Position numbers and translations under genes: made by a program. A stretch of DNA of 63,562 bases, the filler included, from Pelomyxa schiedti (Eukaryota; Protista; Evosea): assembly GCA_020536535.1 (NCBI GenBank). It is 3 parts of 3 records of this genome, joined end to end, with 100 filler letters (N's around TTAATTAATTAA, not from the genome) between each part and the next. Parts side by side here need not be neighbours in the genome. Positions count along the whole stretch, not along the records: positions 1 to 26,594 come from JAHLWZ010000695.1; 2 more parts are not named here. One strand, 5' to 3'. This document shows positions 1 through 63,562 of this stretch, piece after piece. Within the stretch, counting starts at the first letter, position 1. Each line of letters begins with the position of its first letter. The notes beneath the pieces are model-generated. The model had not been told where the DNA came from and did no database searches. It was given only the letters and a program-made list of their open reading frames with translations.

Positions 1-2232
1 GTGATGTGCCCCGTCACCTCGTTCGTGTTGTTGGTGGTGGTCGCGGTGCCCGTTGTTGTTGCGGGTCGGGAATTTGTGAACACGATCTCGGCACATGTCA
101 TCAACACTTTGTCAATCGCCGCGAATGACGGCCGGTCGATCTCTGCGTGTTTGTGTTCGTGTGGAGTCAGTGACTGCGGAATGCGGAAAGAAAAACAAAC
201 CGAGGATGGAGAGGCAGGACTCGACAACGAGAGAGAACAGACCAACGCACGCGCGGGGCACGTTGTTGTTGTTCATCTTGGGATCACATCGCAACGCGGA
301 GATGATTGCGATCCTACGGCCGAGGCACTCAGCAACGGGAATGTCGCCAACGTCATCGCAAAGCCGGTCAACTTCTGTGTGTGAGTCAGAGAGAGGCCAG
401 GTTTTTGTATTGTTGACAAGCAAACCGGCAATTTCCGGAGGTGAGAGCGATGCTCTCTGGAGCCTCATAAATTCTGTCACTTGGGCACTGGACTTGGGCG
501 TGTTTACCGATGGTACTTCGCGTTGAAGAAGTTCACTCAACAAGACTGAAAACTCCCACATGTCTCCTTTTTTTTTTTAATTATATGTGTATGGTGCGGA
601 ATTAATGTTGAGTGATGTTAATATTAACACCATCCACACACCTTGAATTCTGTAGTGCCCGGTGTGCATCTGTGGTGGCAAGTAAATCGGTGTTCCAGCT
701 CCATTTGTAAAACTCCCAGTGGGAGCTGGTTTACTCCAACCACAGCCGATTTGGTTCTGGATGGGCCTCGACACTCCTTCATTTTCAGTTATTTTGAGTT
801 ACATATGTGTGCCGTTGTGGAAAGTACCAAAGTCAGTGATTTTTGGAGTTCCATGAGAATCCAAGAGAACATTGTTGCTGCTCAGGTCCCGGTGCATGAT
901 ATTCCTCCTGTGTTTTGGGTTGAATTTTTTTTTTTTTGGGAAAAGTTAATTGGTGGTTATTTAAAAGAGTGCAAAAGAAGAAACAGAAATTGAAACCTGT
1001 GAAGTGCGGACATTCCTTTCGCAATTCCTGATGAAACTGCCACAACTTCCTTGAAGGTCAAATCTTTCTAATTGTGTGGAATATGTCACATTTACATTTT
1101 GAGTGAGACCAACAAAAATAAAAAAAATAAAAGCGGGTGGAGAAAGAGGGAGCAAAAAAACAAACATGATGAAGGAGCTGCCTGAGGCTCAATTCCATGA
1201 GTTCAGACACGATCCATAGTGACCCCGTGCTCGTGATGCACGTTCCAAGGCATCTCACAACGTTTGGGTGCCTCAACCTTGATGAAATCTGTGGGGGTGC
1301 GTGTTGGTGAGTTGATGAACGAATTTGTTTTCAAACACAGCATCAGAGAGAAACTCTCTCACTCACCAGAGCTTCCTGCTGAAATCGTGTGATGTTGGAC
1401 TCTGATTTGATAATTTCGTGAAGTGCTTTCACTGCCACGAATGAAGTTCTTTCTGATGATGATGAGGAAGAAGTAGCCGCATTGTGAAGGAAGGAACACT
1501 TGAAAACGGTTCCATACGATCCAACTCCAAGTGTGGAAACAACTTTCAGGTCTTTCTCTTGTATTGTGGTGGTTGATTTGATTCGAACCTTGATGTGAAC
1601 AACATTTGTGTTGCTGTTGTTGTCTTGTTGTTGCTGTTGAATATCCTCCAAGGTTCTGGATGAATCGGTCAACAGTTCCTCAGAGTTGTTGTTTTCTGGA
1701 TCAGCAGTGCAAATGACTTGTTGAGTTGGTTCAACTCCGAACTTCCGTGAGATGATGATCTTCACCGCCTGCGTTCGTTTGTTTGTTTCCCACACAGAAA
1801 CCAGTGAGTAAAATGAAAAAATACAGGAAACGGGGGAACTTCAAGGTAGGAACCCAGTCGCATACCATTTGAAGAGGACAGAAGGCACACACAATTTCAT
1901 CAAAAGAGGGAAGATCCTCAAAATCAATCCTGATTTGGGATCGCTTGCAGCAGTTATTGTTGTTGTCGTCATAGTTTTCAGAAAGAATGTTGCACCACGT
2001 TCCGCCTTCTCCTTGTTCAACATGTGAAATCACGTGATTCGTGTCTGTATTGCAAAAGAAGAGTGTGGCATTGTGTTATAATGTTGTCGTTTGAGAAAGC
2101 GGGATGTTGTCCCCACACATACAGTGCCGGAGATCACGAAATCTTTGTTTGTTGTCAGTTTCTCTTTCTTCATAGAATTGTTTCATTTCTTGAAATCTTT
2201 GTTTATCAACTTCTCTGCTTTTTCTTTCATCA
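1..2232 (-). CDS. Coiled-coil/ubiquitin-like/TKL protein kinase, family copy 1 (multi-exon; 5' end lost in the N gap, 3' end runs off the window)
   Basis: Exons encode GVGSYGTV, VAVK, HPNVVRCLG, MHRDLSSNN, KITDFG and GTPIYLPPQ, separated by GT-AG introns. Near-identical to 5492-7740. Confidence 0.85.
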
Positions 2233-2332
2233 NNNNNNNNNNNNNNNNNNNNNNNNNNNNNNNNNNNNNNNNNNNNNNNNNNNNNNNNNNNNNNNNNNNN
2301 NNNNNNNNNNNNNNNNNNNNNNNNNNNNNNNN

Positions 2333-5103
2333 ATGATGGTGACCACCAGGGAAAGAGGCAACGAGGTTGGCCAGGCACGTTGTGATGTGCGTGGCCACGT
2401 CGTCGTCCGTGCCCGTGTTCGGGGTGGTGTTGATTGCACGACAATCCGTGAAGGCGATCTCGGCACATGTCATCAGCATGTGCTCAATGACCGGGAATGA
2501 CGGCCGGTTGCTCTCTGTTGGAGAGGAGAGAGATTGAGTGTGAGAATGGGTGGGATTCAATCTGCGTGGTGTGCACTTTGTGTGGGTGTGTGCGTGGTGC
2601 AATGTGGGTGGAGTTTTTTTTTTTTTGCCTGGAGAGAGGGCCAAAAACAAACCAAGGATTGAGAGGCAGGACTCAACAACGAGAGAGAACTGGCCAACGC
2701 ACACGCGGTTGACGTTGTTCATCTTGGGCTCAGATCGCAACGCGGAAATGATTGCGATCCTCCGGCTGAGACACTCCGCAACGGGAAAGTCTCCGGCTTC
2801 AGGATCACGACAAATCCGATCCAACTCTGTGTGGGGAGTCAGAGAGAGAGAGAGAGATTGGTACAACGAAACCGGCAACTTCAGGAGGTGACAGTGAAGC
2901 TCTCTGTGCCATCAGGAACTCGTGAACCTGAATGGCAGCCCTTGGGACCGCGGCCGCTGGAGCGGTGCCTTGAAGAAGTTCACTCAACAAAACCGCAAAC
3001 TCCCACATGTCTCCTGGGATAGTAAGTGTCAGAATATGCCAACATAATTTACATTCCAGTTTCCAATCCAACCTTTAATGCCATAGTGCTGAGTGTGCAT
3101 CTGTGGAGACAGGTAAATCGGTGTGCCGGCCCCTTTGGTGAAAGTGCCACGAGGACCACATCCTCCTGCAAGAGCTCTTGACATGCCTTCAGTTCATCAT
3201 TAGAGGATGGAATGGTTGGTTGGGTGTCTGACGGATAATACAAACCGAAATCAGCAACTTTGGGAGTTCCACACGAATCCAGGAGCACATTGTTGCTGCT
3301 CAGATCTCTGTGCATGTAATTCCTCCTGCATGTTGTGGTTGTTGTGGCACAACAACATAAGCTCAAAAACCAAGTAAAGATCAATAAACAAACACAATCA
3401 CGAACATGTGAAGTGCAGTCATTCCTTTGGCAATTCCTGATGAGACTGCCACAACATCCACAAATGTCAGACTTTTCTGGATTGCGTGTGTGTGCAGTGT
3501 GAGAAAATAGTGGGGCTGTGGGCAAACAAGCATGATGAAGGAGCTGCCTGAGGCTCAATTCCATGAGTTCAGAAACTATCCATAGTGACCCTGTGCTCGT
3601 GGTGCACGTTCCAAGGCATCTCACAATGTTTGGGTGCCGCAAACTTGATGAGAGCTGTTTGTGGTAGGTTATGGTGAGCTTGAGTGAAAGATATTTTTGA
3701 AATGTGTGTGGGTATGTAGCACACACCAGAGCTTCTTTCTGAAATTGTGTGATGTTGAACTCGGATTGTATGCTTTCATGAAGTGATTTCACTGCCACAA
3801 ATGTTGTTGTGGTTTCTGATGACGTTGCAAAGGTAGTTGGTGCTGTGTTGTTGCGAAGGAAGAAGGAGCACTTGAAAACGGTTCCGTACGATCCAACTCC
3901 AAGGGTGGAAACAACTTTCAAGTCTTTCTCTTGAATTGTCATGCTTGATTTGATTCGCACTTGGAGGGACACAACTCTGTTTGTGCTGCCGTTGACTTGT
4001 TGTTGTTGAATTTCTTCCAAGGTTCTGGATGGATCACTCAACAGTTCCTCCACTCCAGAGCTGTTATCTGAACCAACAATGAAAATGAGTTGTTGAGTTG
4101 GTTCAACTCCAAACTTCCTTGAGATGATAAGCTTCACAACCTGTGTATTTTGGTTGGTTTGGTGTGTTTTTTCCCCCCGAAAGCAGCCAGTGCGCAGCAA
4201 ATCACACAAACAACGAGAAATGGAACATGAAAATACCATTTGAAGAGGGCAGAGGCCGCACACAATTTCATTGAAAGAGGGGAGATCCTCAAACGCAATC
4301 TTGACTTGTGATCGCTTGCAGTTCTTGTTGTTGTTGCTGTTTTCAGGAAGAAGGAAGCTGCTCCACGGGCCTTCTCCCTGCTCAACATGTGACATCACGT
4401 GATTCGTGTCTGCATTGACAGTTAACATGTGCAAGGTTGGTTGGGAAAAGGGGGTGTTGTGGAAACAAACGGTGCTGCATATCATGAAGCCTTTGCTCGT
4501 CAGATTCTCTTTGGTCACAATAGATCTTCAGGTTCTTGGCAACTTCTTCCTCCAGTGTGGAGATCATTTCCATCAGCTCTTTTTTTTTTGGGGGAATAAG
4601 GTGGGGACAGAGAGAGAAGAAAGGAGGCTAAAACCCTTGTTCCTTGCATGCAGTTCCCTGACTTCTTCTTTTTGAAAACACAAAGTGTTGGCGTCCACAC
4701 GTGGGCACTCAAGCAACGCCACCACAACACCAATGTGGTGATAAACACAGGTGGTGACCAGTGGGCACCCCTTGTTCACATCCACATCGGGTCTCTCCAC
4801 CAGCATCCTCACCACTGCCTCGTTGCCCCCACAAGCAGCGACGCACAGTGGCGTGTCACCATCCCTGTCGGTTTTGTTCGGGTCGATCGGGGGGCTGCGT
4901 GATGCACCCACATCAAGGAGCTGCCAAACAAGCGACTCGTGCCCGTAAGAGCACGCAAAGTGGAGCATGGTCCAACCGTGACCATCGATGGGGGTGTTGA
5001 TGTCCCACGTGGGCGACGGCAGCTCGGGCATGACGCCGCTCCGGCACGCAACACGCATGGCCTCGTACTGCTGATCCTCCGACAGTGCTGTTGTCATCGC
5101 CAT
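2333..5103 (-). CDS. Ankyrin/coiled-coil/ubiquitin-like/TKL kinase, family copy 2 (3' end in gap)
   Basis: Ankyrin repeats (GWTMLHFAC, GDTPLCVAA) at 4690-5103, a UBL-like segment VVKLIISRKFGVEPTQQLIF, and kinase motifs GVGSYG, VAVK, HRDLSSNN, KVADFG. Confidence 0.85.
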
Positions 5104-5221
5104 GATGGGTGTTTGTTGGTATTGATCGGGGGAATGTGAGGGCCCTCACAACCCTGAAAATTAACTCGAAAAGGTGTCAATCTGTCAGGAGGAAGACGCG
5201 GCCGTTGTGGCTTCTGTGTGA

Positions 5222-8200
5222 TCAGCTTCTGTGGTCTGAGAACGATGCAGCGATGTTTGCGAGGCACCTGGTGATGTGCCCCGTCACCTCGTTCGTGTTG
5301 TTGGTGGTGGTCGCGGTGCCCGTTGTTGTTGCGGGTCGGGAATTTGTGAACACGATCTCGGCACATGTCATCAACACTTTGTCAATCGCCGNNNNNNNNN
5401 NNNNNNNNNNNNNNNNNNNNNNNNNNNNNNNNNNNNNNNNNNNNNNNNNNNNNNNNNNNNNNNNNNNNNNNNNNNNNNNNNNNNNNNNNNNGTGATGTGC
5501 CCCGTCACCTCGTTCGTGTTGTTGGTGGTGGTCGCGGTGCCCGTTGTTGTTGCGGGTCGGGAATTTGTGAACACGATCTCGGCACATGTCATCAACACTT
5601 TGTCAATCGCCGGGAATGACGGCCGGTCGATCTCTGCGTGTTTGTGTTTGTGTGGAGTCAGAGACTGCGGAATGCGGAAAGAAAAACGAACCGAGGATGG
5701 AGAGGCAGGACTCAACAACGAGAGAGAACAGACCCACGCACGCGCGGGGCACGTTGTTGTTGTTCATCTTGGGATCACATCGCAACGCGGAGATGATTGC
5801 GATCCTACGGCCGAGGCACTCAGCAACGGGAATGTCGCCAACGTCATCACAAAGCCAGTCGACTTCTGTGCGTTTTATGTGTGAGTCAGAGGGAGGCCAG
5901 GTTTTTGTATTGTTGACAAGCAAACCGGCAATTTCTGGAGGTGAGAGCGACGCTCTCTGGAGCCTCATAAATTCTGTCACTTGGGCACTGGACTTGGGCG
6001 TATTTACCGATGGTACTTCGCGTTGAAGAAGTTCACTCAACAAGACTGAAAACTCCCACATGTCTCCTTTTTTTTTTTTTAATTATATGTGCATGGTGCG
6101 GAATTAATGTTGAGTGATATAACATTAACATCCACATACCTTGAATTCTGTAGTGCCCGGTGTGCATCTGTGGTGGCAAGTAAATCGGTGTTCCAGCTCC
6201 ATTTGTAAAACTCCCAGTCGGAGCTGGTTTACTCCAACCACAGCCGATTTGGTTCTGGATGGCCCTCGACACTCCTTCATTTTCAGTTATTTTGAGTTAC
6301 ATATGTGTGCCGTTGTGGAAAGTACCAAAGTCAGTGATTTTTGGAGTTCCATGAGAATCCAAGAGAACATTGTTGCTGCTCAGGTCCCGGTGCATGATAT
6401 TCCTCCTGTGTTTTGGGTTGGATTTTTTTTTTTTTTTTATTGGGAAAAGTTAATTGGTGGTTATTTAAAAGAGTGCAAAAGAAGAAACAGAAATTGAAAC
6501 CTGTGAAGTGCGGACATTCCTTTCGCAATTCCTGATGAAACTGCAACAACTTCCATGAAGGTCAAATCTTTCTAATTGTGTGGAATATGTCACATTGACA
6601 TTTTGAGTGAGACCAACAAAAAAAAAATAAAAGCGGGAGGAGAAAGAGGGAGCAAAAAAACAAACATGATGAAGGAGTTGCCTGAGGCTCAATTCCATGA
6701 GTTCAGAGACGATCCAGAGTGACCCTGTGCTCGTGATGCACGTTCCAAGGCATCTCACAATGTTTGGGTGCCTCAACCTTGATGAAATCTGTGGGGGTGC
6801 GTGTTGGTGGGGTGGTGAGTTGATGAACGAATTTGTTTTCAAACACAGCATCATAGAGAGAAACTCTCTCACTCACCAGAGCTTCCTGCTGAAATCGTGT
6901 GATGTTGGACTCTGATTTGATAATTTCGTGAAGTGCTTTCACTGCCACGAATGAGGTTGTTTCTGATGATGATGAGGAAGAAGTAGCCGCATTGTGAAGG
7001 AAGGAACACTTGAAAACGGTTCCATACGATCCAACTCCAAGTGTGGAAACAACTTTCAGGTCTTTCTCTTGTATTGTGGTGGTTGATTTGATTCGAACCT
7101 TGATTTGAACAACATTTGTGTTGCTGTTGTTGTCTTGTTGTTGCTGTTGAATATCCTCCAAAGTTCTGGAGGAATCGGTCAACAGTTCCTCGGAGTTGTT
7201 GTTTTCTGGATCAGCAGTGAAAATGACTTGTTGAGTTGGTTCAACTCCGAACTTCCGTGAGATGATGATCTTCACCGCCTGCGTTCGGTTGTTTGTTTCC
7301 CACACAGAAACCAGTGAGTAAAATGAAAAAACACGGGAAACGGGGGAACTTCAAGGGAGGAACCCAGTCGCATACCATTTGAAGAGGACAGAAGGCACAC
7401 ACAATTTCATCAAAAGAGGGAAGATCCTCAAAATCAATCCTGATTTGTGATCGCTTGCAGCAGTTGTTGTTGTTGTCGTCGTAGTTTTCAGAAAGAATGT
7501 TGCACCACGTTCCGCCTTCTCCTTGTTCAACATGTGAAATCACGTGATTCGTATCTGTATTGCAAAGAAGAGTGTGGCATTGTGTTATAATGTTGTCGTT
7601 TGAGAAAGCTGGATGTTGTTCCCACACATACAGTGCCGGAGATCACGAAATCTTTGTTTGTTGTCAGTTTCTCTTTCTTCATAGAATTGTTTCATTTCTT
7701 GAAATCTTTGTTTATCAACTTCTCTGCTTTTTCTTTCATCATGGAGAAGATTCAAGTTCTTTACGTTTTCATCCTCCAATTGCGTGATTCGTGCCTTCAG
7801 TTCTGTGATCTCATCTTTTGAACACAAAGAGTGAGGTTCACAGTGTTTGAATTTGATTTGAAGAGGGGGGTTTCTCTCAACTTATCTGCTGCTTTGCTGT
7901 GATTTCCCCGGAGTCTCTTTCTTGTTTCTCAACGAAGTTATTGTTGATGATGTCACCACCTTCCTCAAGAGCTTTGCTGGTATTTGGTGTTGTTGCCGCA
8001 GTCGTTGTTGTTGGTTGTGGTGAGGTGGATGACAATGATGACGTATTGTCTGAAGCCGAGGGTGGTTGTGGTTGCTGTTCTTGTGGTGGTGTTTCAGGAG
8101 GGGAGAGTATCTGCGGAATTGTTGATGTGGCTGGACACATGGCTTGAAACAGTTTCTGAACTGCCTCATTTTTCCAGCAGCACTCAAGTGCTGTTTTTCC

Positions 8201-10173
8201 AGTCTTGTTCTGTGCCAACAGTAAAATTACATTACATATCATCGAACGGGGCAGAAAAGAACCTTGATATGAGTGTTAATTCCCACACAGGATAGAAGTT
8301 GTCTCACAATTACAACATTTCCTTTTCTGCAAGCAAGGTGAAGCGCGGTCTGAAAGAGATGAAAAAATTAAGTTTTGTGTCAAGAAATTAATACAGTAAA
8401 GAAACTGAAGGGGAACGTACATCACCCTTTCATTTGCAAGGAAAACCCCAGAAAAGAAATAAGAGGAAGACAATAACAACAAGAAAAAAACTCGTACTTC
8501 CTGAAAAAAAGTAAGAAACGAAGAACCAAGGTGGGAGCTCTTACAATCTACAAAATAGACATAAATCCCAAAAAAGTTAGAACAGAAAGCTGCAAGTATT
8601 TACTTACTCCCTTTTGAAAGGTATCGTAATGTTGTTGAATAAAAATAGGTGATAGAAATGAAATGATAAATTGTCCAGAGAATTTGAAGAAAGGAGAAAG
8701 TGAAGTAAGTACAAAGTTGATAGATCACGGAAATTGGGTTGGGATGGGTAGCTACACACTTCCTAAACACACCATGCAAGTAAGAATTGGTGAATCATGC
8801 AAATGGGGTTGGGGCAGTGGGGGGGGTGAGTTACACACAATCTAAGGACGCCACACAGAGCAAATCATGGAGTGAAATTGAGGCAAGTCAGAGAAATTGA
8901 ACAACGCAAAAGGGTGGGGGGCAGTAACACACATACTAACCAACAGAGTGAAGAAAGGAGAGAAGCAAGTAAGAAATTGTACAAAAAGAGTGAAGCGAGG
9001 AGTGAAATTGGAGCAAGTAAGAAACTGATAAAAAGCAATGCAAGAGGTGAGGATACACACATCCTAATTTCACGCCACACAGTGAGATTGAGGTGAGTCA
9101 GAGAAATGGGGGAAAAAGCAATAAAAGGGTTGGAAGTACAGTACATCCAGCTAATTAGGTGCGAAATTTAAACAAGTAAGAAACTGATGAGCAACGTGGA
9201 GGAATGGGGTGGGGGGTAACACACTCCCTGAGCAAAGCAAAAAAATTGAAACAAGTCAGAGAAGTCGATGAAGAAAATGATGAACAATGCGAAAAGGGGA
9301 AGAATTTGAGGAATCATGTATGACATGACACAGAGTGAAGCAAGTGTGAGTTTGAACAAGCATGCAAAAAGGGATTGGAGTACACACATTCTAAGCACGC
9401 CAGGGTGAATCAGGGATTGAAATTGATGCAAGGATAAAAATTGAAGCAAGTCAGCGATATTGATGAATAACACAAAAAAAGGGTTGGTCAATTACACACT
9501 TCCTAAATAAGCCACAGGGTGAAACAACGAGATAAATTGAACCAAGTCAGAGAATTGGTGAATAATGCAAAAAAGGGGATAGAGAAATGGCAGTACATAC
9601 AGGCACACCCTGGGGGAAAGGATTACAGTTTTAAGAGGTAAACATAATCAGGAAGGTATATTACACACCATCTGTGAAGTGAAGATACACACAAGTTAGT
9701 GAGTGAGGACTAATTCAAGATTAGAGGACAAAAATCAAAACAAACCTGGGCATTGACATCGATGTTCATTGACAACAAGAACTCAACACCCTTCTGGCTC
9801 TGTGCCCATGTAGCCACATGCAACGCTGTCTGTGTGTGCATGTGTGCAAAAACCGAAAAAAATACATTAGAAAATGCCCAAAAACCGAATTCCCTATTAA
9901 CTTTAAATTATGAACTCTTTCAAAAAAAAAAAAAAAAAGAATATATCGGAGCACTGGTTTCCCTTTCGCACGCGCACACACCAGTCTTTGATGTTTGTTG
10001 TTTATTGAGTTGAGGATGCCGGGGTCGCGATCCAGCAGCACCTGCAGTGACCCGACGTTGATGGCGGAGTATTCGGCCGCAGAGAACCACCGGCTGGGCC
10101 CAACCCGTGCCTGCTGGGGTCCCCTGTGCGGCGACGAAGTATTCGTTGTTGTTGTAGCTTGTGACTGCCCCAT
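5222..10173 (-). CDS. Ankyrin/coiled-coil/ubiquitin-like/TKL kinase, family copy 3, with MG start and microexon array
   Basis: Exon 1 10173-9982 (MGQSQA...HQRL). Exon 9829-9746 (TALHVATW...DVNAQ). Microexons between 9671 and 8421. Exon 8349-8263 (TALHLACRKG...THIK). Exon from 8209 (NKTGKTALEC...). Then coiled-coil, UBL and kinase exons to TGA at 5222-5224. All ankyrin-exon junctions are phase 0 GT-AG. Confidence 0.85.
8421..9671 (-). other. Array of 14 candidate phase-0 microexons inside an ankyrin beta-hairpin
   Basis: Minus-strand AG|exon|GT in transcript order: ATG 9671-9669; GGTGTGCCT 9609-9601; GAA 9502-9500; AAT 9390-9388; GGA 9227-9225; CTGGAT 9150-9145; GAT 9063-9061; TAT 8935-8933; ATT 8841-8839; GAA 8762-8760; GGA 8610-8608; ATT 8547-8545; GAA 8500-8498; GGTGAT 8426-8421. 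All lengths are multiples of 3, none contains a stop, and the spacers are pyrimidine-rich. Confidence 0.8.
8690..9600 (-). repeat. Degenerate tandem repeat of an intron+microexon unit (about 75-110 bp)
   Basis: Recurrent plus-strand motifs (a)aattga..caagt(c/a)agagaa..., tgcaaaaa..ggg and tacacac-NNN-ct. On the minus strand these read as donor GTGTGT, CCC-TTTTGCA tract, CTGAC/CTTAC branch-like motif and AG. Confidence 0.7.
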
Positions 10174-10622
10174 GGAGGTGTGGTGCAATGGAGATGAGTA
10201 TGTGGGAGCTAACACAATGTGATCATGAATGTGTGAGACCCCACTGGGTGGTGGGCCCACCCATCAAAGAACTCGAGCGTGCAGTCCTTTCTGTTGTCTT
10301 ACTGTCTGATCTTCACCCAGAGGAGTACTGATTGAGATCTCAAGTCTTTGGCCCTTTGGAGAAATCGATTTTTTTTTTTATTTCTTTTGAAGGGACACGT
10401 TGCGTTGGCACTTCGTCGTTGTTACCCCCACCCCCAGTCTTGACATCGGTACCACGTCCCATAATTGGCCACCGTTCTCTACTACTCAATCGCACAAACC
10501 CAACCAACCGACGCTTACTTGAACACGAAACATAATTATCGTTGTAAACAAGACCACGCACCATCTCACTCACATAAAGAAAAAAAACCCAAGGGAAAGT
10601 CTATATCAGTGGAACCACGGCA

Positions 10623-13600
10623 ATGATGTGCGAAAAGGAGAAGATAGAAGAGAGAATGGGGACGGCCAGGACCGTGGAGGGCGGACTGGACGTGGACTTG
10701 TCGTCATTGGCTCTGCTGTCATTCCCAAACGTGGTCCTTAAAAGGGCTGCGGAGAAGCCCATCGCTTCTCTTTCTTTTAAGAACAACAAGCTGACTGGTA
10801 AGCGTGTTGTTTTTGCACTTCAATTTTTATCTCTCTCTCTCTTTTTTTTTTTTTTTTTAATATTGCTTGCTGTTGTGCCAACTGATGCTTAGAGTTGCCC
10901 TCTGAGATGGAACAACTTGCTCCAACACTCACGTGCCTCAATTTGGACAACAATAACTTCATTGACACCCCATCTGTGATTGCTTTGCTTCATGCTCTTC
11001 AAGGTGGGTGGGCCTCTTTCTTCACTTTCGGTTTGATAATATGGTTGTTTCAGAGGTGCACCTGCGGTTCAATAAACTAAGTGGTGAATTGAATGTGGCG
11101 TTGTGTGGTCTTCCACTTTTAACGCACCTTGACCTGAGCTGCAACAGGCTGACCAGAATACCGCCAAATATACAAGGGTAAAATTTCCGATTCCATCATT
11201 AACCCTAACTTTTGTGGAGATTGACTCACCTCAAAACTCTCAATCTGTTCCACAACTTCATTGTTGCAGTGGATCCAGCTTTGTTCTCTATTGCATCGTT
11301 GCAGTCACTCAACCTTGGGTAACATGAACATAAACTCACATTCCAAGAAAATAACGAGCGTTCACAGCTCTAATCAAATACGAGAAATCCCATCCGAAAT
11401 TGGAAATCTAAGCTCATTGACAGAGGTATTATCTTTTCTTTCTTTTTTTCCCCCCTCACCCTTTGTCAGCTGGATATTTCCAACAACAACATTACACGCC
11501 TTCCTGTTGAGTTGGTGAAACTGGGTGAAATCAAGACCCTTTCACTTCTCAACAATCCATGGGAATGCCCTTCACAGAGCATTTGTATGCAAGGAACAGA
11601 AGAAATATTCAAGGAACTGCGAAGACTTGCCTCTGGTTTTATTTCTCTCATTATGGCAACTTTTTAATCCCAATTAAGCCACTGGAAGTCCCAAGTTCTG
11701 TCAGCTAGTTGGTGTTACTAATACACTTCCCGGGAAGGCAATTCGATTCACAATCGTATCCAAAGGTAAAAATGAGGGAACTTTCTTTCACTTCTTAATT
11801 GCCATGTTAGATTCAAATAATGTACCTCGTGTATCTGGGGGAGACAACTTTCTTGGTTTAATAGTTTGATATGTTTCCGTCCCTCTAACTTCTCTTCTCC
11901 AGTCCAAGTAACTGGGCAGGTGGGAGACATGCCTGTTGCTGGAGTCGAATCTGATGTCATTGACAACAAGAACGGCACCTACACCGTAACATTAATGGTG
12001 CCCCAGCCTGGTACATACAACCTGAGGATACTTCTGAATTCCATTCCTCTTCAGCAATGTCCGGTTTTATTCACAGTCTTCCCACGTACAACTGCCTCAA
12101 TGAATTTCAATGTTTCACTTATTACCTCTCAGCTATTGTTGGGGATGCAGAAATTTCCCAATTGGATAAAATTGAGCTTGGGGATGATGTTGATATTGAC
12201 CTTGCATTCCAACAGGTGGATGATAGCCACTTTCAGCAATATGGAAGATTGCTTCAATTAAGCAGAGAGTATGCTTGCGCCTCACGTAATTCAAAAAGTT
12301 TAATGAGTAGTCCAGGTTTAATTTTTGTATCCCCATCCCAGAAATTGTTGTTTGCGGCTCTGGTGCTATTTCCCACTTACCGGAAGCCATCTTTGGATTT
12401 TACCCATTCGATTTTGGTATTCTAAAAACCGCCATCTCAAGATTACGCTGAGTTCAAATAGGAGACCTGAAACTAAAGCGACCACTTGTCATTCACATGA
12501 TTTACAATGCAGAGTGTGGAGAACCAAAAGTTATTCTCAAGCGGGACAGAGCGTTTGGCACTTCGGTCACTGGTGGGATGCGGTGGGTGAAACGCACATT
12601 ATCTTTTGCTAACAGTCAAAAACTCAGGGACTTGCCAATGGCATTGCCTGATCTCCTGGAGCATCTTCAGGCACGAAATAAGGATATCACCCCAGTCCCC
12701 ATGTACGTGCACATAGAGCATAGCGGTCTGATGACTGCAACAGTATTTGTGACTCCGGACTTTTCGTTCAACACCCCTGGAACTGCACCAGCAGCAACCG
12801 CGCAAGTTGAAGATATTGTGCTAGACTTGATCAAACCGCACCATAGGCTATTGTACTGCGTTCAACGTGTGCTTTCCAACGCTTAATTGTGCGTACTTCT
12901 AACTCCACAAAAGCTTGTATGGACTGGAAACTTGTGCAAATGTCACCCTGGGTCTCTCTGATCCTCAAGGCAGACCCCACATTCACCCGAACCAAATTCA
13001 TTTTTTCGGGGATGAACGAATACATCCAATCCCTGCACTCCACCTCTTTACTCAATGGCTTCTTCCAGGTTCAAATTTCTTTCATTTAATGCCTTCTCAC
13101 TGAAATAGAGGCACTTGTTTCCTGGATCCTGCTATTTCCTCTCTTTCTTATCGTCTCCCGTTCGTAAGACATGTTCGAGCAAATCAGGTTCCCCCACTCT
13201 CTGGTCGTTTGTAGGCCTCATGCATCCACAGATTACCAGAAGAGGATTCTCCAAACCGAAAGGAGAGATTTCATGTTCCTGGAAAGCAACAACTTCGACC
13301 AAAGGTAATGTGGAAGAAAAAACCGCTTCTAATTTCTGTTCGTTTTTCACAGGTTCCGGCCATTCATCGGGGCAATGGCAATCAGGAAAGCGACATATCA
13401 ATTTATTGTGGAACAGTACCAGACCCAGACACCAATGATATGGCGCAAAGCATCTGATAGCATCAAGTCAACAACTGGACAATTGAATGAATGTGTTGCC
13501 CTCCACGACTTGCTTCTGAGCGAAAAAAGTGATCTCCCATCAACACTGAGGTAGACCCAAGCGATAAAGAAGAATTATTAATTGATTCGTAGAGAACTTG

Positions 13601-14918
13601 TGAGCAACTACACAGAGAAGTTCTGCTTGTTGTTTGACTCCCTTATAAAAGGGTCTGCCCTTGGCTCACCAGCGGCAATGGGAATTTCACTTCCAGAAGA
13701 ACTTGCCCTCACCCAAGGTTCCCCAAATCTAACTCCTGACACTGTTAACTTAATCTCTTCCAGAAACGTATGCCATCCCGCCGGTGAAAGAACTTGGTGT
13801 GGAAAACGACATGTGCCATATTTTCGGTGGCAGTCAACTTGTATACATACCTCTACCTAGAGCTTATCAACGATTAACCATACACCATAGGTTCGAACTC
13901 TGGAGCACTTCCGGCACTTATGTGACACAGTACAACTGCCAAATCTGGCTGGTATATCAGATATTCTCCCATCCAATGTCAACCCCATTTTCGCGGTAAG
14001 TTTGAACACCAGAAATTAACAAAATGTTAAAAGTTTTCTAGGCAAGCCAGTTCGCCCAGCGGGAAGTTGCCACAGTTATGACACCCCTCATCAACCAGCT
14101 ATGTGACCGTGCCCTATTTGACATAAAGCACACAACCTCACTGGTTGAAAAGCTTTTGGCAAGCAATTCCCTTCCTGATACTGGTAATCGGCTACCCTTT
14201 CACCACTTAAGTTTCCGGTAACGCTTTACAGGCAAACATGACAGTGGAATATGTAAACGCATTGCTGAATTCTCCTATATCTCTAAACACGTGAAGGAAT
14301 TGTTCTTGTATGACAATATGAGTGTTTTCCTTGTTGTAACATATATTCCACCAGGGAGATGGTCAGTCAACAAGCAGAACAATTCAAGGAAAAGTGCACA
14401 TCGGAAGATTTCTCTAATCCTTGCGTTTTATGGGACATGCCATTTGTCTCCGCGTAAGCAACAGCGAATTTCCAATATCCATTCTTAAATTACAAACAGA
14501 AAAGAACTCGGAGACGCCAAGAACAGAGTTTCTCTGATCAACAATGTATACAATCCATCATTCCGCTTTTCTGACAGTCAAATTCGACAATACCAAAAAC
14601 AGATTTTCAGCAAACTCATAAAAAGCATCAGTGAAAGCGTAAGCATGAGGTTCTACAACATGTTCTTGTATTGTGTCACTGCCACAATCCCCCACTACAT
14701 GCACTCCACTCTTCTTAGCCTTGAGGACTCACAGATAAAGAAATTGTTCCAGGTAATAAATACCGCCTTTGTACTTATCGGTATAAGCTAACCCAAAATG
14801 TAATAACCAGTTGGAAGCACTGCAAGCACAACTGGACAAAGACATAGCCACACTCAAGAACACAGTGTCCGACTTTGAAGCAAAGGAGTCTGTGGCCAAG
14901 TCCATATCCCTGTATTGA
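10623..14918 (+). CDS. LRR + filamin(Ig) repeat + DRP5A/DlpA-class dynamin-like protein with degenerate GTPase motifs
   Basis: LRRs (LSFKNNKL, LNLDNNNF, LDLSCNRL, LNLFHNFI, LDISNNNI, LSLLNNPW). Filamin repeat VIDNKNGTYTV...PGTYNLRILLN. Then FQQYGRLL..IVVCG..EAIFGF..KRPLVIHMIYN..ITPVPMYVHIEH..LIKPHHRLL..DPTFTRT, which aligns by eye to DRP5A/ARC5/DlpA-type dynamins. Stop TGA 14916-14918. Confidence 0.75.
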
Positions 14919-15393
14919 TTTGATTTACCCCAACACAAAAGGAAGAAAAAGTAATAAGAGTTTTTTCCCCATCTTGCGTTTGTCTCCTCAAGAAGCCAGG
15001 GCAACGCAGAAAAAAAGAAGAACAAAGGTGATAGCGCCACGTGAAAGTGGCAGTCTCCTCAGAAGATTGAGGCCGCCGTGGACCGGAGAGTCTCTTGCGA
15101 GAGGGATGCTCTAAGATCGCGATCTCTTCCCAATCTTGATGCTGGGTGATAATCTCAGACCCCACAACAACGCTCTCAAAGACACCTCAGGCCCAAGGGA
15201 CGATGCAGGGATAGATTCCAGCTAGGATTTTTTTCGAGAAAACTTATCTGGCCAGTAGACTAATCCGAGGGAATCACAGGTTTCAGAAATTCCTGGCAGC
15301 ACATTTATACGTCGAAGTTACCCCACACAACTCCTTGTGGGATTTGGCTTGAATGGTGGTTTTTTTTTTGTTGTTGCCTAGAGGAAAGTGTTA

Positions 15394-16963
15394 TTATGAT
15401 AGTACTGGTGTGAAATGCGGAGGGGTGATGTGCTGTTGTTCTGCTAGGGAGAGAAGGGCATTAGCAACTGCGGCCGGATATATAACCATCCCGGTGCCTG
15501 TTGTCTGCTGCTTGACCTTGGCCATTTCCGGGTCTCCTGGCACAAGCACAGGCTTGCTGGGGTCTGTTGCCGGAAGTGACCTCATGGTGTCCATGAACCC
15601 CTGGTTGTATTTTGTAAATTCAGTGATATGAGTGGAAGTAGGGTTACCTGAAGGCTGGCCTCGAAATTGGGGTTGAATGCGTGGGGGTCAATTGCAATGA
15701 AGCAATGGGAAAGATCAGCCGGGCCCTGATTCTCGGCCTGAAGACTTGTTATTCATGTGTGCAAATTTCTTTTTGTAAAGAAAATGGAAACCTTTCTCCA
15801 AGGCCCTAAGTTGGGACCCCACTTCCCTCCTGACATTATTCCGCAAAACAGTTCCACAAACATTGCCAAACCATAGCTTTATTCATGTTAGGAGCGTGGT
15901 ATAATGGAGTTTATATACCCTTTATAGCCGCAATGTTCTTCATCACCACCGAGAGGAGCAAGACCACCCCTGTCCAAAACGGCTGCTGGATTCGTTGTTG
16001 GTAGTCCCGAGCCGTCTACTCCCCACCCAATTGGGACATTAATGCCTTTGCGGTTACACAGTTCCACTTTCCCAATGGGTACTGGCAAATATAAGAGAAG
16101 GAATGTATGCATGGCAGGAAAAAGACCTGTTGAGGTTGCCATATCCAAAGTGAAGGAGTCGCCATGTTCACCTGGAGCAGATACAGCAATCGGGTTGGTT
16201 CCCAGTGCTGGAGGTGGTGTGGACCTTGTTGGACAAACAAGTTTTCGGCTGTTTGTCATGCTGACCCCCACCATTCCTTGTTTCTCCTGTGAGAGAATAT
16301 AAAACGCCAGGTAATATGGAAAAAGGGAAAAAAGCATACAGCCAGCAGAGCATAATACCCGGCTATCCCGTAGTGATTTGAGCCTCTTGCCACAACCATG
16401 GCAATTCCGTTTGTGCGGGCCTTTTGTATTGCCAAGTTCATGCAAAATGTGCCAACATAGCCACCCAATCCACCACGCCCATCAACCACAGCAGTGCCTG
16501 GTGTTTCATTCATAACCTAATACAGAAATTTTACTTCATGTTCCTTTTTGTTTCATTTCTATCTTATTTGTTAAATATGGGGATCCCATTCATACCACTG
16601 GTTCCACACCCTTTGTCATATCAGGGGACAGTAGTTCAGTCACATACATGTCCAACCTGTTCAGTCCATGTGAATTCACGCCCCTCTCATCTTTTTGAAA
16701 AAGAAAGCCCCCCCCACCAAATCATTTCCCACAAGTATGTCCCACAAGACGCCCAATTAGTGCAAATTCCCCATTTCACCGTAAACCACAACTCACACAT
16801 CGCAACACGTCCAGGCAACCACACCCATAATACTATTACCGGCAGTTACTAGTAGATCTGCGTGTACCTCCGCGTGCGAAGGTGATGCCCCGGCACTCAC
16901 GAGGCACGACGCCGCGAACCGCCTCAGCTCAGCCCCACAACATCCCACCGTCGTTGCTGCCAT
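15394..16963 (-). CDS. Malate/L-lactate dehydrogenase family (Ldh_2) oxidoreductase
   Basis: Spliced ADERGVNSHGLNRL, GSNHYGIAGYY, GTNPIA, FTLDMATS, LAPLGG..HCGYKGY and VLVPGDPE motifs. Confidence 0.9.
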
Positions 16964-17111
16964 CCGTTCTCCAAAATGTGCCCGGTCTACGAATTTGTCC
17001 GCTGGGTAGATTGGGTTTGGATAGAGACCACCACACTGTTAGGTGTGCTGCGGTGTTGATAGTTGTTGTTTTACTTGTGTAGTAAGGGAGAAACAAGCCT
17101 GAAGACAAACA

Positions 17112-17362
17112 CAAGTGTCGTGGCACTATCAGGTGTCAGTCCAAAAAACTGTCCTCTGAACCGGATTCCCGGTGCCATCGCGGAAGGAGACCCGGAGCAC
17201 CTCAGCCTGTGTGGCAGTGTTACCAAGGTAGTTTCTCAGGTGGTGAAACTCAAAACTATGCTTGCTGCATTCTCCCACCCAGGACAGGCCCTTCTCAAGT
17301 GTCGTGGCACTATCAGGTGTCAGTCCAAAAAACTGTCCTCTGAACCAGGATTCCCGGTGCCA
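17112..17362. repeat. 66/67-bp direct repeat (17112-17177 and 17296-17362)
   Basis: caagtgtcgtggcactatcaggtgtcagtccaaaaaactgtcctctgaacc(a)ggattcccggtgcca occurs twice, differing by a 1-nt indel. Confidence 0.9.
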
Positions 17363-17642
17363 CCCAAATGTGGCTCACTTCGTTCACCCACTTTTGGGTG
17401 GTTACCTTTTCTACTTCCTTTTTTTTCCCCTGAACTGTTGGGGGCACTATTATGTAGGTTTTGATTTGTGTTTTAATTTTTTCTGTTGAAGAGACACATG
17501 CTTAATTTGAATGTAACAGTAATTTAGTGTTAGCTTATGTGGGAAGAGAATAAAGCCCCACAGAGGGAAAAAGAATGAAAAAAAGTAAGAGTGTAAAGGT
17601 TCTCTTGCTTGTTCTCATTCTTAGGTTACACATGTTCAAAGG

Positions 17643-17741
17643 ATATTAAATATTAAATATAATTTAAATATCAAATATAATTTAAATATTATTATATTAT
17701 TTAATATTAAATATAATTTTGGTGTGGTTAGGTGTGGTTAG
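17643..17741. repeat. Almost pure AT low-complexity repeat followed by (GGTGTGGTTA)x2
   Basis: Units such as aaatataattt and aaatatt over about 78 bp, then ggtgtggtta ggtgtggtta. Confidence 0.75.
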
Positions 17742-18412
17742 CTTCAGAGCCACACTGTTGTCCAATTCTCAGTCGAGATTACCATAGAAGCAATCACCAC
17801 TGCAGTCCGCATTAGTGCGTTATGTGTCTCATAAGATTGTCACTGCCTGATTCCAGTAATGCCATCAAGCCTGCATTGGATCTCAAGAATCGAGATTCAG
17901 ACAGAGTACACCAAGTGTCCATAGAGCTAAAGCTTGTGTACTTGCTAAAGGACATACACACAAGATTTTTTGTGAGAACAACAGGGACCTGGGCAGCCCC
18001 AACAGTGGCCCTTGGGTATTTGCAACTCCCATCAACACAACTGATGCCTTACTGAATAAATAAACAGTGGTGAGGTGGCTTCTCGTCGCCACTGATGTAT
18101 TTCTCGGAAAAGGGAATCTGGGTTGGGCGACACCTGTCAGTACGCTGACACAACCGCACACCCGTGGGCAAGCAGGTCCGGGTTGGTCACACTCCCTTTT
18201 CAGTGTCCCCCCCACTCAAACGTAACAGGGACTCCAGACTGACGCTGCTCCTAAGGAGAATGGTCTGTGACGGCGCTACTCATTGGCTCCCCTAGTAGGT
18301 TCGGACCTATCACCAAGATTTGTTCATATTTTTATTTTTGTTTAACAAAAATACACTCAGAAGGAGAGAAGGTGGATGTTTGTGTTGAGTGATTAACCTT
18401 CTGCTCCCGGGT

Positions 18413-21400
18413 TCATACAATGTCTGTGCGGACTGCTCCTCTTGGTTCCCACTTGAGTGACAAGTGATACAATTCCTGGTCATCAGAGCCATGTAGCTTT
18501 TGTAGATAGTTCAGAATTTGGTGAACTGGTTGCAGGTTGAATGCGGTCTGTTGGTACTGTTGCAAGAGTGATATCTAAATAAATCGGGTCAGTGGGTTCA
18601 TGTTTGGTATGACATACAATGTTGAAAATCAGGGTTCTCTTGGAGAAGTTGATAAGGTGTCCATAGTTGTCTGGGTTTTCATCCATGAATGTCAAGTCTG
18701 TCAGGTGGACACCTCTGTTGTTGGGTCAATGTAAGATCGGGAAACAGAGTAATGGTTACAAATATGGTAGGCAAGGCGGAGGTTGTGTGGCAAGCATTGC
18801 GCGGTAAGCTTTGAAATTCCCTTCAGTGGCAGTGATTCTGTCCAGTTCCACCTTGGCCTTTTTGATTTGAGTTGTTATTCTTGTGATGGGAGGAGGGAAT
18901 TCATTACGCGTTGTTGTGCAGCAGGAACTTCATCAAAAGTGAACTTGAGCCGGTGAACTGAACTGAAATTCAGTCCGGCAGTTATTGACATCACAGTGTT
19001 CCAATTCCGCAAAGTGGCAGCTTCCTATCAAAAATTAGTTTGTTACAAGCTTTCAGGTGACAACAAACCTCAGCAATTTTGATGAATTTTGTCATTATTC
19101 TTGCTCTGTCCCGCACACAGGGTAGCGCCAGAATTTCAGTTGCAACCCAGCAACTCACAACATTGAAACGCCGGATCATTCCAAGAACATTTACAGCACG
19201 GTGTCTGAGCTTTGGCTTGCTCCATGCCTGGTTCAACAACTCAAATGGCTGTGTTTGTGTTATTTTCAAAGTAATAAATCAGATACAAACCTTTATTTTC
19301 TGAAACATTTCAAAATCAATCAGGGTCATTTGCCTTGCCAACTCTTTCTCATCAATGTCCAGGAATGTCAGGGTGTTGCTGAAAATATTTGGGGGTATAA
19401 TAGGGTCTGGTGGTGAGTCACTGAATTTTCGAACCACAGGTTGGTTTGTTTCCTAAATGAATATATTATATATTTATGTTATGTATAAGGAGTGTGAGTG
19501 AGAACTCACGTTTATCATCTTGAGAAGGGCCTTGTTTAATGTGGCAGCGAGGGGGAGGGAGGATGTTTTCATTGCGTGGTCAATGAAAACTCTCATTTGA
19601 GAAACAAGCTTGTCATCAAAGTCATAACCATACTCCTCAATCCACTTTTTGATGACGTTGCAAACGCGGACTCTAATCACACCAGAAGCAATGCGGCTTT
19701 CTTCTCCTCCACCTTTGAAATTGGGAGGCACATCAAATCTGGAATGGGGTGGTAAGATATCATGATGAAGTGCTCTCTATCTTACCTTTGTCTCAACTTG
19801 GCAAGGAGTTTCTCCGGAGTTGTGAAACTTTGATATGTCATGAGGAATGTTTTCATAAATTCCATATCTGCTCAACAGATCAGTCTTGAAACAAGCATCA
19901 AGAATCGGTTTGAAAAAAATAACCTGATCTTGACTCAGCCGTGAGCCGTTCCACCAACTTGTTGAAGGATCCATTTTTGACACTTTCAGCAACTTCACCT
20001 GCAGCATTGGTGGTGGTTTCCACCAAGATCGTGTCTTGGGGCCCACCAGCCCATATGTTGACATCTTCTTCTTGTTCCGGTGCATCTTATGCAAGTTATT
20101 TCAATTGTGGTATTGGGTATAAATTTGTACCTTCTTCAGCAGAGAGTCCGAAAGAAAAGAGATGCTCTTCAAGAGGTTTTTCATCTTCCACCTTATCCCC
20201 TGACAAATAGTTAAGCCCGACACCTACAGACTGTGTTGTGGACTATACCCATAGTGAGGTCAAAAACTGTTTCTGTTTCTTTTATTCCTTGCTTCAAAAA
20301 TACAACCAATCTGCTGTTCGTGATCTGAGTTTTGGGCACTGTGCACAATGTTGGCTGCTTAAAAAAAAGGAGGATGAAAAGAGATTCGTACATTTTGTTC
20401 TACTTTCGGCCTCGAGGATTTTCCTTGTTTGTCTCAGTCCCTTCAGTTGCAGGTGCTGCAATATCAACTGCACAACATCAGTTTTAGTCAAAGCTTGTTT
20501 TACTTCTTGCTTTCCGGGGTGATATCTAAAACATAGAATAAGAAACAGTGAAAGATAGGAAAAAATGCAGGGCATTCACACACAGTTTGCAAAAGCTGAT
20601 TGCTCTGTGCAAAGGATAAATTCGTTCTCGCAGGTCACTCAGAAAAGGGTTCCTCTTCATTGCAATATTGAGCCACATTGCACGATCACAGGTGAAATGT
20701 GAGTATAAAACTTGAGAGAACAAAGTTAAAATGAAGCATAGTATTCACGGGAAAAAATATGCTATACATACCCATTTGAGTTCTCTGTTGTCTTCTTGCT
20801 GGTTTTCCTCCCCCTCGATATGCCGGTGTTTTGGCTGTGGTGCGAGCCTGTGGAAGTTTGCCTGCGAACGGCTGATCTTGGGGACTGTCCAAATTGGTTG
20901 TGTTGGCGGGAATGGGTGCTGGCACTGATGGAACTGGAGGTGGCAACGACGGAGGAGGAGGCAAATCAGCTGGAAGAGGTGGAAGAAGTTCGGAAGGCGG
21001 AGGTGGTGGAAATGTTGGAGTTGGTGATGACAATTCAACTTGAATTGAAGGATGTTGCATTTCCGTGTGTGATTCCTCGTGAAGGCTCAAAGTATACCGT
21101 TCCACATTGGCGGGAGGTGGAGGTGCTCTCCCCAAACGGTGAGCACTGGCAGTTTTTGGCAACTGCCGTGGAGTTGTTTGCGAGTGAAGAACTGCAGATA
21201 TTTGCTGTAATGTTACAGATGTGTTTGTGTTTGCAGAATTTATATCTGTTGCTGTTGAAAGGGTGATACTGTGGGCTGAGAGTGGTGGTGGTGCGTTTGA
21301 ATGAGTCCTCCCTGATGGTGGAGGGTTTTTTGGTTGAGTGGGTGTTGCTGGGAACTCTCGCTTTGAAGGTGGGGGTGTTTGGGGAGTGATGGAAATTGGG

Positions 21401-22416
21401 GGTGATGATGAAGGAGTCAGTGCAAGGTGCGTTGGTAACACAGTTGAACTGGAGAGTTTGGATGGAGTGGTGGCGGGGGAATTTGGTGAAACTTTAGATG
21501 ATGAGGCAGTGTCGTGTGTATGTGGAGCTTCCAAGTCAAGCTTCTGCTCAAGTAAAGGCGGTGCCATCACTGGCTTATGTTCAGGTGATTTCGCAACCAC
21601 TGCAGCAGAAGAAGCTGTTGGGAGTTGGGATGGCGTGGGAGGCCGAACTGGGATTTGCGGCAGTGTGCTTGCGTTTGTGCTTGAGGTTGTGGAAGGTGGT
21701 GGTGGGCATGCCGGAAAAGTCAATCCAGAGAGAACCTGCTGTGCCTTTTCCGGGTCAAAAGTGAGTGCGATGCAAGGCAATCCCGGCTTCAGTCCCCCCG
21801 TCGTCGACGATGTGCCGCCGATGTGGCTCACATCGGCCCCATAATTATGCTGCAGCGTCGTGGAGCTGTTGCTTCGCAACAACGGCCCGCCAGTGTTAGC
21901 ATTAGCAACAACGACGCTAGCGTTAGTAGTAGCAGCAGCAGCATTAGCAGAATTAGAATTAGCACCACATCCACCACCAAGTGTGCTAGTAGCAGTGCCG
22001 TTGCTGTTCCCGCTAATAATAGTAGCAGCAGCAGCAGGACCAAGCGATGGCGACGACGGCGACGGAGACGCCGACGAAAACGAAGACGAGGACGAGGAAG
22101 ACGACGACGACGAGGAGGACAGGGAAAGGGACGACGGTGGCTGTTGTTGTTGTTGTTGGGCGTAGAACGGAGACAGCTTGATGGACGTGGGCGGGGACGT
22201 CGTGGGGGCGGCCGGCCTCGACGGCGGCGGCTGAAACGCACGCAATGGCTTCACCACGCCGCCACCCCCGCCACCGATGGTGGTGATGAGGCCGGTGGAG
22301 TTGCTGTGAGTGGGTGGCGGGGGGTGGTGGTGGGAGGGTGCAGTAGGCGGAGGATTAGTATTATGGGATGAGGATGATGCCGCGGTTGTGGTTATCGGTA
22401 CAACGACCGTCGCCAT
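18413..22416 (-). CDS. RasGEF (LisH + REM + CDC25 domains) with long Pro/Ser-rich N-terminus
   Basis: LisH VVQLILQHLQLKGLRQTRKILEAE. REM segment IRVRVCNVIKKWIE. CDC25 motifs ELLNQAWSKPKL, RRFNVVSCWVATEIL, DLTFMDENPD, LINFSKR and LSLKWEPR. Confidence 0.92.
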
Positions 22417-22905
22417 CCTTGTCGTTTTTACGGCTTTCCTGTAGCACAATTTGATGAGAAAAATCAATTGGGACTCAGATCTTTGGGAATCAGATAATCA
22501 ACAGACCAGAACGCTTTATATCTGCTGATTATGGTGAGACACAGTGCACTGGTAACTTAACACGACGGGGTTGGTAGTTCCCGTTTTTATAATAATTATC
22601 AAATTATCTTCATACAAATAAAATGTAATACAAAATACGCAATATTATTATGAGTGAACATACACAAATCTTGCTCGTATGCAAACTCATGAGTTTATAT
22701 GGAGCTACAAACCCTTGGTGATGTCACTGCGACTGCTGAGAGAACTATAGCCGATCTGGTCCGGTTTGGGTGAGTGTGGTTTAGGTCTGCTGGATGTGGG
22801 TTCTGAAACGGCCTACAACCCCCACCCACCACCATGCTGAAGTCTTCCTTGTCACTGCCCGCTGAATCTCCAGACGTTGTAAAAAACAACCCACCATCGA
22901 TTGCG

Positions 22906-25900
22906 ATGACAACACAACGGCAGTACAAGGCCATGAGTGATGCGTGCCAGCGTGGCACCATGCCCGAGTTGCCACCGTCACCCACGTGGGACATCAACAC
23001 CCCCATCAATGATCTTGGTAGCACCATACTTCACATTGCGTGCCGCCACGGACACGAGTCGGTTGTTGGGCAGCTCCTTGCCGTGGGTGCGTCACGCGAC
23101 CCCCCGATCGACCCAAGCAAACCCAACGGTTTTGGTGTGACGCCACTGCGTCTCGCTGCTAGTCAGGGCCACGAGGCAGTGGTGAGGATGTTGGTGGCAA
23201 GACCTGATGTGGATGTGAACAAGGAGTGCCCACTGGCCAGCGCATGTCGGTGTCGCCACATGGGTGTTGTGGTGGCGTTGCTTGAGTGCCCACGTGTGGA
23301 CGTCAACTTGGTGGCGAGAACAACACAAGTATACCAGTCTATTAATGGTCAAACAGCACTGCACGTTGCTTGTGAGGAGGGATTCGTGGAAGGGGTGAAG
23401 GTTCTGCTCAAAGTCAATGGAATTGACACAAACTGCAAGAACGGCAAAGGTGAAACACCACTTGATGTGGCAACAAGAAAGAACCACACTAATATCTGCA
23501 ACCTCTTGATGGATCACAACGCGAGCAGAATTGTGCAACCCTCAAAGCCCACCTTCCCACCACCACAACAACAAGCACCACCCACAGCAACAACAACGAC
23601 GGCAGCAAGAAACAGGGAAATCACTACTGAAACACAGCAGCAGAGTGGTAACCAAACCCTCCAAATTTCAAATATCAACGTGCACGCACCTCACTCACAC
23701 CATCTTTATGTTCAAAAGAAGAAATCAGAGAACTGAACACACAATTGGAGGGTGAAAATGCAAAGAACCTGAAGCTTCTCCATGATGGAAGGCAACTCAA
23801 CCAAGAAAGATTTGATGGCTCAACTGCAAAGAACCATGGTTTTTTCACCTCCTTTCTTCTCTGAAACACTTTGCACTTCTCACCCCACACCACCGTTTTC
23901 TTCAAAACGAACTCAAACATTGTGCTGAAGAAATCAAAGAACTGAAGGCACGAATCACACAACTGGAGGAAGAAAACACAAAGAACCTGAAGCTTCTCCA
24001 TGATGAAAGACAGCTCAACCAAAAAAGATTTGATGATTCAACTGCAAAGATCAAGGGTTTTAACCTCCTTTCTTCTCTCTTTGAGAACCCCACTTTTTTT
24101 CCTTCTAACGAACAAACAAAAAAGAGCTGATGGAACAGATCTCCACACTGGAGGAAGAAAGTGCCGAGAACCTGAAGATTTTTTGTGATGAAAGAGCATC
24201 TGATCAAAACCGTTTGTTTCTTCACATTCACAACACATAACTTTTTCAATCAACCAACAAGCATTGCTCTCTCTAACTGTCAATGGCAGACACGAATCAC
24301 ATGATGTCACATGTTGAACAAGGAGGCGGCACGTGGTGCAACATTCTCCCTGAAAACAATAACAACAACTGCAAATGCTTGCCAGTCAGGATTGTGTTTG
24401 AGGACCTTGCCTCTTTTGATGAAATTGTGTGTGCCTCCTGTCCTCTTCAAATGGTACGTATTAATGTTCCTTCCTCGTTGTTTGTGTGATTTGTTGCTCA
24501 CTTGGCTGTGCTTGTGTGGGAAAAAAACGTACCAACCAAATTCCCCTGCAGGTTGTGAAAATCATCATCTCAAGGAAGTTTGGAGTTGAACCGACACAAC
24601 AACTCATTTTCATTGTTGGTTCAGATAACAACTCTGGAGTGGAGGAACTGTTGAGTGATCCATCCAGAACCTTGGAAGAAATTCATCAACAACAGCAAGG
24701 CAACTGCAGCAGCACAAACAGAGTGGTTGTGTCAATTCAAGTGCGAATCAAATCAAGCATGACAATTCAAGAGAAAGACTTGAAAGTTGTTTCCACACTT
24801 GGAGTTGGATCGTATGGGACTGTTTTCAAGTGCTCCTTGTTCCTTCCCCACAACAACACAGCAGCAGCAACATCTTCCTCCTCCTCAACATCATCAGAAA
24901 TAACAACTACAACAACATCACTTGTGGCAGTGAAATCACTTCACGAAAGCATAAAATCCGAGTTCAACATCACCAGGTTTCAGCAAGAAGCTCTGGTGAG
25001 CTTGTGTGTCTGTGTGTGAGCAAGAGCTGTGTAATCGATGATCCTGCGTGTTGGAAAAAAATTTGCTCACCACATCTCCCACAGATTTCGTCGAGCTTGA
25101 GGCACCCAAACATTGTGAGATGCCTTGGAACGTGCATCACAAGCACAGGGTCACTCTGGATCGTCTCTGAACTCATGGAATTGAGCCTCAGGCAGCTCCT
25201 TCATCATGTTTGTTTGGCTCTTCATTCTCCCACACACCACCCTCGAAGTTAAACTTCTTCTTTTGACACTGACACCCACAACACACACATCAGAAAAGTT
25301 TGACATTTGTGGAAGTTGTTGCGATCTCTTCAGGAATTGCCAAAGGAATGACTGCCCTTCACTTGTTTGTGATTTCGTCTTGCCTCTTTTCAATTTATGT
25401 TTTAATTAAAGTACTGCGGTATTAACTGTGTTTAAACACAAACACACAGGAGGAATATCATGCACCGGGACCTGAGCAGCAACAACGTTCTCCTGGATTC
25501 TTGTGGAACTCCAAAAATCGCTGATTTCGGTTTTTCTCTCTCTCCATCACTTCATTCCAATTTGACGCGATCACCAAAGGAGTGTCAAGAGCCAGCGTCG
25601 GAAATGCTCTCCCTGGTGGACATAGACCAACAGCACTTGGTACTTTCACCAACGGTGCAGGAACGCCGATTTACCTGCCACCACAGATGCACTCTCGTCA
25701 CTACGGAATTCAAGGTTGGTGGTGAATTCTCTAATTCCGGTTGTTGTTCTGACACTGATGATCGCAGGAGACATGTGGGAGTTTGCAGTTTTGTTGAGTG
25801 AACTTCTGCAGGGCACCGTACCGGAGGTCACACTCCCCAAGTCCTTTGCCAAAATGGGTGAGTTTATGAAGCTCCAGAGGTCATCGCTGTCGTCCCCTGA

Positions 25901-26506
25901 AATTTCCGGTTCGTTTCTCACAACAACACACACACACAACACAGGGTTGGTTCTCTCTCCCCCGTCATCTCCCGTGACTCACAACAACACACAGAAGTGG
26001 ACCGGCTTTGCGGTGACGTTGGAGACATGCCCATTGCTGAGTGCCTCAGCCGTAGGATCGCAATCATTTCGGCGTTGCGACGTGATCCCAAGATGAACAA
26101 CAACAACAACAACGAGCACCGGGCGTGCGTTGGTCTGTTCTCTCTCGTTGTTGAGTCCTGCCTCTCAATCCTCGGTTCGTTGTTCTTCTTTCCAGTCCCT
26201 TATCCACTGTACAAACAAACACACCACACAGAGATCAACCGGCCGCCATTCCCGGCGATCGAGAAAATGCTGATGACATGTGCGGAGATGGCGTTCACAA
26301 CAACAAGCAGCAGCCCCACAGGCACACGCGCACCAACCACGGCAACAACAGCAAGCACGAGCACGAGCACGAGCACGAGCACCACAGGCTCGGCACCACC
26401 GTCGTTGGGCAGCACCCCCTGGCCCTCGTCTGCAACCACCACGGAGCACATTGCCACTTGCCTCGCGGGGATAGTTGCGTCTCTCCTCCCAGATTCCAAC
26501 TCGTAG
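22906..26506 (+). CDS. Ankyrin/coiled-coil/ubiquitin-like/TKL kinase, family copy 4 (complete)
   Basis: About five ankyrin repeats in one exon (GSTILHIAC, GVTPLRLAA, GQTALHVAC, GETPLDVA), three coiled-coil exons, UBL, and a kinase with HRDLSSNN, KIADFG, GTPIYLPPQ. TAG at 26504-26506. Confidence 0.88.
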
Positions 26507-26594
26507 TCAGAAACTGTCCCGAATCTTGTGCTGCAGGGCACCTGGGGTTTTCCGTTCCAACAACATTTTACAGCACCGACAAGAGTTGTCTGCG

Positions 26595-26694
26595 NNNNNN
26601 NNNNNNNNNNNNNNNNNNNNNNNNNNNNNNNNNNNNNNTTAATTAATTAANNNNNNNNNNNNNNNNNNNNNNNNNNNNNNNNNNNNNNNNNNNN
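26595..26694. other. Artificial contig linker (N-TTAATTAATTAA-N)
   Basis: A 12-mer with stops in all six frames embedded in Ns; the same linker occurs at 48864-48963. Confidence 0.95.
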
Positions 26695-27058
26695 TGGCCT
26701 CAGCCCGGCTCTCGACCTTGTTGAACTTGGCGGCGCAGGCCTCTTCCCACGCAGCCGTGGCGTCGATGAAAGCCTCGGCAGTGCAGTTTCGCGAGTCGTG
26801 GAACCACGTCAAATTGCGGACTTGCGAACCAGTCCAGATCCCCCAGTTCACTGGCGATGAGACGACGCAAGGCCCGCCTTGGTTGTATCTGCACATGTCA
26901 CGCAGGAAAATGGCTTCGGTCTGGCACGGTCGGCCCATTGCAATTTTTGAGCCTGTGACCTCCTCCACGACTGTCACTGCTGCAGTTGCAATGGCAGCAA
27001 CGGCGTGAGCAGCAACTGCTCCAATGACTGGGTGTGGATGATCAGAATCCGGTTGCAT
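26695..27058 (-). CDS. 5' fragment of a probable metzincin (matrixin/astacin-like) metalloprotease
   Basis: W....NLTWF...AFIDATAAWEEACAAKFNKV resembles the start of M10/M12A catalytic domains. It is truncated by the contig end before any HExxH motif. Confidence 0.45.
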
Positions 27059-27411
27059 TTGTTTTGTTTGTTGCTTGGGGTGTTTTTCTTTTTTGTGTGT
27101 ATTGGCTGGTGCGTTTAAAAACCCTTTCTTTTTTAACTTCCTGGAAGGCTGTGTTTCCGAAAATTGTGTGCTGATGAAATACCGTAAAACACAGAGGAAG
27201 TGTTCACTGACTTCTGTGTCTTTTTTGGTTTCTCTGAAGTTTCTGTCACCAGGCTGGTGATCTGGAAAATGCAAAACCATTTTCTACAAATTCAAAAGAC
27301 TTAAGTGATGTCTTCACGAAAAAGAAACGCAAACACCTGTTTGTCTAGTTACAAGGATTCTTTTTACCACTTAAAAACAAGGTGTGGGGAGATGAAGTGG
27401 CCAGCTGTGTT

Positions 27412-27894
27412 TTAGCTCTTCTTGAAAGTCACAGCCCCACTGCGAGCAGCAGAGCATCGCTGGTCGATTTGACCAGAAGAATTGAGACTGACTTCGCCCG
27501 AACGAACAGAAGAACATCTTCTATCAACAGTCCCACTGCTGGTATAAAACAGGCTTCCATCTCTAACCATAGAACAGCGGCCGTCGACGGGAATAGTTGG
27601 GGGTGCAACTCCCAGGATATGGTCTGGTGTGTAGGGGTACTGTGCCCCCTTGCTCAGGTTCTGGTTGTGCTGAACAGCATCAAGATTCCGGATGCTGTTG
27701 GACCCCCCATCATTGAGGGGGTGGCGGTGATCGACGTCCCAGGCCATCTGGCTTTGTGTCCCCCGGGCATTGTGAGAGATAAGATTGCCATAGGGATCCA
27801 TTCGATAATTGTCCGGGTCCATCCCAGGTACTGTCTGGGCTCTGTCCCATACACGGTCCACTTGCCACTGAGGAATGTACTGTCTGTCAGACAT
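27412..27894 (-). CDS. Intronless HNH endonuclease with three C-terminal 19-aa repeats
   Basis: WDVDHRHPLNDGGSNSIRNLDAVQHNQNLSK (HNH) preceded by VWDRA..VPGMDP..YRMDPYGN. Repeats of (V/I)DxRCSx(V/A)RxG. Confidence 0.85.
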   Translation of the reverse strand: MSDRQYIPQWQVDRVWDRAQTVPGMDPDNYRMDPYGNLISHNARGTQSQMAWDVDHRHPLNDGGSNSIRNLDAVQHNQNLSKGAQYPYTPDHILGVAPPTIPVDGRCSMVRDGSLFYTSSGTVDRRCSSVRSGEVSLNSSGQIDQRCSAARSGAVTFKKS

Positions 27895-28322
27895 CGGATT
27901 GGTGCTGTTGTTTATGTGTGTTTGGGTTTTTATAATGGTATAAGGATTTTACCTCGGCACGCTTATAAATCAGTGTCGCGCACAACTTGCCGCAGGTCGG
28001 CCACAACTTGGCAGAAGTTTCTGGTAACTCATCAGGCACCTAGTAAGGAAGACAAGGCCCCTGTGTTGATTGATGACTGTCCAATTCGGTGGATTTTTCC
28101 TCTGTAGCTACCAACAACCAAACTGGAGGTCTCCAAGAGCCATTTTGGCCCAAGACTCCGGTTCGAAGAAAGCAAAGGTCTGTTCCAGTAACAGGCAAAA
28201 CCCAATTACAAACAACCAATTTGTCCTTTGTTGCTGTGCATCCCACGCCCCGCGTGTGAGTGGCACCCACACAACGCAATTTCATCCCACAATAACTCGC
28301 CAAAACCAGCACAATACGACAA

Positions 28323-31300
28323 ATGACATCGAGGTACGGGCGCCTCTCCGTGGCGTCGTCGGACACTTCGCCCTCGTCTCCTGTCGTGGTGCAATCGATC
28401 CCGCCCACCGCCACAAGCGACGTCGCGACCCTCGCCGTGCCCGCCGCCTCCTTCCGCCGTCGCACCAGCAACAACAGCATCCAGTCTACTACTACGAGTA
28501 GTAGCAGCACTGTTAATACAAGCGCGAGTACTACGGCTGCTTCTGGGGCTTCTTCTGGGCATCACAGCCACGGCCACACCACCCACAGCAGCAGCAAGGC
28601 GTCGTCGTCGCACTCGTCGTCGTCATCGTCGCACGCGCACGGGGGCGAGGCCTCGTCGACGTCCACGTCGTCCCGCGGCGCTGCGTCGACGTCGCTGGCA
28701 ATCCCGATTAGCCCGCAGCACCACTCGTCCCATAAGTCCTCCTCGTCGTCCCACCGCCGGCAGTCTGCGTCCCCGCCGCCTCTGAAGAGGGGCGACGGCG
28801 CCAGTTCGAATTCCAGCGGGTGCGGTAACGGTTCCGCCGCGGCGCCGGGGGCCACGACGCATTGTGGGTCCTACACACCTGGCTCCTGCATGGATGCATT
28901 TAACAGGCCTACTTCACTGTCATTTTCAGTTGCTGTAACTGTTGCACCAACTCCTCCTCCACCTACTATATCTCCACCACCTCCACCTCCCCCACTCACG
29001 CCTTCCCCGCCTTGCGTGATTCCGCAGTTGCTTTTGCCGTTCTCTGCGGAAATTCCACCGCCGCCGATTCCTCCCCTAATTCTACCTGATGTGCCGCCGC
29101 CTCCTCTGCCGAGCTTGCCTGTGTCTGCTTCTAATGGGTCTGGCTCTGGTGCCATTTCTCTGCAGCATATTCCCAGTTCACCTCTGATCAACAATATTCC
29201 CATTCCTTCCTGCCCGTCTCCGCTGCCTCCATCGACACCACCTCTGGTTCCACTAATTCCTCCTCCACCATCTCACAGCCACGTGCAGGCGATACCCCCG
29301 ACCCCTAGGGGAAACCCCAAAGGGAGGGACCAGTCAAGTCCAGCACCTTCAGCTCGGACTAGCCCGTCTGCATCCCCCAGTCTCTCAGTGGCGACCTTGC
29401 ACAGCCCACAGAGCCCGCAAAAAACTCACGTTCTGCACCCAATCCCAGTCATTCCTACTCTACGCTTGCATCCCAACTCCCCATCTTCTAGTCCGGCTAC
29501 ACCTTCGCCTTCGTCTTCACCATCCATCACTCACTCTCCCTCACCAACTACTCCACAAACACAATACACTGTTTTTATTCCTCCACCTCTTACAACAATA
29601 ACTTCTACTTCTTCTCCCGGTACCACACCGCATGTGAATTCCTCTGCCCCAATGTGTATAGCCACTCCCCGACCACGAGGCTTGTCAACAAGCCCAACAG
29701 CAAGTCCAACTCCACCCCACAGAATTAGGCCATCTCTCTCACCATCTCCAAGACCACCCCCAACTCCGAGAAATGCCTCGAGACATCCCAACTTGACAGA
29801 GGTAAGAAGAATATCAAGTGACTCGCGTTCCTAATGTAATACAACAGCTGTTACTTGCTCCAAAATTGGAAATTGTCTCAGCTCTGTGCCACTGTGTGAT
29901 TGCTCAAGAGAAAATGGTCGACTACTCCACAACTGGGACTTTACTGATAAAGGTTTTTCCTTTGCACTTCATTTTCCATGCTAATTGAAAACCAAAGTTT
30001 TTTTCGAGTTTTCATCAACTTCAGAGATTGTTGCAGCATGTAGTGCACCTGCAAGTCACAGTGACCCGTATGTTCCAATCCCTACAATTACTGCACTTAG
30101 AGCTTAATCAGACGATTCTGGAACTCTCTTCAGGGGTTTAAATGCTGCATCACGAGTTTTATCTGCTTTTTATCACTTGGAAGCACACAAATACTTAGTT
30201 GGATTACTTCAGCCAACTATCAGTGCAATATACACCCGATATAAAAACTTAGAGGTGGGTACTCCCTCAAAACAATTTGTGGTAATCTTTTGATGAAAAG
30301 CCTGATCCAATAAAACTGGAAAACCCAGAGCAAGCATCTCAGAATTGTAGAGAGTTACAGGATTTGATGCAACAACTTGTTGTACACCTTTTAAATTCTA
30401 TTGATGAGTGTCCCCTGTGTGTACTTCATCCCTTGCCAAAGTCATCAGCCTCATATACCTAGAAATCTTCGTAAAATTCTAAAGATTGCTGATTTGGAAA
30501 TAAAAACCAAGTGGCCTGACATATCAATGACTGTTACTGTTGGGGGTTTTTTCTTTCTCCGCTTTATTGCTCCTGCTTTAGTTGCACCCCACACATATGG
30601 TCTTGCCTCATGTAACCTGCAAATAAATTCTTTTGTCACGTTTGTTGATTTATCTCAAGGTGAACCATCTGTTGAAATACAGCGCATACTTTTTATTGTC
30701 ACAAAGGCGTTTCAGTGTATGGCGTCTGGAAGTGGCATTGGTACTTTGGGTAGCATTGATACATACTCCAGAACTTTGTGGCTCTACATACAGTCCAAAC
30801 TGGGAGATGTTAATTCTTTCTTCCGGACTTTAGTTGTAAGCGTTCTTGGGCGACTTCCTTTCCCATTTCCCCTCTAAGATTTTCCTAAGGATGTCACTAT
30901 CGATGATGATGGTCCCTTGGAGTACCTTGATAAACCAATTGAACCACCCGAAGTTGCCGAAACTCTTCTGGGGTTACACTCTAGAATTAAGGCGTTTATG
31001 CCAGAAATAAAGGATTGGATTACTCAACAGTATCCAATAAGTGGGCCGGTGTGTTGTTTTTGACTATCTATAATACTCGTACACCACATCCCGACTATTG
31101 AAAGCAAGCTTAAAAATCTTAGAGTATTGTCGATCAACTGAAGAAAATAAATGGAGATAGTGTCTTTGTTGTGTCTCAGCAAGCACAATACACACCTGAT
31201 ATCTCAGAATATTCTTCAGAAGAGACAAAAAAAGCAATTTGTGGTACCATTGACTGCTACAGTAGGGTTTGTGCCCCTTTTCCTCCACCTTCCCGTACTG

Positions 31301-32431
31301 ACTCCACTATCAGGCTTGGGACAAGAAACTGCAGCGAGTGCAAAAACAATGTACCACACTTCAAGAACAAAGAACCGCGAGAGAACTCGAAATTACTCAG
31401 AACCAGAATGATATTGCTGGTATTCCTCTCTTTGCACTCAGATTTTTTTCACCATTCTCAGGGAATTCCAATACCCGCAAGGATATGATGAGCCAAATTG
31501 ACGCCTTTTCCTCAAAGAGCATAACCCTGAGTACAAACATTGTCACTTTAAGGCAACAAATCGAGCAGGAAAGAAGGCAACGAAAGCGTTGCGTTAAGTC
31601 TCTGAAAAAGATCAGAAAGGTGTTTTTAAAAGTAAAACCTCCATCCGTGGAAGCAAAATCTGAAGGTTCAGGGCCATTGAAGCTTTTACCATTACCTAAC
31701 TTTCTCTGACAGGAATATGGAGTGACATTGCAAAACTCTTGGTGCCTCTTATTTCTGGGAAAGAGCCAGACTTTTTCCTTATGGCTAAGCTGCCCAAAGT
31801 GAAGATCGCTCCAAGTTCCACACCCTCTCTGCCTTTGACACCCACTTTCAACAACGCAGCTCCAGTGACTGGGACTCCTGCAACGTACACAGGCACCTCG
31901 TCTACCGGATTTGGCGAGAATGACAATGTAAGTTCGCGGTCTGCGCAGCACCTACGCCCGCACGCGGCCTCTGTTGTGGGAACCCCCAGCTTCTCCCTAT
32001 TCACTCCCATAATGGCCTCTCCCTCAATGCAGTCGTCCTCAGTGCTTCGGAGCGCATCGCCGAGCTCGTGCTCCTCCCGCAGTTCATCAACATCACCTAA
32101 CCTTCCACCGGCATTTGGCACCACTGAGAAGCCGGCAACATCAGCATCTCCCCACCTAAATACCAACTCATCCCCATCACTGGGTATAGAAGCAAACACC
32201 CCTAGACCCCCCACTACAACAACAACTACTACAACTAGTACTACAACAACAACACTTAGACAGTCAACTAACAATAATACCTTCCTATCCCTGAAAGGGG
32301 CGGCAGAAGTGCCACTTGTAATAACACACTTAGCTCCAAATTCAGCCCCCAAAACACCCGTTCTGCCTGAGGAAGTGAAGTCAAAGTATGCTATCAACCT
32401 CGTGCCTAAACAATCACTTATCACTTCTTAG
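28323..32431 (+). CDS. RasGAP with Pro/Ser-rich N-terminus and C-terminal coiled coil/low-complexity tail
   Basis: Arginine-finger segment TLFRG (about 30122-30136) and signature GGFFFLRFIAPALVAPHTYGL; multi-exon. Confidence 0.88.
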
Positions 32432-32617
32432 ACAAACCCAAGGCAGACGCTGGTTTAGAACGAGACGTAGTGACAAAAAAGACTAGCTTACCAACCTACA
32501 CATTAACCTTATTATTATGTACAGATGTATGCCTATGTGGCCTATGTTATTCTCCAATGTATGGGGAGAACAAGAAAAAGAATTTTTTTTAAAATTTAAA
32601 AAAAAACAGTCTTTCTG

Positions 32618-34220
32618 TTAGTGTTGGAACTCCAAGAAATGTGATGGATTAGTCCGATAGCAGTCCGCACCGTGCCTGGAGAATAGTCATTGAAATGAAA
32701 ATGGTAACAGAGTACATACGGGCAGAATGGAAGTTCACTGTACTGTAATTTAGGAAGCTTGGCATTCGGGGCTGATGGTTGCCCATCTTGCGCTGTTTTG
32801 TTGCTAGTCTGCAATGCACCACTTGTGTGTAGTGTAAAGGGGTACTGTCGAAGTAGCACCAATATCTGGTCGCCATCCGAAACGTTGTACTGAGTGCCTT
32901 TAAATAGAACAATTGGATCTGCCCCAGAACGCACAAGTGTGGACGGATTCTTGCCTCTCTAGAGGAAGATCAGAGTTGCAAGAAAAAAGGGAACGCACAG
33001 CCGTTACTACGACTTTCTCCAATGTAGTGTCCACAAAGACTTCTACTGTGATTGTTACTTTTATGTGCTTTTTGGGAGAGGGTTCAAACATTGGTTTCGG
33101 CTACACTTCGCGGAGTCGATTTCTAATCTTTCTCCTCTGCCTATCTGTGCACATTTAGATAATTAGAACAGTATTCGGTGAAAATTCAAGTAAATCTCAG
33201 ACCCACCACATTGGAACCAGGAGTAAGGTCAATTATTGTTCCATTTTCACTGGATAGCCAGGCCTTAAATCCCGAGCTGCTTGACACAGGATAATCTGGG
33301 TTTTTTAGTGGAAAATGAGATGATTAAGGAATCAACTTCGTTTTAGAGGTAAGTGGGGTTCATCTTCATCTGTTTCATCTGGATCAACTTCATGCTTGGG
33401 TTTGGCTGGTTTCGATGGTGAGTTGAGAAAAAAATTTGAAGTTGGCCGGCAAGAAGTGATGGGTTGTGTAGAAGGAATTGTGGGTTTGGTTGATGTTTTG
33501 GTTGTGGAAGATGGTGGTTTGTGTATAGTTGTTGTATCTTGGCTGGCGGAAATTGGCTCTACAAACAAGGTCAATAAGTTGCAAAAAAAGAAAAAAATTC
33601 AACTTGAAGCTGCTTTCTTCTTGGCTGGCTTTTTCCCACCAACTTGTTTGTACTGTGGGACTGATTCAGTGATTAGTTGCCGAATAATTTGTTGATCTAC
33701 AGAATTCAAACTATGTAAGAGCAAAGAATTTTGTTGAGAATGGAAAATAAAATGAGAGAAGAACCCTGAATTAGGATATACCATCTGGAGAGATACTCTC
33801 AAATCCATTTATATCCTCTTCCGATGTTATTTTTACGCTTTGGGCACGGGCTCTGATGAAAGCCTAGCCAAATTCAAATCGTATCAGGCACTTACAGTAA
33901 AAGTACTTAATTACCTCAAAAATGCACTTTGGATGATACCAGTCAGTCATAACTCCACCTTCAGTAAAACGTTCACAACTGTAAACTTTGCCAATTCTCA
34001 GTTCACCTTGGATCACCAATCAGCCTCACTTTTAAAAAAACCAACAAGAAGTGATGTGAAAAAGAACAATGTAAGTTACCCTTTGGAATGGACTTGTCAC
34101 CACATTTCTTTTGTTTGCACTGGAGTACCATGAGATAAACAAACCCATAATTACAATAAGGCATACAGCAGCTCGGGCACTTTTCGCGTATTCAACCACA
34201 TACGATGCCTCGGCACTCAT
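32618..34220 (-). CDS. PARP-type zinc finger + probable FHA-like + PBZ zinc finger protein (APLF-like)
   Basis: YVVEYAKSARAA|CKQKKC...WYHPKC (zf-PARP). C-terminal spliced LPFCPYGADCYRTNPSHFLEFQH* (PBZ). The central beta-rich segment LTPGSNVVG..KHIKVT..YNVSDGDQILVL is FHA-like. Confidence 0.75.
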
Positions 34221-34425
34221 CCCAACCTCCCTTTTTTTTTTCCCCGTAGAGTAACAGATCTAAGCACAGCCACCCTTCTCTGGGCACAGAACCACGATCA
34301 GCTCAAACAATTCCTCCTCCGAGTAGCATGCTTTCAGCAGGAGTTGGTCCCCAGGGCTCCCTCAGCAGTCCAATTAATATCTGCTAACAACTGCAAGGAG
34401 AACCAAACACCAAAGCAAGCAATAA

Positions 34426-36175
34426 ATGAACACTCCACCATCAGCCGCAGCGGCGTACGACTGGACGCCGTCGGCACTGCGGACGGAGAGCTACTGGGAC
34501 CCAAGCTGGGCCGCGCGCGAGGAGTCCCTGTCGCGCTCCACCCACGGCACCTACTACACTCCCCCCTACAACCCCTACGAGACCACGAGGCCCGCCGCCG
34601 CCGCCGCCACCAGCACCTGCAGCACCAGCGAGGCCATTCCCGCCGGGGGGTCGACCCCCCTCGGCGAGGAGGCGGCGGAGTACGAGGCGGAGATGGAGGC
34701 CACGAGGAGGGTGATCTCGGGGTGGAGCGAGTCGCCGGCGGCGCGGATGGTCAAGACGGGGGCGCTGCTCGAGTGCTCGTTCCCGTGGCCCGTGTGCAGC
34801 TTCGCGTGCGACCCGCGGCCGGGCCGCGAGCCGCGGGTGGCGGTGGCGAGCTTCGCGAACGCCCTGGACCGCAACGTGATCACGCTGCTGGATCTGTCGG
34901 CGCTGGAGAACAGGCTGAGGCCGTGCGGCACGGAGGTGCAGCACTCGTTCCCTGCTATGAGAATGGCTTGGGCTCCCCATCCTGGTTCTGGTCCCGATTT
35001 TTTGGGTATGTCCGTTCTGGGGTTTTTTTTTTTTTATTATTATTATTCTTTTTATCCCCTTCTTTCTTTCCCTTCCTTCCTTTCTTCCTTTTTTTTTTTT
35101 TTTTAACTTTACACATGTTAAAACTTGCTGGTTGTATCTCTTTTTTTTGGAAAATCACACTTCTTGTTACTTGGCATATATTATCCTCCTTATCATCCAC
35201 TTGGGTCATCGTTGTTGCTGCCTGAATGTCACTTGTGGCTTGATGTTCCTTCTTTGGTGGGGTGGCAGAAAAGCTTCCGTTGGGTCGAATATATATCTGT
35301 GGGAGAACTCTGGAAATGACCTTATCTTGCGTTGGTGTGCACCAAATGATGATGCCCACGATGTTGTTTGTCCGTATACTGGATTAGCCTGGGATCAACG
35401 CAGATTGGTGACTTCATCGTCCACTGGACTCCTCATGTTCTGGGATACCCATGCCCAACAGGTGTGATGAAGTAATACACCCATCGACTTTCCATTGCTA
35501 ACTATTTCACATACAGAGGCAGGGGCAACCCATTTCTTATAGTGGTCCCCTTTACGATGTTGCAATTATGCCTGCAGATCCACACACGATTGCAATAGCT
35601 GGTCCAGGTCTCATACTTGTCGATGACCGAGATCTTCAGTCGTTCCGTCTGGCATTTGATGTCTCTAAGCTTAGGCACGGGACAAGTGTTTACCGACTAG
35701 CATGGACGTGTAACAGCAATTACATTGCTTTCATCGGCACAGAATCTTCTGAGGTTCGATCTTTTTTTGATTGGTATAGTTGAGTAAAAGCAATAGGTTT
35801 ACACTGTAGACGTGAGAACTTTAAAAGTACTAGAAGCTTCTGTATGTTTCCTCTTTCTTTTTTCCCTAAATAACTCATTCACGTACAAAAATTCAGCGGC
35901 ACGCTCTCCCAACCACAAGTGTTACCTGTGCCCCAGAACTAAATTTCTGCTGTTCTACTTCTTTGGACAAAGAAGTAGTGGTATGTATTCCAATTCCAAT
36001 TTTTCCAATCTCCTCACTGCTTCTTGCCCTACCACAACAGGTCTGGGATATAACTAAGACAGAATTAGAACCCTATTCACATTTCCCAGTCTCTTCTGAG
36101 CCCAGCCACGTGCAATGGATAGAGGATTGGATATGTGTTAGCCACACCAACCGGTTCTGTACCCTGCATCAATGA
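34426..36175 (+). CDS. WD40 protein, divergent DCAF7/WDR68(AN11)-like
   Basis: FPWPV..RVAVASF..NVITLL..HSFPAMRMAWAP..DFLASVGSNIYLWE follows the DCAF7 N-terminal pattern; later exons contain WD repeats. Confidence 0.7.
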
Positions 36176-37299
36176 ACTTTCATTTGCAAAACTCTACAAG
36201 CCCCATCCACCTAATCTAAAAGCACCACTCAATCTTCTCATCCAAACCTGCTCAATTCCCACAATCTTCTTCCCTCGAACTGCCCAAAACCCTGCCTGTG
36301 GTAGCCACCCTTTGTTTTTTTTTGTTGTGTCAAGTAAAAGAGTGTTCAAGCCACTTCAGCTTTTTACTAAACTGGGTAGAATGCAGCAAAATTTTTCAAA
36401 GCGTCAGCACAAGTGGTCAAGTGAGGGAGAAGGTGATGCGGATGACAACGCAACTATGACAACTCGAACAGCATTTAGTTGTACTGCTTAATGCGCAAAC
36501 ACCACAAACCAAATCAATTGAACCCACATGTGTGAAGTGTGTGTGACAGGAGAGAGGAGACCCCATGTTAAAGGTGCAGAATTGAACCCTGTTGGAGTGG
36601 AGCTATCAGGCTTTGATGTGACCACTGTGGTTCACCAGTTTCGACACCAATGCAGTGTAATTCAACAGCTTGCACTAGTTCTGCACCTGGTTTAGTTGGA
36701 GTTGGGGTGGTCTGCAAGAAGTGTGGTGGTTTCCGTTTGTCAGCTGCTTTAGCAGCAACAGAACTTTGTGCCCTCTTGGGTGAATTACACTGCTCAGCAT
36801 GCAACTGGAAGTATCTTTCTAGATGATGGTGTCCCTCAATTGGCCTCCATTGGATCCAAAATGTCTAGTTCTAAACTTGTTTTCTTAGAAGGTCGGCACA
36901 GGATATACTCCCAGACTTAGAAACAACCACAACACCCCAGCAGCAGGCAATCCTTTCATCAAACACTTTGCCAGTTCCAGGGACAGCACGAGCCACTGTC
37001 ATCAACATCCTCTCCCACGTGGTGCTACGGATTTAGATAAACCCACAACCTTCATTTAGCACATAATAAAAACCAGGCAGCACAAGACCTCCAAACCAAG
37101 TCCGTGAGCAAAAGCAGTCCGACTCGGAAACTTACAGTTGGTTAGGGAGGAGATGGCATGGTAGTTTGGATTTAACACATCCAGCCAGATGTGCCCAGTC
37201 AAGCACCAAAGTCGACCTGATGAATCTCAGGTTTTTCGTCTCAGCCATTGATTCGCACCACGACGCAAGATCTCTTGAATTCAACAAAAAGCAACAACA

Positions 37300-38052
37300 A
37301 TGGCGGCTGTGGATGAAAAGGACCGTGACCTTAAACAAGTCTTCGACATGTTCGACAGAAATCGTACGCGCGATCTGTGGTTTTACAGGCTTCTAATTAA
37401 CCGCACACAGACGATGGGAAAATATCCACCAGTGAAATTGCCGACGTGTTGAGGTATTTCACTATTTCATAAATCTGCAGGATGGAAATGCCTACTCATT
37501 ATTGCTAAACATATTCTAATACCACACTACTTCAAGAGCCCTTAATCAGGATCCAAATGACTACGACATTGAGGGAATGATAAGTGAAGTTGACACCGAC
37601 AACAACGGCACCGTGGAATTTGAAGAATTCAAGGCAATGATGGCGAAAGCGGTACAAAGTTGCCAAGTCTCTCTCTAATACCCTTGATGAATAATGCCAT
37701 GTACAGGAACAAACTGAGGAACAAAAGGAAAATGACCTGAGGAAGGCGTTCAATGTGTTTGATCTGGATCAAGACGGGTGTATGTACCAAGTTTTAAATA
37801 TCATTTGCAATCCAGACCTAAAATCAACTCACACCATAACAAAAAACACAAATAACAGTTATCACCAAAGAGGAGTTGAAAGCGGGTATGGTTAGACTTG
37901 GCGAAACAGACATCAAAGATGATCAAATACGAGCAATGATTAAAGACGCTGGTTTGTCTATTCCCCCAGCTCTAAATACCTAAACAAATCTAGACATAAA
38001 TGGCGACGGGAAGATAGACTTTGCCGAATTTTGTCGCATGATGAAACAGTAA
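37300..38052 (+). CDS. Calmodulin-like four-EF-hand protein
   Basis: Spliced EF loops DRNHDGKISTSE, DTDNNGTVEFEE, DLDQDGFITKEE and DINGDGKIDFAE; TAA 38050-38052. Confidence 0.92.
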
Positions 38053-38142
38053 ATTATTGTTGTGTATTGACACATTTTAAAACCTATTTTGACTCCTTCT
38101 AAAAAAAGTTGTTTCGGTATCTTTGTTCTATTCTTCAAGGAA

Positions 38143-38986
38143 TTAAGAAGAACCAGTTGCAGCAGCCTTCTTGGCACGAAGCTTGGCAATGTTGTACTCC
38201 AACAAACCACCTGGGATGTGTGAAATGGAATGTCTTGCAAAAGAGGAAGCGTACCAGCGTCGCGAATGGCAAGAATTTGCGGTGGAAGTCTTGGGAAGGT
38301 GAAAGCCTTCCCAGCAATGCTTACTGTACCGCCTTCAATATCAACATTCACTTCTTCTGTGCCAGTGAACGCATCTACAGCGGGAGCACATTCGATAAGG
38401 ATAAGCCCTTGGTTTATCGCGGCCCTGAAAAATTTTAGGACTGTAATCATAATATTTCTAAAGAGTATGGTAATACCTATAGAAAATACGAGCAAAACTT
38501 TTGCCAACAATGCACTTGATACCGGCATGATAAAGACCTAGTGCAGGCTGCTCTCGGGAGGAACCACACCCAAAATTGTCACCTGTAGTTATTGTAAGGG
38601 ATCGAGAGACCGTAAAGTGAAAGTAACCAACAAACAGAATATCGCCGCGTTTCACATTCTACAAGACAGTTATAAACGGTGGCTACTTGTGCAGTAGAAA
38701 CAAACCTTAGCAAATGTGGGATCGAGGTCCTCCAGTAAGTGTGGGAGAATGTCAGGCGCCTTTTTTTAAAAATTGCGTTAGGCCAAACTGAACGTACGTA
38801 ACAATAATGTGAAATGGCTGTATTCTATGGAGAATATGCGGTGATTTTTTGCATCAACAGCGAGTGGGGGAAAACCTTTGAGCATGTGTACGTGTATTTG
38901 CCAGGGAACAGTTGATCAGTGTTAACGTTGTTCCCGTACTTCCACACTTTATTGACCACCGGTGTTGCCGCTGTCTCTGTAGCCAT
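38143..38986 (-). CDS. leuD: 3-isopropylmalate dehydratase/homoaconitase small subunit (prokaryote-type LeuD/HacB family)
   Basis: [46 protein letters not shown] and AGGLL motifs; interrupted by spliceosomal introns. Confidence 0.88.
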
Positions 38987-39256
38987 TGAAGTTTTTTGAA
39001 TACGAATGATCGTTCCTTCACGGATCTCTGAGACTCAAGGAGAAGATCCCGGACCTACACCCTCCGATTCAAAAAACCTGCAGTAAATCACGGGTAGATG
39101 TTCCCTTGTTGTTTTCTTTCGCTTTATGCAGCCATTCACTCCCTGTGTGACTTCGACCTGCGGACTAATTTTAGCAGTCGCTTTTCTTCCCTTTTCATAC
39201 GGACAGACCTAAAAAAAAAAAGTCCAAAAGAAAAACAAAAAAAAACCGGTCGAAAC

Positions 39257-41005
39257 ATGGCCAAGTCAGGACTACCCGCCGTCGTCATCGACAATGGGAC
39301 GGGGTAAATGCCAAAACCACCATCAATTTTGCTTTGACATCTTAAGTTGCCACAACGCGTTTGTCGCTTATTTTATTTTATTTTCCCCCGAGTAGACAAC
39401 GTCGTTTGGGTTTGGTTTTTTTTTTTTTTTCGTCCGTTGCATCCATTTTTTTATTAAATAACAACCTGGTCATAACTGTGCGTCTGTGTAGGTACACCAA
39501 GATCGGGTATGCTGGAAACACGGAACCCAGCTTCATCATCCCATCTACGATCGCTACATGCAGACTTCCACCGGGAACAGCCGCGAAGGGTATTTGTCCT
39601 TTCCGAGGTTTGTCACCGTTTGACGTTGCGAAGGCGTGGAAGATCTAGACTTCTACATTGGTGAAGAAGCTATCGCCCAGGCCAAGGCCTACGAATTGGC
39701 AAATCCCGTTAAGCACGGTCAAATTGAGAACTGGACGTTCATGTATCGTGTTGGTGGTTTTTCTGCGTTTTAAACCACACTAAGGGAGCAGTTCTGGGAG
39801 CAAACGATTTTCAAGTACCTTAGGAGCTCTCCTGAGGATCATTACTTCCTTTTGGTGTGTAGGGAGGGATCACAACCTATTTCTTACGTGCATAGACGGA
39901 GCCACCCTTGAACCAACCGGAGAACAGAGAATATTTGGCCGAAATTTTCTTTGAGACTTTTAATGTTCCCGGGCTTTATATTGCTGTTCAAGCTGTGCTG
40001 GCTCTGGCTGCATCTTGGACCTCAAGGCACGTAACTGAACGAACTCTCACGGGTACTGTTATCGACTCTGGTGATGGTGTTACTCACATTATTCCTGTGG
40101 TATGTTCGTAATACATGTGGTTCCTTTTTCCTTATTGCCTCAAGGCTGAGGGTTACGTTATTGGCAGCAGCATCAAGCACGTTCCTCTTGCTGGTAAGGA
40201 CATCACCATGTTTGTGCAGCAGCTCCTCAGGGACCGAGAAGAAAAAGTCCCCGCAAGTGAGTCGATGGAAGTAGCCAAGAGAATCAAGGAAATGCACAGC
40301 TACGTCTGCCCCGATATTGCCAAAGAGTTTGTCAAGTACGACGCTGAACCCGACAGGTGGTTCAAAAGGGTAGCTAATTTTTTACCTATAATTTCTGAAC
40401 TCACTCGGTTTTAGTACGATTCTGTGGACCCAGTCACCAAGCGTCCCTATTCTGTTGACGTAGGGTACGAGAGATTCTTGGGTCCCGAGATGTTCTTCAA
40501 CCCTGAGATTTTCAGCCCAGACTTCGAGACCCCACTTCCTACCCTTGTCGACGAGTCTGTCCAAGGGTGCCCTATTGATACGCGACGTGGTCTTTACAAG
40601 GTGTGAAAAACCCAATTCCTATGTGCTCCTAACATCAAACAGAACATCGTCCTGAGCGGCGGTTCCACCATGTTCAAGGACTTTGGAAGGCGACTCGAGA
40701 GGGACGTGAAGAAATTCACGGATTATCGACACAAGAGGACGATTGAGCTGAGTGGTGGAAGACTGGTGCCACAGCCAATTGAAGTCAAGGTCATTTCTCA
40801 CCACATGCAACGATTCGCCGTGTGGTTCGGTGGAAGCATGTTGGCCTCAACGGTAAGCCCCGTTACCTTTCCGCACCGCTCCATCTAATTCTGTCGCCCA
40901 CAGGACGAATTCTACACAGTCTGCCACACCAAGGCGCAGTACGACGAGAAGGGACCAGCCATCGCCCGCCACAACCCAGTCTTTGGTGCCATCACATCAT
41001 CCTAG
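39257..41005 (+). CDS. ARP3: Actin-related protein 3
   Basis: [58 protein letters not shown] and ARHNPVFG are diagnostic of Arp3. Confidence 0.97.
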
Positions 41006-41138
41006 AGCGGCTGCTTCTTGCCTTGTTTTCTTTTTGGTCGTTCCGTCTAAACAATCGTGTTTCAGATAAATTCCTTCCGTGCATTTCCGTTTGTTCTTTC
41101 TTTTTTTGGTTTCCCCTACAGAAAGAGGAAAAAACGAC

Positions 41139-44091
41139 TCAGATGTCCCTTTCCTCTGGTGTTTTGTATTGCAGCCCAAGGAGTTGGAAAATTTCATACC
41201 TGAAATAAGCCAAAATTATGATTTGGTTTTGTGGGTGTTGGTACTTACTCTGTGGAGACGGGGATAGGATCACCTTTGAATCCATTTCGTGGAGCACCCC
41301 ATCTTTTCACAAGACTGTGCTCACTCAATGAATACCCCTTCTTTCGGGCAAAGAGCCTCATAGACCTAGGTGGTTCGTAAGGCAGTTAGATGGTGGAAAG
41401 GTGAGTACCGATTGAAATAGCCGGAGCCGGTGAAATAAAGTAAAGCGCATGCCCAGTTCTCAACAGGGAAAACTTTGAGATCAATTCGTCGATGAAGGGA
41501 GCCTGGAAGTTGGCATACACCCATGTATTTGTCACTTTTCTCAAGCACCTGAACCAAATCGTCCCTTTGTTTGGTTGTTTGTGATGCAGACAGGAGAAAC
41601 TTTTTTGATGCATAAGCCGTACGTTAAGAAGCCACTTTGGTGTAAAGCGGAGACAAGAGCCAGCAAAATTCCGTCAGTAGTACCTCCGCTCTTGTCAGAT
41701 ATGAGAATATCAACATCACCGCATGTGGGAGCTCCGCGCCTGCAAATTTACCGGTAAGTTGAAATCGGGACAGACGGAAACAACCTGTAGGACCCGCATG
41801 TAACGAGAGCAAGGTCTGGATTAATGGTATCTAAAACTTGCCTCACTGTGTGCTCAATGCGGGTTACTTCATCTCTTGGAATTCTTTCCTCAAATTCCTA
41901 CATTCCTTGTTTGAGGGGACTTTCCTTTGTGGAAGAGTTTACATTTACGTATTTCAAGCCAATGGCTTGTATTGTGGACAAGCTCGCTTTCGTTCTTAAG
42001 TCTTCATATGTTCGAAATCCTTGAGTGTACCACTTCTGGCATGATTCAGGCCCAGCACCTGATAGTAATCACTGGTTGGGAATTGTAACACTAACCAACC
42101 AAAAATCTTAGAGAAGAGATTGACTGTAATTTCCTTCATTATGGTGAGTGTTTAAGATCACTCTCAAGGGGAAGAACCTGTGGATTGTTGGAAATTTCTT
42201 CTAACCTTCGTAAGGCTCCTGTTTCAATTATTTCAGCAACCTAGCATCAAGTAAGAGCTAGTTAGTGCCTTGGTCCTCTTGTAGAATTCAAATGCCTTTT
42301 TAAAAATACTTTCCCCCACAGAGGGTATGCTTTTTAATTCGTGAACAGAGTTGATTGTTTTGGGATAACACTTAATGGCAGAAGCAGCTTTTGTGTAGGC
42401 CAGAAGCCTCCATTTATCCCCAGAGTTTTTGTATGTCTCTACCTCAAGATTTTTTGTACAACTCACTACCTTGCGATTTCACATACCAGCCAGTTTGTCT
42501 AACGCTCTAGTTATGTGCTCATTTTGATTGACGCTTGGAGAACGTTGGCATGCAAAGGCATTAGCATTAAGCCGCCTTCTCTTTGGTATGTATGACACTG
42601 CTGAAGTCGTTTCTTTTTTGGGAGAAGACTGCATTCCACTCTTGGGTTTTCCACTCTCGTGAGATAACATGGATGGGTTCAGTGAACACGGTATGGGAGG
42701 TTGGTCAGAATCACTCCCGTCCAGATCAAAAGGTAAAGGGTCATCTTCAGTGTCACTACTGGAGAGTATTCGACCGGGAGATTTCGCACTTTCGAGGGTT
42801 GGTGACAAAGAAGGTGATCTGGGTAGATCAGCATGCTCCTCACCGATTGTGGTGCCAGAGGGAGACGCTGTTTGAAGTCGGAGTGGAGAGAATAAGAGGG
42901 GTTTGGTGGCCAATTTTGTAGGTGTGGTGGCGCTGTTGGCAGCTCCAGACGTTTTGGAAAGAGGCGACTCATACACCAAGGAAAAATGGGTTGAAGAAGA
43001 TGAACTTGAAGAAGATAAACTTGACGACGATGAAGAAGAGGCTGAGGAAGAGGCACAAGGAGAATTAGGAAGCTGAAGTGAAAGAGATGATTTGGAAGTC
43101 GTGGAAAGAGGAGTGTGTGGCGTAGGTGGAAGTTTGTATTCCTGTGCACTGTTACACGAACTGGTTGGTGTGTCTGGTGGTGATTGTACACAAGAACTAC
43201 GCCTGCGTGGAGATTCTTCCTTTTTTGTCTTCTCGTCCTCTGATAGGCAATCCCAAGAGAGAAAACTAGATGCAGAAGTCTCTGTAACACTTGAAGACCC
43301 CACTTCACGATTGTTTTGCAGTGATACTTTGAATGGTGATGGAGGTTGAGCCGCCAATGTAGAAATAGGTGAGGGACTGGTCGAATTATCTGAGTCTTCG
43401 ATTCCATGGAAGCAAAATAGGTTTACAAGGAAAAATACCAGATAGACCATACAGCCGAAATTCAGATTTTGCAAGACAAGTACCTTGTTTCAAGGACTGA
43501 CCAGAATTAATCAAAGACTAAAGGGAGTATGCCTTACTTCTGTTAACCACTCAAGGGTATGTAGACGTAGGTTTGGGTAAGCCTTTTTAGGAGTTAGTGA
43601 TTTTTCTTCATTGGTTTACAACCTTGAAATCTGTGAGATGCAACTGCGTGAGAAGGTTCTTGTACTCGAGCCTGTGCTTCAATTAGAAAATCGATTGGGA
43701 AAAAAGGTCATTGGGTGTACTTGGTTGCAATAATATCAGTTCTTTGTCTCAATGCAGTTACAAGCACACCTCCTTGGGAAGGGTTCTTTTAAGATAACAA
43801 AAGAGGGAAAGTTTTTCAACCTTGCTCAACAACTCTTTTGCACACAATGTCGAACTGCACAGAACCAACTCCCTTAGCAACTACCATGATTTCTAAGCCA
43901 GAAAAAATGCCACTGTGCGTAGTTTCGCCCGTATCCAACGAGGCGACGTCGGTCTTTGTTCGCCGTACACCGCCAGATCTAGATCTACCCCTCCCACGCA
44001 TGTCACTTCCTTCCAGTTTTTTATTTATGCCCGTTTTGTTCTTCGCTTTAGTGACACCCAGGCAACTACGAGATCTCGCGGCCGACGACAT
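41139..44091 (-). CDS. DNA polymerase family X (lambda-like) with N-terminal BRCT domain and Ser/Pro linker
   Basis: [66 protein letters not shown] and [11 protein letters not shown]. Confidence 0.92.
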
Positions 44092-44250
44092 TTTTTTCTA
44101 ATTGCCACCAAGTTGCTTTTTCGCCAACGTTGGTTTAAGAAATAGAATAATAGAATTTTGGATTAAAAAAACAAAAAAACCAAAAATTGGTTGAGCTTCT
44201 CGGCGCTCTATACTTACACCGTTGGCATTACACAAGAAGTAGTAGGTAGG

Positions 44251-47200
44251 TCAAGATGAGTCGGCCATTTTGAGCCAGCTTTGGTAGTTTTCACGCGCAA
44301 ACTGCTCCACTTTTCGCAGGTCCGGGAATACTCCGCACAGTGTGGAAAGAACAGGGAACACGAACATTGGGAAGAATGACACCTGGAAGGAAGCAGTGAG
44401 TAGTCGGCTCATATGCGAAGAAGGGAGGCAGAAACCTGTACGCGGTCAATGGTCATAGAGCCGTCACCAAGTTTGAATGGAGTCAACCCGGCAGAGCGTT
44501 CCGCTGCCGCCTGTTGTGAGAATTCACGAAGAAGCCTATTTGCCCACTCTAAGCAAACAGGCCACGCACGGCACCTTTTTCCTCTCTTAGTATGAATTGG
44601 GAATGAAGACGGGGCATACGTGTTGCCTAGATCGGCCAGTTTGAGAATCATCTTCATCACCAGTAGCTTGTCAGCATCTTTTACCAGGACGTTGGAGGTA
44701 ACTCCACCAAGACCAGTTGTTTCTCCAGTTGCAAGTATCATATCTTTGAAGGCACCAAAGATTTCGACATGTTTACTCATATCCGTTGCCAGAATGAGCT
44801 GAGAGACTAATTTGTGGAGTTGTTGCTTGTAGTTCAATGGTATGCCAGACATCCAGGCTACGCTGCTGTCTCCGCTTCCAGTTGTGGTACATTGATCTGG
44901 TCCGTTGTGAGTTCCAATTCCCAGAGCAGCGCATAGGGAAGCAGACGAGTGCATAGATTCCAAAGGTGACATGCCATTGTACTGTACAAAGACTGGGTGA
45001 AGTGTATTTCTCAAGAAGTCGGTGTTAACACCAGGGTGCTGATAGTCATGTGCTGCCGCGGCAACAGCCATGGACAGCCTTTCAACGTTAGTGAATTGTG
45101 ATATAAAGCAAGGGAGGCGCATTATCCAATGGACAGCCTAAGAACTGAGTAAGAACGAAAACTCAGATGTTTCAAGCTCTTTACCTGCATTACATCCATG
45201 GCATGCAAACTATTGTGATAAGGGTTGCTATCATTATACCCACGATGAAGGAACTCCCCGAACTTGCGCAATTTTGGCACCTCTACTGATCCAAGTTCCT
45301 CTGTGCAATCTGTGGCAGCAGCAACCACTGTGCTCTCAAACACCAATTCGAACAAAGAGGAGTTCTTGTTGAACTCATCAAATACATTGAATTCCCACAT
45401 GGATATTGAGTGCCCAAGTTCCACAAGCAATGAAGAGTCATAAATGTCTCCTTTTTTATGGTCTACTTCAGCTAATGTTTTTGCACTTGAAGAGTGCGAT
45501 GGCGGCTTTGTTCTTGCACTTGAGGGGTGTGATGATGACTTTGGAACTGTTAACTCAGACGCGCTACCATGCTCACTGGAGACAACCTGGCAAGCCACTG
45601 CAACTTTGTACATTTCATCTGTAACAAACTCGTTGGCTCTCAAATCGGATGCTCGGTAGATATCACCCCTGGCCAAACTTGGTATGATTTGGGTAGCAAG
45701 CACCTCCAAAGTCTCTTCAGTCATAAATACTTGTCCTTGGTCATTTACAACAACTCCAGTTTCCTCTGGTCCTTGCTGCTTAGTGATGAGCGCTCGCAGT
45801 ATGGAGAGTAGCTTCTCACTTCCACCCTTTAGAACATCACATTTGGCCAAGTGTTGGTCAAGGCTTGTCTGGCTCTCACAAGCTTTTTTCTGAACTTCAA
45901 TTTGTAAAGCCTCAATCTTATTTGAAAGTGCACCGTACTGTCGCCTCACACCCTGGAATGCTGCGAGAGCCATAACTGCTACAACGACTACAAATCCAGC
46001 AATTGCTACAACACTGATGGTGATATGATTTGCTCGCACCTGTGAGGATAAGAACTCCGAGGAATCCACCACAGTCAGTACAACCCAGCCGGTCTCATTA
46101 ATTCGTGACCAGAAAATCAACCTTGCGTCAGTGGATAATGCCAGGCCACTCTTGCTGTCGTACAGGCCACTCTCCTGGTCACCCATAAATGACACAAGAT
46201 CCGCACAGTCTGCTCTTGTGTAGATATTCCATTCACTGGCATTGTACGTAGATTCTTTGACAATTTCGCCGTAGTCACAACTGTCTTGATCCCTCATCCA
46301 GTCCGTACACGCTTTTTCTGGTAAGGCAAGGACCAATCCAGTTCTTGTGATAGAGGTTATTGGGTTTTGAACATGGTTTGCCTTACTTTGAAACCAGCAT
46401 TGTATACGCATTATAGGGAAGATCAGCAGTGGCTTCAGCAACAAATGAAACCAATCTGTCAAAAAGAATATCTATTCCACAAACACCTAAAAAGGAGCCA
46501 TCTGTGAGACTGTGCATCTGTGGGAGGAAGTAAAAGTTAGTGTGTGACTGGGTTGGTTTTTGCCATACTGGTTTCATTAAAGAGACCATCCACACATTCA
46601 CAAAGGTGTCAAAGTATGGCTGACTCCATACCCTGCTCCCTGATGGATTATTTGCTGGTGTTGCTGGGGCATAGTAGGGCATTTGGAGAATAGGTATATA
46701 AGGTGACAGGTTTCCAGAAGAAATGGGGTCGAAGTACGGATACCTGTATTCACATATATTTTAGGGAGAGTACTTAAAAACTAATACACTTACACTCGTA
46801 AGAATCCGTTACTGAAGGTACCATAGATGTTGGCAAGCTCGGGCCAAGTTTCCTTCGCTGTAGTCACAAAATCGTCTGTTGCTCCGGTTCTCCACACATA
46901 ATATTCAATATCTGCAGTTGTGATTTCCGCCTGAAACCAAGTAAGAGAACAAGAGTGTTTCACATAACAAACAAGCAAACACACACACAAAAAAAAGAGA
47001 GAGAGAGAGAACAAACAGTAGTCATGAAAGCAACAGTCGAGCCTCCATAGTCATAGTCACTGCACAGAAAAGGCACTTCCCACGACGACTTGTTGTGCCA
47101 CTTGTAGGACTGCAGCTCGATCGCCGGCGGCGTGCGCGCCTTGAGCAGCGACTTCTGGTACTCTATCGTCAGCGCGTCGATCGGCGCGTGGAACTCGACG

Positions 47201-47748
47201 ACCGCGCGCTCGGTGACGAGGTCGGCGCTCCACCGCGTGTGCGAGAGCAGCGACGCGGTCGCCGACGCCTTGAGGTCGTAGAACGTGTCGAACTGCGCGT
47301 AGCACGCGTAGGCCACGCAGCCCATCGTGGCCGACGCCAGCAGGAACGTGACCGCGACGGCCAGGACCTCGCTGCGGCTCCACTTGCCGCCGCAGACCCT
47401 GGACGCGAGCGACTTGGACGCCGCGGACTTCGACGAGGACGAGGAGGAGCCCCACGAGGAGCCGAGGCGGCGCGCCCCGCCTGGGCCCGGTCCCACAAGT
47501 GCGGTCTGGTGCGACCTCGACTTGGCCACGCCGCCGCCGCAGCCGCCGCCTCCGCTGCTGTTCGTTGCCTGGCTGCTTGGTGTTGTGGACTTGCCATTGG
47601 GGCGCAGAGACTCTGGGTCGCGCGATTCAGATTTGTGATGGTGATGGTGATGGTGATGGCTGCTGGGGACTGAGTATGTTGCTGCCACGCTGCTGCTGCT
47701 TTTTAAGGGCGCCGAAGCAAGATGATGGGTGCTGCACACAGAGGCCAT
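44251..47748 (-). CDS. Membrane-anchored class I cyclic-nucleotide phosphodiesterase with extracellular Cache-like domain
   Basis: TM1 (VLAVAVTFLLASATMGCVAYACY). Cache-like WSQPYFD..MVSLMKPV..FLGVCGIDI..GWVVLTVV. TM2 (ITISVVAIAGFVVVVAVMALAAF). PDEase motifs YHNSLHAMDV, HDYQHPG, LATDMSKH and KLADLGN. Confidence 0.88.
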
Positions 47749-48243
47749 TGCCTTTTGGGTTTTTTTTTGTTTTTTTTTTTCTTTGGGTGGGGGAGAGGAA
47801 TCGAGGTAAAGTTCAGGGATGGTTTTGTCTTTCTGGGGGCCTGTTTCGTTGTCCTCTATTTCTGCCCTACTGGTCGGTGTGCAGGTTTTGTTTTTTTTGA
47901 GGAACGGAGAAGGTTAGTGCTTGTCAGCTGATGAAGAAGTAAAACAGGGAAAAAGAAAGGAGCAGAGAGGTTCAGTTTGTCTTCAGCGCAACCCGTGGAA
48001 GAAACATCACTTTCTTTTCATTAAATTGGGAATTCGTCTAAATCGGACTGGTCCGCGACCCTTTTCGGGGTTCTCGCGTAAGGGTGCATTAGTAGAAACC
48101 GCTGATGTGATGTCTGGATCTCGGTAATTTCTCCTCTTGATTAGCGACGCACAATGACACCTGACATTCCTCAGTACAGAGGAAGTGCAGCTTTTTTATT
48201 TCCACCCCGATTCGTTTAGTTGGGAGTTTCGCAGGTGTGTGGT

Positions 48244-48834
48244 TCATAGGGTTGATATCCACTTTTCGGTGGTCATGACTTGGGCATAAACCGATTGCAT
48301 TACCAGCAAAGCGACTCGGTGCACCTCCTCAGCCGTAGCGGATCCGGCGGCGTTGGTGACCGCCGGGCTCCCAGTAGCGTCGGACAGGAATTCCACCGGG
48401 ATTTTGGGGTCCATGTGGAACGCCTGCCTCGTGGTTGTGTCGCAGCACATCTGGGTCATGTACCCGCACACCGTCAAGGTGTCCACGCCCCTCCTCTCCA
48501 TCTCCTCCCTCAGGTTGGTCCCAGTGAAGCACCCAGGCCTGCTCTTCTCAAACACCCAGCAGTTGGGCGTCCCAGAAGACGAAGTAGTACTAGCAGCGAC
48601 TCTGTTTTTTATCTCGGGGCACAGCTCGCTGGTCGGGCAAGTGCGGAAGTACGGCGACGCGGCGTTCTTGTCGTCGACGTGCCTCACGACCGCGACGGGG
48701 ACGCCGTGCTCGCGCGCCGCGTCCATCGCGCGCAGGATGTTGGGCATCGAATTAGGGGGGTAGGTGCACTCGATGGGGCCTCCGTGCATGTACACTCCCT
48801 GCACGTCGATAACAAGCAAAAGGCGCCTCTTCAT
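48244..48834 (-). CDS. Isochorismatase-family cysteine hydrolase (intronless)
   Basis: LLVIDVQ, FEKSRPGCFTGTNL, GYMTQMCCDTTTRQA and FLSDATG. Confidence 0.92.
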   Translation of the reverse strand: MKRRLLLVIDVQGVYMHGGPIECTYPPNSMPNILRAMDAAREHGVPVAVVRHVDDKNAASPYFRTCPTSELCPEIKNRVAASTTSSSGTPNCWVFEKSRPGCFTGTNLREEMERRGVDTLTVCGYMTQMCCDTTTRQAFHMDPKIPVEFLSDATGSPAVTNAAGSATAEEVHRVALLVMQSVYAQVMTTEKWISTL

Positions 48835-48863
48835 TCGATTGTGTGTCGCTAATCAAGAGGAGA

Positions 48864-48963
48864 NNNNNNNNNNNNNNNNNNNNNNNNNNNNNNNNNNNNN
48901 NNNNNNNTTAATTAATTAANNNNNNNNNNNNNNNNNNNNNNNNNNNNNNNNNNNNNNNNNNNN
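48864..48963. other. Artificial contig linker (N-TTAATTAATTAA-N)
   Basis: Same linker as 26595-26694. Confidence 0.95.
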
Positions 48964-49010
48964 AAACAAAACAAAACAAAACAAAACAAAACAAAACAAA
49001 ACAAACAAAC
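48964..49010. repeat. (AAAAC)n microsatellite at contig end
   Basis: Directly visible. Confidence 0.9.
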
Positions 49011-49360
49011 AGCACTGTTGGGATGCCCCAATGACCTTCCCCTGCTCCTTTTTCCACCACTGCGGAACTTGTAGGTTGCAGCTGCAGTGCCCCAGTTGGA
49101 GGAGGCAGTAGCGGCAGCGGCGATGGAGCTCCAGCTTCGACATAGCTCAGCTTGCAACGCACCCCGCGTCTGTGGTAAGCATTTTGAGTGTCAGCGAGGG
49201 TATCGAATGCAATGAAGGTATGGTGTGGATCTCGGCTTCGGCTCATTTTTGCGGAGGCGCAGTCAAACTAAAAACGGTGGTTGTTGTGGCTTTTTTTCTT
49301 GCTTTTGATTTTTTTTGAGAAACAAAACAGTTATGTTAATGTCAAAGGGATTCAACAGTA

Positions 49361-50934
49361 CTACGAGCGGAGGGGACTGTCATCAGAGGGGCTATCAGTT
49401 GTTTTGCGGTGGTTGTCTGCTGCTAGTGGCACTCGGTTGTGTTTGTTGTCCGCTTGTGTATGGTGGTTTACTGTGTGCATGGCGGTGTGGGGTGGTGCCT
49501 CTGGGCCGGCGCTTTGGCATTGGTTTGGTGAATCAGCAGGATGTTGCTGTTGTTGCACGCGTTCCGCTGTGGTAGCCGGTGTAAGTGCGGGAGATGCCGG
49601 GTGGGTTGTATTGTGAGGGGTGTTTCTGGTGGCGTTGGTGGAGATTCTGGGACTGCCGGTAGTTGATCTTCTAGTGGCTTTGTTAGTGCCGTTGCTACAC
49701 TTTCGGTTTGGTGGCTGGGGGAGTGGATGCAGTTGTGATCGGTGGGCTTTTACTCACATCTAGAGACTCAGTCACAAGGAGTTTACAAAGCTCCACAACA
49801 AGGTCAATGGCGATTTTGGAATCCTCCAACACAAGTGCCGGTCTCCTCTCCAAATCAGATGGTGTGACGTGGGACTGAAGGTTCTTTAGTATGAAGTCCT
49901 GGAGAATTGAGTCCGGCTCCCCCATTAGATCTGCAACTCGCCCAAAAAGCCAGTCATCAATATGGCTGTGGAATTTCAGATATGAATTGTATGTTATGTT
50001 ATTTCTTACGTTATCTATGTGGTCCCATGGTATCGGAAAGGAAAAAAGGTCCTCCTTCGTTCTTGGTATTTTAGAATGGGAGTCAGGTTCTTGCTGTGGT
50101 TGTGATGTTGCTTCAATCTGATTGGTACTCAGTGTCGATCTTGAATTAATTATTATTACTGGTCTTGCCCAAAAATAACTTGTGGTGTTTCCTGTCTCCT
50201 CTTGGGACTGCTGGGTCGTCTGTGCTCCATAAAAGGAGAGGACTTCCTTGTGATGATATGGGACAGTTGCAAATCTGGGGAGGAGTCATGTGGGACAATC
50301 ACCAAAGAAATTTATACCTGACGATACAAAACTTCCATACTCTCCGGAGTTCATTTCAAGGGGGTTCAAAGGTGAAAGCGGGTATTGCACTGTCCCGGCA
50401 AAGGATTGTATTGTTCCAGATGTTAGTCATATTGATCAGAGTCTTTAATAGGTTCACCATCCATGCCCGATGATGTAGTATCACTATAAATTCCCTTATA
50501 AAATTGAAAAAGGGAGAATGCACTTTACCAACTGGATATCTGTTGGGCTGAAGTGAAAGGAGGGTGATAATTTGGCACGTCATCTGTTTCACTGCATTTG
50601 AGTCTAATCAATTCTTCCAATTTTCTTGCACAGTCCATGAACTGTTCCTTTTCTGAAATCTATTAGAAGTAACCAAAGGCATTACTTGAAATAAGGACAA
50701 AAGCAATTCAGGGTTTAGTTCTGGTACTTCCATCTCCACGTAAACACAGAAAGCTCTTGGCTCTACGGTGGAAGCAGCACACTTTTGGTTTGTTTCCGCT
50801 CTCTGTTGGCTTATCAGATCACAGCGCCGCCTCTCCATTTCCATCTCCATTGTCATTGACCTTGAGGCGGCGTCGCGCAATCGATCTGCGGCCACCACCG
50901 CCACTGCCCCCGCGATTGTACGAATCGCCCTCAT
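49361..50934 (-). CDS. PWI-domain protein (RBM25-like), multi-exon; boundaries approximate
   Basis: EDLFSFPIPWDHID..IDDWLFGRVADLMGEPDSILQDFILKNL..LVVELCKLLVTES matches the RBM25-type PWI pattern. Confidence 0.65.
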
Positions 50935-51329
50935 TCGTCCGCGGTGGATCTAGACCTTGGGTGCGACAAGAACTGGTGTTTGTGCTGGTGGCGGTATGAC
51001 GCTGCGGAGTGAAGATAAATACAGTGTACTCCCCCAAGCCGGACCTGCGACCACGACGGCGTACGGAGCGACTTCTTGAGTTTTATTTCTTCTTCCTTCT
51101 GCCTTCTTCTGTGTTGCGAGGAGGACGTGCTGATCTGCGTAGCAATGGCGACCGAGCCAACAGCTACACTGCGGTGATCTTGGAGGCGTTGTTGTGTCTC
51201 GACAAAAAAGCGCGAATCTGAAGACACTCTACTAGGCAACCCAAAACTCACGTCTGACCAGTGGTCGGTCACTTAACCAGTGAAGTAGAGTCTCTCTCTC
51301 TCTCTGTATTTTTGCTGCAAAAACCTCCG

Positions 51330-52101
51330 ATGAGTAGATTGCCTGCATGGAATTCCTTGACCAGCACAACATTATTCCACAAGAGTAAGTTCCCTTCTCC
51401 CAAAAGAATAGCCACATGCTATGAAATTCTTTCTTATTTATACATACACCAATCATCCCCTTTCTTTGTAATACATATATATTACACAGCATTATTTGGG
51501 ATACGTGGGCCGATCTTGTTGACGAAAGAATCAAATTGAGTAAAACCTTCACTCCGTATTTACATGCAAATTAACGCAAAAATGAAGATATGTGATCTGT
51601 TCTTGCTTGTTGATAAAAATAAAGATGGAAAACTTGGTATGATTCCGTTAATAATTGAAAGTCATCCTTGATCGCTCTCTCTGCGCAGACAACGAGTTCA
51701 ACGAGTCGAAAAGGTACCAACAAACATTGAATGACCGGAACTCACTCCCAACTGAAAAGGCAAAATGGGCTCAGCTCACAGAAACTGACGCCGTGGTTCT
51801 ACTCAAGTCCATGATGACCAAAAGTTCTTCCGCGGTATCACCAACGATATCATTTGATGGCTTGGAGCACGCGTTGAAGCTTGCCTGTTTTGAGGGTGTT
51901 TTATCATCAAATCAGAGGGAGCAAGTCTATGTAAGCTTCTACACTCCTCAAACTAAATATTTCATTTCTCAGGTGAACCAGTTGTTCCGGCAAATGTACG
52001 TTGATTGCTCCGGAACCATCCGCTGATGATTTGAAAGCTGGCCTGAACGCCTTCTCCATTATGTTTGATACCTACCCCTCAGTGAAGAGCAGATAAAAAG
52101 G
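51330..52101 (+). pseudogene. EF-hand protein, probably pseudogenised
   Basis: DKNKDGKL and xVDCSGTI loops. The continuation ADDLKAGL is frameshifted after 52020 (in-frame TGA 52024-52026), and LSEEQIKR lies in yet another frame. Confidence 0.55.
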
Positions 52102-52235
52102 GTATGTTCCAAAAAAAAAAAAAGTACTTTGAGTCTTGTGACTTGGAAAGCATCATGACAGGGGTTGCATGTTGTTTTCAGCCCGCCAATAAAAAAAAAA
52201 ACAAGAACCTCCTTGTCATTGTGTACTGAGAATTC

Positions 52236-52704
52236 TCAGTCCCAGAATTTGACACCACTGCACATTACGTGGTATTGGTTATTGATACCCATGTGCGTGG
52301 TGTCGAAAAACACCCTGACCCACCTGAACTCTGTCTCCAACAATGTGCGGTCAGCTATACCGAACCTCTGCCATGGGTCAACACATTCGGCCGTGCCGTG
52401 GCACAGTGCAACCCACGGCCCGGTTGGTTCCCCCCGTGACCCTGACACAGTGATGTCTTTGGGGGCGCATGGGTGGTGCCCAGTCCTGATCCAAACGACC
52501 GGGATTCGCCTGGGGCGTCTCATCTCGAACAGGAGGAACTGCCCTGTGGTGCAGCCCAGCTGGGACATCCAGAACGTGAGTGGGTCGTGGCTGTAGTCGA
52601 TCACGCAGTCTGGGAAGTGGTTCGGGTCTGTGGATGACGCGGTCACCCCACGAATCAACTCGTTGTTACAACCTTCTGATTGGAGTGTGGGTGGGGTGCT
52701 GGCC
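52236..52704 (-). CDS. Galactose-binding-like (F5/8-C/DOC-type) domain exon; no in-frame ATG found
   Basis: VTASS..CVID...TFWMS..QFLLFE..PKDITVSGS..W..RWVRVFF pattern; a candidate acceptor ttacag precedes it. Confidence 0.6.
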
Positions 52705-52920
52705 TGTAAATCACTTTATGTTGATGGAGCGAAAAGGAAAAAAAAAGCCATGGAACATGATACATTCGAGGAGAAGGGCACAGAGCACGCTTGCGGCAGC
52801 AACTGCACGACAGTTCTCTGCGGTGTGGTGTTGATGTCCATCCCCAAATCGTTTAAATTGCCGCATTCATGAATGGGCCATCTGGTCCCGGAAGGTGGTT
52901 GAGATGGTAATCTGATCCTG

Positions 52921-52992
52921 CTGGGACACGTCACCTTGGGCCTCACCCACTCCTTCGTTGTGCCGTTGCCAGGTGAAGTCTTCAACTTTCTG
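52921..52992 (+). pseudogene. Internally deleted relic of a family A gene
   Basis: ctgggacacgtcacc (family A 5' end) is joined to gg(g/c)cctcacccactccttcgt and tgtgccgttgccaggtg.agt.ttcaactttct (family A 3' segments). Confidence 0.65.
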
Positions 52993-53035
52993 ATTGAAGT
53001 GATCATTTCTGGAAGATCGTGATTTATTACCAGAA

Positions 53036-54334
53036 ATGTGTGGAGCCACCACGAGTGAACACAGCACAGAGTGTGAGAGACGACAATTCGACAAATACGT
53101 CGAGGGGATGAAACGAAGCCAGAAAAAATACCTGGAGCGAGAGCAACGGCGGCTCAGCCGCCGCATCGCAGCAGGCGACACAAGCGCGATGGTCGAGCTG
53201 GCTCAAGCCCACTTATGGGGCCCGTTCCCAGACTCTGCCCCCGAAAGTATGGCGTACCACCCAAAGGGCATTGCGCTGCTGACCCAGGCAGCTGAGGGCG
53301 GCAACGCTGAGGCAATGTCACACCTGGCTCGGTTTTACACTGAGGGCAAGTGTGGGCTGCCAAGGGACATGGCCATGGCTGTGATGTGGTACGAGAGGGC
53401 TGGGAACTGGGGCGGGTTGGCGAGTGCTGCATGGGGGCTGTTTTGGGGTGATTATGTGGCGAGGACTGGGTGTGATGTCGACAGGGCTGTGTTGGCGTGG
53501 AGAAATGCCTCTGAAATGGGCGCCGTCGAGGCTGTTGGGGAGCTCGGGTGGTGCTATCAGAACGGAATCGGCGTTGACCGCGATGTAGAGAGGGCTATCT
53601 CGCTGTACAAAAGGGCAATTGAGCTCGATGAGACCTGCTACACACACAACTCGTGGAGGCTCGGTGCCTGCTATCTTCGTGGTGACGGTGTGGAGAAAGA
53701 CTGGGCAAAGGCTGTGGAACTCATGCTGAGGTGTGACAGAGATGACTCCGCGAGGGCGTATCTTGCATGGTGCTATCTGTGTGGCGGCTATGGTGTCGAG
53801 AGGAATGTGGGCAAGGCGTTGGCAGCTGCAGAGGGAATCGGAACAGGCAGGGTGTTGGCGTTCCTGGGTTATTGTCACGAGAGGGGTGTTGGTGGTGAGG
53901 TGGATGCCAACAAGGCTCGTGAGATGTATGGATATGCGAGATGTGACCATCATTGTGCGGAGGCACTTGGGGAGCTTGGCCTGTATTTCTGGAGAGGTGA
54001 TTGTGGTGTTCCAACTGACAAGAAATCAGCTGTTGGGTATTTCCGAATGGGTGCAGATGGTGGTGATCCCATTTCAATGTATCACTTTGGTGTGTGTCTC
54101 AGGGAAGGTGGTGATGGTGTTGAATGTGACATGGAGCAATCATGCCACTGGTTGCAGAAGGCTGCCCAGTTTGGTCACAGAGGGGCGGCAGCAGCCTTGG
54201 TTTGTGAAAAAACAGCAGCAGAAGAGTTGGGTTGTGCCATAAGTTGCACAACAAAGACTTCGTCAGTGGAGCACAACCACAAACACGGGACCTTCGCACC
54301 TGACACTACCACCACAGACAACAAAACACCATGA
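53036..54334 (+). CDS. Sel1-like repeat protein (intronless)
   Basis: Repeats such as AVGELGWCYQNGIGVDRDVERAISLYKRA and SMYHFGVCLREG..DMEQSCHWLQKAAQFGH. Confidence 0.92.
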   Translation: MCGATTSEHSTECERRQFDKYVEGMKRSQKKYLEREQRRLSRRIAAGDTSAMVELAQAHLWGPFPDSAPESMAYHPKGIALLTQAAEGGNAEAMSHLARFYTEGKCGLPRDMAMAVMWYERAGNWGGLASAAWGLFWGDYVARTGCDVDRAVLAWRNASEMGAVEAVGELGWCYQNGIGVDRDVERAISLYKRAIELDETCYTHNSWRLGACYLRGDGVEKDWAKAVELMLRCDRDDSARAYLAWCYLCGGYGVERNVGKALAAAEGIGTGRVLAFLGYCHERGVGGEVDANKAREMYGYARCDHHCAEALGELGLYFWRGDCGVPTDKKSAVGYFRMGADGGDPISMYHFGVCLREGGDGVECDMEQSCHWLQKAAQFGHRGAAAALVCEKTAAEELGCAISCTTKTSSVEHNHKHGTFAPDTTTTDNKTP

Positions 54335-54494
54335 CATGGAGTTACTGCTCAAACATGCACACAGCACTGACTGTCCAGATAAACATGAAGGTTGTTGACA
54401 CCGTTCTGAACTAGTGTTCTTGCCTCTCAAGCAAAACGCGATTTTTTTTTTGCAGAAACGGGATAAAAAAAAAAACCCCAATTATCATCAGACG

Positions 54495-55930
54495 ATGTCG
54501 CACAAATCATCAATCCCACTGGGACACGTGACCATCGAACGTGTGATCGACGCACACAACCAACTTGGTGCGCTGTGCCTCCTCGCGTGGTGCCCGCAGA
54601 CTCCACACCCACCACCATCACCACCCACAATCCCAACGCCCACACCCGCTCGCCTCACAAACGACGTGGTGAGGCTCATCGGCGAGCGTTGGGTGCTGAC
54701 TCCAGTGAGGCGCTTCGTCGTGGGCGACAAGATGTTCTGCTGCACGGTCGTGTCTATCGGGGCCACGCTGGGCGTCATCAGCACCGTCGACACGGACGGC
54801 GAGTGGGACGCAGACCGCTACATCGGGTGCTGGCTCGGCTGCGACAGGTTGCTCACGTACCACTGGGAGGTACGGGACCGCATCGTGCAAGTTGTGGATG
54901 TTGCTCGTGGGATGGCCACCACCCACAATGCGCTGCTGGAATCAGCCACCACGACATCGGGGTGCACTCTGTTCTGGGGCACCCACAAGTGGGTTGTGAT
55001 GTGGAGGCCCGGCGAGCTGCTCATTCACAGGCTGCAGCAGCNNNNNNNNNNNNNNNNNNNNNNNNNNNNNNNNNNNNNNNNNNNNNNNNNNNNNNNNNNN
55101 NNNNNNNNNNNNNNNNNNNNNNNNNNNNNNNNNNNNNNNNNACCCACAATGCGCTGCTGGAATCAGCCACCACGACATCGGGGTGCACTCTGTTCTGGGG
55201 CACCCACAAGTGGGTTGTGATGTGGAGGCCCGGCGAGCTGCTCATTCACAGGCTGCAGCAGCACAACCACAACAACAACATCCCTGGTTCCTCAGCAGCA
55301 ACAACAACAACAACAACAACCAGGTGTTGTTCGTTGAATTCAAACCAACAGGTGGATGTTGTGTTCTCGCGCACTGAGCCTTCTCTTATCGAGGATGGTG
55401 ACGAGGCCTCTGTCCTGGTTCTGTTCGAAAATGACAGCAGAAGGTTCATGGTGCTGACTGTGGACCTGGAGAAGAGCTTCTCGACATCCTCGCTTGTGGT
55501 GGTGAAGGGGAAGGAGTGCTACACAACGCCAAAGGGGAGTTCCATCAGGCCATACCTGTTCATGGATGTGAGTGGCAAAAACATGAAGGTTGTTTACACC
55601 ATTCCGAACAGCGGCTACCTCACTGTGTTTTCTTTGCCGCTCAAGAAAGGCGGCAAGATGACCAAGCTTCACGATAGCTGCAGGTATGTCAGCAAGGAAG
55701 GCGACAATCTTATTGGGCTGGATTTTGACTGCCATGATATCTTCCGCTTCCAACCTCATGTATTTGTGTGCAAGCTCGTTGGCCCTCACCCACTCCTTCG
55801 TCGTGGCTTGACTGTCAATGTCTTTCCATGCACAACAACAACAGGAGCCATGCTGAGGACTGTGAATGACACACAGACTGGCCTGACATTGTGCCGTTGC
55901 CAGGTGCAGTTTTCAACTTTCTTTTTCTGA
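54495..55930 (+). CDS. Lineage-specific family A protein, copy 1 (spans gap)
   Basis: Intronless ORF MSHKSSIPLGHV...QFSTFFF. The gap at 55042-55141 is flanked by a duplicated 120-bp overlap. Paralogous to 57383-58603. Confidence 0.75.
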
Positions 55931-56042
55931 ATGAATAACAAAAACATTTTTCCATTACACCAAAGCCACAGCACACTGGCAAGGTCGTTTTTTTGCTTAT
56001 TTTTTTCGGGAATCTGGTCTGCCCGATTTTTTTGGTTTTGGC

Positions 56043-57287
56043 ATGGCAACAAACGAGTTGTACGTGGTTACACCGTTGATTCGCGCCCGAGACCAAATGA
56101 GTGCTCTGGCCATGGTCCCTGCGCTGGGGGCCGCGGTCGCGCGTATCGTGTGGGAGCACCTAGTCAGGGACACACCCACCACGTTCGTGCTGCGCGTCGA
56201 GGGCGAGAGCCCGCCCCGAGAGAGCGTGTGCGTGTGCCTGAGGGTCTCCCCGCTCCTTGGCGGCCTCATGCCCCTGCCGGCAACCGCGACGACGAGCATT
56301 ATGGGTGCACCGGTCGAGCTCAGGGCAAGTGGCAGGTACACTGGGCCTTGGGTGGGTGACAGGTGGTTCCTGACAAATGAATACATACATGTAGCCAGTG
56401 GTGCTGGGGGGACTGGTGGAGGAGCGGGAGGGGGATTTGCAAAGTGGCAGCTGGTTGATGCTGCGTCGCAGAGTTGTGAGACTGTGGGAGTGGTTGGATG
56501 TGACCCAATGAACTTCCTGGGGAGGAGAAGTGTGGCTAATCATAAGTGGGTGGCGACCTGTGGTTGGTTCAGTACCGAGAGTGGAATTGCTAGTCAGGCC
56601 ACTCCAATGTTGCTCATACGCCGCCTGCATCCTGGGAGCTTTCTGGGCAGTGAGGCTCACAGGGTTGTTGCAGTACCACCGGCTGTTTTGACTTCCTTAG
56701 AGAACATAAGGGTCACGAGGTTCTCAAAATCAAGGGCTGACGAACTGCTTCTGTTTCTGAGCGAACCAGGGGAAGAGAGGATGCCATCGTTTGTGATGGT
56801 TGATGTGGAGGCAACACATTCAACTGGTTCCCTTGTATTGACAAGCATCACCCACGTGGTTGCTCCACCATCTGATTGTGCGCCTGCTGCGTTTTTGCTG
56901 AAGAGGACTGATGGCTCCCACACTCTGGTTGTCTCAGCACCTCGCTGGATTTTTGGGCCAGAAATGAACTGCTGTGCACTTGAAGTTGAAGAAGGGAGTG
57001 GCAATTCAAGGACCGTACCACTTGTGTTCTTTGACTCTGAGAAAATAATGCAGTGCTCACTCCTGAAAGGCCAAGTTCCCATCTTGAACAGCGGCAGCAA
57101 CAACCATCCACAATCATGGGCACTCCTGATAAGTGACGGCGTGAGCATCAACGATGACAGGGGTTTCCTTTTTCATCTCAATGGGTCCTGCCTCCGTGTC
57201 ATTGAGTCCACATCTCACTGCACTGTGGTAACCATTGAATTCAAACGGTACCAACCATGCACCCTGCAAGTCAAGTTCTCTTCTTGA
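56043..57287 (+). CDS. Lineage-specific family B protein, copy 1
   Basis: 414-aa intronless ORF, paralogous to 62304-63562 and distantly similar to family A. Confidence 0.8.
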   Translation: MATNELYVVTPLIRARDQMSALAMVPALGAAVARIVWEHLVRDTPTTFVLRVEGESPPRESVCVCLRVSPLLGGLMPLPATATTSIMGAPVELRASGRYTGPWVGDRWFLTNEYIHVASGAGGTGGGAGGGFAKWQLVDAASQSCETVGVVGCDPMNFLGRRSVANHKWVATCGWFSTESGIASQATPMLLIRRLHPGSFLGSEAHRVVAVPPAVLTSLENIRVTRFSKSRADELLLFLSEPGEERMPSFVMVDVEATHSTGSLVLTSITHVVAPPSDCAPAAFLLKRTDGSHTLVVSAPRWIFGPEMNCCALEVEEGSGNSRTVPLVFFDSEKIMQCSLLKGQVPILNSGSNNHPQSWALLISDGVSINDDRGFLFHLNGSCLRVIESTSHCTVVTIEFKRYQPCTLQVKFSS

Positions 57288-57382
57288 GTTATGCATTGAA
57301 CAAACATAAAGTCTTTACAAACAACTTTCTAACGGTTTTGAAAAAGGAAAGTCCAATCGAACTTCGACACTACTGTCATACG

Positions 57383-58603
57383 ATGTGTCGCAGATCATCG
57401 GTCCCGCTGGGACACGTGACCATCGAACGCGTGATCGACGCACACAACCAACTTGTTGCGCTGTGCCTCCTCGCGTGGTGCCCGCAGACTCCACACCCAC
57501 CACCACCCATAATCCAGTCGGGCAGGTCCGTTCGCCTCACAAACGACGTGGTGAGGCTCATCGGTGAGCGTTGGGTGCTCACTCCTGTAAGACGTTTCAT
57601 CGTGGGCGACAAGATGTTCTGCTGCACGGTCGTGTCGATCGGGGCCACTCTGGGCATCATCAGCACAATTGACACCACCGTCGAGTGGGACACAAGCCAC
57701 TGTGTTCGGTGCTGGCTTGGCCGCGACAGGCTGCTCACAACCCACGGGTGGGGAACAGAGCGCGTCCTGCGGGTGGTGGATGTGGCTCGTGGAATGGCCT
57801 CCCACAATGTCGAATCTGCCATTGCGATATCAAGGTGCACTATGTTCTGGGGCACCCACAAGTGGGTTGTGATGTGGAGGCCCGGTGAGCTGCTCATTCA
57901 CAGGCTGCAGCAGCACAACAACAACAACGGTGGAGAAGAGCATCAACAACAGCCGGGGAATGCTTCTGCCAAATCCGCGTCATCATCTTCATCACCCTCA
58001 ACAACAACCAGGTGTTGTTCGTTGAATTCAAACAGAACTGTGGATGTTGTGTTCTCACACACTGAGCCTTCTCTGATTGAGGATGGTGACGAGGCTTCTG
58101 TCCTGGTTCTGTTCGAAAATGACAGCAGAAGGTTCATGGTGCTGACTGTGGACCTGGAGAAGAGCTTCTCGACATCCTCGCTTGTGGTGGTTAAGGGGGG
58201 TGGCCCAGAGTGCTACTACACTCCAACGGGCACCTTCTGCATGCCATACTTGTTCATGGATGTGAGTGGCAAAAGCATGAAGGTTGTGTACAAAGTTCCA
58301 TCCAGCGACTATGTGAGCATGTTTTCTTTGACACTCAAGACAGGCAAAACCACCGAGGTCCGCAACACCTGCAGATATTCAAACAAGGAAAGTGACCAAC
58401 TGATTCGGCTGGACTTTGGGTTCCAGGATCTTTTCACACCAGGACCAGTGTGGAACCTTGTTTGCATCAACCCACTCCTTCAGCATGGCTTGGTTGTCTT
58501 ACCACACACAACAACAGGAGGAATGATGAGGTCTATGAATGACACACAGACTGGAGTGGCCTTGTGCCATTGCCAGGTGCAGCCATCAACTTTCTTTCTC
58601 TGA
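57383..58603 (+). CDS. Lineage-specific family A protein, copy 2
   Basis: Intronless ORF MCRRSSVPLGHV...QPSTFFL. Confidence 0.8.
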   Translation: MCRRSSVPLGHVTIERVIDAHNQLVALCLLAWCPQTPHPPPPIIQSGRSVRLTNDVVRLIGERWVLTPVRRFIVGDKMFCCTVVSIGATLGIISTIDTTVEWDTSHCVRCWLGRDRLLTTHGWGTERVLRVVDVARGMASHNVESAIAISRCTMFWGTHKWVVMWRPGELLIHRLQQHNNNNGGEEHQQQPGNASAKSASSSSSPSTTTRCCSLNSNRTVDVVFSHTEPSLIEDGDEASVLVLFENDSRRFMVLTVDLEKSFSTSSLVVVKGGGPECYYTPTGTFCMPYLFMDVSGKSMKVVYKVPSSDYVSMFSLTLKTGKTTEVRNTCRYSNKESDQLIRLDFGFQDLFTPGPVWNLVCINPLLQHGLVVLPHTTTGGMMRSMNDTQTGVALCHCQVQPSTFFL

Positions 58604-58954
58604 AATTGAAGCACCAAACAATAAGTACGTGGCACGCAGTTTTGATATTTCTGAAAGCAGACAATTTTTTTTCGAAAACCAGCTTCATCATGGAGAGGTG
58701 TAGGTTGGGATTCAATGTGGCAGAGTGGAGTGTAGTGTGGGTAGGTGCGCAGGAGCGAGAGTGAGAGCGAGAGATTGGTTTTTCTTTTCACAGCAGCCGG
58801 CAAGTTGCTACACCTGGGTACAAAGAAAGAAAAACAGAGAAGATACCTGCAGTTCAAGTCTGTCTTGGATGCCGAAAACAGAAGACCACCCATTTCCACA
58901 CAGGTTGAATGTGGGAAAAGGAAATCTGGGATTGGAATACATTGTGAGGAGACA

Positions 58955-59045
58955 TGTAAGCTGAAATCACAGATTTTTGGAGTTCCATCTTTTTCCAAAA
59001 GGATGTTGCTGTTCAAATCCCAGTGCATGCAATTTTGCCTGTCCA
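58955..59045 (-). pseudogene. Degenerate protein kinase fragment
   Basis: CMHWDLNSNILLEKDGTPKICDFS: HRD has become HWD, DFG has become DFS, and one residue is deleted. Confidence 0.65.
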
Positions 59046-59152
59046 AGCAAGGCTTTCAAAAGAACCTTCTCTTTTGTTTGAAAAAGAGAAATACTTGAAT
59101 GCCACCCCATGCCGAGGTGCAGTAATACAGAATCTGCACGATCGTTGTAAAG

Positions 59153-60313
59153 GGGCCATATCTGGGTCAAAGGGTGGCTGTTTTTTTCCCTATCACTTTC
59201 CTGTAAAAAAAGCCACCCAGCCACCCCCTCAAAACAGCCACCCAGTGGCTGTTTTAATAAGGAAAAAAAAATAAAACAGCCACCCAGGCGGCTGTTTTAC
59301 CAATGGGGAAAAGCCATGTTTTTTCAATGTTTTTAACAGGTTTGAGTCTGCAACATGTAGACAAGGTGGACAGTTGGTATTTCTAAGGGGAAAATTTTTT
59401 TTGTTTTGTGAAGAACATATGTGGACCCTTGTGAAAAAACAGCTGCCACCTCACACCAAACAAGTGCAAGGTAAATTTTTGTATTGTTACAGTGCATTAT
59501 CCTTGTGCAACCTTTCCTTTCTCTTTGATTACTTATCTCCAATTAGTTGTTTGTGTTTTTGGTTTGTTGGTGCCAAGCAGGAGATGGGGGGTGAGTGGAG
59601 GGGAGGGAGGAGAAGAAAGGTTGGTCTGAGCATCTTGGATGGCATTAATGTTGGGAGAGTTTGTGTGCTGGTTAAGTGTGGGTTCTGTTTCTTGTTTCTT
59701 GTTTCTTGTTTCTTGTTTCTTGTTTCTTGTTTCTTGTTTCTTGTTTCTTGTTTCTTGTTGTGTGTCGTGTGTCGTGTGTCGTGTGTCGTGTGTTCTTCAG
59801 TGTGTTTGTGTCAGTGTTGGGCAAGTTATTCTGAGGGTGTTGGTGTGGGTTTGTGTTGGCCTCAGTGCAGGCAAGGCGTTGGTGTTGGTGGTGTTGGTGG
59901 TGTTGGCGGTGTTGGCGGTGTTGGCGTAGGTGTAGGCGGTGTAGGCGGTGTAGGCGTCGTCGGCGTCGTCGTCGGCGTCGTAGGTGCAGGTGTATTATGT
60001 GGAGTCCGGTCAGCCCTGGTGGTGAGGGGCTGGCGTTGTTGTAGGCCTCAGTGGCACAGCTGATGGCGTGGGCGCCGGCGCTGTTGGGTAAACCTTCACC
60101 CCTTCACTCGGTATGTTTGCTGCTGTTGTTCCCAACACCGCCGCTCGACGCCTACACATACGTGGGTGCCGACACCCACAGCGACACCAACAGCCTTTCC
60201 TGATCGTTTTCGAAAAAACGGAGACTGTTTTGTACATGCTTTTGATAGGACAGCGGCTGTTTTTACAGGAATTTGACAGGCCAAAAAACAGCCCTTTGAT
60301 CCAGATATGCCCA
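59153..60313. mobile_element. Putative non-autonomous DNA transposon with imperfect ~60-bp terminal inverted repeats
   Basis: The left end gggccatatctgggtcaaagggtggctgtttttttccctatcactttcctgtaaaaaaagcc matches the reverse complement of the right end, gggcatatctggatcaaagggctgttttttggcctgtcaaattcctgtaaaaacagcc. Subterminal AAAACAGCC motifs are present. No TSD or transposase was seen. Confidence 0.6.
59687..59990. repeat. Compound microsatellites (GTTTCTT)n, (GTGTC)n and (GGYGTWGGY)n
   Basis: Directly visible at about 59687-59756, 59760-59793 and 59875-59990. Confidence 0.9.
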
Positions 60314-60929
60314 CGGGCCTGGTTCCTCTGAGCTATTGTGTCAGGTGCTGACATTTGCTGGGCAAGAGGTGTTGGGAAGAGGTCAAGTACCCTTGTGGCC
60401 CGGATACTTTACTTTGCATTGAATCAATGACGCTTGCAAGCTTCCAGAATTCATAACACGTTACGCACTCCTCTAATGTGCATGTTTGTTGTAATGTAGT
60501 AATGACCGGCCACTCGCACGCGCTCCTGTCTTCGGCTTTTTCGGAGCCGTAGTTTTTTTGATTGCAGACCAGAGGAGGTGCGTCTGACGAGGGCTTTGTT
60601 AAACATTATGCCGCAATGGAAACCGAGCGGGACCTGGCCAGGTGACTAGGGGCACCGCCCCCGACAGCATCCAGAGCAACAAGAACAAAGTTTTAGGCCA
60701 AGAGTGTGTTGTGGGATTGACGTGAGGGACCCGGTTGCACCTTCCAATGCCATTGACTGCCAATTGAGAGTGGTTTGTTTCGACAATCAACCTGATCGTA
60801 TTGCTCTTCCAAAACTGTATCAAACAGCAAATGTGGCAAGTGGCCCCGTAGCCCTGAGGCAATACAATATCTAGGCCAGACCCGAAATTCACTATTATAA
60901 AAACCATCTTCTTGGCCAGGGAGTGGTTG

Positions 60930-61600
60930 GAGCGTTTAGTGAGGCAAGTCTCTGTTCCGATGCGATAATTACTACAACCAATAATATATTCAAAGCAACT
61001 TTCCGAGATACAGAAATTGCCATCAAAGCATGAATAAATAATATTAATTAATGAAAAAAAAAAGCCATTTATGAAACACTTCTCGTGATGATGATAATTA
61101 ATATTATCTCCCTTTTTTTTTTCCCAGCTAACCAAAGCATAGATTTTGTGACAACCTGCTGTTAAGTTCATGACTTCAGCGAGTTTGCCAGTTTGTCCCA
61201 TTTATTGGCTTTCTGTTGTCGACTCCGGTATGTCCTTCTCCTTTTTTTCCCCCAGCTAACCAGGCACAGATTGACAAGCTGCTGTTATGTTCAGGACTTC
61301 TAGTTGGCAGCAAACTTGGTTTGTCCTTTTTATTGGCTTTCTGCTTCTAACATCCACACAGGTTCACATGACAATTATTTGATGTACACACCTTTGCCCC
61401 TTGCCAAGGAGCAGGTTTGTTCTTTCTGCAGATCGTATTTTATGTTAATTACACAACCGTGACAGCCTCTGTTACTGGACCACCAGCTAGCAACCACGCA
61501 ACCATGCAGGTGTAAGGGAAAAAAAATAAATTATCTTCCAATTTGTAGGCAACCTGGGAAAATCCCCAATTGTCCAAAGTGTGCACTAGTTAAGCAATCA
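60930..61600 (+). pseudogene. Possible decayed kinase gene with an internal ~100-bp duplication
   Basis: IFKATFRDTEIAIKA* (kinase subdomain I-II-like) at about 60987-61034; 61121-61215 resembles 61247-61343. Confidence 0.35.
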
Positions 61601-61840
61601 ACAGGGAATGGCTGTAACTTTTTAATCATGTTACTGGATGGAGCCTTTTCTGGGCACTGTTCTATGGGGCAGTGGCATTAACACTCAAAAGGGAGTAATT
61701 TCCTTGTTGGTGGTCTCTCCACATCCTGTGTGGAGGTTACNNNNNNNNNNNNNNNNNNNNNNNNNNNNNNNNNNNNNNNNNNNNNNNNNNNNNNNNNNNN
61801 NNNNNNNNNNNNNNNNNNNNNNNNNNNNNNNNNNNNNNNN

Positions 61841-62190
61841 ACATGAAGGTTGTTTACACCATTCCGAACAGCGGCTACCTCACTGTGTTTTCTTTGCCGC
61901 TCAAGAAAGGCGGCAAGATGACCAAGCTTCACGATAGCTGCAGGTATGTCAGCAAGGAAGGTGACAATCTTATTGGGCTGGATTTTGACTGCCATGATAT
62001 CTTCCGCTTCCAACCTCATGTATTTGTGTGCAAGCTCATTGGTCCTCACCCACTCCTTCGTCGTGGCTTGATTGTCAATGTATTTCCATGCACAACAACA
62101 ACAGGAGCCATGCTGAGGACTGTGAATGACACACAGACTGGCCTGACATTGTGCCGTTGCCAGGTGCAGTTTTCAACTTTCTTTTTCTGA
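61841..62190 (+). CDS. Family A protein, copy 3 (3' part; 5' part in gap)
   Basis: Near-identical to 55581-55930. Confidence 0.75.
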
Positions 62191-62303
62191 ATGATTAACA
62201 AAAACTTTTTTCCATTACCTCAAAGCCACAGCACACTACAAGGTCGTTTTTTTTGCTTCTTTTTTTCTGAGTGCCCCCAAGAGATCTTCCTTTTGGTATT
62301 GGC

Positions 62304-63562
62304 ATGGCAACAAAAGAGTTGTACGTGGTTACACCGTTGATTCGCGCCCGAGACCAGATGAGTGCTCTGGCCATGGTCCCTGCGCTGGGGGCCGCGGTCG
62401 CGCGTATCGTGTGGGAGCACCTCGTCAGCTGCACACCCGCCACGTTCGTGCTGCGCGTCGAGGGCGAGAGCCCCCCACGAGAGAGCGTGTGCGTGTGCCT
62501 GAGGGTCTCCCCGCTCCTTGGGGGCCTCATGCCCCCGCCGGCAACCGCGGCGACGGCCATTATGGGAGCGAGCAGAGCCTCCGTGGGCGCAGCGGTCGAG
62601 CTCAGGGCAAGTGGCAGGGACACTGGGCATTGGGTGGATGACAGGTGGTATCTGACAAATGAGTACATACATGTAGACAGTGGTGCTGGAGGAGCGGGAG
62701 GGGGAAGAACCTCCTGCCAATTTGCAAAGTGGCAGCTGGTTGATGCTGCTGCATCGCAGAGTTGTGAGACTGTGGGAGTGGTTGGGTGTGACCCAATGAA
62801 TTTCTTGGGAAGGACCAGTGTGGCTAATCATAAGTGGGTGGTGACCTGTGGTTGGTTCAGCACCGAGAGTGGAATTGCTAGTCAGGCCACTCCAATGTTG
62901 CTCACACGTCGCCTGAATCCTGGAAGCTTTTTGGGCAGTGAGGCTCACAGGGTCGTTGCAGTACCACCAGCTGTTTTGACTTCCTTAGAGAACATAAGGG
63001 TCATGAGGTTCTCAAAATCAAGGGCTGACGAACTGCTTCTGTTTCTGAGCCAACCAGGGGAAGAGAGTATGCCATCGTTTGTGATGGTTGATGTGGAGGC
63101 AACACATTCAACTGGTTCCCTTGTGTTGACAAGCATCACCCACGTTGTTGATCCACCATCTGATTGTGTGCCTGCTGCGTTTTTGCTGAAGAGGACTGAT
63201 GGCTCCCACACTCTGGTTGTCTCAGCACCTCACTGGATTTTTGGGCCAGAAATGAACTGCTGTGCACTTGAAGTTGAAGAAGGGAGTGGCAATGCAAGGA
63301 CCGTACCACTTGTGTTCTTTGACTCTGAGAAAATAATGCAGTGCTCACTCCTGAAAGGCCAAGTTCCCATCTTGGACAACAGCAGCAAAAACCACCCACA
63401 ATCATGGGCACTCCTGATAAGTGACGGCGTGAGCATCAACAATGACAGGGGTTTCCTTTTTCATCTCAATGGGTCCTGCCTCCGTGTCATTGAGTCCACA
63501 TCTCACTGCACTGTGGTAACCATTGAATTCAAACGGTACCAACCATGCACCCTGCAAGTCAA
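62304..63562 (+). CDS. Family B protein, copy 2 (runs off the window just before the stop)
   Basis: MATKELYVVTPLIRARDQ...; open frame collinear with 56043-57287. Confidence 0.8.
   Translation, partial: MATKELYVVTPLIRARDQMSALAMVPALGAAVARIVWEHLVSCTPATFVLRVEGESPPRESVCVCLRVSPLLGGLMPPPATAATAIMGASRASVGAAVELRASGRDTGHWVDDRWYLTNEYIHVDSGAGGAGGGRTSCQFAKWQLVDAAASQSCETVGVVGCDPMNFLGRTSVANHKWVVTCGWFSTESGIASQATPMLLTRRLNPGSFLGSEAHRVVAVPPAVLTSLENIRVMRFSKSRADELLLFLSQPGEESMPSFVMVDVEATHSTGSLVLTSITHVVDPPSDCVPAAFLLKRTDGSHTLVVSAPHWIFGPEMNCCALEVEEGSGNARTVPLVFFDSEKIMQCSLLKGQVPILDNSSKNHPQSWALLISDGVSINNDRGFLFHLNGSCLRVIESTSHCTVVTIEFKRYQPCTLQV

Follow-up and report, generated by a model that had tools for sequence, protein, structure and literature searches.

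Tandem candidate single-codon exons with hypervariable codons in the ankyrin hairpin of a Pelomyxa schiedti gene family

Introduction

What completes an ankyrin repeat when the exons on either side of a long gap are both in phase 0 and, joined directly, leave out its hairpin? This question is raised by a minus-strand gene of the anaerobic amoeba Pelomyxa schiedti (assembly GCA_020536535.1), located on contig JAHLWZ010000695.1 within a window of 63,562 nucleotides, the window being the whole stretch of DNA that was analysed. The P. schiedti genome holds 7.4 introns per gene in 52.4 Mb and its introns must therefore be short (PMC8887013). An original prediction placed 14 tiny exons in the gap (8350–9745), from which a hypervariable loop, wired to a kinase with a ubiquitin-like (UBL) domain, would be built by combinatorial splicing.

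Results

The annotated protein Pelo_8891 (P0001) is encoded on this same contig. Exon 1 (9982–10173, minus strand; residues 1–64 of Pelo_8891) encodes the N-terminal cap and a first ankyrin-like repeat ending in NNKHQRL and is followed by an ordinary intron of 152 nt (9830–9981) with donor GTGTGT and acceptor CACAG, which is spliced out in annotated P0001. The upstream flanking exon (9746–9829, minus strand), encoding 28 residues from TALHVATW to NIDVNAQ that correspond to Pfam Ank positions 3–31, ends in phase 0 and is conserved in 21 paralogs. The downstream flanking exon (8263–8349, minus strand), encoding 29 residues from TALHLACRKGN to INTHIK, starts in phase 0 and is supported by genome matches; in paralog P0002 the corresponding exon begins at Pfam Ank profile position 4. 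It is followed by an ordinary intron of 53 nt (8210–8262, minus strand), homologous to one spliced in annotated models P0002 and P0005, and then by the next hairpin of the gene, the NKTGK named in the original prediction, which is encoded contiguously. Between the two flanking exons Pfam Ank positions 32–33 and 1–3 are absent, which agrees with the predicted loss of a hairpin of about five residues; the gap opens with GT and closes with AG, and an in-frame extension of neither exon yields the missing residues. Exon-level matches for P0001 fall just below the Pfam cut-offs (Ank_2, 26.2 versus 27.3 bits; Ank, 19.3 versus 21.1), and paralog model P0006 carries precomputed matches to PF00023, PF12796, and PF13857. 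The hallmarks of an ankyrin repeat (33 residues, T-x-L-H, helices and a D/N-x-x-G-x hairpin; PF00023/PF12796) were thus recognised.

The 3' part of the host gene (5603–7305, minus strand) contains exons for a TKL-type protein kinase, for which matches to Pfam PK_Tyr_Ser-Thr are weak and at fragment level in the window gene and significant in paralog models P0004 and P0007. The predicted kinase effector therefore holds for the window gene but not for the whole family, as one paralog carries SAM and U-box domains instead, and the predicted UBL domain was not recovered, Pfam giving no match in 7084–7305. RNA contigs identical to the window at 5705–5865 and 7084–7277 indicate that the 3' end of the gene is expressed, and splicing of an intron of 94 nt (6572–6665) is confirmed by RNA. 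Apart from the gap, the introns of the gene are short (53–152 nt).

On the minus strand, positions 8350–9745 can be read as 15 short introns (44–160 nt) and 14 exons of 3, 6, or 9 nt. All 14 AG-exon-GT units of the original prediction are present, eleven of them 3 nt, two 6 nt, and one 9 nt in length, without a stop codon, and both the spacer lengths and the donor types (eight GTGTGT and six GTA-type) were reproduced. In the direction of transcription, micro-exon 1 is ATG (M; 9669–9671) in the context CACAG-ATG-GTGTGT, its acceptor being the one used by annotated model P0001, and micro-exon 2 is GGTGTGCCT (GVP; 9601–9609) with donor GTATGT, at which place paralogs have homologous 9-nt exons, e.g., GAP, GEP, GKP, or GKR. 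The variable micro-exons that follow, recognised by sequence, are GAA (E; 9500–9502; TTTAG-GAA-GTGTGT), AAT (N; 9388–9390; CTTAG-AAT-GTGTGT), GGA (G; 9225–9227; CTCAG-GGA-GTGTGT), CTGGAT (LD; 9145–9150; ATTAG-CTGGAT-GTACTG), GAT (D; 9061–9063; ATTAG-GAT-GTGTGT), TAT (Y; 8933–8935; GTTAG-TAT-GTGTGT), ATT (I; 8839–8841; CTTAG-ATT-GTGTGT), and GAA (E; 8760–8762; TTTAG-GAA-GTGTGT). The weakest candidate among them is LD, whose acceptor lies in purine-rich sequence and whose donor is atypical, and which was missed by a stricter chain finder. The chain closes with terminal micro-exons that are conserved in paralog alignments, namely GGA (G; 8608–8610; donor GTAAGT), aligned in 18 paralogs, ATT (I; 8545–8547; donor GTAAGA), GAA (E; 8498–8500; donor GTACGA), and GGTGAT (GD; 8421–8426), the last providing the hairpin glycine right before TALH.

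These motifs are more frequent in the gap than expected by chance. AG-N3-GT occurs 16 times, above the maximum of 9 in 1000 dinucleotide shuffles (1.96 ± 1.40), and AGNNNGTGTGT occurs 8 times in the gap versus 1.65 expected in the whole window. AG-N0-GT, AG-N2-GT, AG-N4-GT, and AG-N8-GT were each found zero times in the gap, and the counts of 5–9 for AG-N1-GT, AG-N5-GT, and AG-N7-GT largely reflect the repeated GT of the GTGTGT donors. Units 3–10 are degenerate copies of a repeat of about 100 nt. The regular spacing that had been claimed is seen only roughly, and Tandem Repeats Finder makes no call of the array because the copies are too diverged.

The same array occupies the same phase-0 gap (from DVNxQ to TALHLAC) in all 21 paralogs with retrievable flanks. 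The 21 gaps, of 358–2869 nt, all start with GT, end with AG, and are in phase 0 on both sides, and they are wholly tiled by introns of 44–209 nt and exons of 3, 6, or 9 nt, with 4–29 exons per paralog. In the window as in the paralogs, the architecture is that of a candidate micro-exon array, consisting of consecutive exons of 3n length (at most 36 nt) separated by GT-AG introns. The downstream exon matches 28 places in the genome at E<0.001, the 28 best matches sharing its start and 25 covering the full 87 nt; the family comprises at least 21 paralogs, or about 28 as judged by this exon. Searches of the genome for the unit gave 96 matches by DNA similarity and 127 by pattern, all of them within arrays, and every array with assembled flanks belongs to this gene family and the same intron position. 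The array unit was not found outside this family and position in the 52 Mb genome, and a generic satellite or introner was ruled out on this account.

Long paralogs follow the common plan I-(GxP)-{NNT}n-G-I-E-GD, in which a conserved frame is made up of the first exon (usually ATT) and the four terminal exons GGA, ATT, GAA, and GGTGAT, and the variable middle consists of 0 to about 24 units of an intron of about 98 nt plus one NNT codon. The residues G-I-E-G-D from the terminal exons are exactly the five that are absent from the repeat. The first micro-exon is ATT in 15 of the 21 paralogs and GAT or AAT in the three short ones. In the terminal region, the block AG-GGA-GTAAGT ranks among the best conserved in an alignment of 18 paralogs, and the intron after it retains a CTAAC branch motif; the ATT exon is ATT in most aligned paralogs and ACT in two, and the GAA exon varies between GAA, GAG, CAA, and GCA. 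The GGTGAT exon is essentially invariant in the alignment (GGCGAT in one paralog), the short paralogs having GGCGAT, GGTGAA, or GGTGAT. The conserved blocks of this alignment are micro-exons, splice sites, and branch-like motifs (CTAAC, TTGAC), and indels are confined to introns.

In three short paralogs, a canonical D-x-x-G-x ankyrin hairpin results only if the micro-exons are used, and it is then built purely of them (D-H-F-GD in L038, D-A-D-GE in L037, and N-N-N-A-GD in L016), the missing Ank profile positions being filled. If the micro-exons are used in the short paralogs, the 28 residues of the upstream exon plus 5 make a 33-residue repeat. Together with the family-wide conservation of AG and GT, these canonical hairpins suggest that the units are probably real splice-flanked exons sited in the hairpin, as predicted, and the units would form a family-wide repeat derived from one duplicated unit of intron plus codon.

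In order to compare splice signals with codons, 251 junction units, 247 of them complete, were gathered by similarity of about 90 nt of flanking sequence. AG and GT are conserved at 100%, 244 of the 247 complete junctions having both intact, although common descent of the units means that intact sites, stops, and NGT cannot be counted as independent observations; other columns average 76% conservation, and donor positions +3 to +8 are 89–99% conserved. Positions 1 and 2 of the triplet are nearly without information (top base 32% and 43%), and position 3 is T in 82%. Within-array ungapped flank divergences are inflated by indels and binned close pairs were relied on instead. The 215 unit pairs with at most 3 mismatches in 80 flank bases differ in 66% of cases at position 1, in 51% at position 2, in 4.7% at position 3, and in 2.8% per site in the flanks, corresponding to Jukes-Cantor distances of 1.59, 0.85, 0.048, and 0.028, respectively. 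Codon positions 1 and 2 therefore change about 30-fold faster than the introns, and, in the frame set by the flanking exons, these fast-changing sites are those at which substitutions are non-synonymous. One stop codon was found in the units versus 7.0 expected; one unit of paralog C219 carries TGA. NGT triplets, with which the GTGTGT donor would be displaced by 2 nt, are fewer than expected (Fisher p = 8e-31, though the units are not independent), and internal AG is reduced to 0.17 of expectation. At the variable units the donor is GTGTGT with T at −1, in contrast to the GTAAGT or GTATGA-type donors of the conserved terminal exons, and the variable units may therefore be weaker splice sites than the terminal exons.

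A deaminase-type mutational hotspot was rejected, as position 1 shows all substitution types, position 2 mainly exchanges between A and T, and the first micro-exon is conserved. A hotspot at the junction is unlikely because the first micro-exon, in the same AG-NNT-GTGTGT context, and the terminal exons are conserved. Also, adjacent identical triplets (26 of 211 versus 9% expected) gave no clear signature of a transposon-like insertion with a 3-bp target duplication, and this candidate was discarded. With local indel rates of 0–5% across the aligned units, the lack of indels in the triplet is only weakly informative as an argument of its own.

In a single RNA run, depth was zero over 7437–10600, i.e., over the whole array. 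Word-index and exhaustive HMMER searches, run exon by exon or with database proteins, for a transcript-derived protein across the array gave P. schiedti gene models only, which end in the array, begin after it, or read an intron as exon; all annotated gene models break at the array.

Discussion

In the explanation that we favour, and that on balance we hold to be probable, the gap in the window consists of 15 short spliceosomal introns in series, each of them complete, rather than of a single intron; the single codons between them would be joined into the mRNA, the chain having grown by duplication and its middle being in the course of diversification. Each intron would be followed by one to three codons that together encode the beta-hairpin loop of the ankyrin repeat. 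The array would have grown through tandem duplication and unequal crossing-over of the unit of intron plus codon, every duplication lengthening the loop by one codon. In an intron-dense genome with short introns, each intron of about 100 nt could be recognised and removed singly; the codons would therefore be joined into the mRNA and yield a loop of about 10–35 residues. The introns would have to be removed stepwise because the two splice sites of an exon of only 3 nt are too close to be recognised at once. Diversifying selection on the middle codons would then give each paralog a different loop. The splicing pattern, translation, and function described here are predictions from the arrays as they stand in the genome. 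Ankyrin hairpin loops of 20–35 residues, made mostly of Y, I, L, F, G, D, H, and P, are unusual.

Closest in probability to the favoured explanation, though unlikely in our judgement, is that only the conserved frame is coding, so that G, I, E, and GD, and perhaps the first exon, are spliced in to form a normal hairpin of 5–6 residues and the variable repeat of about 100 nt is an intronic minisatellite, skipped as one long intron or presenting mere decoy or noise splice sites. G-I-E-G-D alone would restore the 33-residue repeat, the donors of the terminal exons are stronger and closer to consensus than the T followed by GTGTGT of the variable units, CTAAC branch sites are conserved at the terminal exons, array length varies widely among near-identical paralogs in a minisatellite-like manner, and the RNA run contains no reads showing inclusion. 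However, the intact AG and GT of the variable junctions, the accelerated codon positions 1 and 2, and the rarity of stops and NGT would be left unexplained, the short paralogs need the same GTGTGT-type units as exons for D-x-x-G-x, and introns as long as 1–3 kb would be far outside the usual lengths for this genome. We rate lower still the possibility that the micro-exons are cassettes, included stochastically or in a regulated way, so that combinatorial splicing at codon resolution, with the up to 2^14 patterns of the original prediction, would give many isoforms per gene with loops that differ in length and composition. The claim that any subset of units keeps the frame is correct, as all exons are of 3n length between phase-0 flanks, with near-identical introns a donor could be joined to any acceptor further downstream, the donors of the variable units seem weaker than those of the frame, and all signals of selection cited for the favoured explanation are compatible with it. 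Nevertheless, where short introns are recognised one by one, pairing of nearest sites is expected to dominate, and the diversity demonstrated so far is germline diversity between paralogs; it is in this form that the predicted diversification system stands, with AG and GT conserved and positions 1 and 2 hypervariable.

A reading of the gap as a single long intron of ordinary type holding a neutral satellite, in which AG-NNN-GT is a functionless consensus and the ankyrin repeat has no hairpin, is very improbable. The variable motifs do belong to the repeat consensus, so that most copies have AG and GT in common by descent, the annotation offers no micro-exons, and the array had zero RNA depth. 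Against this, in 18 paralogs the terminal units, which are diverged and not part of the repeat, have retained their splice signals, branch motifs, and codons while the introns between them gained indels, short paralogs have canonical hairpins, hypervariability is limited to two in-frame bases, and no other kind of locus carries the repeat; the uniform divergence without preserved signals expected of a neutral minisatellite was not observed. Tandem arrays of intron-encoded snoRNAs, e.g., the SNORD115/116 host genes, are a known arrangement, and conserved introns around variable tiny exons might suggest that each intron yields a functional small RNA and that the exons are filler. We find this barely plausible, as the arrays are in frame inside a protein domain and the coding frame on either side is conserved; in addition, no Rfam family matched in the arrays, units folded no better than shuffled sequence (z = +0.5 to +1.6), and the sense strand of the units had no box C/D motifs.

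Among known systems, fungal NLR-like (STAND) proteins with ANK, WD40, or TPR repeats have near-identical units that evolve in concert via unequal crossing-over, with a few hypervariable codon positions on the binding surface under positive selection and a coupling to signalling domains. Their unit is a whole coding repeat of 33–42 residues, whereas that of P. schiedti is an intron plus one codon, and, unlike NLR-like proteins, the P. schiedti family has no NACHT or NB-ARC domain that was seen. Introners share the feature of many near-identical introns but are dispersed over unrelated genes, whereas the P. schiedti copies lie at one position of one family and do not qualify as introners or introner-like elements. 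Recursive splice sites also place 3' and 5' sites side by side in a long gap, but their AG-to-GT spacing is zero as opposed to 3 nt here, and the fetched loci contain 207 AG-N3-GTGTGT versus 9 AG-N0-GTGTGT, a pattern other than that of ratchet points.

Similarly to the P. schiedti array, schistosome MEGs have runs of symmetric, very short 3n exons of which any subset is in frame, and both are tied to protein variation in multigene families; MEG exons measure 3–81 bp (PMC10526429; see also PMC4015677). They are mostly of 6–36 nt, between long, unrelated introns of up to 5 kb, and account for almost all of the coding sequence of small secreted proteins that are disordered, whereas in P. schiedti one codon alternates with copies of an intron of about 100 nt in a single loop of a folded ankyrin repeat, within a multidomain kinase or a SAM/U-box protein, i.e., a host of intracellular signalling type. 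Alternative splicing of MEGs is demonstrated, whereas the P. schiedti array is known here from genome sequence. Isolated 3-nt exons of human MAP4K5, RPS24, and cytohesin-1 prove that a spliceosome can include exons of this size, RPS24 having three consecutive micro-exons of 3, 18, and 22 bp (PMC8632122, PMC12207440, PMC6314551). Such exons are single or few, conserved, and unrepeated, whereas P. schiedti has arrays of up to 29 that are hypervariable and separated by homologous introns. In the Rogers model of intron gain by tandem genomic duplication, as for potato RdRp (PMC4974935), the duplicated segment is bounded by splice signals, and duplication of an intron plus first codon would likewise create an intron and a 3-nt exon in a single event. 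The model fits because all introns in the array are homologous; the known cases are single events that give one intron and an unchanged protein, whereas P. schiedti would have gone through up to about 25 rounds with a codon gained in each. A literature search for comparable arrays yielded, besides the schistosome MEGs with their coarser pattern, only the isolated exons of 3 nt.

Should the codons reach the mRNA, this would be the longest run of single-codon exons found on record and would imply a spliceosome able to process dozens of 3-nt exons serially. It would also show intron gain via iterated tandem duplication in progress, with a coding sequence growing codon by codon, and a new route to a hypervariable loop in which conserved introns serve as recombination scaffold and single codons as units of selection. 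It is doubtful, and less probable than either conserved-frame coding or cassette use, that about 28 germline cassettes under positive selection combine with a stochastic or regulated choice among near-identical introns, each gene giving many isoforms of different loop length and residues, into a splice-built hypervariable loop, whose recognition repertoire, with kinase or ubiquitin-ligase effectors, would be an innate-immunity-like or prey- or symbiont-sensing system working at codon resolution in this anaerobic amoeba; any role as receptor or in non-self recognition is speculation.

The array accounts for the splitting or truncation of about 28 P. schiedti gene models, a warning that standard predictors and aligners overlook such genes. 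In DNA runs, one possible unit-length variant of the array was seen.

A codon-by-codon array between two ankyrin exons

Reading of the minus strand of 8200-10100 agreed in every detail with the original prediction of fourteen codon-sized exons. The upstream exon (9746-9829, minus strand) ends in ...NIDVNAQ in phase 0 with GT directly after it, the downstream exon (8263-8349, minus strand) starts with TALHLAC in phase 0 with AG directly before it, and the 1396-nt gap between them (8350-9745, minus strand) holds 14 AG-exon-GT units encoding, in order, M, GVP, E, N, G, LD, D, Y, I, E, G, I, E, and GD. Spacers among these units measure 44-160 nt, and eight donors are GTGTGT while six are of GTA type. 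Within the gap, AGNNNGTGTGT is present in 8 copies versus 1.65 expected across the whole window, AG-N3-GT occurs 16 times versus 1.96 ± 1.40 in 1000 dinucleotide shuffles, and AG-to-GT spacings of 0, 2, 4, and 8 nt are completely missing. In Pfam comparisons the upstream exon covers positions 3-31 of the Ank profile and the paralogous downstream exon of P0002, another family gene model of P. schiedti, begins at position 4; therefore, direct joining loses exactly five hairpin residues, in accordance with the earlier claim of a missing hairpin. In-frame extension of either flanking exon fails to provide these residues, and the last four units of the window gene sum to G-I-E-G-D, the five that are missing.

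At 9472-9581, contigs from two runs of the assembly's own sample (X3 and X4, run type unrecorded, judged to be DNA) replace 108 nt by 18 other letters, about one repeat unit fewer, in a segment including micro-exon E (9500-9502). This short form may be allelic, paralogous, or an artefact of amplification and, if real, would represent array-length polymorphism.

Distribution of the array in the genome

The P. schiedti genome comprises 52.37 Mb in 5337 contigs, with about 7.4 introns per gene of which 98.4% are GT-AG (PMC8887013); introns must be short because so many are accommodated in a genome of this size, and the other introns of the window array gene measure 53-152 nt. A DNA search of this genome with part of the array returned 96 matches, which fall into tandem arrays distributed over about 20 contigs, and 127 sites matched a stringent junction pattern, versus 2 for the control. 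In the loci fetched, AG-N3-GTGTGT occurs 207 times, and the remaining spacings between 0 and 9 nt are each seen 5-20 times. The flanks place the arrays in paralogs of the same gene and at the same site, and no array elsewhere was found among those with assembled flanks, which rules out a generic satellite; the array is a family trait, and not a one-off. The downstream exon has 28 genome matches at E<0.001, and these 28 best matches share its first residue as their start; 25 cover the full 87 nt. In the 21 paralogs for which both flanking exons were recovered, the gap varies from 358 to 2869 nt, has GT at its start and AG at its end without exception, and in every case tiles completely into introns (44-209 nt) alternating with exons of 3, 6, or 9 nt.

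Family members form tandem clusters of 2-4 copies on contigs C530, C361, C418, C328, and C1194, some copies lying only 2.5-5 kb apart and some seeming truncated (C328). Two further ankyrin-repeat genes in the window, at 23023-23439 (plus strand) and 4573-5103 (minus strand), one with a TALHVACEEGF...NGIDTNCK-type repeat and one a 176-aa ankyrin ORF, encode their repeats contiguously, without a micro-exon array.

Short paralogs and the canonical hairpin

On sequence grounds, the short paralogs would provide the key evidence for use of the micro-exons. The 358-nt gap of locus L038 (contig C361) reads NLQ, D, H, F, GD, TALH and the 370-nt gap of L037 (C1160) reads NFQ, D, A, D, GE, TALH; both yield the exact canonical D-x-x-G-x hairpin and a 33-residue repeat only when every 3-nt exon is spliced in. 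A third locus, L016 (G000:C361:20000-29000), has a 495-nt gap reading NAK, N, N, N, A, GD, TALH, and at about 300-315 of this gap a TAT unit with AG changed to GG and GT to AT looks like the relic expected of a micro-exon deleted by fusing two introns.

Conserved splice sites and fast-evolving codons

Alignment of 123 variable units gave a consensus of about 101 nt, GTGTGTAAC..., with an internal CTGAC, a pyrimidine-rich tail, TTTAG, and then the triplet. Most positions are 80-98% conserved, whereas triplet positions 1 and 2 carry 0.05 and 0.2 bits and position 3 is T in 80% of units. As a guard against circularity the search was repeated using an HMM built on the 90 nt surrounding the junction; in the resulting 251 hits AG and GT were 100% conserved, being intact in 244 of 247 complete junctions, and donor positions +3 to +8 were 89-99% conserved versus an average of 76% for other columns. 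In one of the three exceptions (L027, G000:C418:30600-36781, junction hit 402-483) loss of 1 nt from the GTGTGT donor produces TAG-TATTGT-GTAACT, and the next GT recreates an in-frame 6-nt exon. The junctions contain 27 distinct triplets, and among about 250 there is one stop triplet (TGA, contig C219) versus 7.0 expected from position frequencies; this only in-frame stop (L028, G000:C219:10000-13450, junction hit 1203-1285, CAG-TGA-GTGTGT) lies where the same bases also make a GTGAGT donor overlapping the acceptor. Triplets of the form NGT, which would lengthen the GT run and displace the donor by two bases, show strong depletion (6/51 versus 219/238, p = 8e-31, a value inflated by relatedness of units by descent). 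AG inside the units reaches 0.17 of its expected frequency and is almost absent from the last 40 nt. No Rfam matches were found in the units, which fold no better than shuffles.

In 215 junction pairs with at most 3 differences in 80 flanking bases (2.8% per site), mismatches are seen in 66% of pairs at triplet position 1, 51% at position 2, and 4.7% at position 3, corresponding to Jukes-Cantor distances of 1.59, 0.85, and 0.048 versus 0.028 for flanks. The flanks are not simply static, varying from one array to another, and arrays have diagnostic variants of their own (GTGTGTAACA in C687/C1936, GTGTGTAAAC in C361/C1194, CAG...GTGCGT in C161/C1119). Read in the frame set by the flanking exons, the triplet is an NNT codon whose two non-synonymous positions are exactly the fast sites, and the adjacent, largely synonymous third position evolves like intron. 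Mutational processes acting on the triplet were also considered: a deaminase-like process has no signature here because all substitution types occur, and neither has target-site duplication, because identical adjacent triplets make up 12% versus 9% expected.

Long paralogs and a possible origin

Long paralogs share the plan I-(G-x-P)-{variable}-G-I-E/Q-GD. Across the 21 paralogs, 15 have ATT as the first micro-exon, despite a CACAG-NNT-GTGTGT context identical to that of variable units. Alignment of the last ~300 nt from 18 paralogs revealed conserved blocks (AG GGA GTAAGT, AG ATT GTA, CAG GAA GTA, AAG GGTGAT GTA, and the final CAG), with abundant indels between blocks and zero in micro-exons. 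Each AG is preceded, at the customary distance, by a conserved branch-like motif (TTCTAAC, CTTACC, TTGACAC). Such a pattern would be expected if four short introns were removed independently of one another and the micro-exons were coding. In the closest pair, C361/C1194, flanking exons are 97.7% identical and the arrays differ (I-GET-T-Y-R-C-Y-R-R-G-H-Y-G-I-E-GD and I-VEP-H-L-Y-L-L-G-F-G-I-E-GD, respectively).

The most economical account has three steps. An ancestral hairpin may have had an intron on each side; both positions are occupied elsewhere in the window gene. Tandem duplication of [intron + codon] would then have split the hairpin and lengthened it codon by codon; homology extends to all array introns, even the diverged ones at the terminal end (families D8 and D9). 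Selection would finally retain every splice site and the frame, conserve framework codons, and diversify middle codons. From these comparisons, the conserved frame micro-exons are very probably used in splicing and at least some variable codons probably reach mRNA, whereas the combinatorial inclusion originally proposed seems unlikely.

Isolated 3-nt exons are known (MAP4K5, RPS24, cytohesin-1), whereas P. schiedti has arrays of up to 29 putative single-codon exons; in schistosome MEGs, exons of 3-81 bp are separated by long introns unrelated to one another, in contrast to the single-codon exons and homologous introns here. Intron gain by tandem duplication and tandem snoRNA introns are related known phenomena. 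Nothing like these arrays was found in the literature searched, and the genome paper (PMC8887013) makes no mention of them; they may belong with micro-exon genes, in a form new to these.

Gene models, transcripts, and domains

A word-index protein search identified the hypothetical protein Pelo_8891, on the 26594-nt contig, as the annotated model of the window gene; it ends ...DVNAQ-M-VCNIPS*, using the first short intron and then reading through the donor of the first micro-exon. The array splits or corrupts all public family models examined (P0001-P0008, P0010, P0016-P0020, P0023, P0026, and P0028): N-terminal stubs (87-136 aa) end in read-through junk, C-terminal models have a spurious 'MY' start ('MY-TALHLAC...', from an ATG within GGTGATGTA), and P0006 and P0020 translate intron sequence. 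The RNA data on the window gene, one small single-cell run, cover its 3' part, with contigs identical to the window and a spliced 94-nt intron (6572-6665); depth in this run is zero over 7437-10600, array region included. At ~5400-5500, an assembly gap (run of N) separates near-identical duplicated sequences with ORF text repeated on either side; it is probably an artefact of scaffolding within, or immediately past, the 3' end of the kinase gene.

The window gene runs on into a TKL-type kinase, detected by Pfam as weak fragment matches there and as significant matches in paralog models P0004 and P0007, and the UBL domain previously assigned to it was undetected by Pfam. Protein-level queries were single exons or database proteins. 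A receptor or non-self recognition role for the gene product would be speculative. In L010 (G000:C530:193000-202999), a paralog at 6113-7765 has the same ankyrin module and array followed by two SAM domains and a U-box, without kinase; therefore, the hypervariable-loop module is combined with different effector domains.
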